Source: an uncultured candidate division Zixibacteria bacterium (GTDB taxonomy: Bacteria > Zixibacteria > MSB-5A5 > RBG-16-43-9). Taken from it: a stretch of DNA of 64,000 nucleotides. The translations under genes and the position numbers were made by a program. Below the pieces are notes generated by a model. That model saw only the letters and a program-made list of their open reading frames with translations, was not told the DNA's origin and did no database searches. Shown piece by piece: positions 1 through 64,000 of the stretch. Each line of letters begins with the position of its first letter. Position 1 is the first letter of the stretch. The stretch lies in NCBI GenBank assembly GCA_963713865.1, contig OY970208.1, forward strand, positions 2,080,001 through 2,144,000, in the 5' to 3' direction.

Positions 1-197
1 TCTACTAACTCTAAAATCTCTTCGATTAAACTTAATTCTTTCAGGTTTGGTAGTAGTATTGGCACACCTCCAGCCTTTTCAATAGCAAAATAATATTGCC
101 TCTTAAGATAATCAAAAGGGTAGATCACCGGATATTTTCTCTCCCGATCTTCTTTCTCTTCTATACTGCAGGTAATCCCAATAATCGGTTTCTTCAT
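1..197 (-). CDS. Gamma-glutamyl-gamma-aminobutyrate hydrolase / peptidase C26 (class I glutamine amidotransferase-like), N-terminal part; runs off the window start
   Basis: Manual translation MKKPIIGITCS...DYLKRQYYFAIEKAGGVPILLP matches the PuuD/C26 N-terminal pattern (KP.IGIT, Y..AI..AGG.P.LLP). Confidence 0.8.
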   Translation of the reverse strand, partial: MKKPIIGITCSIEEKEDRERKYPVIYPFDYLKRQYYFAIEKAGGVPILLPNLKELSLIEEILELV

Positions 198-262
198 CTA
201 ATCGTCTCTTTTTTTAGTCTTTTTATCCGTCATTCGTTATTCGTCATCCGGTATTTAACTTA

Positions 263-2161
263 TTAAAAAGCATAAAGAATTGCCAGGTGAAGCCTCCCCT
301 TTACGGGATCGCCGTCTCTCAATATCCTCCTAGCGTAGTCTAATCTTATCGGACCTATAGGCGTAAGAAATTGCAAACCCAACCCGCCGGTTAACCTGAT
401 ATCTGGCATATTAAAATTTTTAGGCTCAAACCGAACATTCCCGGCATCCAGGAAAAGCGTATAACCAAATTTCCAGAATAACGCTCTTCTAATCTCGGCA
501 TTAGCTAAAAGCATAAGGCCCCCCCCAGTATTATTACCTTCCGAGTCTTTAGGACCCAAAGTGTTCTCCGAATAGCCTCTTATAGTATAAGCTCCCCCGG
601 CATAGAAACGGTCGAATGTAGGAACATATTTATCCTTGAATAGCTTCTGTACATATCCGAGTTTGACCCTGGTTGCCAGCACATTCAATTCCCTTGGCTT
701 ACCTAATGGATTATACCTGCTCCAGGTTAATATAACTTTGTAAAAATGGTTATCCCCTTTTAAAAATCCACCTACCAGCTCATTGTATAATTGAAAATAT
801 GATCCGGAAACCGGAACAAAAGGATCTGTGCGGGTATCCTTCTCTATAGAAAAATTTACCAACCTGCGAATATTGATCCCCTGCTCCTTTTTAAACTCTT
901 CTAACTTATCTGGAGAGAGGTCATAAACCTTAACCTGCTGATAGCTGAAAGTTAAGTAGAATTTGATAAACCGTTTATGCTCCCGGCTAAAATTGAAATT
1001 CCCGCCATAAGATTCTATGCGATAAGGCTGGATTATACTCCTTACCCCCGGTTCATAATAAAGGTCAAAATTAAATGGTGTTCTTGTTCCCAAAAACCAG
1101 GGCTCAACAAAACCAAATTTGAATCGATTGGAAAGATTTTGCCAGTTTTTGAAAATAACAAAGCTGGTGAAGCCCGACAGGTAAATTTTTCTTGCAGTTC
1201 CCGCTAAATTCCGATTACCCCATTCCAAGGTTAAATCAGAGGTGGTTAAGTCAGCTACTAAATTCTGGGGCTGGTATTGTCCCATTCCTAACTTTAAACC
1301 AACATAACTCGGCTTCCTTTCTGCCACTTTCAAAACAAAATCCGGGTTCTCCGGTTTCTCTTCAGGTTTTTTCACCTCTAAGCTTATATAGTTGAAAAGG
1401 CCTGTAGAATATTCCCTTTGTTCGCTATCCAAAATTTTCTCCCGACTGTAAATCTCTCCTTGCTTTATGACCAGTTCCCTTCTGGCAACCTTTTCGTCAG
1501 TTCGAGATAATCCTTCAAAGGAAATCTCTCCGAACTTAACCAGTTTACCTGGTTCTAAAGTGAAATTCACCTGAGCTGATGTAGAATCTTCACTCATCTC
1601 GATTTCAATCTTTATCTGAGAATAAGGATAACCGTTGTTAGCATAGACTGTTTTCAGATTGAAAGCCACCTTATCTAATTTTAAAAGATTTAAAGGTTCG
1701 CCAGATTTCAACGCATCTAATTCTTTTTTCTCCTTGTTAGAAAGATTTTCCAGTCCACCGCTCAGGCTAAAACCCTTAATTCTGGTCTGGACTCCTTCGT
1801 AAACATTAACTTTTAGACTAACTTTACTTTCGGCATCAATCTGGTAATCTATCTTGGTTTTAGCTTGAAGAAAACCATTAGTCTGATAAAGGGTATCTAT
1901 GGTAAACTGGTCATTTTCCAACTTCCATCTATAAAATCTCTGACTTTTGAAAAGGTTATACCATTTGTTTTCTTTAAGGGACATCTCCTTTTTAATCTTT
2001 TTATTTGAAAAGAAGGTATTACCTGATACCTCGATATTTTTAATTATCGGCTTTTCTAAACCTGACGAGCCAGCAGCTATAACCTTCTCTCCCTGAAGAA
2101 AAATGTAAAAAATCAATATTATTAAATAAAAAAAGGGGTTAGAGTAGAATATTTTCTTCAT
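263..2161 (-). CDS. Omp85-family outer membrane protein (TamA/BamA-like; POTRA domains plus beta-barrel)
   Basis: Signal-like N-terminus; POTRA-like repeats; RFYAGGAYTIRGY, TPIGPIRLDYA; C-terminal F; directly downstream of a TamB-like gene. Confidence 0.88.
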   Translation of the reverse strand: MKKIFYSNPFFYLIILIFYIFLQGEKVIAAGSSGLEKPIIKNIEVSGNTFFSNKKIKKEMSLKENKWYNLFKSQRFYRWKLENDQFTIDTLYQTNGFLQAKTKIDYQIDAESKVSLKVNVYEGVQTRIKGFSLSGGLENLSNKEKKELDALKSGEPLNLLKLDKVAFNLKTVYANNGYPYSQIKIEIEMSEDSTSAQVNFTLEPGKLVKFGEISFEGLSRTDEKVARRELVIKQGEIYSREKILDSEQREYSTGLFNYISLEVKKPEEKPENPDFVLKVAERKPSYVGLKLGMGQYQPQNLVADLTTSDLTLEWGNRNLAGTARKIYLSGFTSFVIFKNWQNLSNRFKFGFVEPWFLGTRTPFNFDLYYEPGVRSIIQPYRIESYGGNFNFSREHKRFIKFYLTFSYQQVKVYDLSPDKLEEFKKEQGINIRRLVNFSIEKDTRTDPFVPVSGSYFQLYNELVGGFLKGDNHFYKVILTWSRYNPLGKPRELNVLATRVKLGYVQKLFKDKYVPTFDRFYAGGAYTIRGYSENTLGPKDSEGNNTGGGLMLLANAEIRRALFWKFGYTLFLDAGNVRFEPKNFNMPDIRLTGGLGLQFLTPIGPIRLDYARRILRDGDPVKGRLHLAILYAF

Positions 2162-5100
2162 TAATATTCCCAGTAAAGATTCAATCCCAGGTGAAAAAGT
2201 CCCTGTTTGTCCCGGTTACCTTCAAGATAAAAACGTTTGCTTAACCGGTATTCCAACCCTCCTTCCTGACCCGCAGATTCAGTTAGCCGGCGAGTATATC
2301 TTAAATAAACTTTATTGGAAATATATTTCCCTACCGTCACTTCAGATTCCCACAGGGAGAATTTGCCAGGTTCTAAGGGTTTGATCTCAAAAGTCTCCAC
2401 TCCTATATTCCGGGTAGCTAAATTCTCCAGAAAACGATTCGTATAAGCTTCCCCTAAGCTTCCCGCTAATTTGGATTGAAAAAGACTACCACCGCCCGAT
2501 CCAGCCGTAGAAAACCTCTGATGAAAAGCCAAAAGCTCAGCTATTTCTTCCTTGGAATAAGGTGAATCTGTCGCTGGTTTTATCTCTGGAGCAGAAAGAG
2601 TGCCAGTTATGGCGAGCTCTACTTCCTGACCTCTCTGGGCAATAGAATCTTTTACAGAATGGGTAGAGCCATTTAAAGAAGCGGAAACGAGAAAATCTAA
2701 TTTGGGATCAATTTTTTGAATATTATCGAAAACAAAACTTCCTTCTTCTATTTTAAAGGTTGTGCCATAAATGAAATACTTTCCTCTGATTGTCTCCAGA
2801 TTACCCAATAGCTTTAAATCTCCACTTTCTCTGGATAACAGGACCTCTCCCTTCAATTCTGCTTGCATATCCTGATTTAAAATCCAGAAATTGTTATCAC
2901 CTGAAAGCTTTAGCTTCAGATCCCACAGATTCTCCTGAGGGATTGGAGGACCAGCCTTTGCTTGCATCAAGCTGTTGAATGGATCCCTAAATGCTAAATG
3001 AGAAAAAAATATGTCTCCGGAGACTAAAGGCGGACTTAGCCCGGAAATCTCCAAATTAAGATCAATGGTACTTACCAGGTCAGCATATTCATAACTTAAA
3101 GGTAAATCCTTGCCGACCAAAGTTAACTCATATTTGAACCTTTTGATATCACCCAAGTTGATATTCCCATAGAGAAAAAGTTCCCCTTTTATCTTCTTCT
3201 CAGGAAAGACAATATGCCAGAACTTCTTCAGAAGGTTATTATTTGCAATTTTTTCCTGTAAGGCAAAACCTCTGACCTCATCTATATAGAGATTTTCATT
3301 TTCCATTCTCAATTTACCCCGGACCTGAGTGATCGGATTTTGTATGGGAACTAATTTTAAAGTTCCCTGAGAAAGTTCCAGACCCCCTTCTAACTTTGGA
3401 TGAAGCGGGGTACCCGTTATGATAACTTCGCCTTTAAACAAACCCTGCAGATACTCCAGGTCCGGTATAAAAAGATTAATAAGACTGAATCTATTCCCTT
3501 CTCCTTTAAAAACTATATTCTGAGGCTGGTCAAGAAGTCTATCTGATACCGGGTAAAACGAAAGGTTGATGGGGACAAAACCGGAGAGTGAATAATTCCC
3601 ATCCGGATGCATTAGCGAAACTTTCTCTAAAAATAGTTTTTCTTCTTTATATGACATGCTCCCGCTCAAAAACCCTAAATCCACACCTTCATAATTTATA
3701 TCCCTTATCTCCGAATAAAGATTTATCTCCGGGTTTTTAAAATCTCCCTTAAGCTCTACCGTTGCATCTAATTTCCCATCTATTCTTCTTGTCGGAAACG
3801 ACAACCTTTCCCAGGGTAAAACCTGCATATTTTTCAAGTCCAGTTTCAGATTCATTCTCTCATAATAATCCATACTGCCTGAAAGCGAAAAACTCCCGCC
3901 ATTCATTCTAAAATTATTTTCTCTAAATCTGACCTCTAAAGTATCTATCTCGATCCTGGCAGGGATTGCCGATTCTATTTTATTCCCACGGTAATCAAGA
4001 GTTATCTTTTCAAGAGTCAGGTTCTGAGGATACCTGGATATATCCAGATCACCAAAGAACACCAAAGAAAGTGAACTGTTAAACATTCGGGTAGTATCTA
4101 TCCGGATTGAATCACCTTCCAATAAAATCCGGGAAGAAAGCGAATCATAGGGAATTCCCCAGGCATTTCCCTCCAAGAGGAATAACTGTACAACTCCCCC
4201 TTTTCTGCTGATAAATTTTTTTATTTTAATATCCGATTTTAGATCTGAGCAGAAAAGTTTATACCCCCATATCGAATCGGACTCAAATCTACCTTCCAGT
4301 GCAAAATCTGAAAACGGACCTGAAGCTGTGAATTCAAATCTTCCCCTGCCTTCTATCTCCTTAACAAAGGTTTGACCCTTAAAATCTCTAAGGTCTTTGA
4401 AAATCGCTTCCCCTATAAGGTTTAAAGAATCATTAAAGCCGATCCTACCCTCTCCAACTACTTCAGTATTTTTATACCACAGATGAAAATCCTTGTCGAA
4501 CTTTACATCGTCAGTGGTTACAGATAGAGTCCCGGAGGCTTTAGAGAAGCTGTATCGATCAAACTTTCCCGGTTCTAACTCCAAGTTAAAATTCAATTGT
4601 AAATCTTTCTCGTTAAGACCTTTCCCTTTCATATCCAGGTTCCCGGAAAGATTACTGTGCAGGGAAGTGGAAACAATATTTGCCAGATCCAGGCTTTCCA
4701 CCTTCCCCTTGAGCAGATAACTTCCTGGTTTCTCCCCTAAGTTCAGTTCTCCTGCAAGCTGAACTGGCGCCCGGAAGGCTTTACCTCGAAGGGAAAAGAA
4801 GGTGAATTTACTTTTTTCATATAGGAAATCGGTTTTTAATCCGCTTAGCTCTTTACCGAACAGATCGCCATCTAAAACCAGCTCACCTTTTACTCTTTTA
4901 TGATTTCCCTTTAAATCCCCTTCCAGTTTCAACTTTCCCTTTAAATCTACGCCGCTTACCCTTTTTATATCTGCCAGATAAAATGGATCCGCTTTCAAAT
5001 TTAAAGAGAAAGAAAATGGCTTTAAAGTAAAAATCCCATCCTTAAATTCTATTCTGGAATCAGCCGTCTCAAGTTTTAATTTCTCTAAGTAAATTCCCCC

Positions 5101-5757
5101 TGTCTTAATTTTAGACTTGAGACTGAGTTTCTTTAATCTTATAATCTCCTTAGTCCTGGCAAGCAAGCTTCCATTTAAAAGATTTAAATTCATCCCTTCT
5201 CTATCCTTATTTAGAGAAAGAGTAAAATTTATGCTGTCCAGTGCAAAACTTCTTTGAGGACCCCTCAGGTTAAAACTGCCATCCTTAAACAAAATGAAGG
5301 GGAAGGAAAGATTTGAAACAGTCCCGGTTACTCCTGTCTTTTTTTTCAAAAATGGAATCAGAAAGCGCCCGTCCTGGGCTTGTCTTACTTGAAACGCCGG
5401 ACGATAGAATTCAACTAGGCTGAAGCTCCATTTATTCTGGAGAAGATCAAGTGGATTAAAAGTCAGAGTCAGCTTCTCCAGTTTTAAAAGGGTATATTCA
5501 AAACCTCTTTCTGAGTATTCTATCTGAAGATTTTCTACTACTATTTCACCCCAGAGATAACCCCGGATCTTGCCAATTTTAATTTGAACCGGAGTATCCT
5601 TGTCAGTCAGGCTGGATAAATATCTGGCCACCTGGGATTCTAAAAACCTGGTCTGTGTCAATAAAAGATAAAGGGTGAGAAACAAGAAGATTATTATACA
5701 GAAAAAAATCAATGGAATTTTATATCTTTTTTTCATCCTTTGCCTTTTGGTACTCAT
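2161..5757 (-). CDS. tamB: Translocation and assembly module TamB-like protein (AsmA family, C-terminal DUF490); start may be 5736
   Basis: 1198 aa; N-terminal TM anchor; beta-rich body; C-terminal VTVGKYIS.KVYLRY...LEYRLSKRF.LEG typical of DUF490. Confidence 0.82.
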   Translation of the reverse strand: MSTKRQRMKKRYKIPLIFFCIIIFLFLTLYLLLTQTRFLESQVARYLSSLTDKDTPVQIKIGKIRGYLWGEIVVENLQIEYSERGFEYTLLKLEKLTLTFNPLDLLQNKWSFSLVEFYRPAFQVRQAQDGRFLIPFLKKKTGVTGTVSNLSFPFILFKDGSFNLRGPQRSFALDSINFTLSLNKDREGMNLNLLNGSLLARTKEIIRLKKLSLKSKIKTGGIYLEKLKLETADSRIEFKDGIFTLKPFSFSLNLKADPFYLADIKRVSGVDLKGKLKLEGDLKGNHKRVKGELVLDGDLFGKELSGLKTDFLYEKSKFTFFSLRGKAFRAPVQLAGELNLGEKPGSYLLKGKVESLDLANIVSTSLHSNLSGNLDMKGKGLNEKDLQLNFNLELEPGKFDRYSFSKASGTLSVTTDDVKFDKDFHLWYKNTEVVGEGRIGFNDSLNLIGEAIFKDLRDFKGQTFVKEIEGRGRFEFTASGPFSDFALEGRFESDSIWGYKLFCSDLKSDIKIKKFISRKGGVVQLFLLEGNAWGIPYDSLSSRILLEGDSIRIDTTRMFNSSLSLVFFGDLDISRYPQNLTLEKITLDYRGNKIESAIPARIEIDTLEVRFRENNFRMNGGSFSLSGSMDYYERMNLKLDLKNMQVLPWERLSFPTRRIDGKLDATVELKGDFKNPEINLYSEIRDINYEGVDLGFLSGSMSYKEEKLFLEKVSLMHPDGNYSLSGFVPINLSFYPVSDRLLDQPQNIVFKGEGNRFSLINLFIPDLEYLQGLFKGEVIITGTPLHPKLEGGLELSQGTLKLVPIQNPITQVRGKLRMENENLYIDEVRGFALQEKIANNNLLKKFWHIVFPEKKIKGELFLYGNINLGDIKRFKYELTLVGKDLPLSYEYADLVSTIDLNLEISGLSPPLVSGDIFFSHLAFRDPFNSLMQAKAGPPIPQENLWDLKLKLSGDNNFWILNQDMQAELKGEVLLSRESGDLKLLGNLETIRGKYFIYGTTFKIEEGSFVFDNIQKIDPKLDFLVSASLNGSTHSVKDSIAQRGQEVELAITGTLSAPEIKPATDSPYSKEEIAELLAFHQRFSTAGSGGGSLFQSKLAGSLGEAYTNRFLENLATRNIGVETFEIKPLEPGKFSLWESEVTVGKYISNKVYLRYTRRLTESAGQEGGLEYRLSKRFYLEGNRDKQGLFHLGLNLYWEY

Positions 5758-5771
5758 CCTTCCAAAGATTT

Positions 5772-5800
5772 ATAATAATAGTAAAAAAATAGAGGGTCAA
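5772..5800 (-). promoter_or_regulatory. Putative sigma70 promoter for tamB-tamA
   Basis: TTGACC-N17-TATTAT on the minus strand just upstream of the start. Confidence 0.5.
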
Positions 5801-6033
5801 GCATAAAATTGCCTCCTGGTTAATTACGCTCCAGATTATAATTACTCCAGATCTCTATAACCATAGTGATTTAACTCATCCCATATATGTTTTTAAGCGT
5901 CCCTGCCGTCATTCTTAACCATTTTGCGAAAAAGAATGTGCAAAAATAAAACATCCCTAAAAATTAACTTTTAACTATTCAATCCGATAAAAAGTATATC
6001 CGTTGTACTTCTTTAAAATCAAAGATTAAATAA

Positions 6034-7554
6034 ATGCTGACCAAACCGAAGCTCCTAGTAGTAGATGATGAAGTCTATATCTGCAATATAATCCAGGAGA
6101 TGCTCTCTCAGGATGAATATGAGGTTATAACCACCAATCTCCCGGAGAAAGCTATACAGATATTAAAAAGCCAGCTTATCGACTTAGTCCTCACCGATCT
6201 TATTATGGGAGAAAAATCCGGAGTGGAGGTATTGAAAAAGTCATTAGAGATTCATCCGGATATCATCGTGATTCTGATGACTGGACAACCTACCATAGAG
6301 AATGCAATTTCAGTATTGAAGATGGGCGCTTATGATTATCTGATCAAACCTTTTAATCTGAAAAGCTTAAGAGCCTCCATTCGCCGGGGTTTGGAGAAAC
6401 AAAACCTCTACCGGGAAAATATACATCTCAAAGAAACAGTTTCGCTTTACAAGATAAGCGAAGCTATGGGCTCAACTATTCATCTGGAATCACTTCTCCA
6501 GCTTATTCTGGAAACCTTATCCATGGAATTCGATACTTACCTGGCCTCAATTTTACTGGTGGAGGGCAAAAGTAAAAATCTGGCTCTGAAGGCCTATTAT
6601 GGAGTTACTACCAACCCCAGAGAGCTGAACTTTCTACGAGGTGAAGATCCACTTCCTCAATGGGTAATAAAAAATGCTCAGTTAAAGATCTTGAACCAGG
6701 GTGAAGAAGAGAAACCGACTGAAGACCATAAACTTCGAAGATCTTATATTTCCTATCCACTTATGGCAAAAGGAAAGGTGATTGGAGTTCTTAATTTAGT
6801 CCGTATAGGAAACTTTCTTGCTTTCTCCCTGGGACAGCTTCATTCACTTTCCATAATTGCCAGCAAAGCCGCTTCTGCTATAGAGAACTCACTACTCTAT
6901 GCGAGTTTGGAGGAGACCTACATGAGCACCTTAACTGCCTTAGCTAATGCTGTGGAGGCCAGGGATGTCTATACCCGAGGTCATACAGAGAGAGTCTGGT
7001 ATATGACGGAGATAACTGCTCAGGAAATGGGCTGGAACAAGGAGAAGATGTGGGAAGTTAAGATCGGAGGAATTCTTCACGATATCGGCAAAATAGGAGT
7101 TCCCGACGCCATATTGAATAAACCCGGTGAACTGAACCAGGAAGAATTTGAGGTAATGAAAACCCATCCAGCCTTAGGAGCAAAGATCTTAGAAGGAATT
7201 TCCTTTCTGGCTCCATCTCTACCCTATATACTTTATCATCATGAAAGGTTTGATGGAAAAGGTTATCCCTTTGGATTAAAAGAAGACAAAATTCCTATTC
7301 AGGGTAGGCTCCTGGCTGTAATAGATACATTTGATGCGATGTGCAGCGACAGACCTTATCGTAAAAATGTTGGATTTCCCGCAGCTTTAAAAGAAATTGA
7401 AGATTGTTCCGGTACTCAATTTGATCCTGAAATAACCCAGGTCTTTTTAAAAGCCTGTCAGGATAATAAAATTAACCTTGAAAAACTTAAGAAAAACAGC
7501 GGAGAGACCCACCTCTTGATTAATCTTACCACTAAACCAGTCCTATCTAGATAG
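6034..7554 (+). CDS. Response regulator with REC, GAF and HD-GYP domains (cyclic dinucleotide phosphodiesterase)
   Basis: LLVVDDE...DLVLTDL...DYLIKPF receiver; GAF-like middle; HDIGKIG and HHERFDGKGYP motifs. Confidence 0.92.
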   Translation: MLTKPKLLVVDDEVYICNIIQEMLSQDEYEVITTNLPEKAIQILKSQLIDLVLTDLIMGEKSGVEVLKKSLEIHPDIIVILMTGQPTIENAISVLKMGAYDYLIKPFNLKSLRASIRRGLEKQNLYRENIHLKETVSLYKISEAMGSTIHLESLLQLILETLSMEFDTYLASILLVEGKSKNLALKAYYGVTTNPRELNFLRGEDPLPQWVIKNAQLKILNQGEEEKPTEDHKLRRSYISYPLMAKGKVIGVLNLVRIGNFLAFSLGQLHSLSIIASKAASAIENSLLYASLEETYMSTLTALANAVEARDVYTRGHTERVWYMTEITAQEMGWNKEKMWEVKIGGILHDIGKIGVPDAILNKPGELNQEEFEVMKTHPALGAKILEGISFLAPSLPYILYHHERFDGKGYPFGLKEDKIPIQGRLLAVIDTFDAMCSDRPYRKNVGFPAALKEIEDCSGTQFDPEITQVFLKACQDNKINLEKLKKNSGETHLLINLTTKPVLSR

Positions 7555-7770
7555 ATAAGCAGGTTCTGGATCTATTATTTTTTACAGCATTTTACAATTT
7601 TAATTCTAACTTCAACTTAGTTGCAATAAAATTTGACACGCTCTTGAGAAAAAAGTCTGGGCTAAGATAGTTGATAATTTCCATACAAATCATTTCATCT
7701 TCATGCAATTTCTTAACTATATCTGCTCTGCAATGATTAAAAGATTTTCTTTTAAAAATATGTATTTCAG

Positions 7771-7798
7771 TTGACAATCAATGAAAGTTGAATATATT
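7771..7798 (+). promoter_or_regulatory. Putative sigma70 promoter for the flavin reductase gene
   Basis: TTGACA-N16-TATATT in an AT-rich intergenic region. Confidence 0.55.
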
Positions 7799-7928
7799 GT
7801 TAAATCTAAAGGGAATCCTGATCCAGGTTACCTTCACAAATATTAGTAGATAATAAAATTTTATTTTTATTAAAAGATTTTGACTTGCCTACACTATAAA
7901 CTAAATTTAAAAATAAGTAAGGAGTAAA

Positions 7929-8585
7929 ATGAGAAAAAAGATACAGGAAAAACTCGATTTTGAGATCAGAGGTTTAAGTGAGATAAATACCTTCCCGATG
8001 ATTGAAAACTTCCATTTTCCCTTAATTGGTCAGGTAGTCCTGGTTACCTCCATCAACCGGGAGAAAATACCTAACATTGCTCCCAAGAGCTGGATTTCAG
8101 TTTTTGCACGCAAGCCCGCTATAATTGGATTCGGATGTAATGTAAACCACGACACTTCAAAAAATATCCTTTCCACTGGTGAATTCGTAATAAACGTCCC
8201 GGGAGCAGAGCTGGCTAATAAAGTTTGGAAAGCCTCTGAGCTAAAAGGGCAGGATCCTGAGGAAATTGAGAAAATCGGCTTAACCCCTATAAAGTCGGTG
8301 AAGCTAACCACACCCCGGATCGCAGAATGCAAAGCTTATCTTGAATGTTCCCTTGACTGGACCAAAAAATATGGAGAGGAAATCATAATCTTTGGAAAAG
8401 TCCTCTTAGCCTCTATTGATAAAAAAGCCTTAGAGGGAACCTTAGAGGATAGGTACAAATATCTGAAACTTATTGCCTACTTAGATGATGGAGCTTACGG
8501 GATAATAAAAACTGTCAATAAAATAGACCAGAGCGGAAGCGATTCAATCATTACCTTTACAAATGAGAAGACAGGTCAAGAGTGA
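7929..8585 (+). CDS. Flavin reductase-like FMN-binding protein (flavoredoxin family)
   Basis: VVLVTS...PNIAP.SW, HDTSKNILSTGEFVIN, PRIAECKAYLEC motifs; AAGGAG RBS. Confidence 0.85.
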   Translation: MRKKIQEKLDFEIRGLSEINTFPMIENFHFPLIGQVVLVTSINREKIPNIAPKSWISVFARKPAIIGFGCNVNHDTSKNILSTGEFVINVPGAELANKVWKASELKGQDPEEIEKIGLTPIKSVKLTTPRIAECKAYLECSLDWTKKYGEEIIIFGKVLLASIDKKALEGTLEDRYKYLKLIAYLDDGAYGIIKTVNKIDQSGSDSIITFTNEKTGQE

Positions 8586-8648
8586 AGAAGACAAACTTCA
8601 GCCTTGCTTCTATTTTAGTGTTCATTGCCACTTCAGTATCTTGCATTT

Positions 8649-8950
8649 TGTAGGAACAGAATCAGCTTGAGACGAAATCTGTTTATTATTGCTTATTCCC
8701 CTTCCCTGTCCTACCCTACGGGGGTTTGCTCCGGATCCGTTTCTCAGGAAAGGGGAGGGATGAGGGGGGTCAAACTCGTTGCGATTGTGTATCATTGCGA
8801 GGAGTCCATCAGGACGATGAAGCATTCTATGTCTAACAGGTAGAGGGAATGCTTCGCTTTCGGTTCGCAAGGACAGCCCAAAAAAGAGAAATGTTGGACA
8901 TAAAACCCGACGCTACTAGGACACCACACACAAACACCAAACGCCAAACT
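8649..8950. repeat. Cluster of several distinct REP-like palindromes and a heptamer tandem repeat between convergent genes
   Basis: CCCCTTCCCTG...CAGGAAAGGGG-AGGGATGAGG; TCATTGCGAGGAG...GAAGCATTC...GAATGCTTC...CGCAAGGA; two GTAG-headed hairpins; (CACCAAA)n-like run. Confidence 0.65.
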
Positions 8951-8951
8951 T

Positions 8952-10019
8952 TTATTTTATAGGCACCGGGGAAAAACAGAGGATAAAAATTAAAAGAGAA
9001 ATCCAGCCAACCACTTTTCTTTTATTATCGAAAGGAATAGAATCATTCAAAGTCGGTGGATGAGCTGGCTTGAGAATTAAAGCCAGGACCAGCCAGATGA
9101 GCCATCCCTGCCATAAAAAAATTCCTAAAGGTATTAAACCCAGAATAATAATCTGGGCCATTATTTTCTGCTTTTTTCCAAATAGAGCATAAGCGATATG
9201 CCCACCATCCAGTTGTCCAATTGGGAGAAGATTTAACATGGTCACTAAAATTCCAGCCCAGCCAGCAAATGCCATCGGGCTTAAAAGAACATCATACCCC
9301 TCTGGTGGATTTTTTAATACTAACCAGGATATAAATTTAAAAACCAGTGAATCGCCTAAGATAATCGCCTGACCGGGCATCTCTTTTACCACTTGAGAGG
9401 TTGCCAGTCCGACGGTTAAAGCTATAATTGAGACCACGAATCCGGCAATAGGACCTGTTGCTCCCACGTCCAAAAGCTCTTTTCTGTTTTTAAAAGGAGA
9501 TTTTGAGCGGATAATTGCCCCGAACGTTCCTAATATAGTTGGTCCAGGTATAAAATATGGTAACGAGACTTTTATCCTGCTTCTTCTGGACATTATATAA
9601 TGTCCGAATTCATGGAATAATAGAATCAGCAGCAAGGGGACTGCAAAAGTCGCTCCTTTATAAATAAACAAAGGATTCTTAAAAAGATCAGTATTTTCCA
9701 TAATCGCCCCGGCTGCAAAAACGCTCAAAACCGTCAAAATAAAAAGTATCAAATTCAGCCAGGGAAATAGAGGTCTTACTTTCTTCCCTATTCTGGAAAG
9801 CTCCATTATTGTTTGTGTGCCATTCTGTTCAAACCTAACCTCATATCCTAAATCAAAAAGATGGTTGGAAACATCCTCTTGCCAATCCTCCATTGGAAAC
9901 CAGGGAGAACCTAAAATGGTAATATTCTGGCCATCATAATAAACCCCCCTGATCTCCATAAGATTCCCCAAGGAGTCTCTGAGCCTGCTAATCTCTGTCT
10001 TGAATTCCTCTTTCTTCAT
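8952..10019 (-). CDS. Site-2 protease family (M50) intramembrane metalloprotease
   Basis: HEFGH zinc motif, GPIAG, NLLPIGQLDGGHI, multiple TM segments. Confidence 0.92.
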   Translation of the reverse strand: MKKEEFKTEISRLRDSLGNLMEIRGVYYDGQNITILGSPWFPMEDWQEDVSNHLFDLGYEVRFEQNGTQTIMELSRIGKKVRPLFPWLNLILFILTVLSVFAAGAIMENTDLFKNPLFIYKGATFAVPLLLILLFHEFGHYIMSRRSRIKVSLPYFIPGPTILGTFGAIIRSKSPFKNRKELLDVGATGPIAGFVVSIIALTVGLATSQVVKEMPGQAIILGDSLVFKFISWLVLKNPPEGYDVLLSPMAFAGWAGILVTMLNLLPIGQLDGGHIAYALFGKKQKIMAQIIILGLIPLGIFLWQGWLIWLVLALILKPAHPPTLNDSIPFDNKRKVVGWISLLIFILCFSPVPIK

Positions 10020-10028
10020 AATTATCTT

Positions 10029-10107
10029 AAATACGGTTTAAATGTTTAAGAGTTTATAAGTTTAAAAGAAAATAAACTTCTAAACTCATAAACTCCTAAA
10101 TTGTTTT
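10029..10107. repeat. Palindromic octamer-repeat element without cargo; same family as the tRNA-cluster spacers
   Basis: (GTTTAnnn)x4 ... (TAAACTnn)x4 inverted arms; GAGTTTATAAGTTTAAAAG (10050-10068) is identical to 52853-52871. Confidence 0.75.
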
Positions 10108-11805
10108 TTACATCTTTTCCGGAGACTTTATCCCCAATAGACTCAAGCCTGACTTCATCACCGTCTGGATTGCTTTAACCAAAAGCATTCTGGCATCAGT
10201 TGAATCTGGGTTCTCGGTGATGATTCTTTCCTTTTGATAAAACCGGTTAAACAAAGAGGAGAGGTCCAACAGATAGGAACAGATTATAGCTGGTTCATAT
10301 TCTCTAATAGAGTGTTTTATCTTTCTGGGAAAATCTTCCAGCCTTTTGATAAGGATGTGTTCTTCTTCTGTGGACAGAAGATTGAAGTTTATCTTTTTAT
10401 CAATAGGTTGACTATATTTACGGATAAGACTGCAGACCCGAGCATAAGTATATTGCACATACGGACCGGTCTCTCCTTCAAAATTCAACACTTTGTCCCA
10501 GTCGAAATCGATATCCTTATTCCTGTGAGTAGAAAGATGTGCAAATATAACTGCCCCTATCCCAACATCGAAAGCGACTTTCTCTTTGTTCTCCAGCTCA
10601 GGATTTTTCTCCTGAATTATCTTAAGAGCCAAATCAATGGACCGGTTGAGCACGTCTTCTAAAAGAACGATATTCCCCTTGCGGGTTGACATCATCTTCT
10701 GTTTAAATTTCACCCAGCCGAAATCCACATGCACCAAATCAACAGCCCAGGGATAACCCATCAGCTCTAAAACCTTAAAAAGCTGCTGAAAATAGAGTTT
10801 CTGTGCACTCCCAACGATGTAGAGTGCTTTGTTGAAATGGTAATTTTCGTATCTATAAATAGCCGCACAAATATCCCGGGTAGCATACAGGCTGGCTTCG
10901 TCTTTCTTTTTTAAGAGACAGGGTGGAAAACCATACTTTTCTAAATTGACAATCAGGGCATCCTGACTTATTTCTGTCAATCCCATCTGGTTCATCTTCT
11001 CAATGGTCTTTTCAATAAACTGGTTATAGAAGCTCTCGCCAGCATAGGAATCAAAAGCGATGTCCAGCATCTTGTAGATTCGATTAAATTCTTCCAGACT
11101 GTAATCTTTAAACCTTTTCCACAAAGTTAAAGCCTCTTTATCACCACCCTCTAATTTTTTAAACCAAGCTCTGGCCTCCTCATCCAGTTCTGGATTTTTC
11201 TCAGCTTCACGATGAAATCTCACATACAGGTCGTAAAGTGTGGCAATCGGATCAGAGGAAAGCTCTTTATCCTCTCCCCATTTTTTATAAGCGGCAATAA
11301 CTTTTCCAAATTGAGTCCCCCAATCACCTAAATGATTTATCCTTATGACCTGGTATCCAGACTTTTTTAAGATATTATATAGAGCATTCCCGATTATGGT
11401 TGACCTCAGATGTCCAATGCCGAACGGTTTGGCTATATTGGGATGAGAATAATCCATCACTATGGTTTTCCCTTTTCCGAGAATATCCGAGCCATAATCT
11501 TCCCCTTTATCAAAGATATCTTGCAGAACGTATTCAGCGAATTTATGCCGGTTTACTTTAAAATTAATATAGGGACCAATAGGATAAATCTGTTCAATCA
11601 ACATCTTTGGTTTAAGCTCAGATGACAGCTTTAAAGCTATTTCCTGAGGTGCTTTTTTAAATTCTTTGCTTAAGATATGACAGGGAAAAGCATAATCCCC
11701 GAACTTTTCCTCCGGCGGAACTTCAATTAGAGATTCTATCTTTTCTGGAGGAAAGTCTATTTTATCTTTGAGTATCTTGATTATCTCTTCTACAAATTTA
11801 TTCAT
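10108..11805 (-). CDS. argS: Arginine--tRNA ligase
   Basis: FGDYA, DYSHPNIAKPFGIGHLRSTIIG (HIGH-like), HLGDWGTQFG, MSTRKG, GETGPYVQY. Confidence 0.97.
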   Translation of the reverse strand: MNKFVEEIIKILKDKIDFPPEKIESLIEVPPEEKFGDYAFPCHILSKEFKKAPQEIALKLSSELKPKMLIEQIYPIGPYINFKVNRHKFAEYVLQDIFDKGEDYGSDILGKGKTIVMDYSHPNIAKPFGIGHLRSTIIGNALYNILKKSGYQVIRINHLGDWGTQFGKVIAAYKKWGEDKELSSDPIATLYDLYVRFHREAEKNPELDEEARAWFKKLEGGDKEALTLWKRFKDYSLEEFNRIYKMLDIAFDSYAGESFYNQFIEKTIEKMNQMGLTEISQDALIVNLEKYGFPPCLLKKKDEASLYATRDICAAIYRYENYHFNKALYIVGSAQKLYFQQLFKVLELMGYPWAVDLVHVDFGWVKFKQKMMSTRKGNIVLLEDVLNRSIDLALKIIQEKNPELENKEKVAFDVGIGAVIFAHLSTHRNKDIDFDWDKVLNFEGETGPYVQYTYARVCSLIRKYSQPIDKKINFNLLSTEEEHILIKRLEDFPRKIKHSIREYEPAIICSYLLDLSSLFNRFYQKERIITENPDSTDARMLLVKAIQTVMKSGLSLLGIKSPEKM

Positions 11806-11903
11806 TATTTTGCTACTTGCAACAAGCTACATGCTACTTGTATTTTCTATAATTCATTTTTATTCTTTCAGCCACTTGCTTCCCGCTACTAACTCCCTGC
11901 TAA

Positions 11904-13212
11904 TCATTCATACTTAAAATCCGCTGGAACTTTTTGAACTGCCACTTCCGGAATTAAAGGCTTTACCTTCCCCAGGTCCCTGTCCTCCTTACTGGAGAAA
12001 AAGTAATAATACAAAATACTGGACACAATGTAAAGTCCTGCGGCGATTAAAAGTGGTAAGGTATATCCAAAAGATTGAATCAGCTTTCCACCTAAATTTG
12101 CGCTAATCCCCCAGGATAAAGTCCAGGCTAAAGCAGTCAGGCTATTGGTAAGAGGTCTCTCTTTTTCACTTACCTTCTCCATAGAGAAATTTGTTGTTAT
12201 CGGCTGGTTCATATTCATCAAAGCGCCCCTTAAAAGGAAAGCCATAACCGCTACAGGTAAAAAATAAGTAAAAGCTAAACAAAGCATAAAGGGGATAGAG
12301 ACAAGCTGAGTATAGACTACGCTTTTAATCATCCCGACTTTTTTGGATAAAACCGGCCCCAATAATATCCCGGCTAACATAAAAAATTGAAGAAGTGCAT
12401 AACAAATCCCGATGCTTTTTGCTGGCAGAAAAAATCTTTCCCGGAAATAAAGGTTTAAAAAAGGTATGATCAAACCAGCACCCAAACCCACAATGAAAAA
12501 AGGAAAACAGAGCTTTAAAAGCAAACCTCCCCTTTTTCTTAGAAGTTTCATATCCCAAACCAGGCCTTCATCCTTCTTATTGACGTTTTCTTCAGGTTTA
12601 ATCAGATAAAAAGGGATAACTCCTAATAAACCAAAAAAGACTGCCACGTATAACGAACTCCTGTATGCCCAGAACCTGATCGTGAAATATATTATTGAAC
12701 AGGCTGACCAGATAGCCTCCTCCCAGGCTTCCTATAATGGCAGCAAACATTGTCATCCCGAAATTCATACTGAAAAGGTAAGTCCTTTCTTTTTCAGTGC
12801 TGTTCTTCATAAAAAAGGGTGCAGCTGCAACTCTATAAGAAGCCACCATCATCCCCAGGATTAAGCTAACCCAGAGTAATCCTCTAAGTTCTAAAATCGT
12901 AGCCTGTAAAAAATAGAACATAGATGCTAAAAGCGTCGATAAGATTAACACTTTTCTTATTTGAAATTTTTGTAAAAGGTATGCGACCGGTAAGGTTATT
13001 ATCACCGCACCCCAGGCGTTCATCGACAAAATCTGACCGATAGCACTTTCCTTATAAGAAAGTTCCTTCATATAAAGATTAAACAAAAGCTGAAATCCTG
13101 CAAACGCCAGCCCCACAAAAAAAGCACCTACTAAGAAAAGTCTTGCATTCTTAGAGAATAACTTTAAATGATGGAGGTAAGTCCTTATGCCACTCAGGGG
13201 TTTATCATTCAT
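11904..13212 (-). pseudogene. MFS transporter split by a single-base insertion (or sequencing error) near 12668-12670
   Basis: Two overlapping ORFs carry the N- and C-halves of a 12-TM MFS; removing one G from CTGGGCATAC restores ...DQVLAYRSSLYVAVFFG... Confidence 0.75.
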
Positions 13213-13310
13213 CTTGTGCTACCTACTATGTTTCTCCATCTACCGATACAAGAAGAACAAAGTAGATGCAATTGGTAAAATCTTGTCTTGCTACAACTCC
13301 TTCATGCTCT

Positions 13311-14654
13311 CTACTGTGTCAAGTTCTCAAAGGTAAGGCTTTCAACATATTTTAGACCTGTATCTGTAAGTATCCACGCCTTTTTATTTTCTTTTTTCTC
13401 TTCAGCATCCATTATATAACCATCATGGATTAACTGAGAAATATACGGTCGAAAGTTTGTGGTTTTAGGTAACCTAGCCTGCACATAACATTTTTCGATA
13501 TCGCTCATATTGAAAGATGATTCATTCATAACCTTCTCGAGATAATATCCCAAAACCAATATCTTATCTCCGTGACTTTTTAGATTTTTTGTTTTCAGAA
13601 ATTCGGCTAACGATATTTTTCTACCTACTTCAGTCTGAGATTGAATTGGTGATGAAACAGCTTCTTCTTTTTGGGCCGATCCTATCTTAAGTTCGAAAAG
13701 CTCCTTAAACTTTTCTTCAACAAAAGTCTTGTCCCCCTGCACTTCGATTTCCAAATCACCTTTCTTGTATCTGAGCAAATAGTTAGTTTCCAACATTGTT
13801 GATCCTCCTTCTTTTATTGTATTGTAATCTTCGAATAGTTTTTCCAATAAATGTTTTACTTCAGGATAAACTTTACCAAAATCAGGTGGATTGCCAACTT
13901 GTCTTTGAAGGCCTTCTTTCCATTGATTTTTAATATCCAAAAACATTTGATCAATATTAGGTGGAATACCTGGATTAATTTTTCTATATAATGATTTCCT
14001 ATAATAAAAGTCTAAAACTATCTCTCTATCAATAAAATGTCTTAATTCTTTTAACAATCTCCATGTGTCATAAATATCTTTAGGCCAACACCTTTGATGA
14101 AAAATCGTTCTTATTTTTTCAGCAAGAATTTCTTCTATTGAATAAGTCGAAATGAAATAGTTCGCAGGCAAATCTTCATAAGGAGTTATCGCAAACTTAT
14201 AAATTGGTTTATCCATTAGCAGTTCATCATTTGTGATGTGGAGTAAGATAATAGGAAGATTCCCTGCTGTTTGCCTCCGAGGTCCCACATATTCAATTTT
14301 TATCTCAAATGACCACTCAGAATCTTTTTCCCCTGAAGGATTTATCTCTTTCTGTTTGAGTTTAATATCAGATTGCTCATTAACTTTTTTACACAATTCA
14401 GTAATTGCATCCTGTAATTTATCATATGCTACTTGTGTAATAGTCGTGAAATCCAAGTCTTCTGAGAAACGCCAATCAGTGAAATACATTTTATGAAGCG
14501 CAGTTCCCCCTTTAAAAACTAATTTATTTTTTAAATAACTGACCTGCGTAATCCCCCAGAGAATCCAATCAAGTATATAATCCTTTTCAACAATAGTATC
14601 CAATATGCCCTTTTCTGCGGAGATTTCTTTAATTTTCTCGTAATTTAACATCAT
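13311..14654 (-). CDS. AbiEii/AbiGii-family nucleotidyltransferase toxin (type IV TA) with a C-terminal extra domain of about 160 aa
   Basis: VEKDY, LVFKGGTALHK, RFSEDLDF, EEILAEKIR, KDIYD motifs; overlaps the upstream antitoxin stop by one base. Confidence 0.9.
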   Translation of the reverse strand: MMLNYEKIKEISAEKGILDTIVEKDYILDWILWGITQVSYLKNKLVFKGGTALHKMYFTDWRFSEDLDFTTITQVAYDKLQDAITELCKKVNEQSDIKLKQKEINPSGEKDSEWSFEIKIEYVGPRRQTAGNLPIILLHITNDELLMDKPIYKFAITPYEDLPANYFISTYSIEEILAEKIRTIFHQRCWPKDIYDTWRLLKELRHFIDREIVLDFYYRKSLYRKINPGIPPNIDQMFLDIKNQWKEGLQRQVGNPPDFGKVYPEVKHLLEKLFEDYNTIKEGGSTMLETNYLLRYKKGDLEIEVQGDKTFVEEKFKELFELKIGSAQKEEAVSSPIQSQTEVGRKISLAEFLKTKNLKSHGDKILVLGYYLEKVMNESSFNMSDIEKCYVQARLPKTTNFRPYISQLIHDGYIMDAEEKKENKKAWILTDTGLKYVESLTFENLTQ

Positions 14655-15490
14655 TATACTCTTTTAAACGAGAGGAGTTCTTCCTTTGCTGTATTCACCA
14701 GAATATTCCACTGAGAATTATATCTTCCTTTCTTGGGTAAAAGAGGATCTAACAACGAGAATCCCTTTTTAACTATCTCTTTCAAAGGTCTTATATTGAA
14801 TTTCTTATCCAATTCTAACAACTCAAGTAGAAAACCCAATCTTTTGGCAACAGCGGAATTTTTCATTTTCCGCACATAATCTAAAATCTTTATAAAATCC
14901 ACCCCATCACGTGCATTCCAGATTCCTTTTACCGCCTCGGAGATACCTCCACAATATTCTGGATGATCTAAACAATCTAGTAAAGTTTTTTCTTTATCAG
15001 ATACTGTAATAGAAACATTATCAATTTCAATTTGTGTTACCCCAAACATTTTCTCTGGAGTCGTTTTCACGAATTTATAATAAACGCCTAATAGTGAAAG
15101 AGTTTTCTTTCTTTTCGGGGAAGCCACAAAAATAGTATTAATCAGTTGTTCAGTATATCCATAGTAGTTAAGCATAGTCCAGAAACCGAGGTAATAAGGA
15201 TCGATCAATTTAGAAGCTATGAGGAATTGATTCTCTGTATATGGTTTAGTTGGGTCTGCAGATAGTGGAATTAAAAAATATTTCCCTCTTTCAATCCGTT
15301 TAAGCCATCCTTTCTTTACAAGATCATGAAGAAGTTTCTTGACTTGTTTACTATCAGTTCCAAGTATTTGAGCTGATTCTTCTAAAGAAAAAACGGTCCT
15401 CTTACTCTGTGTTAATTCACTTATCAATCGTGAGCTTACTGGACCTAAAATTTTATATAAATTTTTATCTTTTTTAATATTTTGCGTCAT
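14654..15490 (-). CDS. AbiEi-family antitoxin / transcriptional regulator (wHTH N-terminus)
   Basis: LHDLVKKGWLKRIERGKY wHTH; YLGFWTMLNYYG.TEQ; SDKEKTLLDCLDHPEYCGG; KRLGFLLE. Confidence 0.9.
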   Translation of the reverse strand: MTQNIKKDKNLYKILGPVSSRLISELTQSKRTVFSLEESAQILGTDSKQVKKLLHDLVKKGWLKRIERGKYFLIPLSADPTKPYTENQFLIASKLIDPYYLGFWTMLNYYGYTEQLINTIFVASPKRKKTLSLLGVYYKFVKTTPEKMFGVTQIEIDNVSITVSDKEKTLLDCLDHPEYCGGISEAVKGIWNARDGVDFIKILDYVRKMKNSAVAKRLGFLLELLELDKKFNIRPLKEIVKKGFSLLDPLLPKKGRYNSQWNILVNTAKEELLSFKRV

Positions 15491-15494
15491 TATA

Positions 15495-15511
15495 GTTACC
15501 TAATAAGTAAC
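15495..15511. promoter_or_regulatory. Imperfect inverted repeat, candidate AbiEi autoregulatory operator
   Basis: GTTAC-CTAATAA-GTAAC immediately upstream of the antitoxin start. Confidence 0.35.
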
Positions 15512-15620
15512 CTTTTTATCTCCTAATATAGTAATTAATAAATCTTTTACATGTTTGCAAGCTCTTTTTTGAAATATTTTCGCCCAACAATCTGAATTTT
15601 CTTATAGTTATAATTCATCT

Positions 15621-16487
15621 CTAATTCTTATACTCATAAATTCCCGCAAAAACTTCCTCCGTCGGTCCGATGACATAGATATGATTAGTCTTCTCATCCC
15701 AGCTTACTTTAAGACATCCTGCCTGGAAATAAGCCAAAACCTCTCTTTCCGTTTTATTATTCAAAACACAAGCAACCAGAGCAGAGGAAGCTCCGGTCCC
15801 GGATGCCATAGTCTCCCCTGCACTCCTTTCCCAGACCCTTAACTGTATTTTCTTTCGATTCAGGATTTTCACAAATTCCACATTAGTCTTCTCCGGAAAA
15901 ATCGGATGTTTTTCCACCAGAGATCCTATTTTCTGCCAATTAGGCTCTCCAGAATGGATCCATTCGGAAAAATCATTCACGAAGATAAGCGTATGAGGGT
16001 TACCCATAGAAACGCAGGTTATCTTCAAGCTTTTCCCATTCACTTTTATCTCTTCGTTAATACAGAACTTTCCCCTTCCATTAACCGGAATCTTTTTCCT
16101 TTCTAAAACCGGTTCACCCATATCGATCTTTATTATGAGATCACCTTCACTTTTGAGAAACTCCGCCCTGATGATTGGACCCTTAGTCTCTATCTCCACT
16201 TCTTTTTTCCTACACAAACCGTGTTCATACAAATAACGTGCAAAACATCTCACCCCATTCCCGCACATCTGGGCTGGTGTTCCATCTGGATTATAGAACT
16301 CCATCCTGAAAGGTGCCTTTCTACCTTTGCGGATAATAATTAAACCATCTCCCCCCACTCCGAAATGCCGATCTGTAATCTTTCTGGCTAAATCCCTTAA
16401 ATTCGAACCAGCCAGATTCTGTCTGAAGGAATCGACATAGATATAATCGTTCCCTAAAGCCTGAAGCTTGGTAAATTTTATTTTCAT
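15621..16487 (-). CDS. dapF: Diaminopimelate epimerase
   Basis: FTKLQALGNDY, RHFGVGGDG, MCGNG, VSMGNPH, NVEF, WERSAGETMASGTG. Confidence 0.95.
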   Translation of the reverse strand: MKIKFTKLQALGNDYIYVDSFRQNLAGSNLRDLARKITDRHFGVGGDGLIIIRKGRKAPFRMEFYNPDGTPAQMCGNGVRCFARYLYEHGLCRKKEVEIETKGPIIRAEFLKSEGDLIIKIDMGEPVLERKKIPVNGRGKFCINEEIKVNGKSLKITCVSMGNPHTLIFVNDFSEWIHSGEPNWQKIGSLVEKHPIFPEKTNVEFVKILNRKKIQLRVWERSAGETMASGTGASSALVACVLNNKTEREVLAYFQAGCLKVSWDEKTNHIYVIGPTEEVFAGIYEYKN

Positions 16488-16519
16488 ATTTTTGAAATTT
16501 GGAGTGTAAAGCTTTAGCT

Positions 16520-17167
16520 TTACCTCTTATTTTTTATAAGTTCTAATGAATTTTCCAAAACACCTTTAAACTCCCTTTCGGAAAGACCTGCGCCTAAACC
16601 GACTTTCCACAAAATCTCTTTTGTAAATAGTTCGGATGAGGAATGGGCATCAGTATTTATAACCAACTTAGCTCCAAATTTCCTGGCAAGTTTAGCCACA
16701 TAGCCATTGGTCAAAGAATGCCCCTTACGGGCTGAAAGTTCAAGATAAATCCCTCTCTTCTTGGCTAACTTAACCTCTTTCTCAGTTATCAAACCCGGGT
16801 GAGCTAAAATATCGATATCGCTTTCCAGTCCGGCTGAATTAGTTCCGGAAATCACCGGCTCAACCGGGGACTCGCCGTGAACCACGATAATCTTGGCTCC
16901 TAATTTACGGGCTAAACCAGCTAATTCCGGAATCTGCTGAGGAGGAACGTGAGTGATTTCAACCCCGGGCAGGACTTTTATCTTCATATATTTATTCAGG
17001 TCCTTGGAGACTTTTATCAGTTGAGCTAAAACCAGTGCCAGGTTACCAGAATCCACGTGATCGGTTATAGCCAGTGCTTTATAACCTGCCACATAAGCCC
17101 GGCGAGCAAGCTCAGCCGGTAATAACTCTCCGTCACTTAAAACCGAATGGGTGTGTAAATCTATCAT
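16520..17167 (-). CDS. PHP-domain protein (histidinol-phosphate phosphatase-like)
   Basis: DLHTHS..SDG, AITDH, ILAHPG, NTDAH. Confidence 0.88.
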   Translation of the reverse strand: MIDLHTHSVLSDGELLPAELARRAYVAGYKALAITDHVDSGNLALVLAQLIKVSKDLNKYMKIKVLPGVEITHVPPQQIPELAGLARKLGAKIIVVHGESPVEPVISGTNSAGLESDIDILAHPGLITEKEVKLAKKRGIYLELSARKGHSLTNGYVAKLARKFGAKLVINTDAHSSSELFTKEILWKVGLGAGLSEREFKGVLENSLELIKNKR

Positions 17168-17194
17168 CTTTACTCCTTTTTGTTACAGATTTAC

Positions 17195-17222
17195 AATCTA
17201 ATTTAATTTTAATATTTTGCAA
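17195..17222 (-). promoter_or_regulatory. Putative sigma70 promoter for PHP-dapF
   Basis: TTGCAA-N16-TAGATT. Confidence 0.45.
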
Positions 17223-17273
17223 ATAGTTTTTATTGTAAAAAGGCAGGACCATGTCATACTCCTACAGATTCTT

Positions 17274-17312
17274 AACCCTCTCCTTTCTAAGGAGAGGGTC
17301 AGGGTGAGGTTT
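17274..17312. repeat. Solo REP-like hairpin of the family that flanks the DUF559 gene
   Basis: ACCCTCTCCTT-TCT-AAGGAGAGGGT followed by CAGGGTGAGGTT; compare 59476-59511. Confidence 0.75.
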
Positions 17313-17445
17313 GATTTGTTAGTCAGACTTTAATTCGGGTAGCAGAGGTTTTTGACATCCACCAGGCTGCATCATCTCGACAAAAATGGGAGGTAAGACG
17401 CTTACCTCATCATTTTAACGGAAAATTCATTTATGATACCGGAAA

Positions 17446-17473
17446 TAAAAAAGGCAATCTTTAAAGATTGCCT
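17446..17473 (-). terminator. Intrinsic terminator ending the S10-spc-alpha transcript
   Basis: AGGCAATCTT/AAGATTGCCT stem followed by a T-run on the minus strand. Confidence 0.75.
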
Positions 17474-17500
17474 GAAAAGTTCTTTAATATTTTAAGGGTT

Positions 17501-17794
17501 TTAAATTTCTTCCCTCTCACCCTCGTAAAGATGTTCATCCGTCTCCCCTTCAATACCCTCATCCAACCCTTCCTCTTCTTCCTCCCACTCCTCTACTAAG
17601 GGAATCTCTTCCTCCGTCTCCTCCAGCTCTTCTGCGGGTAAAAGTTCATCTAAAAGCTTTTCGCTTTGCTCCACAATTTTATTCTTCTTCTCATCCGAGA
17701 CTTTAATACTTTTCTTGGCTGTTACTTTACTCTTCTTGGTATTTTTTGATTTTTTAACTTTTTTCGCTTCGCTTTTTTTCTTTTTCTTTTTCAT
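17501..17794 (-). CDS. Hypothetical low-complexity protein (Lys-rich N-terminus, Glu-rich C-terminus) overlapping the rplQ 3' end
   Basis: Open frame; ATG at 17794 preceded by GGGAG; lies between rplQ and the terminator. Confidence 0.55.
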   Translation of the reverse strand: MKKKKKKSEAKKVKKSKNTKKSKVTAKKSIKVSDEKKNKIVEQSEKLLDELLPAEELEETEEEIPLVEEWEEEEEGLDEGIEGETDEHLYEGEREEI

Positions 17795-18182
17795 CTTTCT
17801 CTCCCTTCTTCTTCTCAACCCGGGGTTTTTCCATTAAAAGCTGAACCACCGCCGTCTTCGCCCCATCCCCCTTACGGTATCCCAGCTTTAATACTTTGGT
17901 ATAACCGCCTTGATGATCTCTAAGCTTAGGAGTAATCTCATCAAAAAGCTTTTTAACTAATTTCCTATTTTTAAGTATCTTGAAAGCCAACCGTCGGGAA
18001 TTAAGATCCCCTCTTTTTCCCAGTGTAACCAGATAGTCGGTCCATCTTTTTACCTCGCGGGCTTTAGCCAGAGTTGTGCGGATCTGGATATGCTCTATAA
18101 TCGAAGTCGCCATATTCGAAAGCATCGCCTCTCTATGGCTTTTGTTACGACTTAATTTTTGAACCGCCTTTGCGTGTCTCAT
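17754..18182 (-). CDS. rplQ: 50S ribosomal protein L17
   Basis: MRH...LSRNKSHR.AML.N, TTLAKA, GGYT...GD.A; follows rpoA. Confidence 0.97.
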   Translation of the reverse strand: MRHAKAVQKLSRNKSHREAMLSNMATSIIEHIQIRTTLAKAREVKRWTDYLVTLGKRGDLNSRRLAFKILKNRKLVKKLFDEITPKLRDHQGGYTKVLKLGYRKGDGAKTAVVQLLMEKPRVEKKKGEKDEKEKEKKRSEKS

Positions 18183-18212
18183 TTTTCATCCTTTTATGAA
18201 AATATTCTCCAC

Positions 18213-19199
18213 TTATCCTTTCTTGATTGGTTCCTTATATTTCTCCACATCCATACCAAAAGAAAGACCTAATTTAGCCAGGATGTTAGTAAGCTCAGTC
18301 AATGACTTCCTGCCAAAATTTCTATATTTCAACATGTCTGATTCAGTCTTCTTTGCTAAGTCTTCCAGGGTTTGAATATTAGCCGCTCGCAGGCAGTTCG
18401 AGGATCTGACTGAAAGCTCCAGGTCATCCACTTTGGTCTTTAAAAGGTTTCTCGTCTTCAAAATTTCTTCATCTATTACATCTTCCAGAACCATCTCCAT
18501 AACTTCATCCTTTTTGATGAAAAGCTGTAGATGATCTTTCAGAAATTTAGAAGACAATGCCAGCGCATCCTCAGGTGTTATGCTCCCATCGGTCCAGACC
18601 TCTAAGAACAGCTTGTCGAAGTCCGTTCGCTGACCCACCCGGGTGTTCTCAACCCAGAAATTCACTTTGGTCACCGGTGAAAAGAGAGAATCCAGAAAGA
18701 TGGTACCAACCGGAGCCTCCGGCTTTTTATTCTGTTCCGCTGGAACATATCCTCTACCGCAACCAATATCTATCGTCATCTTAAATTTGAGCTCCTCTGT
18801 CAGGGAGACAATATGTTGTTCTGGATTAAGTATCTCTATCTCCGCATCAGTTTTTAGATCTCCCGCTTTGTAATCTCCCTTCTTCAAGACTTCTAAAGTA
18901 ATGGTCTTAGGTTCATCTCCGATCAACTTGAGCCTGATCAGTTTCAAATTCAGAACAATTTCCGTAACATCTTCATATACTCCAGGAATGGTAGAGAATT
19001 CGTGAAGAATCCCCTCGATTCTAAAAGAAGTCGGAGCTGCCCCTTGAATAGAAGAGAGCAGTGTTCTTCTCAAGGCATTTCCTATGGTCAATCCAAAACC
19101 TCTTTCCAGGGGCTCGATTATGAACTTTGCATAGTTGTCAGCAAAAGTACTTTGATCTATCACTATCTCTTTAGGCATCTGTATACTTTTTAATTTCAT
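18213..19199 (-). CDS. rpoA: RNA polymerase alpha subunit
   Basis: EPLERGFG.TIGNALRR.LLSS; LELSVRS.NCL; NFGRKSL. Confidence 0.99.
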   Translation of the reverse strand: MKLKSIQMPKEIVIDQSTFADNYAKFIIEPLERGFGLTIGNALRRTLLSSIQGAAPTSFRIEGILHEFSTIPGVYEDVTEIVLNLKLIRLKLIGDEPKTITLEVLKKGDYKAGDLKTDAEIEILNPEQHIVSLTEELKFKMTIDIGCGRGYVPAEQNKKPEAPVGTIFLDSLFSPVTKVNFWVENTRVGQRTDFDKLFLEVWTDGSITPEDALALSSKFLKDHLQLFIKKDEVMEMVLEDVIDEEILKTRNLLKTKVDDLELSVRSSNCLRAANIQTLEDLAKKTESDMLKYRNFGRKSLTELTNILAKLGLSFGMDVEKYKEPIKKG

Positions 19200-19268
19200 G
19201 CTCTTTTCTCCTCACCATCCGCTCAGAGGCGAAAAACGAAAAATAAATAAAAGTTAAATTATAAATTT

Positions 19269-19898
19269 TTATCTCGAATAATATTCTACTACTAACTGTT
19301 CCTGAACCATTACCGGGATATCTATTCGCTTGGGTATTTCCAAAAGCTCACCTTGTAGATGAGCCTTATCCAGCCTGAGCCAGGGAAATTCAGCACCCCG
19401 ACCTGTTTCTCTTAAAGCTGCATGAATGATATCTAAGTTTCGACTATTGTCATGCACAGAGATTATCTCACCAGGTTGAACTTGATATGAAGGGATATCC
19501 ACAATCCGGCTGTTAACCAGAAAATGCCTGTGACGCACCAGTTGTCGGGCAGATTTACGCGAAGGTGCAAAGCCCAATCGATAAACCAGATTATCCAGTC
19601 TGCATTCCAAAAGTTGCAGAAGCTTCTCTCCGGTTATACCTTTTTCCCTCTCAGCCTTATGAAAATAATTTCTGAACTGTTGTTCTAAAAGACCGTAAAT
19701 CCTTTTAAATTTCTGTTTTTCTCTCAAGCGTAATCCGTACTCTGAACCTTTACGTCGTGTTGATTGCCCATGCTCTCCCGGAGCATATCCTCTTTGGTCA
19801 AAGATACATTTATCACTTGAGCATTTAATCCCTTTAAGAAAAAGTTTTTCCCCTTCTCTTCTGCAGATTTTACAACTTGCTCCTATATATCTTGCCAT
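19269..19898 (-). CDS. rpsD: 30S ribosomal protein S4
   Basis: MARY.G..CK.CRREG.KLFLKG; LE.RLDN.VYR. Confidence 0.99.
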
Positions 19899-19951
19899 CT
19901 TCTCTCCTTCTATTACCTCTTGCCTATTGCCTAATGCCTGTTGTCTGCATT

Positions 19952-20347
19952 TTAGACCCTTCTTCTCTTAGGTGGTCTACATCCATTATGCGGAATAGGG
20001 GTAACGTCCCGGATAGATGTAACTTCTAAACCAGCAGACTGTAATGACCTTATAGCCGCCTCTCTTCCCGCACCTGGACCTTTAACCCAGACTTCTACTC
20101 TTTTAACTCCTGCCTCTAAGGCCTGTTTAGCTGTGGCTTCAGCCGCTATGCCGGCGGCAAAGGGAGTGCTTTTTTTCGAACCTTTAAAACCACTTTTGCC
20201 AGCAGAGCTCCAGACTATTACGTTCCCCTTGGTATCAGTTATGGTTACAATAGTGTTGTTGAAAGTTGCCTTGATATGAGCTACTCCGCTTGACTCAGCT
20301 TTTTTAAATTTTTTCTTGACGACTGGTTTTTTGACTTCTTCTGGCAC
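19952..20347 (-). CDS. rpsK: 30S ribosomal protein S11
   Basis: [34 protein letters not shown]. Confidence 0.99.
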
Positions 20348-20369
20348 AGTTCTCTCCTGAAATTTAACT

Positions 20370-20771
20370 TTATTTATTAACCGGACCCGGACCTTTTTCG
20401 GCTGCCGCTTTTCTGGTTCCTACAGTCTTCTTAGGTCCCTTTCTGGTACGTGCATTGGTCTTGGTTCTTTGACCTCTAACTGGAAGGCCCCGGCGATGTC
20501 TTAAACCTCGATAACACCCGATATCCACTAATCTTTTGATATTCATCGCCACTTCCCCTCGCAGTGCACCCTCCACCTTATATTCAGACTCAATCACCGA
20601 CCTCAACTTGGCGATATCCTCCTCTGTAAGATTTTTAACCCTGGTATTCGGACTGACTTTGGTTTTTTCAATAATTTTTTTAGCTGAGGAAGGACCAATC
20701 CCGAAAATATAGGTCAAGCCTATCTCTATCCTTTTATCTTTGGGTAAATCCACACCCGCAATTCTTGCCAA
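20370..20771 (-). CDS. rpsM: 30S ribosomal protein S13
   Basis: [36 protein letters not shown]. Confidence 0.99.
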
Positions 20772-20872
20772 CTCAAACCTCCTCTAAAAATCTTTTTTCA
20801 ATCAAGTTATATACTTCAAAAAAGTAATAAAAATTGATAAAATTAAAGTTGTTTCCCTCATAATAAAAATAA

Positions 20873-20986
20873 TTATCCCTGTCTCTGCTTGTGTTTAGGG
20901 TTTTTACAGATAATCATAATCACACCCTGTCTTTTAACCACTTTACACTTCTCACATCTTACTTTAACTGAACTCCTGACCTTCAT
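20873..20986 (-). CDS. rpmJ: 50S ribosomal protein L36 (zinc-binding type); absent from the ORF track
   Basis: Manual translation [37 protein letters not shown]. Confidence 0.97.
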
Positions 20987-21045
20987 CTTCTCACCTCTTG
21001 TTACCTATCACCTATAACCTACAACCTACGACCTGAAACCTTTAG

Positions 21046-21264
21046 TTATTTGTATCTATAAACTATCCTGCCCCTGGAAAGGTCATAAGGAGAAAGCTCA
21101 ACTGTAACCTTGTCACCGGGTAAAATCTTAATAAAATGCATCCTCATCTTTCCAGAAATATGAGCTAAAACTATGTGTCCATTTTCAATCTCCACCCTGA
21201 ACATCGCATTGGGCAGAGGCTCAATCACCTTACCATCAACCTGAATAGGCTCTTCTTTAGGCAT
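21046..21264 (-). CDS. infA: Translation initiation factor IF-1
   Basis: [36 protein letters not shown]. Confidence 0.99.
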
Positions 21265-21282
21265 ATAAATTCTTCGAACCGC

Positions 21283-22044
21283 TCACTCTAAGGGTTCGCC
21301 CTGAAGGGTTAAGATTTCACCTCCGCTCTGGGTTATAGCTATGGTATGCTCAAAATGAGCTGAAAGTGACCCATCCTCTGTTACTATTGTCCAGTTATCA
21401 TCCAGCGTTTTGATCTTATAAGTACCTGCATTAACCATCGGCTCAATAGCCAGAACCATACCTTCTTTTAATAGTGGTCCCATCCCTGAAATTCCAAAGT
21501 TAGGGATAGGCGGGTCTTCATGCATCTGTCTCCCTATGCCATGACCGGTAAGATCCCTTACTACTGAAAAACCATTTTTCTCCACCAGGGATTGAACTGC
21601 AAAAGATATATCACCCAAGCGATTTCCCGAGATCGCTTGAGCTATCCCGGCTTCTAAACCCTTCTTTGCCACTCCTAGTAGCTTCTTAGTTTCATCCGAT
21701 ATTTCTCCAACCGAAAAAGTCCAGGCGCCATCCGCATAAAATCCATCTTTAAATACACCCACATCCACAGAAACTATCTCTCCATCCTCAAGAATCTTTT
21801 GTCCCGGAATTCCGTGAACAACTTCATCATTTATGGAAACGCAGATATTTTTAGGGAAACCACGGTATCCTTTAAAAGCTGGCACAGCTTTATTTCTCTT
21901 AATAAACTCCTCCGCCCAAAAATCAAGCTCAATTGTCTTAATTCCTGGCTTGATCTTATCTTTTAAATAGTTCAAAGTCAAAGCCACAATCCTGCCGTTC
22001 TCCCGAATTATCTTTATCTCTCTTTCTGATTTTAATTCAATCAT
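21283..22044 (-). CDS. map: Methionine aminopeptidase type I
   Basis: SINDEVVHGIP, GHGIG..MHEDP, AIEPM, SAHFEHT. Confidence 0.98.
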   Translation of the reverse strand: MIELKSEREIKIIRENGRIVALTLNYLKDKIKPGIKTIELDFWAEEFIKRNKAVPAFKGYRGFPKNICVSINDEVVHGIPGQKILEDGEIVSVDVGVFKDGFYADGAWTFSVGEISDETKKLLGVAKKGLEAGIAQAISGNRLGDISFAVQSLVEKNGFSVVRDLTGHGIGRQMHEDPPIPNFGISGMGPLLKEGMVLAIEPMVNAGTYKIKTLDDNWTIVTEDGSLSAHFEHTIAITQSGGEILTLQGEPLE

Positions 22045-22047
22045 CTT

Positions 22048-22690
22048 TTAGCTAATAACTTTAAGTATCTCCTCTAATACCAGTTTTTTATCTTTTTCTC
22101 CATCTATCTCTATTAACTTACCCTGCCCCTGATAATAGGATTCTAAAGGTTGGGTCTGTCTCACATATACTTCCAATCTTTTCAAAATCACCTCTCTATT
22201 ATCATCCACCCTTTGCTCTAACTCTCCGCTACACAGATCACATCTCCCGGCCTCTTTGGGCGGTTCTGGTCTCCAGATTATAATCTGCTCCACAAAGTTC
22301 GCAGACCAATCTGGCTGATAGCCTTTTTATAATAGTCTCATCCGATACCCTAATTTTAATAACTCCATCAATTTTTTTGCTTATACCATTTAATAATCTG
22401 TCCAGGCTCTCTGCCTGTACCTGAGTTCTTGGAAAACCATCCAGGATAAATCCTTTTTCACAATCCTTTTCCTCTAACCTTTTTTTCACCACCTCTAAAA
22501 TCAATCCATCCGGAACCAACTCACCCTTAGACATAAAAACCATTACCTTTTCACCCAAGAGCGTTCCCTTTTTCACCTCATCTCTCAATATATCTCCAGT
22601 GGAGATGTGAGGGATGTTTAGCTTCAAAGATAAAAGCTCTGCCTGGGTTCCTTTTCCAGTACCCGGCGCACCTAAGAATATGAAATTCAA
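22048..22690 (-). CDS. adk: Adenylate kinase with zinc LID, frameshifted near 22264-22265 (probably an error)
   Basis: GAPGTGKGTQA, HISTGDILR, LDGFPR; removing one A from AGAACCG joins CELCG...ETRPPKEAGRCDLCSG...QRVDD. Confidence 0.93.
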
Positions 22691-22691
22691 T

Positions 22692-23999
22692 TTAGAATCT
22701 TCCTTTTATCCTTCCTTTCTTCATAAACCCTTCATAATGCCTCATTATCAGATGAGACTCTATCTGCTGAAGAGTATCTAAAGCTACCCCTACCACAATC
22801 AAAATACTGGTGCCGCCGAAGTAGAAACTGACATTCACCTTTTTCATAAGGAAATAAGGTATGATAGCAATTATGGCAAAAAAGATGGCTCCCGGAAGAG
22901 TGATTCTGGTCAAAATACGATCTATATATTCAGAAGTCCTTTTCCCTGGCCTTATCCCCGGTATAAAACCTCCATATTTTCTCATATTATCAGCTAAATC
23001 TACCGGGTTGAAAACGATGGCGGTATAAAAATAAGCAAAGAAGACGATCAGAAGACCATAAACAATCGAATAAAGAGCAGTTCCGGCATTAAACCAACCA
23101 GTAACTGTATGCATAAACTCACTATTGGGGAAAAATGAAGCCAGGGTGCTGGGAGCAAACATAATCGATTGTGCAAAGATGATCGGAATTATCCCGGCTG
23201 CATTTACCGAGAGAGGTATATGAGTACTCTGCCCTCCATACATTTTCCTTCCGACAACCCGTTTAGCATATTGAACCGGAATTTTTCTCTGAGCACGGGT
23301 TACTAAAACCGTTGCCGCTATCACAGCCAACATCAAAGCAATTAAAAAAGCTTCAGTGAAAATAGTTCTTCTTCCTCCTAAAAGATTCTGAATCTCCTCG
23401 ATAATTGCATTTGGAAAACGAGCGATGATTCCGATAAAAATTATCAAAGAGATACCGTTACCAATCCCCTTATCCGTTATCTGTTCACCCAGCCACATTA
23501 TAAAGATTGTGCCGGAGGTAAAGGTTAACATAGTCAAAAGCCGGAATCCCATTCCCGGACTGGTAACCGCATATCTTCCTCCGATATTTATACTCTCTAA
23601 GAAAAGAGAAGTTGCCATAGCCTGAACCGCAGCGATAAGTACCGTCCCGTATCGGGTATACTGGGTGATCTTTCTTCTCCCTTCTTCTCCTTCTTTCTGC
23701 AACTTCTGAAAATACGGCACCACCGTCCCCAAAAGCTGCATAATAATCGAGGCTGAGATATATGGCATTATGCCTAAAGAAAAGATGGTAGCTTTGGCAA
23801 AAGCTCCACCAGCAAACATATCGTATAGACCTAAAAGGGAACCTCCAGCCTGTTTAAAAAACTCTCCTAAGGCCTGGGCATCCACTCCCGGAGTAGGAAT
23901 ATGCGAACCTATCCGGTAAACAACCAGAATCCCTAAGGTAAATAAAATCCTTTTCCTCAGCTCCGGTATTTTGAAAATGTTCTGAAAAGTGTCTATCAT
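22692..23999 (-). CDS. secY: Preprotein translocase SecY
   Basis: LGIMPYISASII.QLL, GIGNGISLIIF, IPGIRPG, GGTSILIVVGV. Confidence 0.99.
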   Translation of the reverse strand: MIDTFQNIFKIPELRKRILFTLGILVVYRIGSHIPTPGVDAQALGEFFKQAGGSLLGLYDMFAGGAFAKATIFSLGIMPYISASIIMQLLGTVVPYFQKLQKEGEEGRRKITQYTRYGTVLIAAVQAMATSLFLESINIGGRYAVTSPGMGFRLLTMLTFTSGTIFIMWLGEQITDKGIGNGISLIIFIGIIARFPNAIIEEIQNLLGGRRTIFTEAFLIALMLAVIAATVLVTRAQRKIPVQYAKRVVGRKMYGGQSTHIPLSVNAAGIIPIIFAQSIMFAPSTLASFFPNSEFMHTVTGWFNAGTALYSIVYGLLIVFFAYFYTAIVFNPVDLADNMRKYGGFIPGIRPGKRTSEYIDRILTRITLPGAIFFAIIAIIPYFLMKKVNVSFYFGGTSILIVVGVALDTLQQIESHLIMRHYEGFMKKGRIKGRF

Positions 24000-24439
24000 T
24001 TTATCAACTCAACTTTTCCACCACAAGCCAGGATTTTCTCTTTAGCGCTCTGGCTGAATGCCTGTGCCTGAATAGTTACCGGAAAATCTATGTTCCCCTC
24101 TCCCAATATTTTAACTGGTAGATTTTCTTTTTTGACCAAGCCAAAGTTTTTCATAACCAGAGGATTAATCAGCTCCAACCGCCCACATTTAACCAGCGAG
24201 CCCAAGTTCACTACCTGATATTCCCGTTTGAAAAGCGAAGTGAATCCTCTTTTGGGTAATCTCCTCTGCAAAGGCATCTGACCACCTTCAAACCAGGGGT
24301 GGATATTTCCACCGGAACGAGCTTTCTGACCTTTATGCCCTTTGGTTGAAGTTTTACCATGGCCTGAACCCGGACCTCTCCCGATCCTTTTTCTTTTTTT
24401 AGTCGAACCAGCTACTTTTCTTAAATTGCCTAATCTCAT
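23996..24439 (-). CDS. rplO: 50S ribosomal protein L15
   Basis: GRGPGSGHGKTS.KGHKGQKARSG, FEGGQMPL.RRLPKRGF. Confidence 0.99.
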   Translation of the reverse strand: MRLGNLRKVAGSTKKRKRIGRGPGSGHGKTSTKGHKGQKARSGGNIHPWFEGGQMPLQRRLPKRGFTSLFKREYQVVNLGSLVKCGRLELINPLVMKNFGLVKKENLPVKILGEGNIDFPVTIQAQAFSQSAKEKILACGGKVELIK

Positions 24440-24454
24440 AAAGAAAATCCTCGA

Positions 24455-24643
24455 TTATCTTTCCACCTCTTCAACTTTCAATAAATAATTTACTTTCTGA
24501 ATCATACCTCTGATCTGAGGTGTGTTTTTGTGATATACTGTTTGATGTAGTTTTTTAATCCCTAAAGAACGAATAGTCTCTTTGTGAGATTTTTCGCAAT
24601 CTATAGCGCTTTTGATTTGAGTTATCTTAAGTTCTTTTTCCAT
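24455..24643 (-). CDS. rpmD: 50S ribosomal protein L30
   Basis: LKITQIKSAI, LG.KKLHQTV, IRGMI.KV; spc operon position. Confidence 0.96.
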   Translation of the reverse strand: MEKELKITQIKSAIDCEKSHKETIRSLGIKKLHQTVYHKNTPQIRGMIQKVNYLLKVEEVER

Positions 24644-24652
24644 AAAAGTATT

Positions 24653-25129
24653 TTATTTTTCTTCCACTTCAGTTTTTTCGACAAATTCTCTAATCCTTAA
24701 TAGACCGGCCAGGGTAGCTTTTACTACATTATGAGGATTTGAAGTACCTAAAGATTTGGTTAAAATATCCTGGACTCCTGCTGCTTCCAAGACTGCTCTC
24801 ACTGGCCCACCAGCAATAACTCCGGTACCTGGAGAAGCAGGCTTCATAACCACAGAAGCCGCTCCAAATCTACCGATTATCGGATAGGGAATAGTCCCCT
24901 CTTTTAAAGGAATCTCTATCATATTTTTCCTGGCTGATTCCGTCCCTTTGGTGATAGCATCAGAGACTTCTCCGGCTTTACCCAGACCCACGCCAACTTT
25001 TCCTTTCCTATCCCCGACTGCTACTAAAGCCGTAAACCCAAATCTCTTACCTCCCTTCACTACTTTAGCAACTCGGTTAATATAGATTACCCTTTCCTCA
25101 AATTGCATTTCATCCGCATCAAATTTCAT
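24653..25129 (-). CDS. rpsE: 30S ribosomal protein S5
   Basis: [24 protein letters not shown]. Confidence 0.99.
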
Positions 25130-25144
25130 TCAATTACCTCTCGG

Positions 25145-25519
25145 TTAAAATTTCAAACCGCCTTCTCTGGCTCCCTCAGCCAAGGCTTTAACCCGGCCGT
25201 GATAGACATATCTGTTCCTGTCAAAGACCACCTGTACTATCCCCTTTCCCTTAGCTATAGAAGCCAGATAAAGACCAATTTTTTTGGCTATTTGAGTTTT
25301 TGTCTCTTCTTTAGTTAACTCTTTCCTGAATTCAGGAGTTAAACTTGAAATCCCTAACAATGTCCTGTGAGATAGGTCATCTATAAGTTGAGCGGAGATA
25401 TGATTTAAACTTTTGGATACTGTCAGCCTGGGTTTCTCAGGTGTCCCTCTGACCTTTTTTCTCACCCTTTTTTGTCTCCTCTCTGAGGAGAATCTCTTTA
25501 TCTCAGTCTTATCTCTCAT
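25145..25519 (-). CDS. rplR: 50S ribosomal protein L18
   Basis: PRLTV, AQLIDD, VVFDR..Y.YHGRVKALA..ARE.GL.F. Confidence 0.99.
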   Translation of the reverse strand: MRDKTEIKRFSSERRQKRVRKKVRGTPEKPRLTVSKSLNHISAQLIDDLSHRTLLGISSLTPEFRKELTKEETKTQIAKKIGLYLASIAKGKGIVQVVFDRNRYVYHGRVKALAEGAREGGLKF

Positions 25520-25558
25520 AAAACTTAAACTTCCTTATTATATCAGATTAATTTTTTT

Positions 25559-26095
25559 CTAAGCTGCAGCCTTACCAGCTTTTTTACGAACTTTCTCACC
25601 CTCATACCTGATCCCTTTACCTTTATAAGGCTCAGGCGGTCTAAATGCTCTAAGTTTCGCTGCAACCTGCCCCACCAGCTCTTTATCAGTCCCTGAGACT
25701 ACAATCCGGGTTGGGTTATCTATAATTATTTTTATATCCTCAGGGGGCACAAAAAGGATAGGATGGGAATAACCTAAACTTAATGATAGTTTTTTACCTA
25801 AAAGCTCAGCTTTATACCCTACACCCACAATAGACAGCACCTTCTTAAATCCTTCGGTTACACCTTTAATCATATTAGCAATAATGGCTCTGGTTAACCC
25901 ATGTAACGATTTGTCAACCTTGTTATCGGAGCTCCTTTTAACCAAGACCTTGTCCCCTTCTAATTGGATTTGCATAGCTGGATGAAACCTTTTAATCAAT
26001 CTACCCAGAGGTCCATTCACCGTTACCTCATTCTGGGAGACTTCCACTTTTACCCCTTTTGGTACAACTACCGGATTTTTACCAACTCTTGACAT
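25559..26095 (-). CDS. rplF: 50S ribosomal protein L6
   Basis: MSRVGK.P, LGYSHP, PEPYKGKGIRY. Confidence 0.99.
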   Translation of the reverse strand: MSRVGKNPVVVPKGVKVEVSQNEVTVNGPLGRLIKRFHPAMQIQLEGDKVLVKRSSDNKVDKSLHGLTRAIIANMIKGVTEGFKKVLSIVGVGYKAELLGKKLSLSLGYSHPILFVPPEDIKIIIDNPTRIVVSGTDKELVGQVAAKLRAFRPPEPYKGKGIRYEGEKVRKKAGKAAA

Positions 26096-26118
26096 CTATC
26101 ACTCCTGAAAAGCTGAAA

Positions 26119-26517
26119 TCACCAGATACGACAGATAACCTCTCCACCTATCCCCTTTGCCCTGGCCTGGCTATCAGTTAGAACTCCCTGGGAGGTAGAA
26201 AGGACATATATGCCAAACTCTCTGCCAATCTTTTTTATCTTATCTTTATCAAAATAGATCCGTAATCCCGGTTTGCTGATTCGCTCGAGTTTGATGATAC
26301 TCTTTTCTCCTTTTATATTATACTTCAAATAGAGCCTTAAGACATTTTGCTTATTATCTTCAACTTCAACATAGTTTCGAATATACTTATTCTCTAAAAG
26401 TGTCCTGGCTATCTCTTTCTTCATCCGGGAACTGGGTATATCCACAGTTTTATGCTTGGCTTTATAGGCATTTCTAATACGGGTAAGCATATCTGCTATT
26501 GGGTCGGTAACATTCAT
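26119..26517 (-). CDS. rpsH: 30S ribosomal protein S8
   Basis: TDPIADMLTRIRNA, RISKPGLRIY, GGEV. Confidence 0.99.
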   Translation of the reverse strand: MNVTDPIADMLTRIRNAYKAKHKTVDIPSSRMKKEIARTLLENKYIRNYVEVEDNKQNVLRLYLKYNIKGEKSIIKLERISKPGLRIYFDKDKIKKIGREFGIYVLSTSQGVLTDSQARAKGIGGEVICRIW

Positions 26518-26538
26518 CTGCTCTCCTCGAATCTAATT

Positions 26539-26724
26539 CTACCAGCTGGCTTTAACCACGCCGGGTATTTCACCACTCAGGGCTAATTCTCGAAAACAGA
26601 TACGACACAGGCCAAAATCCCTCATATATCCCCTGGGCCTGCCGCATCTGTTACATCGGTTATGTTTTCTAACCTTGAACTTAGGTTTCCGTTTGGCTTT
26701 TTCTATCATTGCCGTTCTGGCCAC
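26539..26724 (-). CDS. rpsN: 30S ribosomal protein S14, zinc (type Z) form
   Basis: RCNRCGRPR...[10 protein letters not shown]...PGV.KASW; 61 aa. Confidence 0.98.
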
Positions 26725-26748
26725 TTTATTACTCTCCTTAAGTCACTT

Positions 26749-27366
26749 TTAACTGCGAAAAGGCATTCCTAAAGCTTTCAACAGCTCCAGCCCTTCTTCA
26801 TCTGTTTTAGCCGTAGTGCATATAGTTATATTCATACCTCTTATCTTTTCAACTTTGTCATAGTCAATCTCTGGAAAGATCAACTGCTCTTTAAGACCTA
26901 AATTAAAGTTACCCCGGCCATCAAAAGACTTGGCTGGCACTCCTCTAAAATCCCTGATCCTGGGTATGGCAATATTCACCAATTTATCAAAAAAATCCAG
27001 CATACGATCTTTTCGAAGGGTCACGCAACAGCCAATCGGTGCTCCTTCTCTCAATTTGAAATTCGAAATCGATTTCTTAGCTCTTCTCATGATTGGCTTC
27101 TGACCGGTGATTATAGTCAAATCATTTATAGAAGATTCTAAAAACTTGACATTCTGAATTGCTTCCCCTACACCAATGTTAATTACAATCTTCTCCAGTT
27201 TAGGAACTTGCATTGAATTCCGATACCCAAACCTTTTCATCAAGCTTGAAACTACCTCTTTTCGGTATTTCTCCTTAAGCCTTGGAATATATTTAGCTTT
27301 AGGGGAACCTTTTTCCTGCTCTTTTACTTTCTCCTTTTCTTTTCCTTTATCTTTTTCTTTTGCCAT
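26749..27366 (-). CDS. rplE: 50S ribosomal protein L5 with a charged N-terminal extension
   Basis: [34 protein letters not shown]. Confidence 0.99.
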
Positions 27367-27423
27367 TTAAACTTACCTTTTTATATCTCTCGTCTAACAT
27401 CTTACTTCTCACCTCTTACTTTC

Positions 27424-27747
27424 TTATAGTATCTCACCGCATTTCCTGCAAATGCGAACTTTATTCAGCATTTCACCAGTCTCGGACTTTAACAACCTAT
27501 AGCTTACCTTAGTAGGTGAAGAACATTTGGAACAATATAACATCAAATTTGAAACTTCAATCGAACCTTCCTTTTCCAGGATTCCACCTTTTGGATTCTT
27601 GGAGGTAGGGCGGGAATGCTTCTTTATGAAATTAACCCCTTCCACTACCGCTCTGTTTTTTTCTTTAGAGATTTTAAGCACTTTACCCATTTTACCTCGA
27701 TCGTCTCCGCTGATCACCAGAACTGTATCGCCTTTTTTAATCCGCAT
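27424..27747 (-). CDS. rplX: 50S ribosomal protein L24
   Basis: IKKGDTV.VISG.D.GK.GKV, VEGVN, SNL. Confidence 0.98.
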   Translation of the reverse strand: MRIKKGDTVLVISGDDRGKMGKVLKISKEKNRAVVEGVNFIKKHSRPTSKNPKGGILEKEGSIEVSNLMLYCSKCSSPTKVSYRLLKSETGEMLNKVRICRKCGEIL

Positions 27748-27777
27748 CTTTACTCTCCTGAACTACCTTTAATCTCC

Positions 27778-28145
27778 TTATAGCACTTCAGGTCCAGAGA
27801 GATTATCTTCATAAATTGCTTCTCCCTTAACTCCCTGGCAACTGGCCCAAAAATCCTGGTCCCTTTTGGCTCAAGCTGTTCATCTATTATCACTGCCGCA
27901 TTATCAGAAAAACGAATATAGGAGCCATCTTTTCTTCTGGTCTCTTTAGTAGTTCTAACCACCACCGCCTTGCAAACATCGCTTTTCTTCACCGTCCCTC
28001 CGGGCAAAGCATCTTTAACTGTGACCACGATTATGTCTCCGATTCGGGCATATCTTCTTCTGGTACCACCAAGAACCCTGAAACATTGCACCACCTTTGC
28101 TCCCGTATTATCCGCTACTACTAATTTAGAGTATTCTCTGATCAT
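27778..28145 (-). CDS. rplN: 50S ribosomal protein L14; apparent one-base deletion near 27793 extends the ORF to 27750
   Basis: [21 protein letters not shown]; reads CTG GA CCT GAA GTG CTA TAA, and one added C restores the conserved SLAPEVL-stop. Confidence 0.97.
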
Positions 28146-28173
28146 AAATAGTACCTAAGGTAAGCTTTTAAAA

Positions 28174-28431
28174 CTACTTTGCCTTTTCAATGATCTCTAA
28201 AAGTCTCCATCGTTTAAGCTTAGAAAGAGGTCGGGTTTCCATAACTTTAACCAGGTCACCGATCTGGCACTCTCCTTTTTCATCGTGAGCATACAGTTTA
28301 GAGGATTTTTTAATCGTCTTCTGATAAATCGAATGTCTTAAAAGTCTTTGTACTGCAACTACTATAGTTTTCTGCATACGATTAGAAACGACTCTTCCAA
28401 TCCTGATTTTTCTTCTTTTTCTCTCTATCAT
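28174..28431 (-). CDS. rpsQ: 30S ribosomal protein S17
   Basis: [30 protein letters not shown]. Confidence 0.99.
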
Positions 28432-28475
28432 ATGGTTTTGATTTTTCTTTTAGCTTTATGGTTCAAGCTTAGTTT

Positions 28476-28706
28476 TTACTTTATTTTTCTCTCTTCTGGA
28501 GTAGCCAGCTTCCTTTTTCCCAATTCCTCTTCTCTCAGCAGAGTGTTGATCCTGGCAATATCTCTTCTTATAACCCTGAGCTTGAGTGGATTATCCAGCT
28601 CCTTGGCTGATTTCTGCATATTTAAATTAAACAACTCTTCCTCAAGTTCCTCTTTTTGCTGAAGGAGTTCTTCTTTAGTAAGATCTTTTAAGATTGCTTT
28701 CTTCAT
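28476..28706 (-). CDS. rpmC: 50S ribosomal protein L29
   Basis: ELFNL.MQ, RRDIARI.T; S10 operon position. Confidence 0.95.
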   Translation of the reverse strand: MKKAILKDLTKEELLQQKEELEEELFNLNMQKSAKELDNPLKLRVIRRDIARINTLLREEELGKRKLATPEERKIK

Positions 28707-28719
28707 ATTCTATAACCTT

Positions 28720-29136
28720 TTAATTAAACTGAGCCCTCGAAACCATTTTGGTCTTTATGGGAAGTTTATGAGCTGCCAGGTCAAAAGCTTCTTTAGCCAC
28801 TTCTGTGGTAACCCCTTCCAATTCAAAAAGAATTCTACCGGGTTTGACTACTGCTACCCAGTACTCCGGGTTCCCTTTTCCTTTTCCCATCCTGGTCTCT
28901 GCTGGCTTCACCGTAGCTGGCTTGTCTGGAAAAACCCTTATCCAAACTTTCCCACCTCTTTTTAAATGCCGGGTCAGGGCAACTCTAGCCGCCTCAATCT
29001 GTTTATCAGTAATCCAGGCAGGCTCAAGCGCTTTCAAGCCAAACTCTCCAAAATCTATATTAGAGCCTCTGGTAGCTTTTCCTCTTCTTTTGCCTCTCTG
29101 CTGTTTTCTATATTTCACCCTTTTGGGCATTAACAT
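28720..29136 (-). CDS. rplP: 50S ribosomal protein L16
   Basis: [29 protein letters not shown]. Confidence 0.99.
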
Positions 29137-29183
29137 TTTTGTCTCCTTAAAAACTTAAAGCGTAATATAAACCTTAAACTTAC

Positions 29184-29930
29184 CTATGATTCACCAAACT
29201 CCTTATCTCTTCTTCTTCCTCTTCTTCTCTTTTTAGTCTCAGGTGTTCTTTCTTCTTTTGCCCTTTCCGGGGTCCAGTGAACTCCTTCGACTAAATTAGC
29301 TTCTTTACCAAGTATCTCTCCTTTAAAAATCCACGTCTTTACTCCAATCGTCCCATAAGTAGTATGAGCAGTGGAGGCAGCATAATCTATATCCGCCCTT
29401 AAGGTATGCAAGGGAACACGTCCCTCCATATATTTTTCAGTCCTGGCTATCTCTGCTCCAGCTAACCTTCCTCCACAGGAGATTTTTATACCTTCAGCTC
29501 CCATCTTCATTGCCGCACTGATGGCTTTTTTCATTGCCTTTCTATAGGAGATTCTACTCTCCAGTTGGCGCGCTATGCTATCCGCTACCAATTTAGCAGA
29601 AAGCTCAGGTTTGCGCACTTCGATTATATTGATATTTATCTCTTTTTGGGTCAGGTGGTGCAATTCATCCCTTAATTTGTCCACCTCCGCCCCTTTTCTT
29701 CCGATAACAATCCCGGGTCTAGCCGTATGAATATCAATGGTTATCTTTTTGGGAGCTCTAAAAATGTCAATATTTGCAATCCCAGCATGCTCTAATCTGG
29801 CAAGTGTATATTTACGAATCAACTGATCCTCTTCCAACTGCTCAGCAAAATTTTTACTGGCAAACCACCTCGAGTTCCACCATTTTACTATTCCCAGTCT
29901 CAAACCTATCGGATTTGTTTTATGACCCAA
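29184..29930 (-). CDS. rpsC: 30S ribosomal protein S3
   Basis: [35 protein letters not shown]. Confidence 0.99.
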
Positions 29931-29980
29931 ACTTTTTTCCTCCTATATTTTCTAACTTGTGAACAATAATTTTGTAAAAT

Positions 29981-30454
29981 CTATCTTTTATTTTCCTTGG
30001 GCAATTTCTTCTTTACCTCTTTTCTCAACTTCTTTTCTTCCTTTTTACCCTCTTCAACTTTTTCCTTTTTCTTCTTTTCGAGCTCCTTTACTTCCTTTTT
30101 CTTTTCTCCTTCAATTTCATCTGAAACTATAATCGTTAGATGGTTGGTCCTTTTCCTGATCCGATAAGCTCTTCCCATACTACTGGGTCGAATCCTTTTC
30201 ATCATAGGACCACCATCCACGAAGATTTTCTTTATGTACAGATCTTCAGCCTTCAGTTTTGCAGTACCCTCCTGGCTTATAGCATTAGCAGTTGCAGATT
30301 TCAAGATCTTCTCAATATATTGAGCCGCATATTTGGGAACAAAGCTTAAAATGTTTAAAGCTTCTTCCACATTTTTATCTTTTATCAGCTCAACTACTCT
30401 TCTAACCTTTCTGGCTGACCCTCTGGAAAATCTTGCCCTGGCAACTGCCTCCAT
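29981..30454 (-). CDS. rplV: 50S ribosomal protein L22 with a long Lys/Glu-rich C-terminal tail
   Basis: S.RKVR.V, SA.ANA, VD.GP.MKR, GRA..IRKRT.H. Confidence 0.98.
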   Translation of the reverse strand: MEAVARARFSRGSARKVRRVVELIKDKNVEEALNILSFVPKYAAQYIEKILKSATANAISQEGTAKLKAEDLYIKKIFVDGGPMMKRIRPSSMGRAYRIRKRTNHLTIIVSDEIEGEKKKEVKELEKKKKEKVEEGKKEEKKLRKEVKKKLPKENKR

Positions 30455-30487
30455 TAAAACTCCTTTCGTCTCCCCATTTTTAATTAT

Positions 30488-30775
30488 CTACTTGAGTGAC
30501 ACCGACCTCTCGGTCATCTTGCCGGAGTGAGATCTAAATGTCCGTGTGGGTGCGAATTCTCCTAACTTATGTCCGACCATATTCTCGGTTACATAAACCG
30601 GAATAAATTTGTTTCCAGTGTGAATAGCAATCGTATGCCCTATAAACTCTGGCGTAATGGTGGATCTTCTGGACCAGGTCTTGATCACCTTCTTTTCTCC
30701 AGATTGATTCAAAGCTTCAACTTTTTTCATCAAATGCTCATCCACAAAGGGACCTTTTTTCAACGAACGCGCCAT
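30488..30775 (-). CDS. rpsS: 30S ribosomal protein S19
   Basis: [32 protein letters not shown]. Confidence 0.99.
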
Positions 30776-30778
30776 AGA

Positions 30779-31600
30779 TTATCCTCTCCGTTTAACAATC
30801 AATCTATCCGAAAGTTTTCTCTTCCTGGTTTTATAACCCTTGGTCGGTTTACCCCAGGGAGTGCAGGGATGTCTTCCGCCTGATGATTTTCCCTCTCCTC
30901 CTCCCATCGGATGATCCACCGGGTTCATAGCTACCCCCCTGACTCTGGGTCTTCTCCCTAACCACCTGGTTTTACCAGCTTTACCATAGGAGACATTCTC
31001 ATGGTCAATATTACTTAATTGACCGAGAGTAGCATAGCATTCAAGCCGAACCAGACGAATCTCTCCAGAAGGTAATCTTAAATGACCATAATCACCTTCT
31101 TTAGCTACCAATTGAGCCGCACTACCCGCTGTTCTGGCTATCTGTCCACCTTTACCTCTTTTCAGCTCAACATTATGAATCATCGTTCCTAAGGGGATCT
31201 TAGCTAAAGGCATAGCATTACCTGGCTTTATTTCAACTTCTTCACCGGCTATTACCTTATCACCAATTTTCAATTCTAAAGGAGCCAGAATATATCTTTT
31301 CTCTCCATCTATATATTGTAAAAGAGCAATACGGGATGAGCGATTCGGATCGTACTCAATCGATACCACCTTTGCTGGGATACTAAGCTTCTCTCTCTTG
31401 AAATCTATTATCCGATAGAACCGTTTAGAACCACCACCTCGATATCGACAGGTAATTCTTCCGTAATTATTCCTTCCACCTTTCTTCTTAAGAGAAACGA
31501 TAAGTGATTTCTCAGGCTTATCCCTGGTAATCTCCTCAAAAGTAGGAAGTGTTTTAAATCTCAATCCAGGAGTTACTGGTTTAAATTTCCTCAAAGGCAT
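30779..31600 (-). CDS. rplB: 50S ribosomal protein L2
   Basis: [25 protein letters not shown]. Confidence 0.99.
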
Positions 31601-31634
31601 TTATACGCTCTCTCCTCACACTATAAATGAAATA

Positions 31635-31925
31635 TCAAACCGTTTCAAAAAAATCTATCTTTTCACCTTTCTTTAACTTGACAATCGCCTTTTTCCAGTT
31701 AGGTCTGGGACCCTCAAACCTGCCCATCCTCTTAACTTTGCCATGAACCACCATCGTATGAACATCTTCGACCTTAACCTTGAAGATTTTCTCAATCGCG
31801 TTCTTTATCTCTAATTTATTTGCCTTCAGGTCTACCTTAAAAGCATATTTATCCTCTTTAGTCCGAAGATCGGTGCTTTTCTCTGTTGTTAGCGGGAAGT
31901 AAATTATTTTTCTGGCAGATTTCAA
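31635..31925 (-). CDS. rplW: 50S ribosomal protein L23
   Basis: TEKS, ANK.EIK.AIE.IF.VKV, WKKAIV.L. Confidence 0.98.
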
Positions 31926-32551
31926 CTGGAAAACACCTCCTCCAGCTTTTTCAAAGCACCTTTGGTCAATAAAAGATACTCGCAGTTCAAGAGATCATAA
32001 GGATTAACCACCTGAGCTGGCTTAAAGGTTAAATTTTTTAAATTCCGACAGGATTTATAGAAATTATTCTCTTTATTTTCTCCGAGCAGTAAAGTTTTTG
32101 TCTCGCTTAATCCTAATTTTTTCAATAGATTTGCGATGGTTTTAGTTTTTGGTTGTTCCAGGGATATATCTTCAATTATTTTTATCGCCCCTTCAGAAGC
32201 TTTAGAAGAAAAAACTGACCTCAAAGCTAACCTCGATATCTTCTTAGGAAGAGCAGTCTTCCAATTCCTCTGGAATGGACCAAAAGTCCTCCCACCACCT
32301 ACCCAAATAGGTGAAGTATTAGATCCAGCTCGAGCTCTTCCGGTTCCTTTTTGCCTCCAGGGTTTTACACCTCCTCCTCTTACCTCAGCCCGGGTCTTCT
32401 TTCTAACCGTTCCCTGTCTCTGGTTAGCAAGATAGACCTTGACATACTGTTGTACGGCTTCAGGATTAGGCTTTATCCCGAAAAGCTCGGCTTTGAGCTC
32501 AAATTCACCTGTTTGGTCACCTTCGATATTATATTGGCTTACTTTACTCAT
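31922..32551 (-). CDS. rplD: 50S ribosomal protein L4
   Basis: RQGT...[25 protein letters not shown]. Confidence 0.99.
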
Positions 32552-32570
32552 AAACGATCAAGCTTCAAAT

Positions 32571-33203
32571 TTATTTTTTCTTAAGTTTCTTAATCAATAA
32601 AATCGAATTTTTCTTTCCTGGAACTGCTCCTTTTACCAACAAAATATTCTTTTCTGCCTCTACTCCCACTACTTCTAAGTTACGAACAGTTACCCTTTCG
32701 TTCCCCATTCTTCCGGCCATTCTCTGCCCTTTAAAAGTACGTGATGGATAGGAGCTTGCTCCCACAGAACCAGGTGCTCTAACCCTATCCGATTGTCCAT
32801 GGGTCGTAGGTCCACCTCTGAATTTATGCCTTCTGACCACTCCTTGAAAGCCAAGTCCCTTGGAGGTTCCAGTAATATCCACTTTTTCACCTACGGAAAA
32901 GAGATCAACTTTTATCTCCTGACCTATCTCAAACTGTTTATCGAACTTATCCTTTCTGAATTCTTTCAGAACCCTTTTGGGTTCAACTTTAGCCTTTTCA
33001 AAGTGACCAGTTATGGGTTTATTGAAAAGAGATTTCCTCTTAATGCCAAACGCTAACTGCAAAGCATCATACCCTTCTTTTTCCTTGGTCTTTATCTGGA
33101 CTATCGGACAGGGATCTGCTTGAATCACCGTCACGGGAATAAACTCTCCTTCTTTCCCAAAAATCTGGGTCATCCCCACTTTTCTGCCGATTATACCTTC
33201 CAT
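32571..33203 (-). CDS. rplC: 50S ribosomal protein L3
   Basis: G.KVGMTQIF, GTSKG.GFQG, LVKGAVPG. Confidence 0.99.
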   Translation of the reverse strand: MEGIIGRKVGMTQIFGKEGEFIPVTVIQADPCPIVQIKTKEKEGYDALQLAFGIKRKSLFNKPITGHFEKAKVEPKRVLKEFRKDKFDKQFEIGQEIKVDLFSVGEKVDITGTSKGLGFQGVVRRHKFRGGPTTHGQSDRVRAPGSVGASSYPSRTFKGQRMAGRMGNERVTVRNLEVVGVEAEKNILLVKGAVPGKKNSILLIKKLKKK

Positions 33204-33224
33204 GCTTTTTACCCTAAAAGAAAT

Positions 33225-33533
33225 TTAAACTTTGATCTCTACATCCACTCCGGCTGGTAGCTCTAACTTCATCAGAGCATCTACCGTCTGAGGAGTAGAT
33301 TCATATATATCAATCATCCTCTTATGGATTCTGGTCTCAAATTGTTCCCTGGATTTTTTATCAGTATGCGGTGATCTTAAAACAGTATAGACTGTCCGCT
33401 TCGTAGGTAAAGGCACAGGGCCCGAGATCTTGGCACCTGTTCGGGTAACAGTCCTTACAATTTCCTGAGCTGATTTATCCAGAGAATTATGGTCATAAGC
33501 TTTAAGCCAGATCCTGATCTTTTGTCCTTCCAT
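33225..33533 (-). CDS. rpsJ: 30S ribosomal protein S10
   Basis: [29 protein letters not shown]. Confidence 0.99.
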
Positions 33534-33559
33534 TCTCAATCCTTATCTTTCAAAGAACA

Positions 33560-34835
33560 TTATTTTTTAACGTTTGAACCTTTGTCCCGCCAAAGGCGGG
33601 ATTAAACTTTTTTTACTCTATTATATCCGTTACTGCACCTGCTCCTACCGTCCTCCCACCCTCCCGTATGGCAAATCTTAACGTCTTCTCCATCGCTATT
33701 GGCCCTATCAACTCTACACTCATATTCACATTGTCTCCCGGCATCACCATCTCCACCCCTTCCGGCAACTTGATTATCCCGGTCACGTCTAAAGTCCGAA
33801 AATAAAACTGCGGACGATACCCGTTGAAAAAGGGCGTATGCCTGCCTCCCTCCTCTTTGGTCAATACGTATACCTCTGCTTTAAATTTGGTATGCGGGGT
33901 TATACTACCCGGAGCCGCTATCACCATCCCTCGCTCTAACTCGTCCTTCTCTATCCCCCTTAATAATATCCCGATGTTGTCTCCGGCCTGCGCCTCGTCT
34001 AATAACTTCCGAAACATCTCTACCCCTGTCACTACGGTCTTACGCGTCTCCTTCAATCCTACTCGCTCTACCTCATCCCCTACCTTCACCCGTCCTCGCT
34101 CTACCCTGCCCGTCCCTACTGTCCCCCTGCCGGTTATACTGAAGACATCCTCTACCGGCAGCAAAAAAGGCTTGTCTACGTCTCGCTTGGGTAACGGTAT
34201 GTAATTGTCTACCGCTTCCATTAACTCATAGACGCTCTTGAACTCCGGCGAATCCTTTACCTCCAGCTTGGCTGACTCGGTCATGACCTTTAACGCACTA
34301 CCCCGTATCACCGGTACCTCATCACCGGGAAATCCATACTTCTTCAGTAAATCCCTCACCTCTAACTCCACTAAATCCAATAACTCCGGATCATCTACCA
34401 TGTCTACCTTGTTCAAATATACGATGATATACGGCACTCCTACCTGACGCGCTAATAATATGTGCTCACGGGTCTGCGGCATCGGCCCATCTGCTGCCGA
34501 TACTACTAATATCGCCCCGTCCATCTGCGCCGCTCCAGTCACCATGTTCTTTACATAGTCCGCATGCCCTGGACAATCTACGTGCGCATAATGCCGCTTG
34601 TCGGTCTCATACTCCGCATGATGTACGTTGATGGTTAACCCCCTGGCTTTCTCCTCCGGCGCATTGTCTATCTCCTCGTAACTCTTGGCCTGCGCTAATC
34701 CACGCCGCGATAATACCATGGTTATCGCCGCGGTCAACGTGGTCTTCCCATGATCTACATGCCCTATCGTCCCAATGTTTACATGCGGCTTGGTCCGCAC
34801 AAATTTAGCCTTGGCCATCTTACTTTACCTCCAAA
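33560..34835. repeat. 1276-bp near-identical direct duplication (tuf plus flanks); partner at 49471-50746
   Basis: Constant offset of 15911; differences seen only at 34286/50197 and 34750/50661. Confidence 0.92.
33613..34818 (-). CDS. tuf: Elongation factor Tu (str-operon copy)
   Basis: [34 protein letters not shown]. Confidence 0.99.
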
Positions 34836-34856
34836 AAATAGTATAATTCACTTTAA

Positions 34857-36938
34857 TTAATAACCTCTAACTTTTGATAAAATTTTCTCAGAAAGGTTTT
34901 CCGGCACCTCCTCATATCTTAAGAATTCCATAGAGAAAACTGCCCTTCCCTGAGTAATAGATCTTAATCTGGTAGCATAACCAAACATCTCAGATAGCGG
35001 CACCATAACAGAAATTACCTGAGCATCTTTTCGAGGGTGAATCCCTGAGATATTACCCCGTCGGGCATTAAGGTCACCTATAACATCTCCCATATATTCT
35101 TCCGGAACAACCACCTCCACATCCATCATCGGCTCTAAAAGTTTGGGGAAAGCTCTTCTGGCACCATCCTGAAATGCCATCGAGGCTGCAATCTTGAAAG
35201 CCAACTCAGTTGAATCGACCTCATGGTAGCTACCATCATAAAGGATCACCTTTATGTTCACCATCGGGTATCCAGCCAGGACCCCATTCTCCATCGCCTC
35301 TTTAACACCTTTTTCGATCGAAGGGATATACTCTTTGGGAATTACACCACTGGAAATTTGTTTCTCAAATACAAACTTTCCTCCTGGAGGTAAAGGCTCT
35401 AATCTTATCTTCACATGACCGTATTGACCTTTCCCTCCAGACTGACGTATAAACTTACCCTCTGCTTCTACCGGGATAGAGATAGTCTCTTTATAAGCCA
35501 CCTGAGGTTTTCCAACATTAGCCTGTACTCTGAACTCTCGTATTAACCGTTCAAGCAAAATTTCTAAATGAAGCTCGCCCATGCCTGAGATTATCGTCTG
35601 TCCAGTTTCCTCATTCAAACCCACCTTAAAGGTTGGATCCTCATCCGCTAATTTGGATAAAGATGCACTTAATCTATCCTGATCCGTTTTGGTTTTCGGT
35701 TCAATCGCCACAGAGATTACTGGATCTGGGAAAACCATCTTCTCCAAAACTATGGGATAGTGCTTATCACATAAGGTGTTGCCCGTCGAAATGTTCCTGG
35801 ATACGACAGCCGCGGTAATATCACCGGTAAAAACTTCCTGTATGTCTTCTCTTTGATTAGCATGCATCCTTAATATCCTGCTTAACCTTAGCTTCTCTTC
35901 GCTATTGCTATTTAATACCATAGACCCCACCTTTACCCATCCGGAATAAACTCTGAAGTAAGCTAATTTACCTACAAAAGGGTCACTTACTATTTTAAAA
36001 GCTAATGCAGAAAATGGTTCATCATCCGACACTTTCCTCTCTTCAACTTCTCCACTTTCCGGGTTAATCCCTTTTACCGCAGGTAGATCCAGAGGTGAAG
36101 GTAGAAAATCGACCACTGCATCTAAAAGCTTCTGCACCCCTTTATTTTTGAAAGCCGCACCACATAATACTGGAACCACTTTCGCATCCAAACACGCTTT
36201 TCTTAAAGCTTTTTTAATCTCTTGCGGCTCAATCGGCTTTTCATTTAAAAAATTTTCCATGAGCTTATCATCATAATCTGATAAAGCCTCTAAAATTTCC
36301 TCTCTTTTCTTTCGGGCTATGTCTGTAAATGATTTAGGGACAGGATGGTCTTCAAAAGTAGCTCCAAAAGTTTCCTCGTGATAAATTCGATAGTTCATCT
36401 CAATCAGATCAATAATTCCGGCAAACATATCTCCCTGACCTACCGGAATCTGAATAGCCACTGCTTTAGTACCCAATCTATCTCGCATCATCTGTAGAGT
36501 ATTCTCAAAATCAGAACCAACCCGATCCATCTTATTGATAAAAGCTATTCTGGGAACACCATATTTATCCGCTTGCCTCCAGACCGTCTCAGATTGTGGT
36601 TCAACCCCTCCAACCCCACAAAAAATGACAATAGCGCCATCTAAAATCCTTAAAGACCTTTCAACTTCAGCCGTGAAATCTACATGTCCTGGAGTATCAA
36701 TAATATTTATCCTATGCTCCTGCCAGTAACAGGTAGTAGCGGCCGAGGTTATGGTTATACCTCTTTCTCTCTCCTGGTCCATCCAGTCCATAACTGCAGC
36801 CCCTTCATCCACCTCTCCCATCCGATAAGTTTTTCCAGTATAATAGAGAACCCTTTCGGTGGTGGTGGTTTTCCCTGCATCTATATGTGCCATTATGCCT
36901 ATATTCCTGATTTTTTGTAAGGGAAATTCCCTTGACAT
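34857..36938 (-). CDS. fusA: Elongation factor G; start set at MSREFPL (36938)
   Basis: [46 protein letters not shown] before the ATG at 36938. Confidence 0.99.
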
Positions 36939-37013
36939 AAAAAAACCTCTACTTATTCTACTTGCTGTGGAAACCTTTACAACACGGAATTCCACTCAGC
37001 AAGTGGAGGTTTT
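36939..37013 (-). promoter_or_regulatory. Long hairpin in the fusA leader that can sequester the RBS
   Basis: ACTTGCTG/CAGCAAGT, TGGAA/TTCCA and AAAACCTC/GAGGTTTT pairings. Confidence 0.5.
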
Positions 37014-37242
37014 AAACCTGATCCGTATTTTATGTTTCCAACCTTTATTTCACTTTCCCCCTCTAAACCAACCACTGGTCAGAAGGGAATTTAATTCATT
37101 CCTCGTTTGGAGTTTTAGATCCGATTTTTGAATACTTTCTGAACTCTAATCTCAATCTACGCTAAAAACTCCTTTAAATTCTGAATTTTATTTACTTCAA
37201 GCTGCCATTCTACTAACCTGATTTATATTACCTGCTCCATTT

Positions 37243-37713
37243 TTACCATCTGAAATGAGCAAAAGCCCGATTAGCTTCTGCCATCTTATGAGTATCTTCT
37301 TTCTTCTTTATAGAGCTTCCTTCATTTTTAGATGCGGCGATTAATTCAGCCGCTAATCTATCCAACATAGTATGCTCAGCTCTTGCCTTGGTGTATGATA
37401 TTATCCATTTTATAGCTAAAGAAGTCCTTCTATCAGATCGAACTTCAATTGGCACCTGATAGGTTGCTCCACCTACTCTTCTTGGCTTCACCTCTAAAAC
37501 CGGTTTTACATTATTAACCGCTTTCTGGAAAACCTCAATCCCTGGTTGACCGGATTTTTTCTCTATAGTCTCCAATGCTCCATAAAATATATGTTCCGCA
37601 GTACTTTTCTTGCCCTTTCGCATAATGTCGTTTATAAACTGTGTAACCAGTATATTCCCATACTTAGTATCAGGTAACAACTCTCTTTTGATCGTTTTTT
37701 TCTTTCTTGCCAT
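37243..37713 (-). CDS. rpsG: 30S ribosomal protein S7
   Basis: [33 protein letters not shown]. Confidence 0.99.
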
Positions 37714-37723
37714 ATTTCCTTAC

Positions 37724-38104
37724 TCAAGTAACCTTTTTAGGTTTTTTAGTTCCATATTTAGATCTTCCCTGCTTTCTTTCACCCACTCCACTGGCATCCA
37801 GGGTGCCACGAATAATATGATATCTAACTCCAGGAAGGTCTTTTACTCTTCCACCTCTAATCAGAACAATCGAGTGTTCCTGAAGGTTATGCCCTTCGCC
37901 AGGTATATAGGAGGTTACCTCTATCCCATTAGTCAATCTAACCCGGGCTACTTTCCTTAACGCAGAATTAGGCTTTTTGGGAGTAGAGGTGTATACTCGA
38001 GTACAAACCCCTCTTCTTTGAGGAGATCCATGCAGGGCTGGTGTCTTTTCCTTCCCTTTTTCCTTTTTCCTGCCGATTCTTATCAGTTGATTAATAGACG
38101 GCAA
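37724..38104 (-). CDS. rpsL: 30S ribosomal protein S12
   Basis: [28 protein letters not shown]. Confidence 0.99.
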
Positions 38105-38177
38105 CTTCTACTCCTTTTAATGAACAATCTCTCTATCTTATGCTCTTCAAATCAAATTCTTAATACATAAATTTTTT

Positions 38178-38205
38178 AATATAGAGGTAATTACATCATT
38201 GTCAA
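38178..38205 (-). promoter_or_regulatory. Putative sigma70 promoter for the str operon; -35 overlaps the rpoC stop codon
   Basis: TTGACA-N16-TATATT. Confidence 0.65.
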
Positions 38206-41200
38206 GCATTTTCTTTGACAATTTTCGCTTCTTCTTCAATTTTTTCTTCCTCTTTCAGTTGAATACTTCTGTAATATTCCAGTCCGGTACCTGCAGGGAT
38301 AAGACGACCGATGATCACATTTTCCTTCAACCCCAAGAGAAAATCTGTCTTCCCTGAGACAGCCGCCTCAGTCAATACCCTGGTTGTTTCTTGAAAAGAA
38401 GCAGCAGAAATAAAGCTGTCAGAAGTCAAAGACGCTTTAGTAATCCCTAAAAGCAGGGGCTGGAATCTTGCTGGCTCACCGCCTTCAGCAATTACCTTTT
38501 CATTCTCTTCCCTGAATCTTATCTTATCCACCTGTTCACCTTCCAGGAAATTAGTGTCTCCTACATTTTCCACCCTGACCTTTTGAAGCATCTGCCTGAC
38601 TATGGTCTCGATATGCTTATCATTAATCTTCACCCCTTGCAATCGATAGACTTCCTGGATCTCATTAACCAGATATTCCTGAACTGCATTAGGGCCTTTG
38701 ATCCTTAAAATGTCATGTGGATCTATCGATCCTTCACAAATCCTATCACCTGCTTTTACCCGGTCATCTGAATGAACTCTCATATGCTTTCCGTGAGGAA
38801 TAAGATATTCTCTGATCTCCTCTTGATCCCCGCGCACAAACACCTGCGTAGTCCCGCGGATTATCTTGCCGAATTCCACCACACCATCTACTTCGCTGAC
38901 AATAGCTGGGTCTTTTGGCCTTCTAGCTTCAAAAAGCTCTGCTACACGGGGGAGCCCACCAGTGATATCTCTGGTCTTGGAAAGCTCTCTCGGTATTTTC
39001 ACTAAAGCATCACCAGCTTCAACCTTATCACCGTTATGCACTAATAGATAAGCTCTGGTTGGAACAGAGTAGTTCCCGACCTTTTTCCCTTTTTCATCTA
39101 TAACAGCTATATGGGGTCTGAGGTTTTTCTCCCTCTGTTCAACTACCACTCTCTGACGCAACCCTGTGGTCTCATCCAGTTCTTCCCTGAAGGTCACATC
39201 TTCGATCAGATCAATGAACTCCACTTTTCCACTGTTGTCTGAAAGTATAGTGCTGGAGTAGGGATCCCATTCAAACAAAACATCTCCCTTCTGAACCTGG
39301 CTTCCTTCATTTATCTTTATAACTGCAGCATAAGGGACATTATATTTTGCCCATACATTTCCCTGTGCATCCACCAGATCGATCTCACCTTCTCTACCCA
39401 AAACTGCCTTTGCTCCATCTTTTCTGGTAACCATTTTAACCTTTTTAATAGTTACCTTCCCATCGGCTTTAGCAGTTGCTTTAGAATGTTCAACAATACG
39501 GGCAGCTGTACCTCCGATATGGAAGGTCCTCAGGGTAAGCTGTGTGCCCGGTTCTCCAATGCTCTGAGCAGCCACCACCCCAACCGCTTCGCCTAACTCT
39601 ACCATTCTACTGGTAGCCAAATTTCTTCCGTAACATTTGGCGCAAACTCCTCTTTTGGATTCACAGGTTAGAACCGATCTTATCTTCACGGTCTCAATAC
39701 CGCGCTCCTCAATTCGAACGGCTGCATTTTCATCGATCTCCTCACCTGCTAAAGCTATTACCTCATTCGTAATTCGATCGATGACATCTTCCAAAGCTAC
39801 GCGTCCTAAGACTCGATCCCTTAAAGACTCGATTACCTCTTCGCCTTCTTTCAAAGCTACAACATTTAAACCCAAAATCGTTCCACAATCTATCTCATTT
39901 ATAATCACATCCTGAGCCACATCCACTAACCGGCGAGTAAGATAGCCGGCATCTGCTGTTTTAAGGGCTGTATCAGCTAACCCTTTTCTGGCTCCGTGCG
40001 TGGAGATGAAATATTCCAGCACACTTAAGCCTTCTTTGAAGTTAGAGGTGATTGGAGATTCTATAATCTCCCCTATTTGACCGGTGATCTTTTTCTGAGG
40101 CTTAGCCATCAACCCTCTCATTCCGGCTAATTGTCTTATCTGGTCCTTACTACCTCTGGCTCCAGAATCTGCCATCATAAATACAGGATTAAATCCATCT
40201 TCAGCTTTCTTCAACTCCTCAAACATCACCTCTGCCACCTCATTGGTGATATGGGTCCAGGCGTCGATAACTTTATTGTATCTTTCTCCGTTGGTAATCA
40301 CTCCTTTCTCATACTGCTGCTGGATCTTCTCAACCTCTTTTTTGGTTCTTTCAATCAACCTCTGTTTTTCCTTCTCCGGGATTATCATATCGTCTATTCC
40401 CACAGTGATCCCGGCTAAGGTAGCATATAGAAAACCGACCCTTTTTAACTCATCTAAGAGAAAAGCTGTACGAGAATTACCTAATTGACTATAAGCCTGA
40501 GAGATCAACTCTTCAATCTTACTCCTATTGGCTAGATCATTAAAAAAACCGAGTTCTGGAGGTATAACCTGATTAAATATCAGTCTGCCAGGAGTAGTTT
40601 CCACTAACTTGCCATTTAATCTTACCTTCACCTGGGCATTGAGCCCAACCAACTTATCCTCTAAAGCGAACAGTACTTCCTCCACCGATGAGAAAATCTT
40701 ACCCTCACCCTTATCATGAGGTTTAATCTTGGTAAGATAATAGGCTCCCAGAACAATATCTTGAGAAGGAGTAGAAATGGGCCTGCCATTAGAAGGAAGG
40801 AGAAGGTTATTTACCGAAAGCATCAAGACTCTTGCTTCTAACTGTGCCTCGAAGGACAAAGGAACATGCACTGCCATCTGATCACCATCGAAATCAGCAT
40901 TAAAGGCTGCGCACACCAGTGGATGAATTCGGATAGCTTTACCTTCAACCAGCACCGGATAAAAGGCTTGAATACCTAAACGGTGTAAGGTAGGAGCACG
41001 ATTTAAAAGTATCGGGTGATCCTGAATGATCTCTTCTAAGATATCCCATACTTCAGGCTTTTCCTTTTCCACGAACTTCTTGGCTGACTTAACCGTTGAA
41101 ACAAATCCTTTTTCTTCTAATTTCATTATAACAAAGGGTTTGAAAAGCTCTAAAGCCATATTCTTAGGAATACCACATTGATGGAGTTTAAGTTCTGGAC

Positions 41201-42263
41201 CAACTACAATAACCGATCTTCCAGAGTAATCTACCCTTTTACCCAAAAGGTTCTGTCTGAATCTTCCTTGCTTACCTTTAAGAAGATCTGAAAGTGATTT
41301 CAAAGGTCTTTTAGTATCACCCCTCACCGATTGTGATCTTCTCCCATTATCTAATAAGGCATCTACTGCTTCCTGTAACATCCTCTTTTCATTTTTCAAA
41401 ATAACTTCCGGGGCTTTTATCTCTATCAACTTCTTCAATCGATTATTTCGATTGATAACTCGACGATAGAGGTCATTTAAATCCGAGGTTGCAAATCTTC
41501 CGCCCTCTAATGGAACCAAAGGTCTTAAATCTGGAGGGATAATCGGAAGGACCCTCATTACCATCCATTCGGGTTTATTACTAGACTGTCTGAATGATTC
41601 TATAACTCTTAATCTTTTTAAAATATCTTTTTTTCTCTGAGCTGAGGTTTCCATTCTGACCTGTGCTCTTAAAGAGATAGAAAGTTCCTCGATATCGATC
41701 TGTCTTAAAAGCTCCAGTATAGCTTCAGCCCCCATTTTGGCTACGAATTCCTTACCAGATTCTTCCAGCTGTTGGTATTCCTCTTCAGTTATGATGTCCT
41801 TATATTTCAGAGGGGTATTTCCAGGATCGAGCACAATATATGACTCATAATATAAAATCCTTTCCAGTTCTCGAATAGATAAATCTAAAAGGTAGCCCAT
41901 CCGGGTGGGAATCGACTTAAAAAACCAGATGTGGGAAACCGGAACTGCTAATTCGATATGTCCCATCCTCTCTCTTCTAACCCTGGATTGAGTAACCTCT
42001 ACCCCACATCTATCGCAGACTATTCCTTTAAATCTAACCCTTTTATACTTACCGCAGTTACACTCCCAGTCCTTTACCGGGCCGAAAATCCTCTCGCAGA
42101 AAAGTCCATCCCTTTCTGGTTTAAAGGATCTATAGTTGATAGTCTCAGGCTTGGTAACTTCTCCATAGGACCAGGATCTAATAATTTCAGGGGAAGCCAG
42201 CTGAATTTTAATAGCATAAAAATCAGATGGTTTCCTCAAATTCTTAGTCTGTATCTCTGCCAC
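38202..42263 (-). CDS. rpoC: RNA polymerase beta' subunit
   Basis: [10 protein letters not shown], zinc-binding Cys motifs, [11 protein letters not shown] followed by an SI3-type insert. Confidence 0.99.
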
Positions 42264-42371
42264 TTAAAACCTCCTTTCCACCAAGGTGGAAACTAAGGAT
42301 AGTCTTAGGCTAAAGTTAAATTACTACATTTTCTAAAAATCTTACCACCATTTACTTATCAAAAAACTTCT

Positions 42372-45300
42372 TTACCCTTCGACAAGATCCACATCTAACC
42401 CTAAGCTCTGCAATTCCTTGACTAATACATTAAATGACTCTGGAACACCCGGCTCAGGCGGATTCTCTCCTTTAACAATAGCCTCATAGATTCTGGACCT
42501 GCCAGCTACATCATCCGACTTCACCGTAAGCATCTCTTGCAGGGAATAAGCAGCTCCATAAGCTTCTAATGCCCATACTTCCATCTCTCCGAACCTCTGC
42601 CCTCCAAACTGAGCTTTACCACCCAAGGGTTGCTGAGTAACAAGCGAGTAAGGTCCAATAGAACGAGCGTGAATTTTATCATCGACAAGATGAGATAACT
42701 TCATTATATAGATATATCCTACTGTAATCGGTTTATCAAATGGTTCTCCAGTTATTCCGTCATAGAGGATAGTTTTACCATTATCTGGAAGTTCTGCTTC
42801 TTTTAAAGCCTCTTTAATCTCCTCTAAAGTTGCTCCATCAAAAACTGGGCTGGAGACATAAATCCCCATTTTCTTGGCAGCCCAGCCGAGATGGGTTTCT
42901 AAGAGCTGTCCCACATTCATTCTCGAAGGAACTCCCAAAGGATTCAATATAAGGTCAATCGGTGTACCATCAAGCAAGTAAGGCATATCTTCAGCCGGAA
43001 CGACTTTAGCCACAACCCCTTTATTACCATGTCTACCAGCAATTTTATCTCCTACCGATAACTTTCTCTTGGTAGCCACATTCACCTTAACTAATTGAAC
43101 CACTCCTGGAGGTAACTCTGCACCCCTGGATATTTTTTGCAACTCCGTATCCTGTTGGGCTTCCTTATCTTTAAATAGTTTATTATATTTAGACCAGATC
43201 TGCTCTATACGTTTATTTGTCTTTTGATCCTGGGTATATCCCTCATCAATTACTAAATCATCAAAAACGATACCATCGAAAGAATCCTTTTTGAATTTAA
43301 ATCCGGAACGGAAAGCGATTGAACCATCAGAAATTTTACGAATCGTCTTAGCAGTCTGTCCATCTAAAAGCTCTATAAGTTTCTGATCCCGTATCTTTTT
43401 CAAATTTTCCATCTGCTTCTGATGAGCTCTCTTCAGTTTGGCAATCTCGCTTTTCTCCTGCTTCTTAGATTCCTCAGTCCTTTCCTTTCGAGAGAAAACC
43501 TTAGAATCTATGACGACCCCTTTCATTCCCGGAGGCGCTTTTAGGGAAGCATCCCTGACATCACCTGCTTTTTCACCAAAAATCGCCCTTAAAAGCCTTT
43601 CCTCAGGGGAAAGCTCAGTTTCTCCTTTAGGAGTAACTTTTCCTACCAGAATATCCCCGGCTTCCACCTCCGCTCCATTTCTGATAATCCCCCTCTCATC
43701 TAAATTCATTACCGCATCCTCTGAAACATTGGGTATCTCACGGGTTAACTCCTCAGGTCCTCTTTTGGTATCTCTTACCTGAAGCTCAAATTCCTCAATG
43801 TGAATGGAGGTAAATCTATCCTCGGAGACCAGCCTTTCACTGACAATTATCGCATCCTCAAAATTATATCCCCTCCAGGGCATAAAAGCGACCAGCACAT
43901 TAGCTCCCAGGGCAAGCTCACCTCTATCGGTAGAGAAGCCGTCCGCCAGGCAATCTCCTGCTTCTACTTTCTCTCCTAGCCTAACCAAAGGTCTCTGATT
44001 AACGCAAGTGTCCTGGTTGGACCTCTTAAATTTCAGTAGTCGATATTCATCTGATTCTAAGAATTCATCTGTATCCTTATGTTTATCTGAAGGTCGAATA
44101 ACTATCAAGTCAGAGGATACGCTCTCGACTACACCACCTCTGGTTGCAACAATAGTTGCACCTGAATCTAAAGCTGCTTTTTTCTCCATACCGGTTCCGA
44201 CAATAGGTGCATCCGGGATAAGCAAGGGGACTGCTTGTCTTTGCATGTTAGACCCCATAAGAGCACGGTTAGCATCATCATGCTCTAAGAACGGAATCAA
44301 AGCAGCGGCAACGCTTACCAACTGTTTGGATGAGACATCCATATAATCGATCTTCTCTGAGGGTACTATAGGATAATCCGCTTTAAAGCGAGCTTTGATT
44401 AAAGGATTAAGGAATCTACCATCCTTTTTCAAAGGTTCATTCGCCTGGGCTATACTATATTTATCCTCCTGATCAGCAGTTAAATATTCTATCTCGTCAA
44501 TCACTTTACCATTCTTTACCTTTCGATAAGGAGTCTCTAAGAATCCATATTTATTTATCCGGGCATAAGTAGAAAGGGAAGCGATCAATCCAATGTTAGG
44601 ACCTTCTGGAGTCTCAATCGGGCACATCCTTCCATAATGGGTATGATGCACGTCCCTGACTTCAAATCCAGCTCTTTCTCTGGTTAACCCTCCTGGTCCA
44701 AGAGCGGAAAGTCTCCTTTTATGAGTTAACTCCGCCAGGGGATTAGTCTGATCCATAAACTGTGAGAGCTGACTGGACCCAAAAAAACTCTCAACCACTG
44801 AAGATACAGTTCGGGCATTAACTAAATCATGCGGGGTAATGGAGTCTGTATCTCTCAAGCTCATCCTTTCACGGATGGTGCGAGCCATTCGAGTGAGCCC
44901 AATCGAGAACTGATTGGAAAGAAGTTCTCCCACCGAACGAGCTCTTCTGTTACCCAGGTGGTCTATATCATCAACCTCGCCCTCGCCATTACTCAACTTT
45001 ATAAGAGACTTTATAATTTCAATGAAATCCTTTTTGTCTAAAGTAGTTTGTTCCAGAGGAATTTCCAGGGAAAGGCTCTGATTTAACTTATACCTTCCGA
45101 CTTCTCCTAAGTCATACCTCTTTGAACTGAAGAAAAGCCTTTCTAAAAGTAACTGAGCCATCTCCACGCTGGGGGGTTCACCTCCAGGCTTCAAAATCGA
45201 ATAGATTTTGAAAAGAGCTTCTTCTTGAGATATGGTTTGGTCCTTATGTAAAGTGTTAATAATGACCAAGGAATCCTTGCTCGAATCTGTTTCTATAATC

Positions 45301-46142
45301 CTGAGTTTTGGGATTTTATATTCTCTTATTTTCTCTAGATGATCTTCAGTTATAACCTCGCCACTTCGCAAGAGAGTAACTCCGTTCTCCTTTACGATTA
45401 CACCTTCTGCGGAGATCTTACCCACGATTTTATCTTTGCGAACACCAGGTATCTCGATGGTCTCTACTTCATAGAAAAGTTTGATGAGCTCAAGATCAGT
45501 AGAAAAACCTAATGCTCTTAAAAAGGTGGTCATCGGCAACCTTCTACGGGTGTCTATATATACATACATTATGTCATTTATATCAATATTGAACTCTACC
45601 CAGGAACCCCGATAGGGTATGATTCTGGCAGAATATAGCCTTTTGCCGTTAGGGTGAATCTCATCGTCAAAGAAAACACCCGGAGATCGATGAAGCTGGC
45701 TAACTATAACCCTTTCCGCGCCATTGATCACAAAAGTACCAGTAGGAGTAAGCAGAGGCAGTTCACCTAAGAAAACATCCTGCTCAATTATATCCCTTAC
45801 CCTTTTGCTTTTCCCTTCGGGTTCCCGGATAACCAGGCGTAACGTAGCTTTCAACGGAGCAGCATAAGTCATATTCCTTTCTTGACATTCTATAATGCTA
45901 TATCTTGGTAAACCAAGCATATATTTAACAAACTCAAGGGAATAGTTCTCATGCACATCTGTTAAAGGAAAAGTCTCGCTAAATACAGCCTGAAGCCCTA
46001 TGCTCTTCCTTTTTTCGGGTTCAATCTCTGCCTGTAGGAAATTTCTAAAAGACTCTCTCTGCACTTCCAAGAGATAAGGCAGATCCAGGATCTCCTTAAA
46101 CTTGGAATAGGACTTCCTTTCGATTTTTCTTACCTTTGCCAA
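42372..46142 (-). CDS. rpoB: RNA polymerase beta subunit
   Basis: [41 protein letters not shown]. Confidence 0.99.
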
Positions 46143-46214
46143 TTAAATCACACTCCTTAAGTGTGGCAAAAACTACTAATTCCAAAATTTTGCCCGTAGA
46201 ACTTCGCCAAAAAA

Positions 46215-46607
46215 CTATTTAACTTCTACTATTGCTCCAGCTTCAACTAATTTTGTCCTGATAGATTCTGCCTCTTCTTTGGAAATTCCCTCTTTAATCG
46301 GCTTGGGAGACCCATCCACTAAATCTTTAGCTTCTTTCAATCCTAACCCGGTCAATTCCCTGACCACCTTTATTACCTGTATCTTCTTTTCACCAGCCGC
46401 ATTGAGAAAAACTGTAAATTCAGTTTGCTCCTCAGCGGCCGCCCCGGCTGGAACTGTTCCTGCACCTGCAGCTGGAAATGCTTGAGCCATAGATACTGCT
46501 GGAGTCACCCCGAACTTGTCTTGCAGACTCTTTGATAACTCAGATAATTCCAGGACGGTCATCTTCTCCACCATCTCCACGATTTTCTCTACATTACTTT
46601 TCTCCAA
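46215..46607 (-). CDS. rplL: 50S ribosomal protein L7/L12
   Basis: [36 protein letters not shown] before TTG. Confidence 0.99.
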
Positions 46608-46698
46608 TTTAACCTCCTCTGCTTTTTCCTCTTTTTTAATAGATGATTTTTTGGTTATACCTTTCTCTTCTTCACTCAGAAAAAATTTACTTCCAGAT

Positions 46699-47220
46699 TC
46701 AATTCTCTTTTTTAGAACTGATTATTGCGTTCAATGTGCCCACAAACTCTCTAAGGATCCCATCCAAACTTCCAATCAAGTTCCTCATACCTGAATCAAG
46801 ACTAGCTATAATCTGTGCATAAAGAATTTCTTTCGGAGGTAGTTTAGCTAATTTTTCTAATTCCTCTCCTTTAAAAAACTTACCTTCCACCCAGAAGAGC
46901 TTTATTCTAGGCTTATTCAGTTTCTTGTTCAACTCGTAAAGTACTTTAGCCGGGGTAACTGGATCCTCATAGCTGAAAGCAATGCCAGTTGAACCCTCCA
47001 GATGCTCAATCACTGAATCTAAAGACAGACCCTTAGCCGCCAATCTGATTAAAGTGTTTTTAGCTACTCTATAATCAACTCCTTTAATCCTTAAATCTTT
47101 TCTTAAGCCTGTTATTTCTTCCACATTGAGCCCTCGGAAATCAGTTAGAAAGAAACTCTTACTTCGACTGAATTTACCTTTTAGTTCCTCAACCACTTTA
47201 GCTTTATCTTCTCTGGACAT
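46699..47220 (-). CDS. rplJ: 50S ribosomal protein L10
   Basis: DFRGL.V..IT.LR, V.KNTL, LA.LP.KE; position between rplA and rplL. Confidence 0.98.
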
Positions 47221-47239
47221 CTTTAGTTCCTTTATTCTT

Positions 47240-47941
47240 TTATTTAAATAGAGCTATGATCGATTGGGTATTCAACTTTACACCTATTCCCATGGTAGAG
47301 GAAAGGGTAATATTTTTCAGATATTGCCCTTTAGCTGAGGATGGCTTAGCTCTGATGATCGCATCTAATAGCATCTTGGCATTATCGTAAAGGTTTTCCG
47401 CAGAAAATGATGCTTTACCTATAGCCACACCTACATTACCAGCTTTATCCACTCTGAACTCAACCTTTCCAGCCTTTAGCTCTTTAACAGCTTTAGCCAC
47501 ATCAAAAGTTACAGTTCCAGATTTTGGGTTAGGCATAAGCCCTTTTGGACCTAAGATCTTTCCTAATTTTCCTATAGTACCCATCATATCCGGGGTAGCT
47601 ACTATGGCATCTACATCTGCCCAGCCAGAACTGATTTTCTCTGTATATTCATCCGACCCAACAAAATCTGCACCAGCTTCTTTGGCTTCCTTTTCTTTCT
47701 CTCCTTTGGTCAAGACTAAAACTCTAACTTTTTTACCAGTACCAAAAGGAAGAACCACATTACCCCTGACTATCTGATCAGAATATTTAGGGTCCACCCC
47801 TAACCTGATTGATAGCTCTATGCTTTCATCGAATTTGGCAAAAGCATTCTCCTTTACGAATTTTATCCCCTGGTTTAAAGTGTACTCTTTAGAACTATCT
47901 AATTGCTCTGTAGCTTTTCTATACTTTTTGCTTCTTTTCAT
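47240..47941 (-). CDS. rplA: 50S ribosomal protein L1
   Basis: KFDES, LGP.GLMPNPK.GTVT, SSTMG.G. Confidence 0.99.
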
Positions 47942-47966
47942 ATTAACTGACCTTTAGAAAAAAAAA

Positions 47967-48392
47967 TTAGTCGATAACCTCAATTCCCATATTCCTTGCT
48001 GTTCCTTCTATCATTAACATGGCTTTTTCCAGACTACCAGCATTCAGGTCCGGCATTTTCAGTTCAGCAATCTCCTTGATCTGGGCTTTAGTTACTTTCC
48101 CTACTTTTAATCGATTAGGCTCTCCAGAACCTTTCTCAATCTTAGCTGCCTTTTTAAGCAATACTGCGGCTGGAGGTGTTTTGGTGATAAAGGTAAAAGT
48201 TTTATCCGCATAGATAGTGATAATAACAGGAATAATCAGCCCAGATTGACTCTGAGTTTTAGAATTAAAAGCTTTGCAGAATTCCATAGTATTCACACCG
48301 TGCGGACCTAAAGCTGGACCAACAGGCGGCGCAGGGTTGGCATTACCTGCCGGGATCTGAAGTTTAACTGTTGCAATAACTTTCTTTGCCAA
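47967..48392 (-). CDS. rplK: 50S ribosomal protein L11
   Basis: [34 protein letters not shown]. Confidence 0.99.
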
Positions 48393-48421
48393 TTTTTCTC
48401 CTTGATGTAATAAATTTTAAA

Positions 48422-48961
48422 CTATACTGGCTGAACCTGTAGAAAATCAAGCTCAACTGGAGTAGGACGACCGAAGATACTCACCATAACTTTAAGCTGT
48501 TTCCTCTCCATATTCACTTCGCTGACAAAACCTGAGAAATCGGTAAAGGGACCATCGATTACCTTAACCGGGTCACCAGCTTTAAAGGGAACCTCTTCAA
48601 AATCTCTGGTTTTCCCTCTTTCCGCCTGGCTCAAAACTCTTTTTACCTCATTTTCCCTAAGCGGAACCGGTTTCCCTCCGGTACCTACAAAACTTGTTAC
48701 CCCCGGAGTAGAGGTAACCAGATGCTGTGTTTCTTTGGTGAGCTCCATCTCAATCAGAATATAGCTGGGCAAAAACTTCTTTACGGTAGTGGTCCTTTTC
48801 CCCTGTTTCATCTCTAAAACAGTCTCAGTAGGAACTAAAACCCTACCCACTTTATCCTGTAACCCTCGATTCACCACCTCATTCTCCAGATATCTCTTTG
48901 CTTTTTGCTCATGACCGGAATAGGTATGAGCAACATACCATTTTTTCTCAGACTTTGTCAT
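48422..48961 (-). CDS. nusG: Transcription termination/antitermination factor NusG
   Basis: [26 protein letters not shown]. Confidence 0.99.
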
Positions 48962-48962
48962 A

Positions 48963-49148
48963 TTATCTGAATATGAAACTTATGAAAACTGCTAATACTT
49001 TATCTACTCCTCCGATAAAGAGGGCTAAAATTAAAGATAGCAGTATGACAATTACCGTGGAGCCCATTAACTCCTGTTTAGATGTCCAGGTAACTTTGGT
49101 CAGCTCTAACTTTACTTCTTTTAAAAAATTCTTAATCTTTTCGAACAT
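48963..49148 (-). CDS. secE: Preprotein translocase SecE
   Basis: FLKEV..EL.KVTW, one TM segment, between tRNA-Trp and nusG. Confidence 0.95.
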   Translation of the reverse strand: MFEKIKNFLKEVKLELTKVTWTSKQELMGSTVIVILLSLILALFIGGVDKVLAVFISFIFR

Positions 49149-49198
49149 TCTATTTAAAATTTTTAAAGGTTATAAAAACAAAAATATTTAACCCTTTA

Positions 49199-49272
49199 CA
49201 GGTCTGGAGGGATTCGAACCCCCATCATCCGGTTTTGGAGACCGGCGCTCTAGCCATTAGAGCTACAGACCT
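49199..49272 (-). tRNA. tRNA-Trp (CCA); 3' CCA not encoded
   Basis: Cloverleaf AGGTCTG...CCGGT-CTCCAAA-ACCGG...GTTCGAATC...CAGACCT-G. Confidence 0.96.
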
Positions 49273-49308
49273 GTGAAACTAAACTGTTTATTCTCCTTTT
49301 CTTCTAAA

Positions 49309-49461
49309 CTACCTAACCTCTTTATGCAAAGTATGCTTACGACAGAAGGGGCAATATTTTTTGAATTCCACCCTATCTGTATGTTTCTTTTTATTCTTCG
49401 TCTCAGTGTAATTCCTTTGTTTACACTCACCACAGGCTAAAGTAATAATTTCTCTTGGCAC
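49309..49461 (-). CDS. rpmG: 50S ribosomal protein L33 (zinc type); GTG start; absent from the ORF track
   Basis: Manual translation [18 protein letters not shown]...[17 protein letters not shown]. Confidence 0.96.
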
Positions 49462-49523
49462 GATTTTCTTTTATTTTTTAACGTTTGAACCTTTGTCCCG
49501 CCAAAGGCGGGATTAAACTTTTT

Positions 49524-50729
49524 TTACTCTATTATATCCGTTACTGCACCTGCTCCTACCGTCCTCCCACCCTCCCGTATGGCAAATCTTAACGTCTTCT
49601 CCATCGCTATTGGCCCTATCAACTCTACACTCATATTCACATTGTCTCCCGGCATCACCATCTCCACCCCTTCCGGCAACTTGATTATCCCGGTCACGTC
49701 TAAAGTCCGAAAATAAAACTGCGGACGATACCCGTTGAAAAAGGGCGTATGCCTGCCTCCCTCCTCTTTGGTCAATACGTATACCTCTGCTTTAAATTTG
49801 GTATGCGGGGTTATACTACCCGGAGCCGCTATCACCATCCCTCGCTCTAACTCGTCCTTCTCTATCCCCCTTAATAATATCCCGATGTTGTCTCCGGCCT
49901 GCGCCTCGTCTAATAACTTCCGAAACATCTCTACCCCTGTCACTACGGTCTTACGCGTCTCCTTCAATCCTACTCGCTCTACCTCATCCCCTACCTTCAC
50001 CCGTCCTCGCTCTACCCTGCCCGTCCCTACTGTCCCCCTGCCGGTTATACTGAAGACATCCTCTACCGGCAGCAAAAAAGGCTTGTCTACGTCTCGCTTG
50101 GGTAACGGTATGTAATTGTCTACCGCTTCCATTAACTCATAGACGCTCTTGAACTCCGGCGAATCCTTTACCTCCAGCTTGGCTGACTCGGTCATGGCCT
50201 TTAACGCACTACCCCGTATCACCGGTACCTCATCACCGGGAAATCCATACTTCTTCAGTAAATCCCTCACCTCTAACTCCACTAAATCCAATAACTCCGG
50301 ATCATCTACCATGTCTACCTTGTTCAAATATACGATGATATACGGCACTCCTACCTGACGCGCTAATAATATGTGCTCACGGGTCTGCGGCATCGGCCCA
50401 TCTGCTGCCGATACTACTAATATCGCCCCGTCCATCTGCGCCGCTCCAGTCACCATGTTCTTTACATAGTCCGCATGCCCTGGACAATCTACGTGCGCAT
50501 AATGCCGCTTGTCGGTCTCATACTCCGCATGATGTACGTTGATGGTTAACCCCCTGGCTTTCTCCTCCGGCGCATTGTCTATCTCCTCGTAACTCTTGGC
50601 CTGCGCTAATCCACGCCGCGATAATACCATGGTTATCGCCGCGGTCAACGTGGTCTTCCCGTGATCTACATGCCCTATCGTCCCAATGTTTACATGCGGC
50701 TTGGTCCGCACAAATTTAGCCTTGGCCAT
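49524..50729 (-). CDS. tuf: Elongation factor Tu (tRNA-operon copy)
   Basis: Same protein as 33613-34818 except one V/A difference. Confidence 0.99.
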
Positions 50730-50801
50730 CTTACTTTACCTCCAAACTTTTTGTTTTCTTTTTTTCTTTTTTAACTCTTTTAAAATTTATTACGCTTAAT
50801 G

Positions 50802-50874
50802 AGCCCACGACCAGGATTGAACTGGTGACCTCATCCTTACCAAGGATGTGCTCTACCGACTGAGCTACATGGGC
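50802..50874 (-). tRNA. tRNA-Thr (GGT)
   Basis: GCCCATG...CATCC-TTGGTAA-GGATG...GTTCAATC...CGTGGGC-T. Confidence 0.96.
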
Positions 50875-50979
50875 TAATAAATTTTTCTAATCCATCTAAC
50901 TTTTTATTTAACCGTTAACTATTATTTTATCAGTTCACTTAGGTTCAAATTTTAAAAAAATAAATAATATCTTCTCACT

Positions 50980-51014
50980 CAGTTGAGTGTAAAAATTATA
51001 AAAACACTCAACTG
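50980..51014. promoter_or_regulatory. Perfect 11-bp inverted repeat in the tRNA-Thr/tuf leader
   Basis: CAGTTGAGTGT-N13-ACACTCAACTG. Confidence 0.5.
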
Positions 51015-51032
51015 CTTATACGACAAAAATTT

Positions 51033-51060
51033 AATATAATATCACTATTTTTTTTGTCAA
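51033..51060 (-). promoter_or_regulatory. Putative sigma70 promoter for tRNA-Thr(GGT)-tuf-rpmG-secE-nusG
   Basis: TTGACA-N16-TATATT. Confidence 0.65.
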
Positions 51061-51070
51061 GCAAAATATT

Positions 51071-51619
51071 TTAAATTTTTGTATGTGGGAGGCTGATGTC
51101 TACCTTGTCACCATTTAACTTTACTATCCTGCCCGGACTACCAACCACTGTAGCATTATCAGGTATATCGTGCATAAATATGAAAGTGTTTGCCCCTATT
51201 TTTACATTATTCCCCACCCTGACCGACCCCAGGATAATAGCTCCGGTTCCAATTGTTACATTATATCCCAGGGTAGGATGCCTTTTACCTTTATGTTTAC
51301 CAGTTCCACCTAAAGTGACATTATGAAACATCACACAACTTCTCCCAATCTCAGCAGTCTCTCCTATGACAACTCCCATCCCGTGATCGATAAAAAAACC
51401 TTTGCCAATTTTTGCCCCGGGATGAATTTCCACTCCGGTCAGGAAGCGGGATATCTGCGAGATCAATCTTGGGAAAAAAGGGATTTTAATTTTCCAGACC
51501 AGATGACAGAATCTGTGAATCAAAATCGCATGCAATCCCGGATAAAGTAAAAATTCGATATTCCTAATTGCCGGATCATTCCGGTATATCGCTTTTATAT
51601 CCTCAAATATTGTAATCAT
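51071..51619 (-). CDS. cysE: Serine O-acetyltransferase
   Basis: DPA, YPGLHA, GVEIHPGA.IG..FFIDHGMGVVIGETA, TLGGTG...KRHPT. Confidence 0.96.
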   Translation of the reverse strand: MITIFEDIKAIYRNDPAIRNIEFLLYPGLHAILIHRFCHLVWKIKIPFFPRLISQISRFLTGVEIHPGAKIGKGFFIDHGMGVVIGETAEIGRSCVMFHNVTLGGTGKHKGKRHPTLGYNVTIGTGAIILGSVRVGNNVKIGANTFIFMHDIPDNATVVGSPGRIVKLNGDKVDISLPHTKI

Positions 51620-51655
51620 AGAATCCTTTTTAGATAAATTTAAGCTATACTATAT

Positions 51656-52570
51656 TTATTCTTTGAAAAGGTCAGTACTCAAGTATCTTTCAGCTGAATC
51701 TGGTATAACCACAATTACAAGTTTACCCTTTCCAGCCTTTTTAGCTACGGTGAGAGCAACAAATAGATTTGCCCCGGCGGATATACCGGCTAAAATCCCT
51801 TCCTCTTGGGCTAATCTTTTTGAGGTGGCAATAGCATCTTCATTCGAGACACAGATTATCTCGTCAACATTTTGTGGGTTATAGATTTTAGGAACAAAAC
51901 CAGCACCGATCCCCTGAATTTTATGTTTACCTGGTTTACCACCGGAGAGAACCGGTGAATCTTTAGGTTCCACTGCGATATTCTTACAGCCATATCTCTT
52001 TTTCAGAACCTCTCCTGCTCCGGTTATAGTTCCTCCTGTGCCAACTCCTGCTACAAAATAATCCAATTTCAAATCTCCTAAATCATCTATTATTTCCTTG
52101 GCTGTAGTCTCTCTATGGATTTTGGTATTAGCAGGATTCTCAAATTGTTGAGGTTGAAAATACCCTTCTTGTTCTGACATCTCTCTAGCTTTATCTACGG
52201 CTCCTTTCATTCCCAAAGCCCCATCCGTTAATACCAACTCAGCCCCTAAGAATTTCAACAAAGCCCTTCTTTCTAAACTCATCGTCTCTGGCATAGTGAA
52301 AACACACCTGTATCCTTTAACGGCTGATACCATCGCTAAAGCAATTCCGGTATTTCCGGACGTGGGCTCTACGATAGTCATTCCAGGTTTTAACTTACCC
52401 TTCTTTTCAGCGTCTTCAATCATTGAAAGCCCGATTCGGTCTTTAATCGAGCCAGCCGGATTAAAAAACTCTAATTTTGCTAAAAGAGTCGCATCTTCTG
52501 GACTGGTAAGCTTATCGATTTTAACTAACGGAGTCCGTCCAATAGTCTCCAGGATATTATTATAAATCAT
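51656..52570 (-). CDS. cysK: Cysteine synthase A
   Basis: [39 protein letters not shown]. Confidence 0.97.
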
Positions 52571-52674
52571 AAAATCCTACCTCTTAAGACAACTACTACT
52601 TTACGTAAGTTTTTGCTTTAGATGGAATTACAGATATGTTATCGCCAGATTGTTCAAAATCTTAACAGGGGAAT

Positions 52675-52755
52675 GAGAGTTCGTTCGTTTGATCGTTTGG
52701 AGTTTGAAGATTTTCGAACAAACTAACAAACTAACAAACTTCCAACTGTATTTCC
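52675..52755. repeat. Palindromic tRNA-spacer repeat, copy 3 (downstream of tRNA-Tyr)
   Basis: GAGAGTTCGTTCGTTT...TTTGGAGTTTGAAGATTTTCGAACAAACT...AACTGTATTTCC, highly similar to 53729-53814. Confidence 0.85.
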
Positions 52756-52838
52756 TGGAGAGGGGAGGATTCGAACCTCCGAAGGCGATAGCCGACAGAT
52801 TTACAGTCTGTTCCCTTTGGCCGCTCGGGAACCTCTCC
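52756..52838 (-). tRNA. tRNA-Tyr (GTA)
   Basis: GGAGAGG...ACAGA-CTGTAAA-TCTGT, long variable arm, GGTTCGAATCC...CCTCTCC-A. Confidence 0.96.
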
Positions 52839-52880
52839 AAAAAGCAGTTTAGGAGTTTATAAGTTTAAAAGTTTATACCC

Positions 52881-53258
52881 TCAATCTACTTTACGGAATG
52901 AATTTATAAGGGCTACCAGTAAGGTTAAAACCTCCTTACTTTTATTTATTAAAATATCCTAGCTAACTTTATCAAAATATTTTTGCCGAAAGGCTAATTC
53001 AAAATAGGTTATTGCTTCAGCTAAAGATCCTTTGGCAACAAACAGGAATTGAATAAATTCCTTTTTTGACTGCCTAAAACTACCTTCGGCAATATTAGCC
53101 GGAACTGAATTAATCGCTTTAAAAAGCTGAGGTATAAGTATGTTCGACTCCCTTTTAGGAAATTTCTCTGAAATCTGGTAAACAGTATCTGCCAGCTCAA
53201 CTGCTTTTTGCCAGACAATCAATTTTCTGAATCCAAAATCTTTTTCTTCTTTTTCCAA
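52881..53258 (-). pseudogene. Four-helix-bundle protein (23S rRNA IVS protein / Avd-like family) interrupted by an in-frame TAG at 52959-52961
   Basis: FRKLIVWQKA, FPK.E, SVPANIAEG, F.QFL.VAKGSL.E motifs; frame continues past TAG as DILINKSKEVLTLLVALINSFRKVD-stop. Confidence 0.8.
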
Positions 53259-53302
53259 CTCTTAAACCTTCTAAACCTCTTACACTTTTAAACTGTCTTT
53301 TT

Positions 53303-53364
53303 AGCGGGAGACGGTATTCGAACCCGCAACCAATCCAGATGGATGACTCTAGCCAATGGAGTTA
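53303..53364 (-). pseudogene. 5'-truncated copy of the anticodon-less tRNA-Gly-like element
   Basis: TAACTCCATTGGCTAGAGTC-ATCCATCTGGAT-TGGTTGCGGGTTCGAATACCGTCTCCCGCT; the 5' acceptor strand is replaced by GIY-YIG coding sequence. Confidence 0.8.
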
Positions 53365-53603
53365 ATGTTTCTCAACAATTTCTTGAAATCCTTACTTTTT
53401 ATATCCTTTAAAACCCTCTCTCTCTTTATCGCTTTCCCTCTGGTTGGAAATTTTTCCACATAAATCAACTCAAGAGGTACTCGTTTTTTTGTTGACTTAA
53501 TCCTTCCAGAATTGTGATACTGTAATCTCTGTTCAAGGTTCGAGGTTTGGCCAATATAAAGATTCCCATCCTTCTGGCTTTTTAAAACATAAACGTAATA
53601 CAT
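53349..53603 (-). CDS. Small standalone GIY-YIG nuclease family protein (84 aa)
   Basis: YYVYVL.S..DG.LYIGQT.NL..RL..HNSG...STK...P.ELIY.E.F...A..RE..LK. Confidence 0.92.
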   Translation of the reverse strand: MYYVYVLKSQKDGNLYIGQTSNLEQRLQYHNSGRIKSTKKRVPLELIYVEKFPTRGKAIKRERVLKDIKSKDFKKLLRNINSIG

Positions 53604-53654
53604 TTTAATTTCTCTTACCAACGAATAAACTGACAAACTTTAAACTGTATTCCC

Positions 53655-53728
53655 AGCGGGAGACGGGATTCGAACCCGCGACCAACAGCTTGGAAGGCTG
53701 TGACTCTAGCCAACTGAGTTACTCCCGC
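53655..53728 (-). tRNA. tRNA-Gly (TCC)
   Basis: GCGGGAG...ACAGC-CTTCCAA-GCTGT...GGTTCGAATCC...CTCCCGC-T. Confidence 0.96.
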
Positions 53729-53814
53729 AGAAAGAGAGTTTGTTCGTTTATTTGTTTGGAGTTTGAAGATTTTCGAACAAACTTACAAACTAATAAACTC
53801 CAAACTGTATTCCC
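53729..53814. repeat. Palindromic tRNA-spacer repeat, copy 2
   Basis: Inverted octamer arms (GTTTGTTC.../...GAACAAAC) ending AAACTGTATTCCC. Confidence 0.88.
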
Positions 53815-53883
53815 AGCGGGAGATGGGCTTCGAACCCGCGACCAATCCAGATGGATGACTCTAGCCAACTGAGTTACTCCCGC
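53815..53883 (-). ncRNA. Anticodon-less tRNA-Gly paralogue (69 nt)
   Basis: Acceptor stem and D arm identical to tRNA-Gly(TCC); 17-nt anticodon arm replaced by 12-nt ATCCA-TC-TGGAT; two substitutions in the T arm. Confidence 0.75.
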
Positions 53884-53971
53884 AGAAAGAGAGTTTGTTC
53901 GTTTGTCAGTTTGACCGTTTGGAGCTATTTCGGACAAACGTACAAACTAACAAACTCCAAACTGTATTCCC
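53884..53971. repeat. Palindromic tRNA-spacer repeat, copy 1
   Basis: Same ends as copy 2 (AGAAAGAGAGTTTGTTCGTTT...AAACTCCAAACTGTATTCCC); diverged centre. Confidence 0.88.
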
Positions 53972-54043
53972 AGCCGATGAGAGGGATCGAACCTCCAACC
54001 AACTGATTACAAATCAGTTGCTCTACCATTGAGCTACATCGGC
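53972..54043 (-). tRNA. tRNA-Thr (TGT)
   Basis: GCCGATG...ACTGA-TTTGTAA-TCAGT...GGTTCGATCCC...CATCGGC-T. Confidence 0.96.
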
Positions 54044-54064
54044 GAAATTTCTTTTATTATGTTA

Positions 54065-54092
54065 ATTATAATTTTTCAAAGAACAAAGCCAA
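54065..54092 (-). promoter_or_regulatory. Putative promoter of the tRNA cluster
   Basis: TTGGCT-N16-TATAAT about 20 nt upstream of tRNA-Thr(TGT). Confidence 0.6.
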
Positions 54093-54130
54093 AATCTATA
54101 CGAAATATTTTTGTTGTTAATACAATTTAT

Positions 54131-54961
54131 TTAAAGCTTCTCAGACCCTACCCCTGCTGGAGCTAAAACTTTGAATTCATCCCTTTCAATTAAGCTGATA
54201 GCTTCATTTGGACAAACCGCTCTACAAATTCCACACCCGTAACATCTTTGAGGGTCTATACTGCATTTTTCATTAAAAGCAGAAAAAAGTATAGCTCCAT
54301 ACTGGCAGAACTTCTTGCATTCCTTACACCCGGTGCATTTATCCCAGTCTGTGACACCCACGTATTCTGCTTTAAAGAACATGGGGATATTATAATTGAA
54401 GCTCATCTGATATGCTAAACAATCAGAATCGCAGTTGCAAAGCCCGCCGATAAAGGGAGTTTGGAAAGTCCAGACCGAGTGAACCAGCCCCTGCTCATCC
54501 ATCACTCTGAAAGCCTGCTTGGCCTGCTCCTGGCTCAGAACTTCGAAATCGCGAGTGAGGTCAGGAAATTCATCAAAAATTCCCTTCACCGGCGCACTGA
54601 TCCCAAAACAGTATCTCACTTCCTTGCCCAACGTAACTTTTCGGCACACACAGGGAAGCCTGACCACCACTTTCACCAGATCCACGATCTTCTCAATATC
54701 CTCAATCGAAACGATCTGCCCATAGTGAACCTTCTTCTGTTTTCTTACCACCAGATTCCTCATAAATCTCTTGACAAAATTAGGTCCTTTGCGAAGAGAA
54801 TCCATTTCAGAAAGTATTTTGGATGTATCCCCGGTAAACTCCCTGAAAAATTTCCGCATAAACTCATCGCTTTTCTTCTGGTGAAACAGCTCCTCAGAAT
54901 AGTTTTTCATCAGAAGATACCATTTCTTCCCCTCGCCGTGCTGATGACAGAACTCACACAT
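54131..54961 (-). CDS. 4Fe-4S dicluster-domain protein; start set at MCEFC (54961)
   Basis: C-terminal CTGCKECKKFC and CYGCGICRAVCP; extra CVCR and CNCDSDC; CAGGAG RBS. Confidence 0.85.
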   Translation of the reverse strand: MCEFCHQHGEGKKWYLLMKNYSEELFHQKKSDEFMRKFFREFTGDTSKILSEMDSLRKGPNFVKRFMRNLVVRKQKKVHYGQIVSIEDIEKIVDLVKVVVRLPCVCRKVTLGKEVRYCFGISAPVKGIFDEFPDLTRDFEVLSQEQAKQAFRVMDEQGLVHSVWTFQTPFIGGLCNCDSDCLAYQMSFNYNIPMFFKAEYVGVTDWDKCTGCKECKKFCQYGAILFSAFNEKCSIDPQRCYGCGICRAVCPNEAISLIERDEFKVLAPAGVGSEKL

Positions 54962-54996
54962 ATATTTCTCCTGGATTAAGTTGGAATCCAATCCCA

Positions 54997-55026
54997 GTGC
55001 TTGCCAGGTCCCCTGACCTGGCAAGT
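54997..55026. repeat. REP-like hairpin; second copy at about 61890-61918
   Basis: GTGCTTGCCAGGTC-CCCT-GACCTGGCAAG vs GTGCTTGCCAGGTCCCCTTGCCTGACAAG. Confidence 0.7.
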
Positions 55027-55063
55027 CAAGGGGTGGAAAAGTTTGACTAATCTCTTTCTCTTT

Positions 55064-56461
55064 TCAGGATCTCTTTTTCCACTTAGTCCCTCCAGAAGTA
55101 TCCTCAAGGATAATCCCTAAAGCTTCTATCTCTTTTCTGATTCTATCTGCCTCTTCCCATTTTTTATCTTTACGGGCCTGGTTTCTTTTCTGAATCAGCT
55201 CCACAACTTTTTCGTCTAAGGTAATCTCTTCCCTTTTTAAAATCCCTAAGACCGAATCAAATCTCTCTATTAGAGCTGATGTTTTTTCTGCATCCTGGCT
55301 GGAAAAATCACCCTCATCTATGAACTTGTTGATTTCCTTAACCAGATCGAAGATTTTCCCTAAGGCAGCAGAAACATTCAAATCATCATCCATCGCCTCC
55401 TCAAATCCTTTCTGAGCTTCTTTTAAAATTTCCTCAACCTCCGGATGACTTTTCTGGCTTTTTACATCTTTGAGCCTATCGATGAAATCGTACAATCTCT
55501 GCAGAGCATTTCTGGCTCCATCCAATCCTTCGAACGTGAAATTCAACTGCTGGCGATAATAAGTGGCTATAAGCAGATAGCGAATGGCCATAGGATTATA
55601 TCCTTTTTCCAGAAGATCCCTTAAGGTATAGAAATTCCCTAACGATTTTGACATCTTCCTGCCTTCAACTAAGAGATGTTCATTATGTATCCAGTAATTT
55701 ACGAATTTCTCACCGGTGACCCCTTCACTCTGGGCTATTTCGTTCTCATGATGAGGGAAAATCAGGTCCACTCCGCCGGTGTGAATATCAAAATGTTTCC
55801 CTAAGTATTTCATGCTCATAGCCGAGCATTCGATATGCCAGCCCGGACGACCCTTGCCGATCTCCGTCTCCCAGGATACCTCGCCATCCTCTTCATCCCA
55901 ACCTTTCCACAAAGCAAAATCCCCTACCTCTTCTTTTTCGTACGTATCCTTACTTATCCTGACACCAGCTTTCAAATCCTCCCTCTTCATTTTAGAGAGC
56001 TTTCCATAATCTTTAAATGAGGAGATCTTATAATAAATCGAACCTGCAAGCTGATAAGCATGTCCTTTTTCTAAAAGCTTTTTTACCAGCTCAACCATCT
56101 CCTTTATATGAATAGTAGCCTCTGAATAGATATCAGCCATCTCTATATTCATACTTTTAATATCCTGGAAGTAAGCTTTCTTATACCTTTTGGTATATTC
56201 GTTTAAAGGGAATTGTTTTTCTTGAGAACCTTTAATCGTCCTGTCATCCACGTCTGTCAGGTTAACCACCTGTTTGACCTCATACCCTTTATATTTTAAA
56301 TACCTTTTTACTAAATCAGCCACAACATAAGCCCTGAAATTGCCGATATGAGCAAAATCATAGACCGTAGGTCCGCATGAGTACATTTTAACTTTACCGG
56401 GTTCTATCGAAATAAATTCTTCTTTTTGACGGGTCAGGGTATTAAACAGCCTTAAGCTCAT
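55064..56461 (-). CDS. cysS: Cysteine--tRNA ligase
   Basis: CGPTVYD.AHIGN, GRPGWHIECSAM, DLIFPHHENE, KMSKS. Confidence 0.99.
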   Translation of the reverse strand: MSLRLFNTLTRQKEEFISIEPGKVKMYSCGPTVYDFAHIGNFRAYVVADLVKRYLKYKGYEVKQVVNLTDVDDRTIKGSQEKQFPLNEYTKRYKKAYFQDIKSMNIEMADIYSEATIHIKEMVELVKKLLEKGHAYQLAGSIYYKISSFKDYGKLSKMKREDLKAGVRISKDTYEKEEVGDFALWKGWDEEDGEVSWETEIGKGRPGWHIECSAMSMKYLGKHFDIHTGGVDLIFPHHENEIAQSEGVTGEKFVNYWIHNEHLLVEGRKMSKSLGNFYTLRDLLEKGYNPMAIRYLLIATYYRQQLNFTFEGLDGARNALQRLYDFIDRLKDVKSQKSHPEVEEILKEAQKGFEEAMDDDLNVSAALGKIFDLVKEINKFIDEGDFSSQDAEKTSALIERFDSVLGILKREEITLDEKVVELIQKRNQARKDKKWEEADRIRKEIEALGIILEDTSGGTKWKKRS

Positions 56462-57219
56462 ATCTTCTCCTTAAGGATTAGATTTCTATTGAAATTTCTG
56501 ATAACCTCAGGAAGTTCAACCAGATCCTTGATTACCTTATCCGGAATTATCGGAGCAGTATAATCTCTTCCCTCTTTATATTTTAAAATACCTCTCATTC
56601 CTAAATTCTTAGCTCCCCCGACATCTTCAATCAGCTTATCTCCAATAAAAACTGATTCCTCTGGCTCAACCTTTAACCTGTTTAGAGCCTGAATGAAGAT
56701 CTCAGGATGAGGTTTTTTGTAACCTACTTCAGAAGAAAACAAAACTGAGTCAAAATAAGGTAAAAGTCCAAATCTTTCAAGCTCTTTCAGGTGATATTTG
56801 GCTGGGAATATCGTATTCGAGATTAGCCCCAATATATAACCCTCTTCTTTGAAATATCTCAGAGTCTCAACTGCACCCTCGATTAAGGTAAGCTGTTCAG
56901 TTACCGGTTGATAATACGCATTTAAAAATCCGTCATAGTTTCCATCCTGTAATTCGATGTCAAGCTTTCGGAAAATATCTTCAGCTAAATCCTCAAACCT
57001 GAACTCCTCTAAATTCTGCTCTGATAATTCAAAAGAAGAGGAGAGTAACTCAGACAGAAGAACTGTGAAAAGATTAAAATCTACATCTATCAAACCTTTG
57101 TCTTTCAAAAAAGTGAAACTTCTCTCTGCCGATCTTTTACCTAAAACCACCCAGCTCGAGTTCTCAAACTCGAGCAGAGTACTTCCCATATCAAAGATTA
57201 TTCCTTTTAGTTTTGTCAT
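56458..57219 (-). CDS. HAD-superfamily hydrolase
   Basis: IIFDMGSTL, LISN, KKPHPEIF, FIGD...DV.GA. Confidence 0.9.
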   Translation of the reverse strand: MTKLKGIIFDMGSTLLEFENSSWVVLGKRSAERSFTFLKDKGLIDVDFNLFTVLLSELLSSSFELSEQNLEEFRFEDLAEDIFRKLDIELQDGNYDGFLNAYYQPVTEQLTLIEGAVETLRYFKEEGYILGLISNTIFPAKYHLKELERFGLLPYFDSVLFSSEVGYKKPHPEIFIQALNRLKVEPEESVFIGDKLIEDVGGAKNLGMRGILKYKEGRDYTAPIIPDKVIKDLVELPEVIRNFNRNLILKEKI

Positions 57220-57237
57220 TGTATTTACCTTGAGCTT

Positions 57238-58278
57238 TTAAACCTTTGAGCCTTTGAACCTTTTTATCGCCAATTTAGCAATTGTATCCACTAATTCAGT
57301 AAATTCAACCCCTAAAGCTTTAGCCGCTTTTGGAACTAAACTTGTACCTGTCATCCCCGGGAGGGTATTCACCTCCAGACAATAGAATTTATCGTCAGTT
57401 CCGTATCGAAAATCCACCCTGGCATAACCTTCGCACCCTAAAACTTTGAAAGCTCTGTATCCTGATTCCTGAATCTCGCTGGTCTTTTCTTTTGAAATCT
57501 CAGCCGGGCATATATAGCTACTTTTCCCTTTGGTATATTTGCATTCGTAGTCATAAATCCCATGCTCCGGTACTATCTCGACTACTGGAAGAGCAGAATC
57601 TCCTAAAATCCCTACAGTTAACTCCCTTCCCGGAATATATCTTTCAAAAAGAATTTTCTCCGCATAAATTTTTGCATCTTCGATCGCTTTTACTATATCT
57701 TTTTCTTCTTCAACTACAGTCAAACCTACAGTAGAACCCTGGTCATTGGGCTTCACTACCACCGGGAAGTTAAAGGAGCCTTTTATTTTATCAATAATTA
57801 TTTTTAAGTCTTTAGAATCATAGCTTTCCAAAAGGAACCATTCAGGAGTAAGAATCCCTTCTCTCTCAAACAATTTCTTAGACATTGCCTTGTCCATTGC
57901 TAAGGCGCTGGCTAAAACACCTGAGCCAGTATAAGGCATACCAGATAACTCTAAAAGAGCCTGGATTGTGCCATCTTCCCCCTGTCCACCGTGTAGAGCT
58001 AAGAATACTACTTCTACATCTGACAGGCTAAAAGATTCTATAGTTTTCAAAGCAAGTTTTTTCCCTTCAGATTGCAAGGCTTTTATATCCGGTGGTTCAG
58101 TTTTAACCCCTTCTGGTAAAAATCTTTTCTGACTCTCAGGTAATCTATTTCCTTTGACTGTATCAATTGCCATTACCTGATGACCAGCTTCCCTAAGCCC
58201 CTGGACAATAGCCTCACCTGAAGCTAAGGAGACATCTCTTTCCGCTGAAGTTCCTCCCATCAAAACCATTATTTTCAT
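57238..58278 (-). CDS. ddl: D-alanine--D-alanine ligase
   Basis: GGTSAERDVSL.SG, LHGG.GEDG, GST.G, YDYECKY, EVNTLPGMT..SL. Confidence 0.97.
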   Translation of the reverse strand: MKIMVLMGGTSAERDVSLASGEAIVQGLREAGHQVMAIDTVKGNRLPESQKRFLPEGVKTEPPDIKALQSEGKKLALKTIESFSLSDVEVVFLALHGGQGEDGTIQALLELSGMPYTGSGVLASALAMDKAMSKKLFEREGILTPEWFLLESYDSKDLKIIIDKIKGSFNFPVVVKPNDQGSTVGLTVVEEEKDIVKAIEDAKIYAEKILFERYIPGRELTVGILGDSALPVVEIVPEHGIYDYECKYTKGKSSYICPAEISKEKTSEIQESGYRAFKVLGCEGYARVDFRYGTDDKFYCLEVNTLPGMTGTSLVPKAAKALGVEFTELVDTIAKLAIKRFKGSKV

Positions 58279-58922
58279 TTTCCCGTTCCTGAAAAATTTT
58301 TATTTGACCTTTTCCTTACTATCCGGATAAGCCAGAAGATAAAAATTAAAACTACTGCAATAAAAATAAAACGGTTATATAAACTTAAAAATTTGTAAAG
58401 TTTTTGCCAGTTCTGATGTGTAAGAGCACCTAAACTGATTATAAATCCATTCCAGGCAAAAATACTTATCAGGCTATAGATGGTCATTTTCCATAATTCT
58501 ATTTTACCCAAACCAGCTGCTATCGCAATCCCGGACCTGACCCCGGCTATGAACCGACTAACTAATATAACCTTCCCCCCATATTTTCTAAACCAATTTT
58601 CTATCCTGTTAAGTTGAGTTCTGTTTAAAATCTTTCCTTTGTCTTTTTCGAAAAGCTTCCTTCCCTTTTTCATTCCAAGATAATAAAGTGCCAAAGCACC
58701 GCACAAGCTACCAGCACACGGAATAAAAAAAGCTAAAGGTAAACTCAGAACCTTGCTGGAAACTAAATATCCGCCCATGAAAGTAACTGTATCTCCAGGA
58801 TAAGGCGGGAAAATAGTCTCTATAATAGCGCTGATAAACAGAAAAAAATAGATCCACAAAACCCCATGAGAAGATATGAAATTAAGAAGCTCAGCTCCTC
58901 TACTATTAAAAAACTCTTCCAT
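58275..58922 (-). CDS. DedA family membrane protein
   Basis: E..FPP.PGD, G...G...LY..G, SRFIAGVR. Confidence 0.9.
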   Translation of the reverse strand: MEEFFNSRGAELLNFISSHGVLWIYFFLFISAIIETIFPPYPGDTVTFMGGYLVSSKVLSLPLAFFIPCAGSLCGALALYYLGMKKGRKLFEKDKGKILNRTQLNRIENWFRKYGGKVILVSRFIAGVRSGIAIAAGLGKIELWKMTIYSLISIFAWNGFIISLGALTHQNWQKLYKFLSLYNRFIFIAVVLIFIFWLIRIVRKRSNKNFSGTGK

Positions 58923-58925
58923 TGC

Positions 58926-59408
58926 CTATTGCCTGTTACCTTTTGCCTGTATTAAAACCACCGCATAAGCTCCAATCCCTTCTTTCTTTCCAGTAAACCC
59001 CATTCCTTCAGTTGTGGTGGCTTTGATCGAAACATTTTCCCTGGATATACTCAAGGAATCTGCGATATTTTTTCTCATCTTCTCAATATATTTAGCCATT
59101 TTCGGCTCTTCTGCCACAATCATCGAATCGATATGCAGAATCTCAGCTTTTCTAATCTTCTTTTTAATCAACATTAGAAGTTTTAAACTTGAAATACCTT
59201 TGAATTTCTTATCAGTATTTGGAAAATGTTTACCTAAATCACCTAAGGAGAGCGCCCCTAAGATAGCATTGCCAATAGAATGGGACAAAACATCCGCATC
59301 CGAATAACCCAAAAGCCCCTTTTTATAAGTAATCTTCACCCCACCTAAGATTAAATCCCTCCCCTTCACCAACCTGTGAGCATCATATCCAAATCCTATT
59401 TTTAGCAT
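58926..59408 (-). CDS. ispF: 2-C-methyl-D-erythritol 2,4-cyclodiphosphate synthase
   Basis: IGFGYDAH, SDADV..H, GDLG.HFP, IKATTTE.MGF.G. Confidence 0.95.
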   Translation of the reverse strand: MLKIGFGYDAHRLVKGRDLILGGVKITYKKGLLGYSDADVLSHSIGNAILGALSLGDLGKHFPNTDKKFKGISSLKLLMLIKKKIRKAEILHIDSMIVAEEPKMAKYIEKMRKNIADSLSISRENVSIKATTTEGMGFTGKKEGIGAYAVVLIQAKGNRQ

Positions 59409-59430
59409 CTTATATACCTCTCTTACTGAG

Positions 59431-60100
59431 AACCTCCCCTTTATCCCCTCCTTAAAAAGGAGGGGATATTCTTCCCCCTCTCCTTCCCAAGGAGAGGGTT
59501 GGGGTGAGGTTATTACAAGTTTTTAATATATCCGCTAGAACTCCATCTATATTCCATATCACATCATTATTATTGTATCTAACCACTGTAAAACCCCGCC
59601 TTTCCAACTCTTGTTGTCGCCTCTTATCATTTTTAATTCTCTGGGGATCAACATGAACATCTCCATCGACCTCAATTACGAGACACAATTCGGGACAATA
59701 AAAATCTACAATAAAGTGACCTATCTGATGTTGTCTTCTGAATTTAAACCTAGCTAACTGTTTCAATCTAAGCTTTTGCCATAATTTTCTCTCAGATGGA
59801 GTAAGATTCTTTCTTAATTTTCTTCTTTGTTCTAAACCCCCTCTATATCCCCTCCTTAAAAAGGAAGGGACTTTTCTCCCTCTCCTTTCCAAGAAGAGGG
59901 CTGGGGTGAGGTTATTATTTTCTTCCTCTCCTTTATAAGAAGAGGGTTGGGAGGAGGTTCTTTCTCTCATTTTTCCATTTAAGTGAAGTAACATCCTTTT
60001 ATGATTTTCCCTCTGTTCTAAACTCCCCTTTATCCCCTCCTTAAAAAAGAGGGGATATTCTTTCCCTTCTCCTTACCAAGGAGAGAGTGGGAAAGATTAT
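59431..60100. repeat. Three ~85-bp direct repeats of a double-hairpin REP-like unit plus one half copy
   Basis: Copies at about 59431-59515, 59826-59918, 59919-59960 (half) and 60013-60100; core TCCCCTCCTT-AA-AAAGGAGGGGA and CCCTCTCCTT-NNN-AAGGAGAGGG-TTGGGGTGAGG. Confidence 0.85.
59452..59994 (-). CDS. DUF559 / Vsr-like endonuclease domain protein; start uncertain
   Basis: RKLRKN.TPSE.KLW..LR, FRRQH.IG.FIVDFYC, VIEVDG..H, D..R...L...GF.V.R. Confidence 0.88.
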   Translation of the reverse strand: MLLHLNGKMRERTSSQPSSYKGEEENNNLTPALFLERRGRKVPSFLRRGYRGGLEQRRKLRKNLTPSERKLWQKLRLKQLARFKFRRQHQIGHFIVDFYCPELCLVIEVDGDVHVDPQRIKNDKRRQQELERRGFTVVRYNNNDVIWNIDGVLADILKTCNNLTPTLSLGRRGGRISPPF

Positions 60101-60109
60101 AACTTCTCT

Positions 60110-60790
60110 CTATCTTTCTAAAATTCTTTTTGCCAAAACTAAATCCTCAGGTGTGGTGATTTTTATATTCTGAGATTCTCCTTCCAGAACCCTCACTTTA
60201 AATCCTAATCTTTCAACTAAAGAGGAATCGTCTGTTCCTATGAAACTATTTTCTGCCGCTTTTTTATATGCCTCTAAAATTAATTTATATTCAAACGTTT
60301 GAGGAGTCTGCGCAATCCAGAGCTTTTCCCGGTCCAGAGTAGTAACGACATATTCCTCATCCACTCTTTTTACGGTATCATTCACCGGCAGAGCTAAGAT
60401 AACTGCTTTTTCTTTTTTACACATCTCGATAGATTTACCAATCTTTTCTGTCGAGATAAAAGGCCTGACCCCATCGTGAATGAGAACTATGTCTGTATCC
60501 CTGGATAAAGCTAAAAGCCCTTTATAAACTGAATCCTGCCTTTCTTTCCCGCCGGAGAGAATCCTCTTTACTTTCTTGATATCACATACATCCACTATGT
60601 TATAGGAGCAGAAAGACATATAATCCTCAGGCACCACTAAAATTATCTCATCTATTAACTCGCACTTCTCAAATTTCTCTACAGTATAAGCCAAGACCGG
60701 TTTCTTTTTTATCTCGACAAACTGTTTGGGCAGAATACCTCCAATCCTCTCCCCTCTGCCACCTGCCGCTATAATCGCTTTTACTTTCAT
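60110..60790 (-). CDS. ispD: 2-C-methyl-D-erythritol 4-phosphate cytidylyltransferase
   Basis: AAGG.GER, PKQF, GG.ERQDSV, IHDGVRPF, QTPQ.F, TDD, NIKITT.EDL. Confidence 0.97.
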   Translation of the reverse strand: MKVKAIIAAGGRGERIGGILPKQFVEIKKKPVLAYTVEKFEKCELIDEIILVVPEDYMSFCSYNIVDVCDIKKVKRILSGGKERQDSVYKGLLALSRDTDIVLIHDGVRPFISTEKIGKSIEMCKKEKAVILALPVNDTVKRVDEEYVVTTLDREKLWIAQTPQTFEYKLILEAYKKAAENSFIGTDDSSLVERLGFKVRVLEGESQNIKITTPEDLVLAKRILER

Positions 60791-60814
60791 CTTTTTCCTA
60801 CTTCCTCCTACTTT

Positions 60815-61840
60815 TTATAGAATCAACATCGCATCACCGTAACTATAAAATCTATATCTTTCTTTTATTGCCTCTTCATAAGCCTTAAAGATAAGCTCTC
60901 TCCCCGCAAAAGCACAGACTAAAAGAAACAGGGTTGATTTAGGCAGATGGAAATTGGTAACCATTCCATCCACTATTTTAAAATCATAAGGAGGATAGAT
61001 AAACTTCTCTGTCCACCCTCTATAAGACCAAAGTTCATCCCTGGCTGCAGTTTCTAAAGCCCTCACCACAGAGGTCCCCACTGCAAATATTTTTCCTCCA
61101 TTTTCTTTAACCGAATTTACCCTCGTAGCAGACTCTTCACTTATCTCAAAAAACTCCTCCTCCATTTTATGTTCTTTTAAATTTAAAGCTCGGACAGGTT
61201 TAAAAGTCCCCCAGCCGATATGCAATGTGATCGGAATTATTTCTATCCTCTTATTTTTTATATTTTCCAGAAGTTCTTCTGTGAAATGCAAACCAGCAGT
61301 TGGAGCTGCAACTGCACCTTTCTCTTTAGCATAGACAGTTTGGTATCTATCTATGTCTTTTATATCAGGCTCTCTTTTAATGTAAGGTGGTAAAGGGGTA
61401 TTGCCTATTTTCTCTAAGAGATTATAAATATCTCCGGAATAATCAAATCGGGCTAAATCTGCCCCGGATGAGCTTTTTTCTAAAATCTCACAAGTCAGTT
61501 TCCCTTCATTGAAAACGATGATTGAACCAGTAAGGTTTTTCTTTTTAGGTTTTAACAAAACCTCCCAGATTCCATCATCTATTTTCCTGAGCATAAAAAC
61601 TTCGGCTTTTGCACCACTTGTTTGATTTATCCCCATAAGCCTGGCAGGAAAAACCTTAGTCTGATTTATAACTAAGGCATCTTTCGGCTTCAGATACTCG
61701 GTTATCTCATAGAATTTTTTATGCTCTAACTCACCCTTGTCGCGATGCAAAACCAGAAGCCGGGAAAGATCCCTTCTCTCAACAGGATATTGAGCGATTA
61801 ATTCTTTGGGCAGTTTGAAATCAAAATCTGTAAGTTTCAT
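60815..61840 (-). CDS. queA: S-adenosylmethionine:tRNA ribosyltransferase-isomerase
   Basis: DFDF.LP.ELIAQYP, PLPPYI, AAPTAGLHF, TNFHLPKSTL, YRFYSYGDAM. Confidence 0.98.
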   Translation of the reverse strand: MKLTDFDFKLPKELIAQYPVERRDLSRLLVLHRDKGELEHKKFYEITEYLKPKDALVINQTKVFPARLMGINQTSGAKAEVFMLRKIDDGIWEVLLKPKKKNLTGSIIVFNEGKLTCEILEKSSSGADLARFDYSGDIYNLLEKIGNTPLPPYIKREPDIKDIDRYQTVYAKEKGAVAAPTAGLHFTEELLENIKNKRIEIIPITLHIGWGTFKPVRALNLKEHKMEEEFFEISEESATRVNSVKENGGKIFAVGTSVVRALETAARDELWSYRGWTEKFIYPPYDFKIVDGMVTNFHLPKSTLFLLVCAFAGRELIFKAYEEAIKERYRFYSYGDAMLIL

Positions 61841-61978
61841 ATCCTTGTAATTGTCCAATTCATTGGGTTATTTCCTATCCATCTCTTTTGTGCTTGCCAG
61901 GTCCCCTTGCCTGACAAGATTTTGCCATTGTCACAGGAGTAGTAACACTACAGTTTATAGACGCATTGCTATGCGTCT

Positions 61979-62707
61979 CTATAATTTATCCCACTTCCTG
62001 AACACTTCTAAAATTAACTTCTTGATTTTCTCTGCTACTTTCTCCAGATAGATTTTCGCCTTTTTCTCATCGAAATCCGGGTAACCTTCTTTTTCTTTAT
62101 AAAGGATTATAGAGGAAGGTGTGGGCATAACGTTCATGGCTTCATCGTATTTGTAAGCCATCTCTTTTTTATATCTTTCTTTTTTCACTAAAGTCTTATC
62201 GATAGCCAAAATCCCGGCAGTCTCATCGACTCCTGCATGACCTCCGGGTACTCCATAAACCTGTTTGGTAATATCCTCACACAGGAGCCACCAGTGGATT
62301 ACCGCTATTTTAGCTTTTCTGTTTTTATAGACTTTCAGAGCCGCATTTTTGAGCTCGTTCAGATGACCTCCATGCCCGTTGATTACCACGATCCTGGAAA
62401 ACCCTTTCTCCGCCATAGAATCCAGAATCTCATAAAGGTAATTTTCAAAAGTCTGCGAGGTCACGCTTAAAGAGCCGGGGTAAAAATAGAGGTTTCGGGT
62501 AACGCCATAATAAACTGGTGGTGCAATTATCGCCTTTAAATCTTCAGCCATCATTTCAGCAATCTTCAGAGGGATCTGCACATCCGTTCCCAGGCTGATC
62601 ACACCGTGAGCCTCAATCGTTCCCACCGGCAGGATTACTGTCTTTATTTTCTTGGGAACCAGTTCTTTAAACTCCATCCAGTTAAGATTTTCAAGTTTGT
62701 AGAGCAT
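61979..62707 (-). CDS. Creatininase / creatinine amidohydrolase family protein
   Basis: LPVGTIEAHG...GTD, NGHGG, GHAGVDET. Confidence 0.9.
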   Translation of the reverse strand: MLYKLENLNWMEFKELVPKKIKTVILPVGTIEAHGVISLGTDVQIPLKIAEMMAEDLKAIIAPPVYYGVTRNLYFYPGSLSVTSQTFENYLYEILDSMAEKGFSRIVVINGHGGHLNELKNAALKVYKNRKAKIAVIHWWLLCEDITKQVYGVPGGHAGVDETAGILAIDKTLVKKERYKKEMAYKYDEAMNVMPTPSSIILYKEKEGYPDFDEKKAKIYLEKVAEKIKKLILEVFRKWDKL

Positions 62708-62775
62708 AGAAATATCCTTTTTGAGGTTTGAGATTACAGAATATTCGTCTTACTTCTTACATCTTACGTCTTACT

Positions 62776-63522
62776 TTATTTGTACTCCAGAACGTAAACC
62801 GTCATCTCCTTTGGCAGAGCATCCTTTTTGAGGGTAATAGAACTTTTTCCAACTTTATTTACATTTTTCTTCCCCTTCAAAAAAGGCTCAATCCCGGAAA
62901 TAGGAAAACCAGAACCCATAACTGCGGTTTTGTAATGCATTGGAAAAACTACCCTGGGGTTCAATTTGTTTACGATTTTAGTAGCCTGATCAGCATTGAT
63001 GGTAAAATAACCTCCTACCGGTATGAAAACCACATCCACTGCACCAATCTCTTTGAATTGCGAATCGGTCAGATCAACTCCTAAATCTCCGAAATGAGCG
63101 AATTTTAAGCCTTCAAGCTCCCAGATGCGAATATAATTATCCCCCCTGCCCGCACCATGAGAAGTTTTGACTGCTTTGAAGGTTATCCCTTTTAAAGTCT
63201 TTTCACCTGCACCTCTTACTACCTCAGGTTTTCCACTTATGGCTGAGACATTGTTATGGTCAGAGTGTTCATGACTGACCAGTACTATATCTGCACCAAC
63301 ATCGGGTAAAGGATAACCTACGTTTTTGTCAAATGGGTCGGTAACGATTTTGACTCCATCTGAAATCAAAAAGCAGGAATGTCCAAACCATCTGACAGTA
63401 AGTTCTTTGTTATCCATTTTTACTCCTTTCTCCTCTTTTTTTTGAGCTTGAGCAAGACTAAAAATCAGGGTTAAAGAAAACAACCCGAAAAATAACATCG
63501 ATATTTTGATTTTCTTAAACAT
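62776..63522 (-). CDS. Metallo-beta-lactamase-fold hydrolase with a probable signal peptide; start set at MFKKIK (63522)
   Basis: WFGHSCF, TDPF, SHEHSDH, HFGDLG, PVGG, PMHY; GGAGG RBS. Confidence 0.88.
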   Translation of the reverse strand: MFKKIKISMLFFGLFSLTLIFSLAQAQKKEEKGVKMDNKELTVRWFGHSCFLISDGVKIVTDPFDKNVGYPLPDVGADIVLVSHEHSDHNNVSAISGKPEVVRGAGEKTLKGITFKAVKTSHGAGRGDNYIRIWELEGLKFAHFGDLGVDLTDSQFKEIGAVDVVFIPVGGYFTINADQATKIVNKLNPRVVFPMHYKTAVMGSGFPISGIEPFLKGKKNVNKVGKSSITLKKDALPKEMTVYVLEYK

Positions 63523-63596
63523 AAAAACCTCCTTATTTGTTTTGAAGTAATAAGGGTGGAGACAAGCTCCATCCCTACGCAACTAAACCTTTAGGT

Positions 63597-64000
63597 TTAA
63601 TAGGCATCGTCACGGATGATGGACTCCATATCCTGTTTCAAATCATATAGTTTCTCAAACAAAACCATCTGGGATGAATAATAGACCAGTCGGTAAAACG
63701 ACCGGAAAAGGCTGTAAGCCTGCTGTAAGATAAATAAAGAAAGTATAAGAAATTTCTCCATAAATACAAAATGCAAAATTTTATTCAGTCCGAAATAAGC
63801 CATTAAACTTCCCAGAAAAATTATTGTTACAAGATAATACAGAAAAACCGTTTTGTCAAAATTCTTAAGGATAAATCTTAAAATTGGTTTTATAATCCTT
63901 CTGAGTTTTTTCTCCTCGAAGTAAATCCGGTAAATCCGAAGATAGTCGCTCCACATAGCCAACCACATAAAGAAAATCGCCAGGACAAGAAGGTTTAAGA
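63597..64000 (-). CDS. Hypothetical membrane protein, C-terminal part; frame open to the window end
   Basis: Open frame with hydrophobic segments; no stop between 63968 and 64000. Confidence 0.65.
   Translation of the reverse strand, partial: LNLLVLAIFFMWLAMWSDYLRIYRIYFEEKKLRRIIKPILRFILKNFDKTVFLYYLVTIIFLGSLMAYFGLNKILHFVFMEKFLILSLFILQQAYSLFRSFYRLVYYSSQMVLFEKLYDLKQDMESIIRDDAY

Follow-up and report, generated by a model that had tools for sequence, protein, structure and literature searches.

A thr-gly-tyr tRNA gene cluster with tandem-repeat hairpin spacers, a four-helix-bundle gene and a small GIY-YIG gene in a candidate Zixibacteria genome

The long leader-trailer stems of rRNA operons, which are processed by RNase III, bracket stable RNAs within one precursor. 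In the tRNA cluster of phage T4, a free-standing GIY-YIG homing endonuclease gene, SegB, lies among the tRNA genes. The stem of the Coxiella 23S rRNA intervening sequence (IVS) has been described as containing tandem GACAGAT units and as being cut by RNase III at the first of them (Warrier et al. 2016, PMC4990558). An (ATCTTTC)n hairpin in the 5'-UTR of Haemophilus influenzae hmw1A is reported to be cut by the same enzyme (Rapun-Araiz et al. 2025, PMC12721329). Heptamer arrays have been described in Xanthomonas (GGGAATC) and Nostoc (GGGGAYT), in a paper that also cites the cyanobacterial STRR heptamers (Rehm et al. 2015, PMC4692102). The 23S rRNA IVSs, the large S23p (PF05635) family and the heptamer repeats which crowd some genomes have each lacked an explanation for decades. 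Here, we describe a locus which, together with its genome and relatives, appears to present these three as one design that also builds tRNA-operon spacers and marks gene ends across a bacterial order.

The locus is part of the window, a 64,000-nt stretch of contig OY970208.1 from an uncultured candidate division Zixibacteria bacterium (GCA_963713865.1). ARAGORN, Rfam and the sequence agree on a cluster with the tRNA order Thr-Gly-Tyr and every element on the minus strand, which is the layout that an initial annotation had read from the letters alone. The first gene, tRNA-Thr(TGT) (53972..54043; Rfam tRNA score of 75.1 bits), has no encoded CCA. It is followed by spacer 1 (53884..53971), a full-length altered copy of tRNA-Gly termed Gly* (53815..53883), spacer 2 (53729..53814) and the intact tRNA-Gly(TCC) (53655..53728; 68.1 bits). 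The GIY-YIG gene, a truncated Gly* and the four-helix element separate tRNA-Gly from tRNA-Tyr(GTA) (52755..52839; 54.5 bits), and a terminal spacer (52671..52754) comes after Tyr. A cysK-like gene is next after this spacer. Within positions 48000-56000, tRNA was the sole credible Rfam model, two other matches being far under their gathering scores. A search for RNA runs covering positions 52300-54400 listed none.

A box placed directly 3' of four tRNA ends, proposed in the initial annotation, was confirmed: the only four exact copies of GGRAATACAGTT each follow immediately on one of these ends, those of Thr, Gly*, Gly and Tyr. When up to one mismatch was allowed, 6 matches were found versus 0.72 expected, and 0 of 100 shuffles reached 6. 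Spacer 1 opens with the GGGAATACAGT box and closes with CTCTTTCT; its left arm is composed of GTTTGNNN units and its right arm of NNNCAAAC units. The predicted fold of spacer 1 (88 nt) has an energy of -32.9 kcal/mol (z = -5.7) and that of spacer 2 (86 nt), which belongs to the same family, -22.1 kcal/mol (z = -4.0). Both are paired from the first to the last nucleotide, supporting the earlier view of the spacers as hairpin elements abutting tRNA ends. The terminal spacer, of the GTTTG family and 88% identical to spacer 2, is a weaker hairpin (z = -1.7), as 16 of 200 shuffles folded equally well. A solo left arm without a right arm (53612..53654; box plus GTTT units), detected by nhmmer at positions 1-43 of the spacer profile, lies between tRNA-Gly and the start of the GIY-YIG gene.

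The initial annotation had also named the opposite outcome, in which the spacers would be local tandem-duplication products with no compensatory changes, no cargo variation between strains and no stable transcripts. Part of this outcome was found. Spacers 1 and 2 are 86% alike and, with the full-length Gly*, represent a local duplication; Gly* and its spacer are missing in a same-genus genome (G001). Among 14 spacers of the GTTTG family, compensatory changes were seen at 0 of 16 consensus pairs; these pairs sit in invariant GTTTG/CAAAC cores, and the three variable inter-core bases do not co-vary. On the other hand, cargo does vary between relatives (see below).

The cluster is a local sample of a larger pattern. 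We detected 233 tandem arrays of 7-8-base units in the genome, compared with 9 in a shuffled copy; 199 of them pass a complexity filter, and 164 of those lie outside crude ORF calls. The 85 canonical units (e.g., AGTTTGG, AGTGATT, AGTAGAC, and AGGTTCAA) have a composition of 25% G and 9% C and contain no GGG runs. Arrays adjoin tRNA 3' ends and protein stop codons, and their complements adjoin tRNA 5' ends; where both are present, the entire spacer between two tRNAs forms a single hairpin. All 7 same-strand spacers between tRNAs with a length of 40-260 nt, together with the window's 2 sub-spacers, gave z values of -2.0 to -8.3 with 0-14 unpaired end bases, and the sense strand folds better than the antisense strand in only 6 of these 9. 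Complementary arrays also enclose 5S rRNA and tRNA-Glu(TTC).

A genome-wide check for enrichment directly 3' of tRNAs had been suggested by the initial annotation. Of the 199 arrays, 34 are found no more than 60 nt from a tRNA, compared with 0.56 expected, and 27 of 49 tRNAs are touched by them. These tRNA-flank counts are based on TRF; a strict lag-7/8 periodicity score (9/49) was dropped as too stringent. The 3' box is present at 18/49 and the 5' box at 17/49 tRNAs, compared with 1.5% and 4.6% of random genome positions, respectively. However, the earlier placement of the elements at tRNA 3' ends is too narrow, because only those 34 arrays are near a tRNA, arrays also follow protein stop codons, and complements precede tRNA 5' ends. 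The median distance to the stop of the upstream gene is 8 nt, versus 110 nt to the next start, and among the 164 intergenic arrays, 103 lie between co-directional genes and are G-rich when read on the sense strand. Only 28/199 arrays have an inverted partner scoring at least 30 within 1.6 kb. Since most arrays are solo, hairpin formation cannot explain why arrays exist.

Several other candidates were considered and rejected. A stop-codon idea was dropped, as a stop triplet is present in the units of 143/199 arrays versus 139 expected from composition. A link to REP/RAYT systems was discarded because none of the 8 Y1_Tnp genes, all of which were inspected, has a 7-8-nt array in its printed flanks; any flanking repeats that are visible are G+C-rich palindromes of their own, and the nearest arrays are approximately 0.4-1.1 kb away at three genes. 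A DGR link was rejected as well, reverse transcriptase not being detected in the genome, which is 94% complete (0 RVT_1 matches). The genome contains one RNase III gene.

The four-helix-bundle gene (S23p/PF05635/TIGR02436; 52881..53258) is cargo belonging to the hairpin element. Its left arm (53259..53302; AAAAAGACAGT plus GTTTAAGAG-type units) pairs with the right arm (52840..52877; AAACTT-type units plus ACTGCTTTTT), which ends at the 5' end of tRNA-Tyr, in both MFE and centroid folds. In the 463-nt stretch from the truncated Gly* to Tyr, a terminal stem running from nucleotide 2 to the last nucleotide encloses the ORF (z = -3.1), so that the pairing of the arms suggested earlier was borne out. 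The ORF scores 103.2 bits on PF05635 (cut-off 33.8); the first reading had to be corrected for one in-frame TAG (52959-52961), which shortens the product to 99 aa versus about 125. The same-genus ortholog is intact, with TAT (Tyr) at this codon, and the gene here is probably a recent pseudogene. A paralog scores 125 bits on TIGR02436, and the four-helix profile matches PDB 2GSC and 2RLD.

Each of the seven PF05635 genes in the genome lies between inverted arrays, and the unit family differs from gene to gene. Five of the seven are far from tRNAs, and in other phyla such genes are located between ordinary genes. We further analyzed 80 loci of PF05635 relatives from many phyla and found an array within 200 nt of the ORF in 70 of them, compared with 5 of 80 GIY-YIG control loci. 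Upstream arrays were G-rich in 46 versus 7 cases and downstream arrays C-rich in 42 versus 12, and an inverted-repeat score of at least 30 was obtained for 39 of the 76 loci having both flanks.

The initial annotation had placed both small genes in or beside spacers, which holds at both loci, and had regarded them as parts of one cassette system, which does not: the four-helix gene goes with hairpins, whereas the GIY-YIG gene goes with the tRNA gene. The latter (53349..53603) is a separate, independent element of the tRNA gene itself. In a search run with a single protein, a same-strand tRNA lies directly against the GIY-YIG ORF at 43 of 80 relatives' loci. The ORF here starts with ATG at 53603 and ends with TAG at 53351-53349, its last codons and stop lying within the D-arm/D-loop of the truncated Gly* (53303..53358; D-loop to 3' end, with a BLAST alignment to Gly positions 44-74 at 93.5%). 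The encoded protein (84 aa; PF01541, 69.5 bits over positions 1-74) is all GIY-YIG domain, without a joined DNA-binding domain, and its nearest solved structures are 1YWL and 1ZG2 (UPF0213; 96 and 107 aa).

The full-length Gly* scores 39.3 bits on the Rfam tRNA model, above the gathering score of 29. It aligns with Gly positions 1-28 and 44-74 (BLAST) and folds as a cloverleaf with one T-stem mismatch, in which the anticodon arm is replaced by a 4-bp mini-hairpin, ATCCATCTGGAT. The truncated Gly* holds the identical mini-hairpin, and its structure recurs in three relatives (L033, L035, and L152). Four further tRNA plus GIY-YIG cassettes were found in the genome. Among the 80 relatives, 14 have a tRNA ending at most 150 nt upstream of the ORF, and 9 of these 14 also have a downstream tRNA fragment; in 8 loci of this type that were inspected, several downstream tRNA copies have part of the cloverleaf swapped for a short G+C-rich hairpin. 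Thus, widespread tiny GIY-YIG nuclease genes live on tRNA genes and leave altered copies, which matters both for tRNA annotation and for the understanding of these nucleases.

Small genes in such positions might be released as mini-mRNAs, together with spacers, if RNase P and 3' tRNA-processing enzymes acted on flanking tRNAs or tRNA-like structures. The GIY-YIG ORF, between tRNA-Gly and the tRNA-like Gly*, fits this scheme, as do the 14 relatives with an upstream tRNA and the 32/80 relatives with an intact same-strand tRNA starting -86 to +103 nt from the GIY-YIG stop. In addition, endonucleolytic 3' processing is expected, because CCA is found at the 3' end, or immediately behind it, in only 13 of 49 tRNAs. 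However, the truncated Gly* lacks the acceptor 5' strand and therefore falls short of what RNase P usually requires of a substrate. Moreover, tRNA processing cannot be the general release route of four-helix genes, since most of them sit far from tRNAs, both here (5/7) and in other phyla. The release by RNase P or 3' processing suggested in the initial annotation is therefore plausible for the GIY-YIG mRNA only, and as an account of the whole cluster we regard it as unlikely. For the long stems, RNase III, instead of the tRNA-processing enzymes proposed earlier, is the enzyme expected to cut.

Comparison of relatives revealed that congeners differ in their hairpins and cargo through gain, loss or replacement, as had been anticipated. 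The four-helix cassette upstream of tRNA-Tyr is common to two families of the order, and the right-arm family of this element is also found upstream of tRNA-Tyr in relatives of family f4. In one relative (L034), the spacers are compact (19 and 43 nt) and have no hairpins, implying that spacer hairpins are dispensable. Contigs from four sediment runs matched at 85% likeness and represent related strains, in which no clean gain or loss was readable. Skips from 53603 to 53776 and from 53603 to 53941 in these contigs are best explained by ambiguous alignment of left arms that are nearly identical; the intervening letters match the longer arm in L031. Skips of about 1.15-1.2 kb joining the Tyr and Thr ends of the cluster come from other organisms.

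It could be argued that all of this is functionless debris, produced by tandem duplication of a tRNA-Gly plus spacer unit and by slippage-prone simple repeats. The likeness of spacers 1 and 2, the absence of Gly* and its spacer from G001, the broken four-helix gene, the decay of Gly* copies in genus g3 and the faster divergence of arrays than of flanking genes all agree with such an origin. However, it is difficult to reconcile with the excess of arrays over the shuffled genome (233 vs. 9), their fixed position at stop codons and tRNA ends, the survival of arrays at orthologous positions in a congener with about 89% nucleotide identity, and an architecture common to an order and, for the four-helix genes, to many phyla. 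We consider neutral debris most unlikely.

A different possibility is that the element acts at the level of DNA, its arrays and hairpins being made and spread by inverted duplication, slippage, or insertion aided by a ring-forming four-helix protein, with the RNA stem as a by-product that contributes nothing to tRNA maturation. Wobble-type mismatches, counted in 39 four-helix stems from other phyla, numbered 45 in the antisense and 47 in the sense reading. Because there is no strand bias, these stems bear no mark of selection on the RNA of one strand. The absence of compensatory changes points in the same direction. In addition, the arms of each element are of their own unit family, as if the right arm had been copied from the left; sites are filled, empty or replaced between congeners; and unit number at orthologous sites differs between same-genus genomes. 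In H. influenzae, repeat-number change is described as dependent on the hairpin and RNase III (PMC12721329). Yet the arrays have no associated transposase, integrase or reverse transcriptase: RVT_1 has no match in the genome, and the repeats next to the 8 Y1-transposase genes are separate G+C-rich palindromes, not arrays. The orientation of arrays with transcription and their anchoring to the upstream stop also argue against this explanation, and the unit families of four-helix arms are not the populous ones (a mean of 7.8 distant relatives vs. 15.5 for other arrays). On balance, a DNA-level element seems doubtful to us.

The explanation that we favor, and consider somewhat probable, is a Thr-Gly-Tyr tRNA operon with repeat-built hairpin spacers that would be cut by RNase III, plus an independent GIY-YIG element which duplicates tRNA-Gly. 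It is built on the observed anatomy and folds, on associations across the genome and across phyla, and on the cargo turnover between relatives. Each left arm consists of tandem 7-8-nt units and starts at a tRNA 3' end with the box (G)GAAWACAGT, and each right arm consists of complementary units ending with ACTGnYTTYY at the 5' end of the next tRNA. The loop of one such hairpin carries the usual cargo of the family, a gene for a four-helix-bundle protein (S23p, PF05635) that is interrupted here by a nonsense mutation. RNase III would be expected to cut each stem in the primary transcript, separating the tRNAs and freeing the loop RNA, after which RNase P, 3' trimming and CCA addition would finish the tRNAs. 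Genes of the GIY-YIG class may colonize and duplicate tRNA genes, with one copy staying intact (Gly) and the other decaying with a small hairpin (Gly*). Within this explanation, we infer the cutting by RNase III, a benefit to the maturing tRNAs, if there is one, and the way in which either element moves.

One could go further and suppose that S23p proteins, which form five-part rings in relatives, read or propagate the 7-8-nt arrays at about one unit per subunit. The rRNA IVSs, the Xanthomonas and cyanobacterial heptamers and the array punctuation described here would then be one protein-repeat system that writes RNase III-cleavable transcript boundaries. We think this very unlikely. The genome has 7 such genes and 85 unit families, and the arm families are not populous. 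A literature search covering journals other than subscription journals found no paper that connects heptamer arrays with PF05635 genes in general, or altered copies of tRNAs with small GIY-YIG genes.

Among known systems, the rRNA operon leader-trailer stems resemble the cluster in that long stems bracket or separate stable RNAs in one precursor, although here the stems are made of simple tandem units with fast turnover. SegB is likewise a GIY-YIG gene lodged among tRNA genes, but its type has a DNA-binding domain, which the 84-aa protein lacks. The Ssn ssDNA nucleases (cd10448), as described by Chenal et al. (2025, PMC11893778), are similar to the latter in being GIY-YIG-only proteins of about 90-100 aa whose genes have short hairpin motifs. 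In the Ssn systems as presented in that source, SRM/NTS hairpins flank the gene, whereas here the hairpins are inside altered tRNA copies. The published SRM consensus gave 4 matches in the genome versus 4-7 in shuffles, none within 500 nt of any small GIY-YIG gene, and the word "tRNA" has 0 occurrences in Chenal et al. (2025).

The hmw1A leader shares with our arrays a transcribed tandem 7-nt array and a complementary arm, which form a long stem that is RNase III-processed in H. influenzae (PMC12721329). As presented there, the array is phase-variable and confined to one locus, upstream of a gene for an adhesin, whereas here many unit families follow a genome-wide grammar at gene and tRNA ends. 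The Xanthomonas and Nostoc heptamers are described as many intergenic tandem 7-nt arrays (7-8-nt here), often in convergent pairs able to form stems, and vary in length and sequence between close relatives (PMC4692102). However, according to that description they comprise one or a few G-run families read as quadruplex formers, in contrast to the 85 C-poor units without G runs found here, which are anchored to stops and tRNA ends; the term "S23" has 0 occurrences in Rehm et al. (2015).

A further likeness is to the 23S rRNA IVSs with an S23p gene, a link already drawn by the initial annotation and one that holds, as the stem cut by RNase III in the Coxiella IVS contains heptamer repeats (PMC4990558). 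In the IVSs described for Coxiella burnetii helix 45 and Leptospira, as in the cluster element, a long stem of terminal inverted repeats holds a PF05635 ORF in its loop. Tandem units in the 5' arm (heptamers in the IVS), a unit number that varies between strains, an ORF prone to decay and a location in a stable-RNA transcription unit are further shared features within that account (PMC4990558). The IVSs are described as inserted in helix 25 or 45 of 23S rRNA, whereas the element here lies between the truncated Gly* and tRNA-Tyr, the 23S gene of the genome being elsewhere. Here, moreover, the units are 8 nt long, ORF-less versions serve as ordinary tRNA spacers, and arrays also occur singly after protein genes. 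Finally, the IVS precursor is cut by RNase III, and the same cutting is predicted for the cluster element, whose genome contains an RNase III gene.

The tRNA cluster of the window, read on the minus strand, starts with tRNA-Thr(TGT) (54043-53972) and continues with spacer 1 (53971-53884), a full-length altered copy of tRNA-Gly named Gly* (53883-53815), spacer 2 (53814-53729), tRNA-Gly(TCC) (53728-53655) and a solo left arm (53654-53612). These are followed by a GIY-YIG ORF (53603-53349), a truncated Gly* (about 53358-53303), a four-helix-bundle ORF of the S23p/PF05635 family (53258-52881) between its left (53302-53259) and right (52877-52840) arms, tRNA-Tyr(GTA) (52839-52755) and a terminal spacer (52754-52671), which bears out the order given in the initial annotation. 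Gly* scores 39.3 bits on the Rfam tRNA model (gathering score 29) and adopts a cloverleaf fold whose anticodon arm has shrunk to a 4-bp mini arm. The common box proposed for four tRNA 3' ends was recovered as an exact GGRAATACAGTT directly 3' of Thr, Gly*, Gly and Tyr; with at most one mismatch it has 6 matches (0.72 expected), a number reached in 0 of 100 shuffles. The spacers had been described as hairpins, and this holds for spacers 1 and 2, whose folds extend over the whole spacer (z -5.7 for spacer 1, -4.0 for spacer 2), the terminal spacer after Tyr being a weaker fold (z -1.7). Pairing of the arms around the four-helix gene was likewise confirmed: in the predicted fold of the 463-nt element formed by arms and ORF, a terminal stem encloses the ORF, which loops out (z -3.1).

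An in-frame TAG (52959-52961) interrupts the four-helix ORF of the window, and a genome of the same genus reads TAT at that codon. In-frame stops are present in 3 of the 15 small cassette genes of the genome (2/7 four-helix and 1/8 small GIY-YIG genes), the other two lying at 271848-272210 and 2702288-2702497 of the host contig (G000:C1). All three are TAG; they are probably the result of decay, though one codon is common to all.

The host genome, sampled as one contig of 2.72 Mb, carries 49 tRNA genes. Its cumulative GC skew has a minimum near 2.68 Mb and a maximum near 1.90 Mb, which would make the replication arms very unequal (~1.94 vs 0.78 Mb) if the assembly is correct. Inspection of the flanks of all 49 tRNA genes revealed that many have a 3' box like (G)GAAATACAGT followed by arrays of tandem 7-8-nt units, and that many have complementary units and then ACTGnYTTYY directly 5'. 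The unit families at these flanks are unrelated (GTTTGGAG, GTGATTAG, GGTTCATA, GACTTTAG, GTTTAAGAG and GTGGTCAG). The 3' box is present at 18/49 tRNAs (1.5% at random genome positions) and the 5' box at 17/49 (4.6% at random positions). Using TRF (period 7 or 8, score at least 40), we detected 233 arrays in the genome and 9 in a block-shuffled copy used as control; a complexity filter left 199 arrays representing 85 canonical units. For 34 of these 199, a tRNA lies no more than 60 nt away (0.56 expected), and 27 of the 49 tRNAs are touched. All seven same-strand inter-tRNA spacers of 40-260 nt, as well as the two sub-spacers of the window, fold at z -2.0 to -8.3. In addition, tRNA-Glu(TTC) sits enclosed between complementary arrays, and 5S rRNA is enclosed by complementary CTATGAAC / GGTTCATAG arrays.

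The majority of arrays are neither at tRNAs nor in hairpins, and an inverted partner (score at least 30, within 1.6 kb) was found for only 28/199. When ORFs were called crudely (2276 in total), 35 arrays of the 199 fell within them and 164 outside. Among the latter, 103 lie between co-directional genes and have a G-rich sense strand (the remaining classes contain 30, 18 and 13); for these 103, the median distance of the array start from the upstream stop codon is 8 nt (first quartile 0.5), and the median distance to the next start is 110 nt. Array units are poor in C (9% C); AG occurs in 172/199 arrays (127 expected) and AGT in 97 (47 expected), and stop triplets are not enriched in the units of the 199 arrays (143 vs 139 expected). 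Two window arrays, 58921-58948 and 57227-57263, are found at orthologous sites in a same-genus genome (~89% nucleotide identity), with altered units and, in one array, an extra unit. Both occupy the entire intergenic gap from stop codon to next ATG, their AGG-containing units being at the ribosome-binding-site position. A short hairpin with no tRNA near it, made by paired GTTTAAAA / TAAACTCC arrays, lies elsewhere in the window (10036-10100; G000:C1 2090036-2090100).

All seven PF05635 genes in the genome are bracketed by inverted arrays, with a separate unit family for each; six array pairs were visible in the inspected flanks, and the seventh was found too, its far arm lying ~390 nt past the stop. 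Searching an alignment of five four-helix proteins against one genome per species yielded 582 relatives, of which the best 80 loci, from many phyla, were analysed. A period 6-9 array was present within 200 nt of the ORF in 70 of these 80 loci (53 upstream, 49 downstream, 32 both) and in 5/80 control GIY-YIG loci. Upstream arrays are mostly G-rich (46 vs 7) and downstream arrays C-rich (42 vs 12). For the 76 of these best 80 loci that have both flanks, the upstream/downstream inverted repeat scored at least 30 in 39 and had a z of at least 4 in 48. The four-helix gene is associated with the hairpin across the phyla sampled.

A recurrent four-helix cassette site was observed in Bacteroidota, including Flavobacteriia (loci L076, L080, L087, L098, L104, L133, L138 and L140), where the upstream gene ends ...CGCGESF and the downstream gene begins MSKYTEE.... 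Presumably it resembles the sufA-sufB junction, the names being judged from peptides alone.

According to the available text of PMC4990558, S23p is a homopentamer in a Xanthomonas structure. A less favoured idea makes the ring-forming four-helix protein a putative reader of the arrays; however, the unit families of its own arms are not the abundant families.

Compensatory change, by which the initial annotation had proposed to judge the spacers, was found at none of 16 consensus pairs in 14 GTTTG-family spacers, the pairs sitting in invariant cores. Wobble-type mismatches have no strand bias in 39 four-helix stems (would-be G.U in sense 47 vs antisense 45), and the sense strand outfolds the antisense in 6/9 spacers. 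Among RNA runs, none containing the stretch was found. The pairing, mismatch and folding results leave an RNA stem uncontradicted and give no sign of selection on it. The genome encodes one RNase III and has no match to RVT_1. Y1 transposase genes have their own G+C-rich palindromes beside them rather than arrays. There are eight such genes (IS200/RAYT-like; G000:C1 801515, 2205516, 1824991, 1449650 and four more), and several have the palindromes on both sides, a separate REP-like repeat system.

Eight small GIY-YIG genes were identified in the genome, and a further PF01541 match lies within a 614-aa ORF taken to be UvrC. In the window, tRNA-Gly is followed by GIY-YIG and Gly*. Similarly, tRNA-Ser(GCT) is followed by GIY-YIG and a hairpin-bearing, truncated Ser*, and tRNA-Ala(TGC) of the rRNA operon (L061, G000:C1 1308500-1319500) by GIY-YIG and a truncated Ala* without anticodon arm, before 23S. 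At L063 (G000:C1 330300-332000), GIY-YIG plus Met* is present downstream of tRNA-Met(CAT) as an identical tandem triplicate with a period of 344 nt, in which two short G+C hairpins stand in for cloverleaf parts of Met*. The L063 ORF runs through the 5' half of Met* and stops at the TAA of its anticodon loop. The rRNA operon also has a coding-looking stretch of ~800 nt between tRNA-Ile and tRNA-Ala, and its 23S, which matches over 3050 nt (model, 2925 positions), may hold a short insertion.

BLAST of all tRNAs revealed 22 tRNA fragments outside annotated genes, 12 of which are at GIY-YIG cassettes. Isolated 3' fragments of tRNA-Glu(CTC), Pro(GGG) and Leu(CAA) occur at G000:C1 2664289, 2666249, 2674524, 1898961 and 1095960, up to at least 12 kb from their source genes; fragments of this kind are typically left by elements that integrate at tRNA genes. 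Short hairpins of the TCCCGCC-loop-GGCGGGA type number 50 in the genome (1-3 in shuffles), several being within altered tRNA copies or directly past arrays.

Among relatives of the GIY-YIG gene, 252 of 511 stretches were confirmed and the best 80 loci, many from candidate phyla, were analysed. In these best 80 of 252, a same-strand tRNA ends within 150 nt upstream of the gene in 14, and an intact same-strand tRNA starts -86 to +103 nt from its stop in 32; with a tRNA on both sides in 3 and on neither in 37, 43/80 adjoin a tRNA. A downstream tRNA fragment is present in 9 of the 14 loci with an upstream tRNA, and in 8 such loci inspected, several downstream copies have a short G+C-rich hairpin in place of a cloverleaf part. 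The closest public locus (Candidatus Zixiibacteriota) has the Thr-Gly-GIY-Gly* layout of the window. The GIY-YIG gene goes with a tRNA gene. The layout would be explained simply if the GIY-YIG gene had inserted within the 5' part of a tRNA gene and that tRNA gene had been duplicated, after which decay may hit either copy.

The Thr(TGT) gene was searched in 31 genomes of the order and matched in 22. L031, of the same genus, has Thr-spacer-Gly-left arm-GIY-intact four-helix gene-right arm-Tyr, with a GIY-YIG lacking its 3' end and no Gly* copies; L036 is similar with a different junction. L033 and L035 (genus g3) are window-like, with Gly* followed by a hairpin of another family and the full Gly* decayed. 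L034 is compact, its spacers (19 and 43 nt) being without hairpins. In family f4 (L048-L050), the order is Thr-[arms + four-helix gene]-Tyr-hairpin-Gly, and the arms belong to the same unit family, GTTTAAGAG, as the window element. As the proposal of a cassette-like system had anticipated, cargo differs among relatives: L037 is without GIY-YIG, and in L046, a congener of L048, the four-helix site is occupied by an ORF-less hairpin of 79 nt from a different unit family. These layouts thus indicate an old origin for the four-helix cassette upstream of tRNA-Tyr and turnover of cargo and hairpins, and they identify spacer 1 plus Gly* of the window as a local duplication. In the G+C-richer sister family f2 (L038-L045, L047 and L053), GGAC-type heptamer arrays, e.g., GGCGGACGGCGGAC, precede a solitary tRNA-Thr(TGT), which is followed in most loci by a plain terminator-like hairpin.

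In the best-supported account, the spacers would be hairpin elements of the type found in 23S rRNA intervening sequences (IVS), residing in a tRNA operon together with a separate tRNA-colonising GIY-YIG element. RNase III is predicted to cleave these hairpins in the tRNA precursor.

In the literature covered, with few subscription journals among it, neither tRNA-operon spacers of this repeat-hairpin kind nor GIY-YIG/tRNA* cassettes are described, and only the Coxiella paper ties heptamers to an S23p ORF. The nearest described family to the window GIY-YIG gene is Ssn, single-domain GIY-YIG ssDNA nucleases with flanking SRM hairpins in the part of PMC11893778 available. The published SRM consensus is not enriched in the genome and has no match near the small GIY-YIG genes, and the gene was therefore not assigned to Ssn. 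For Xanthomonas and Nostoc heptamer arrays, the accessible portion of PMC4692102 assigns no function and does not mention S23p. The (ATCTTTC)n hairpin of H. influenzae is given as an RNase III substrate in PMC12721329. In the Coxiella IVS, as presented in the available text (PMC4990558), the terminal stem measures 28 bp and the S23p ORF is preceded by three tandem GACAGAT units; the unit number differs among strains, and RNase III cleaves at the first unit.
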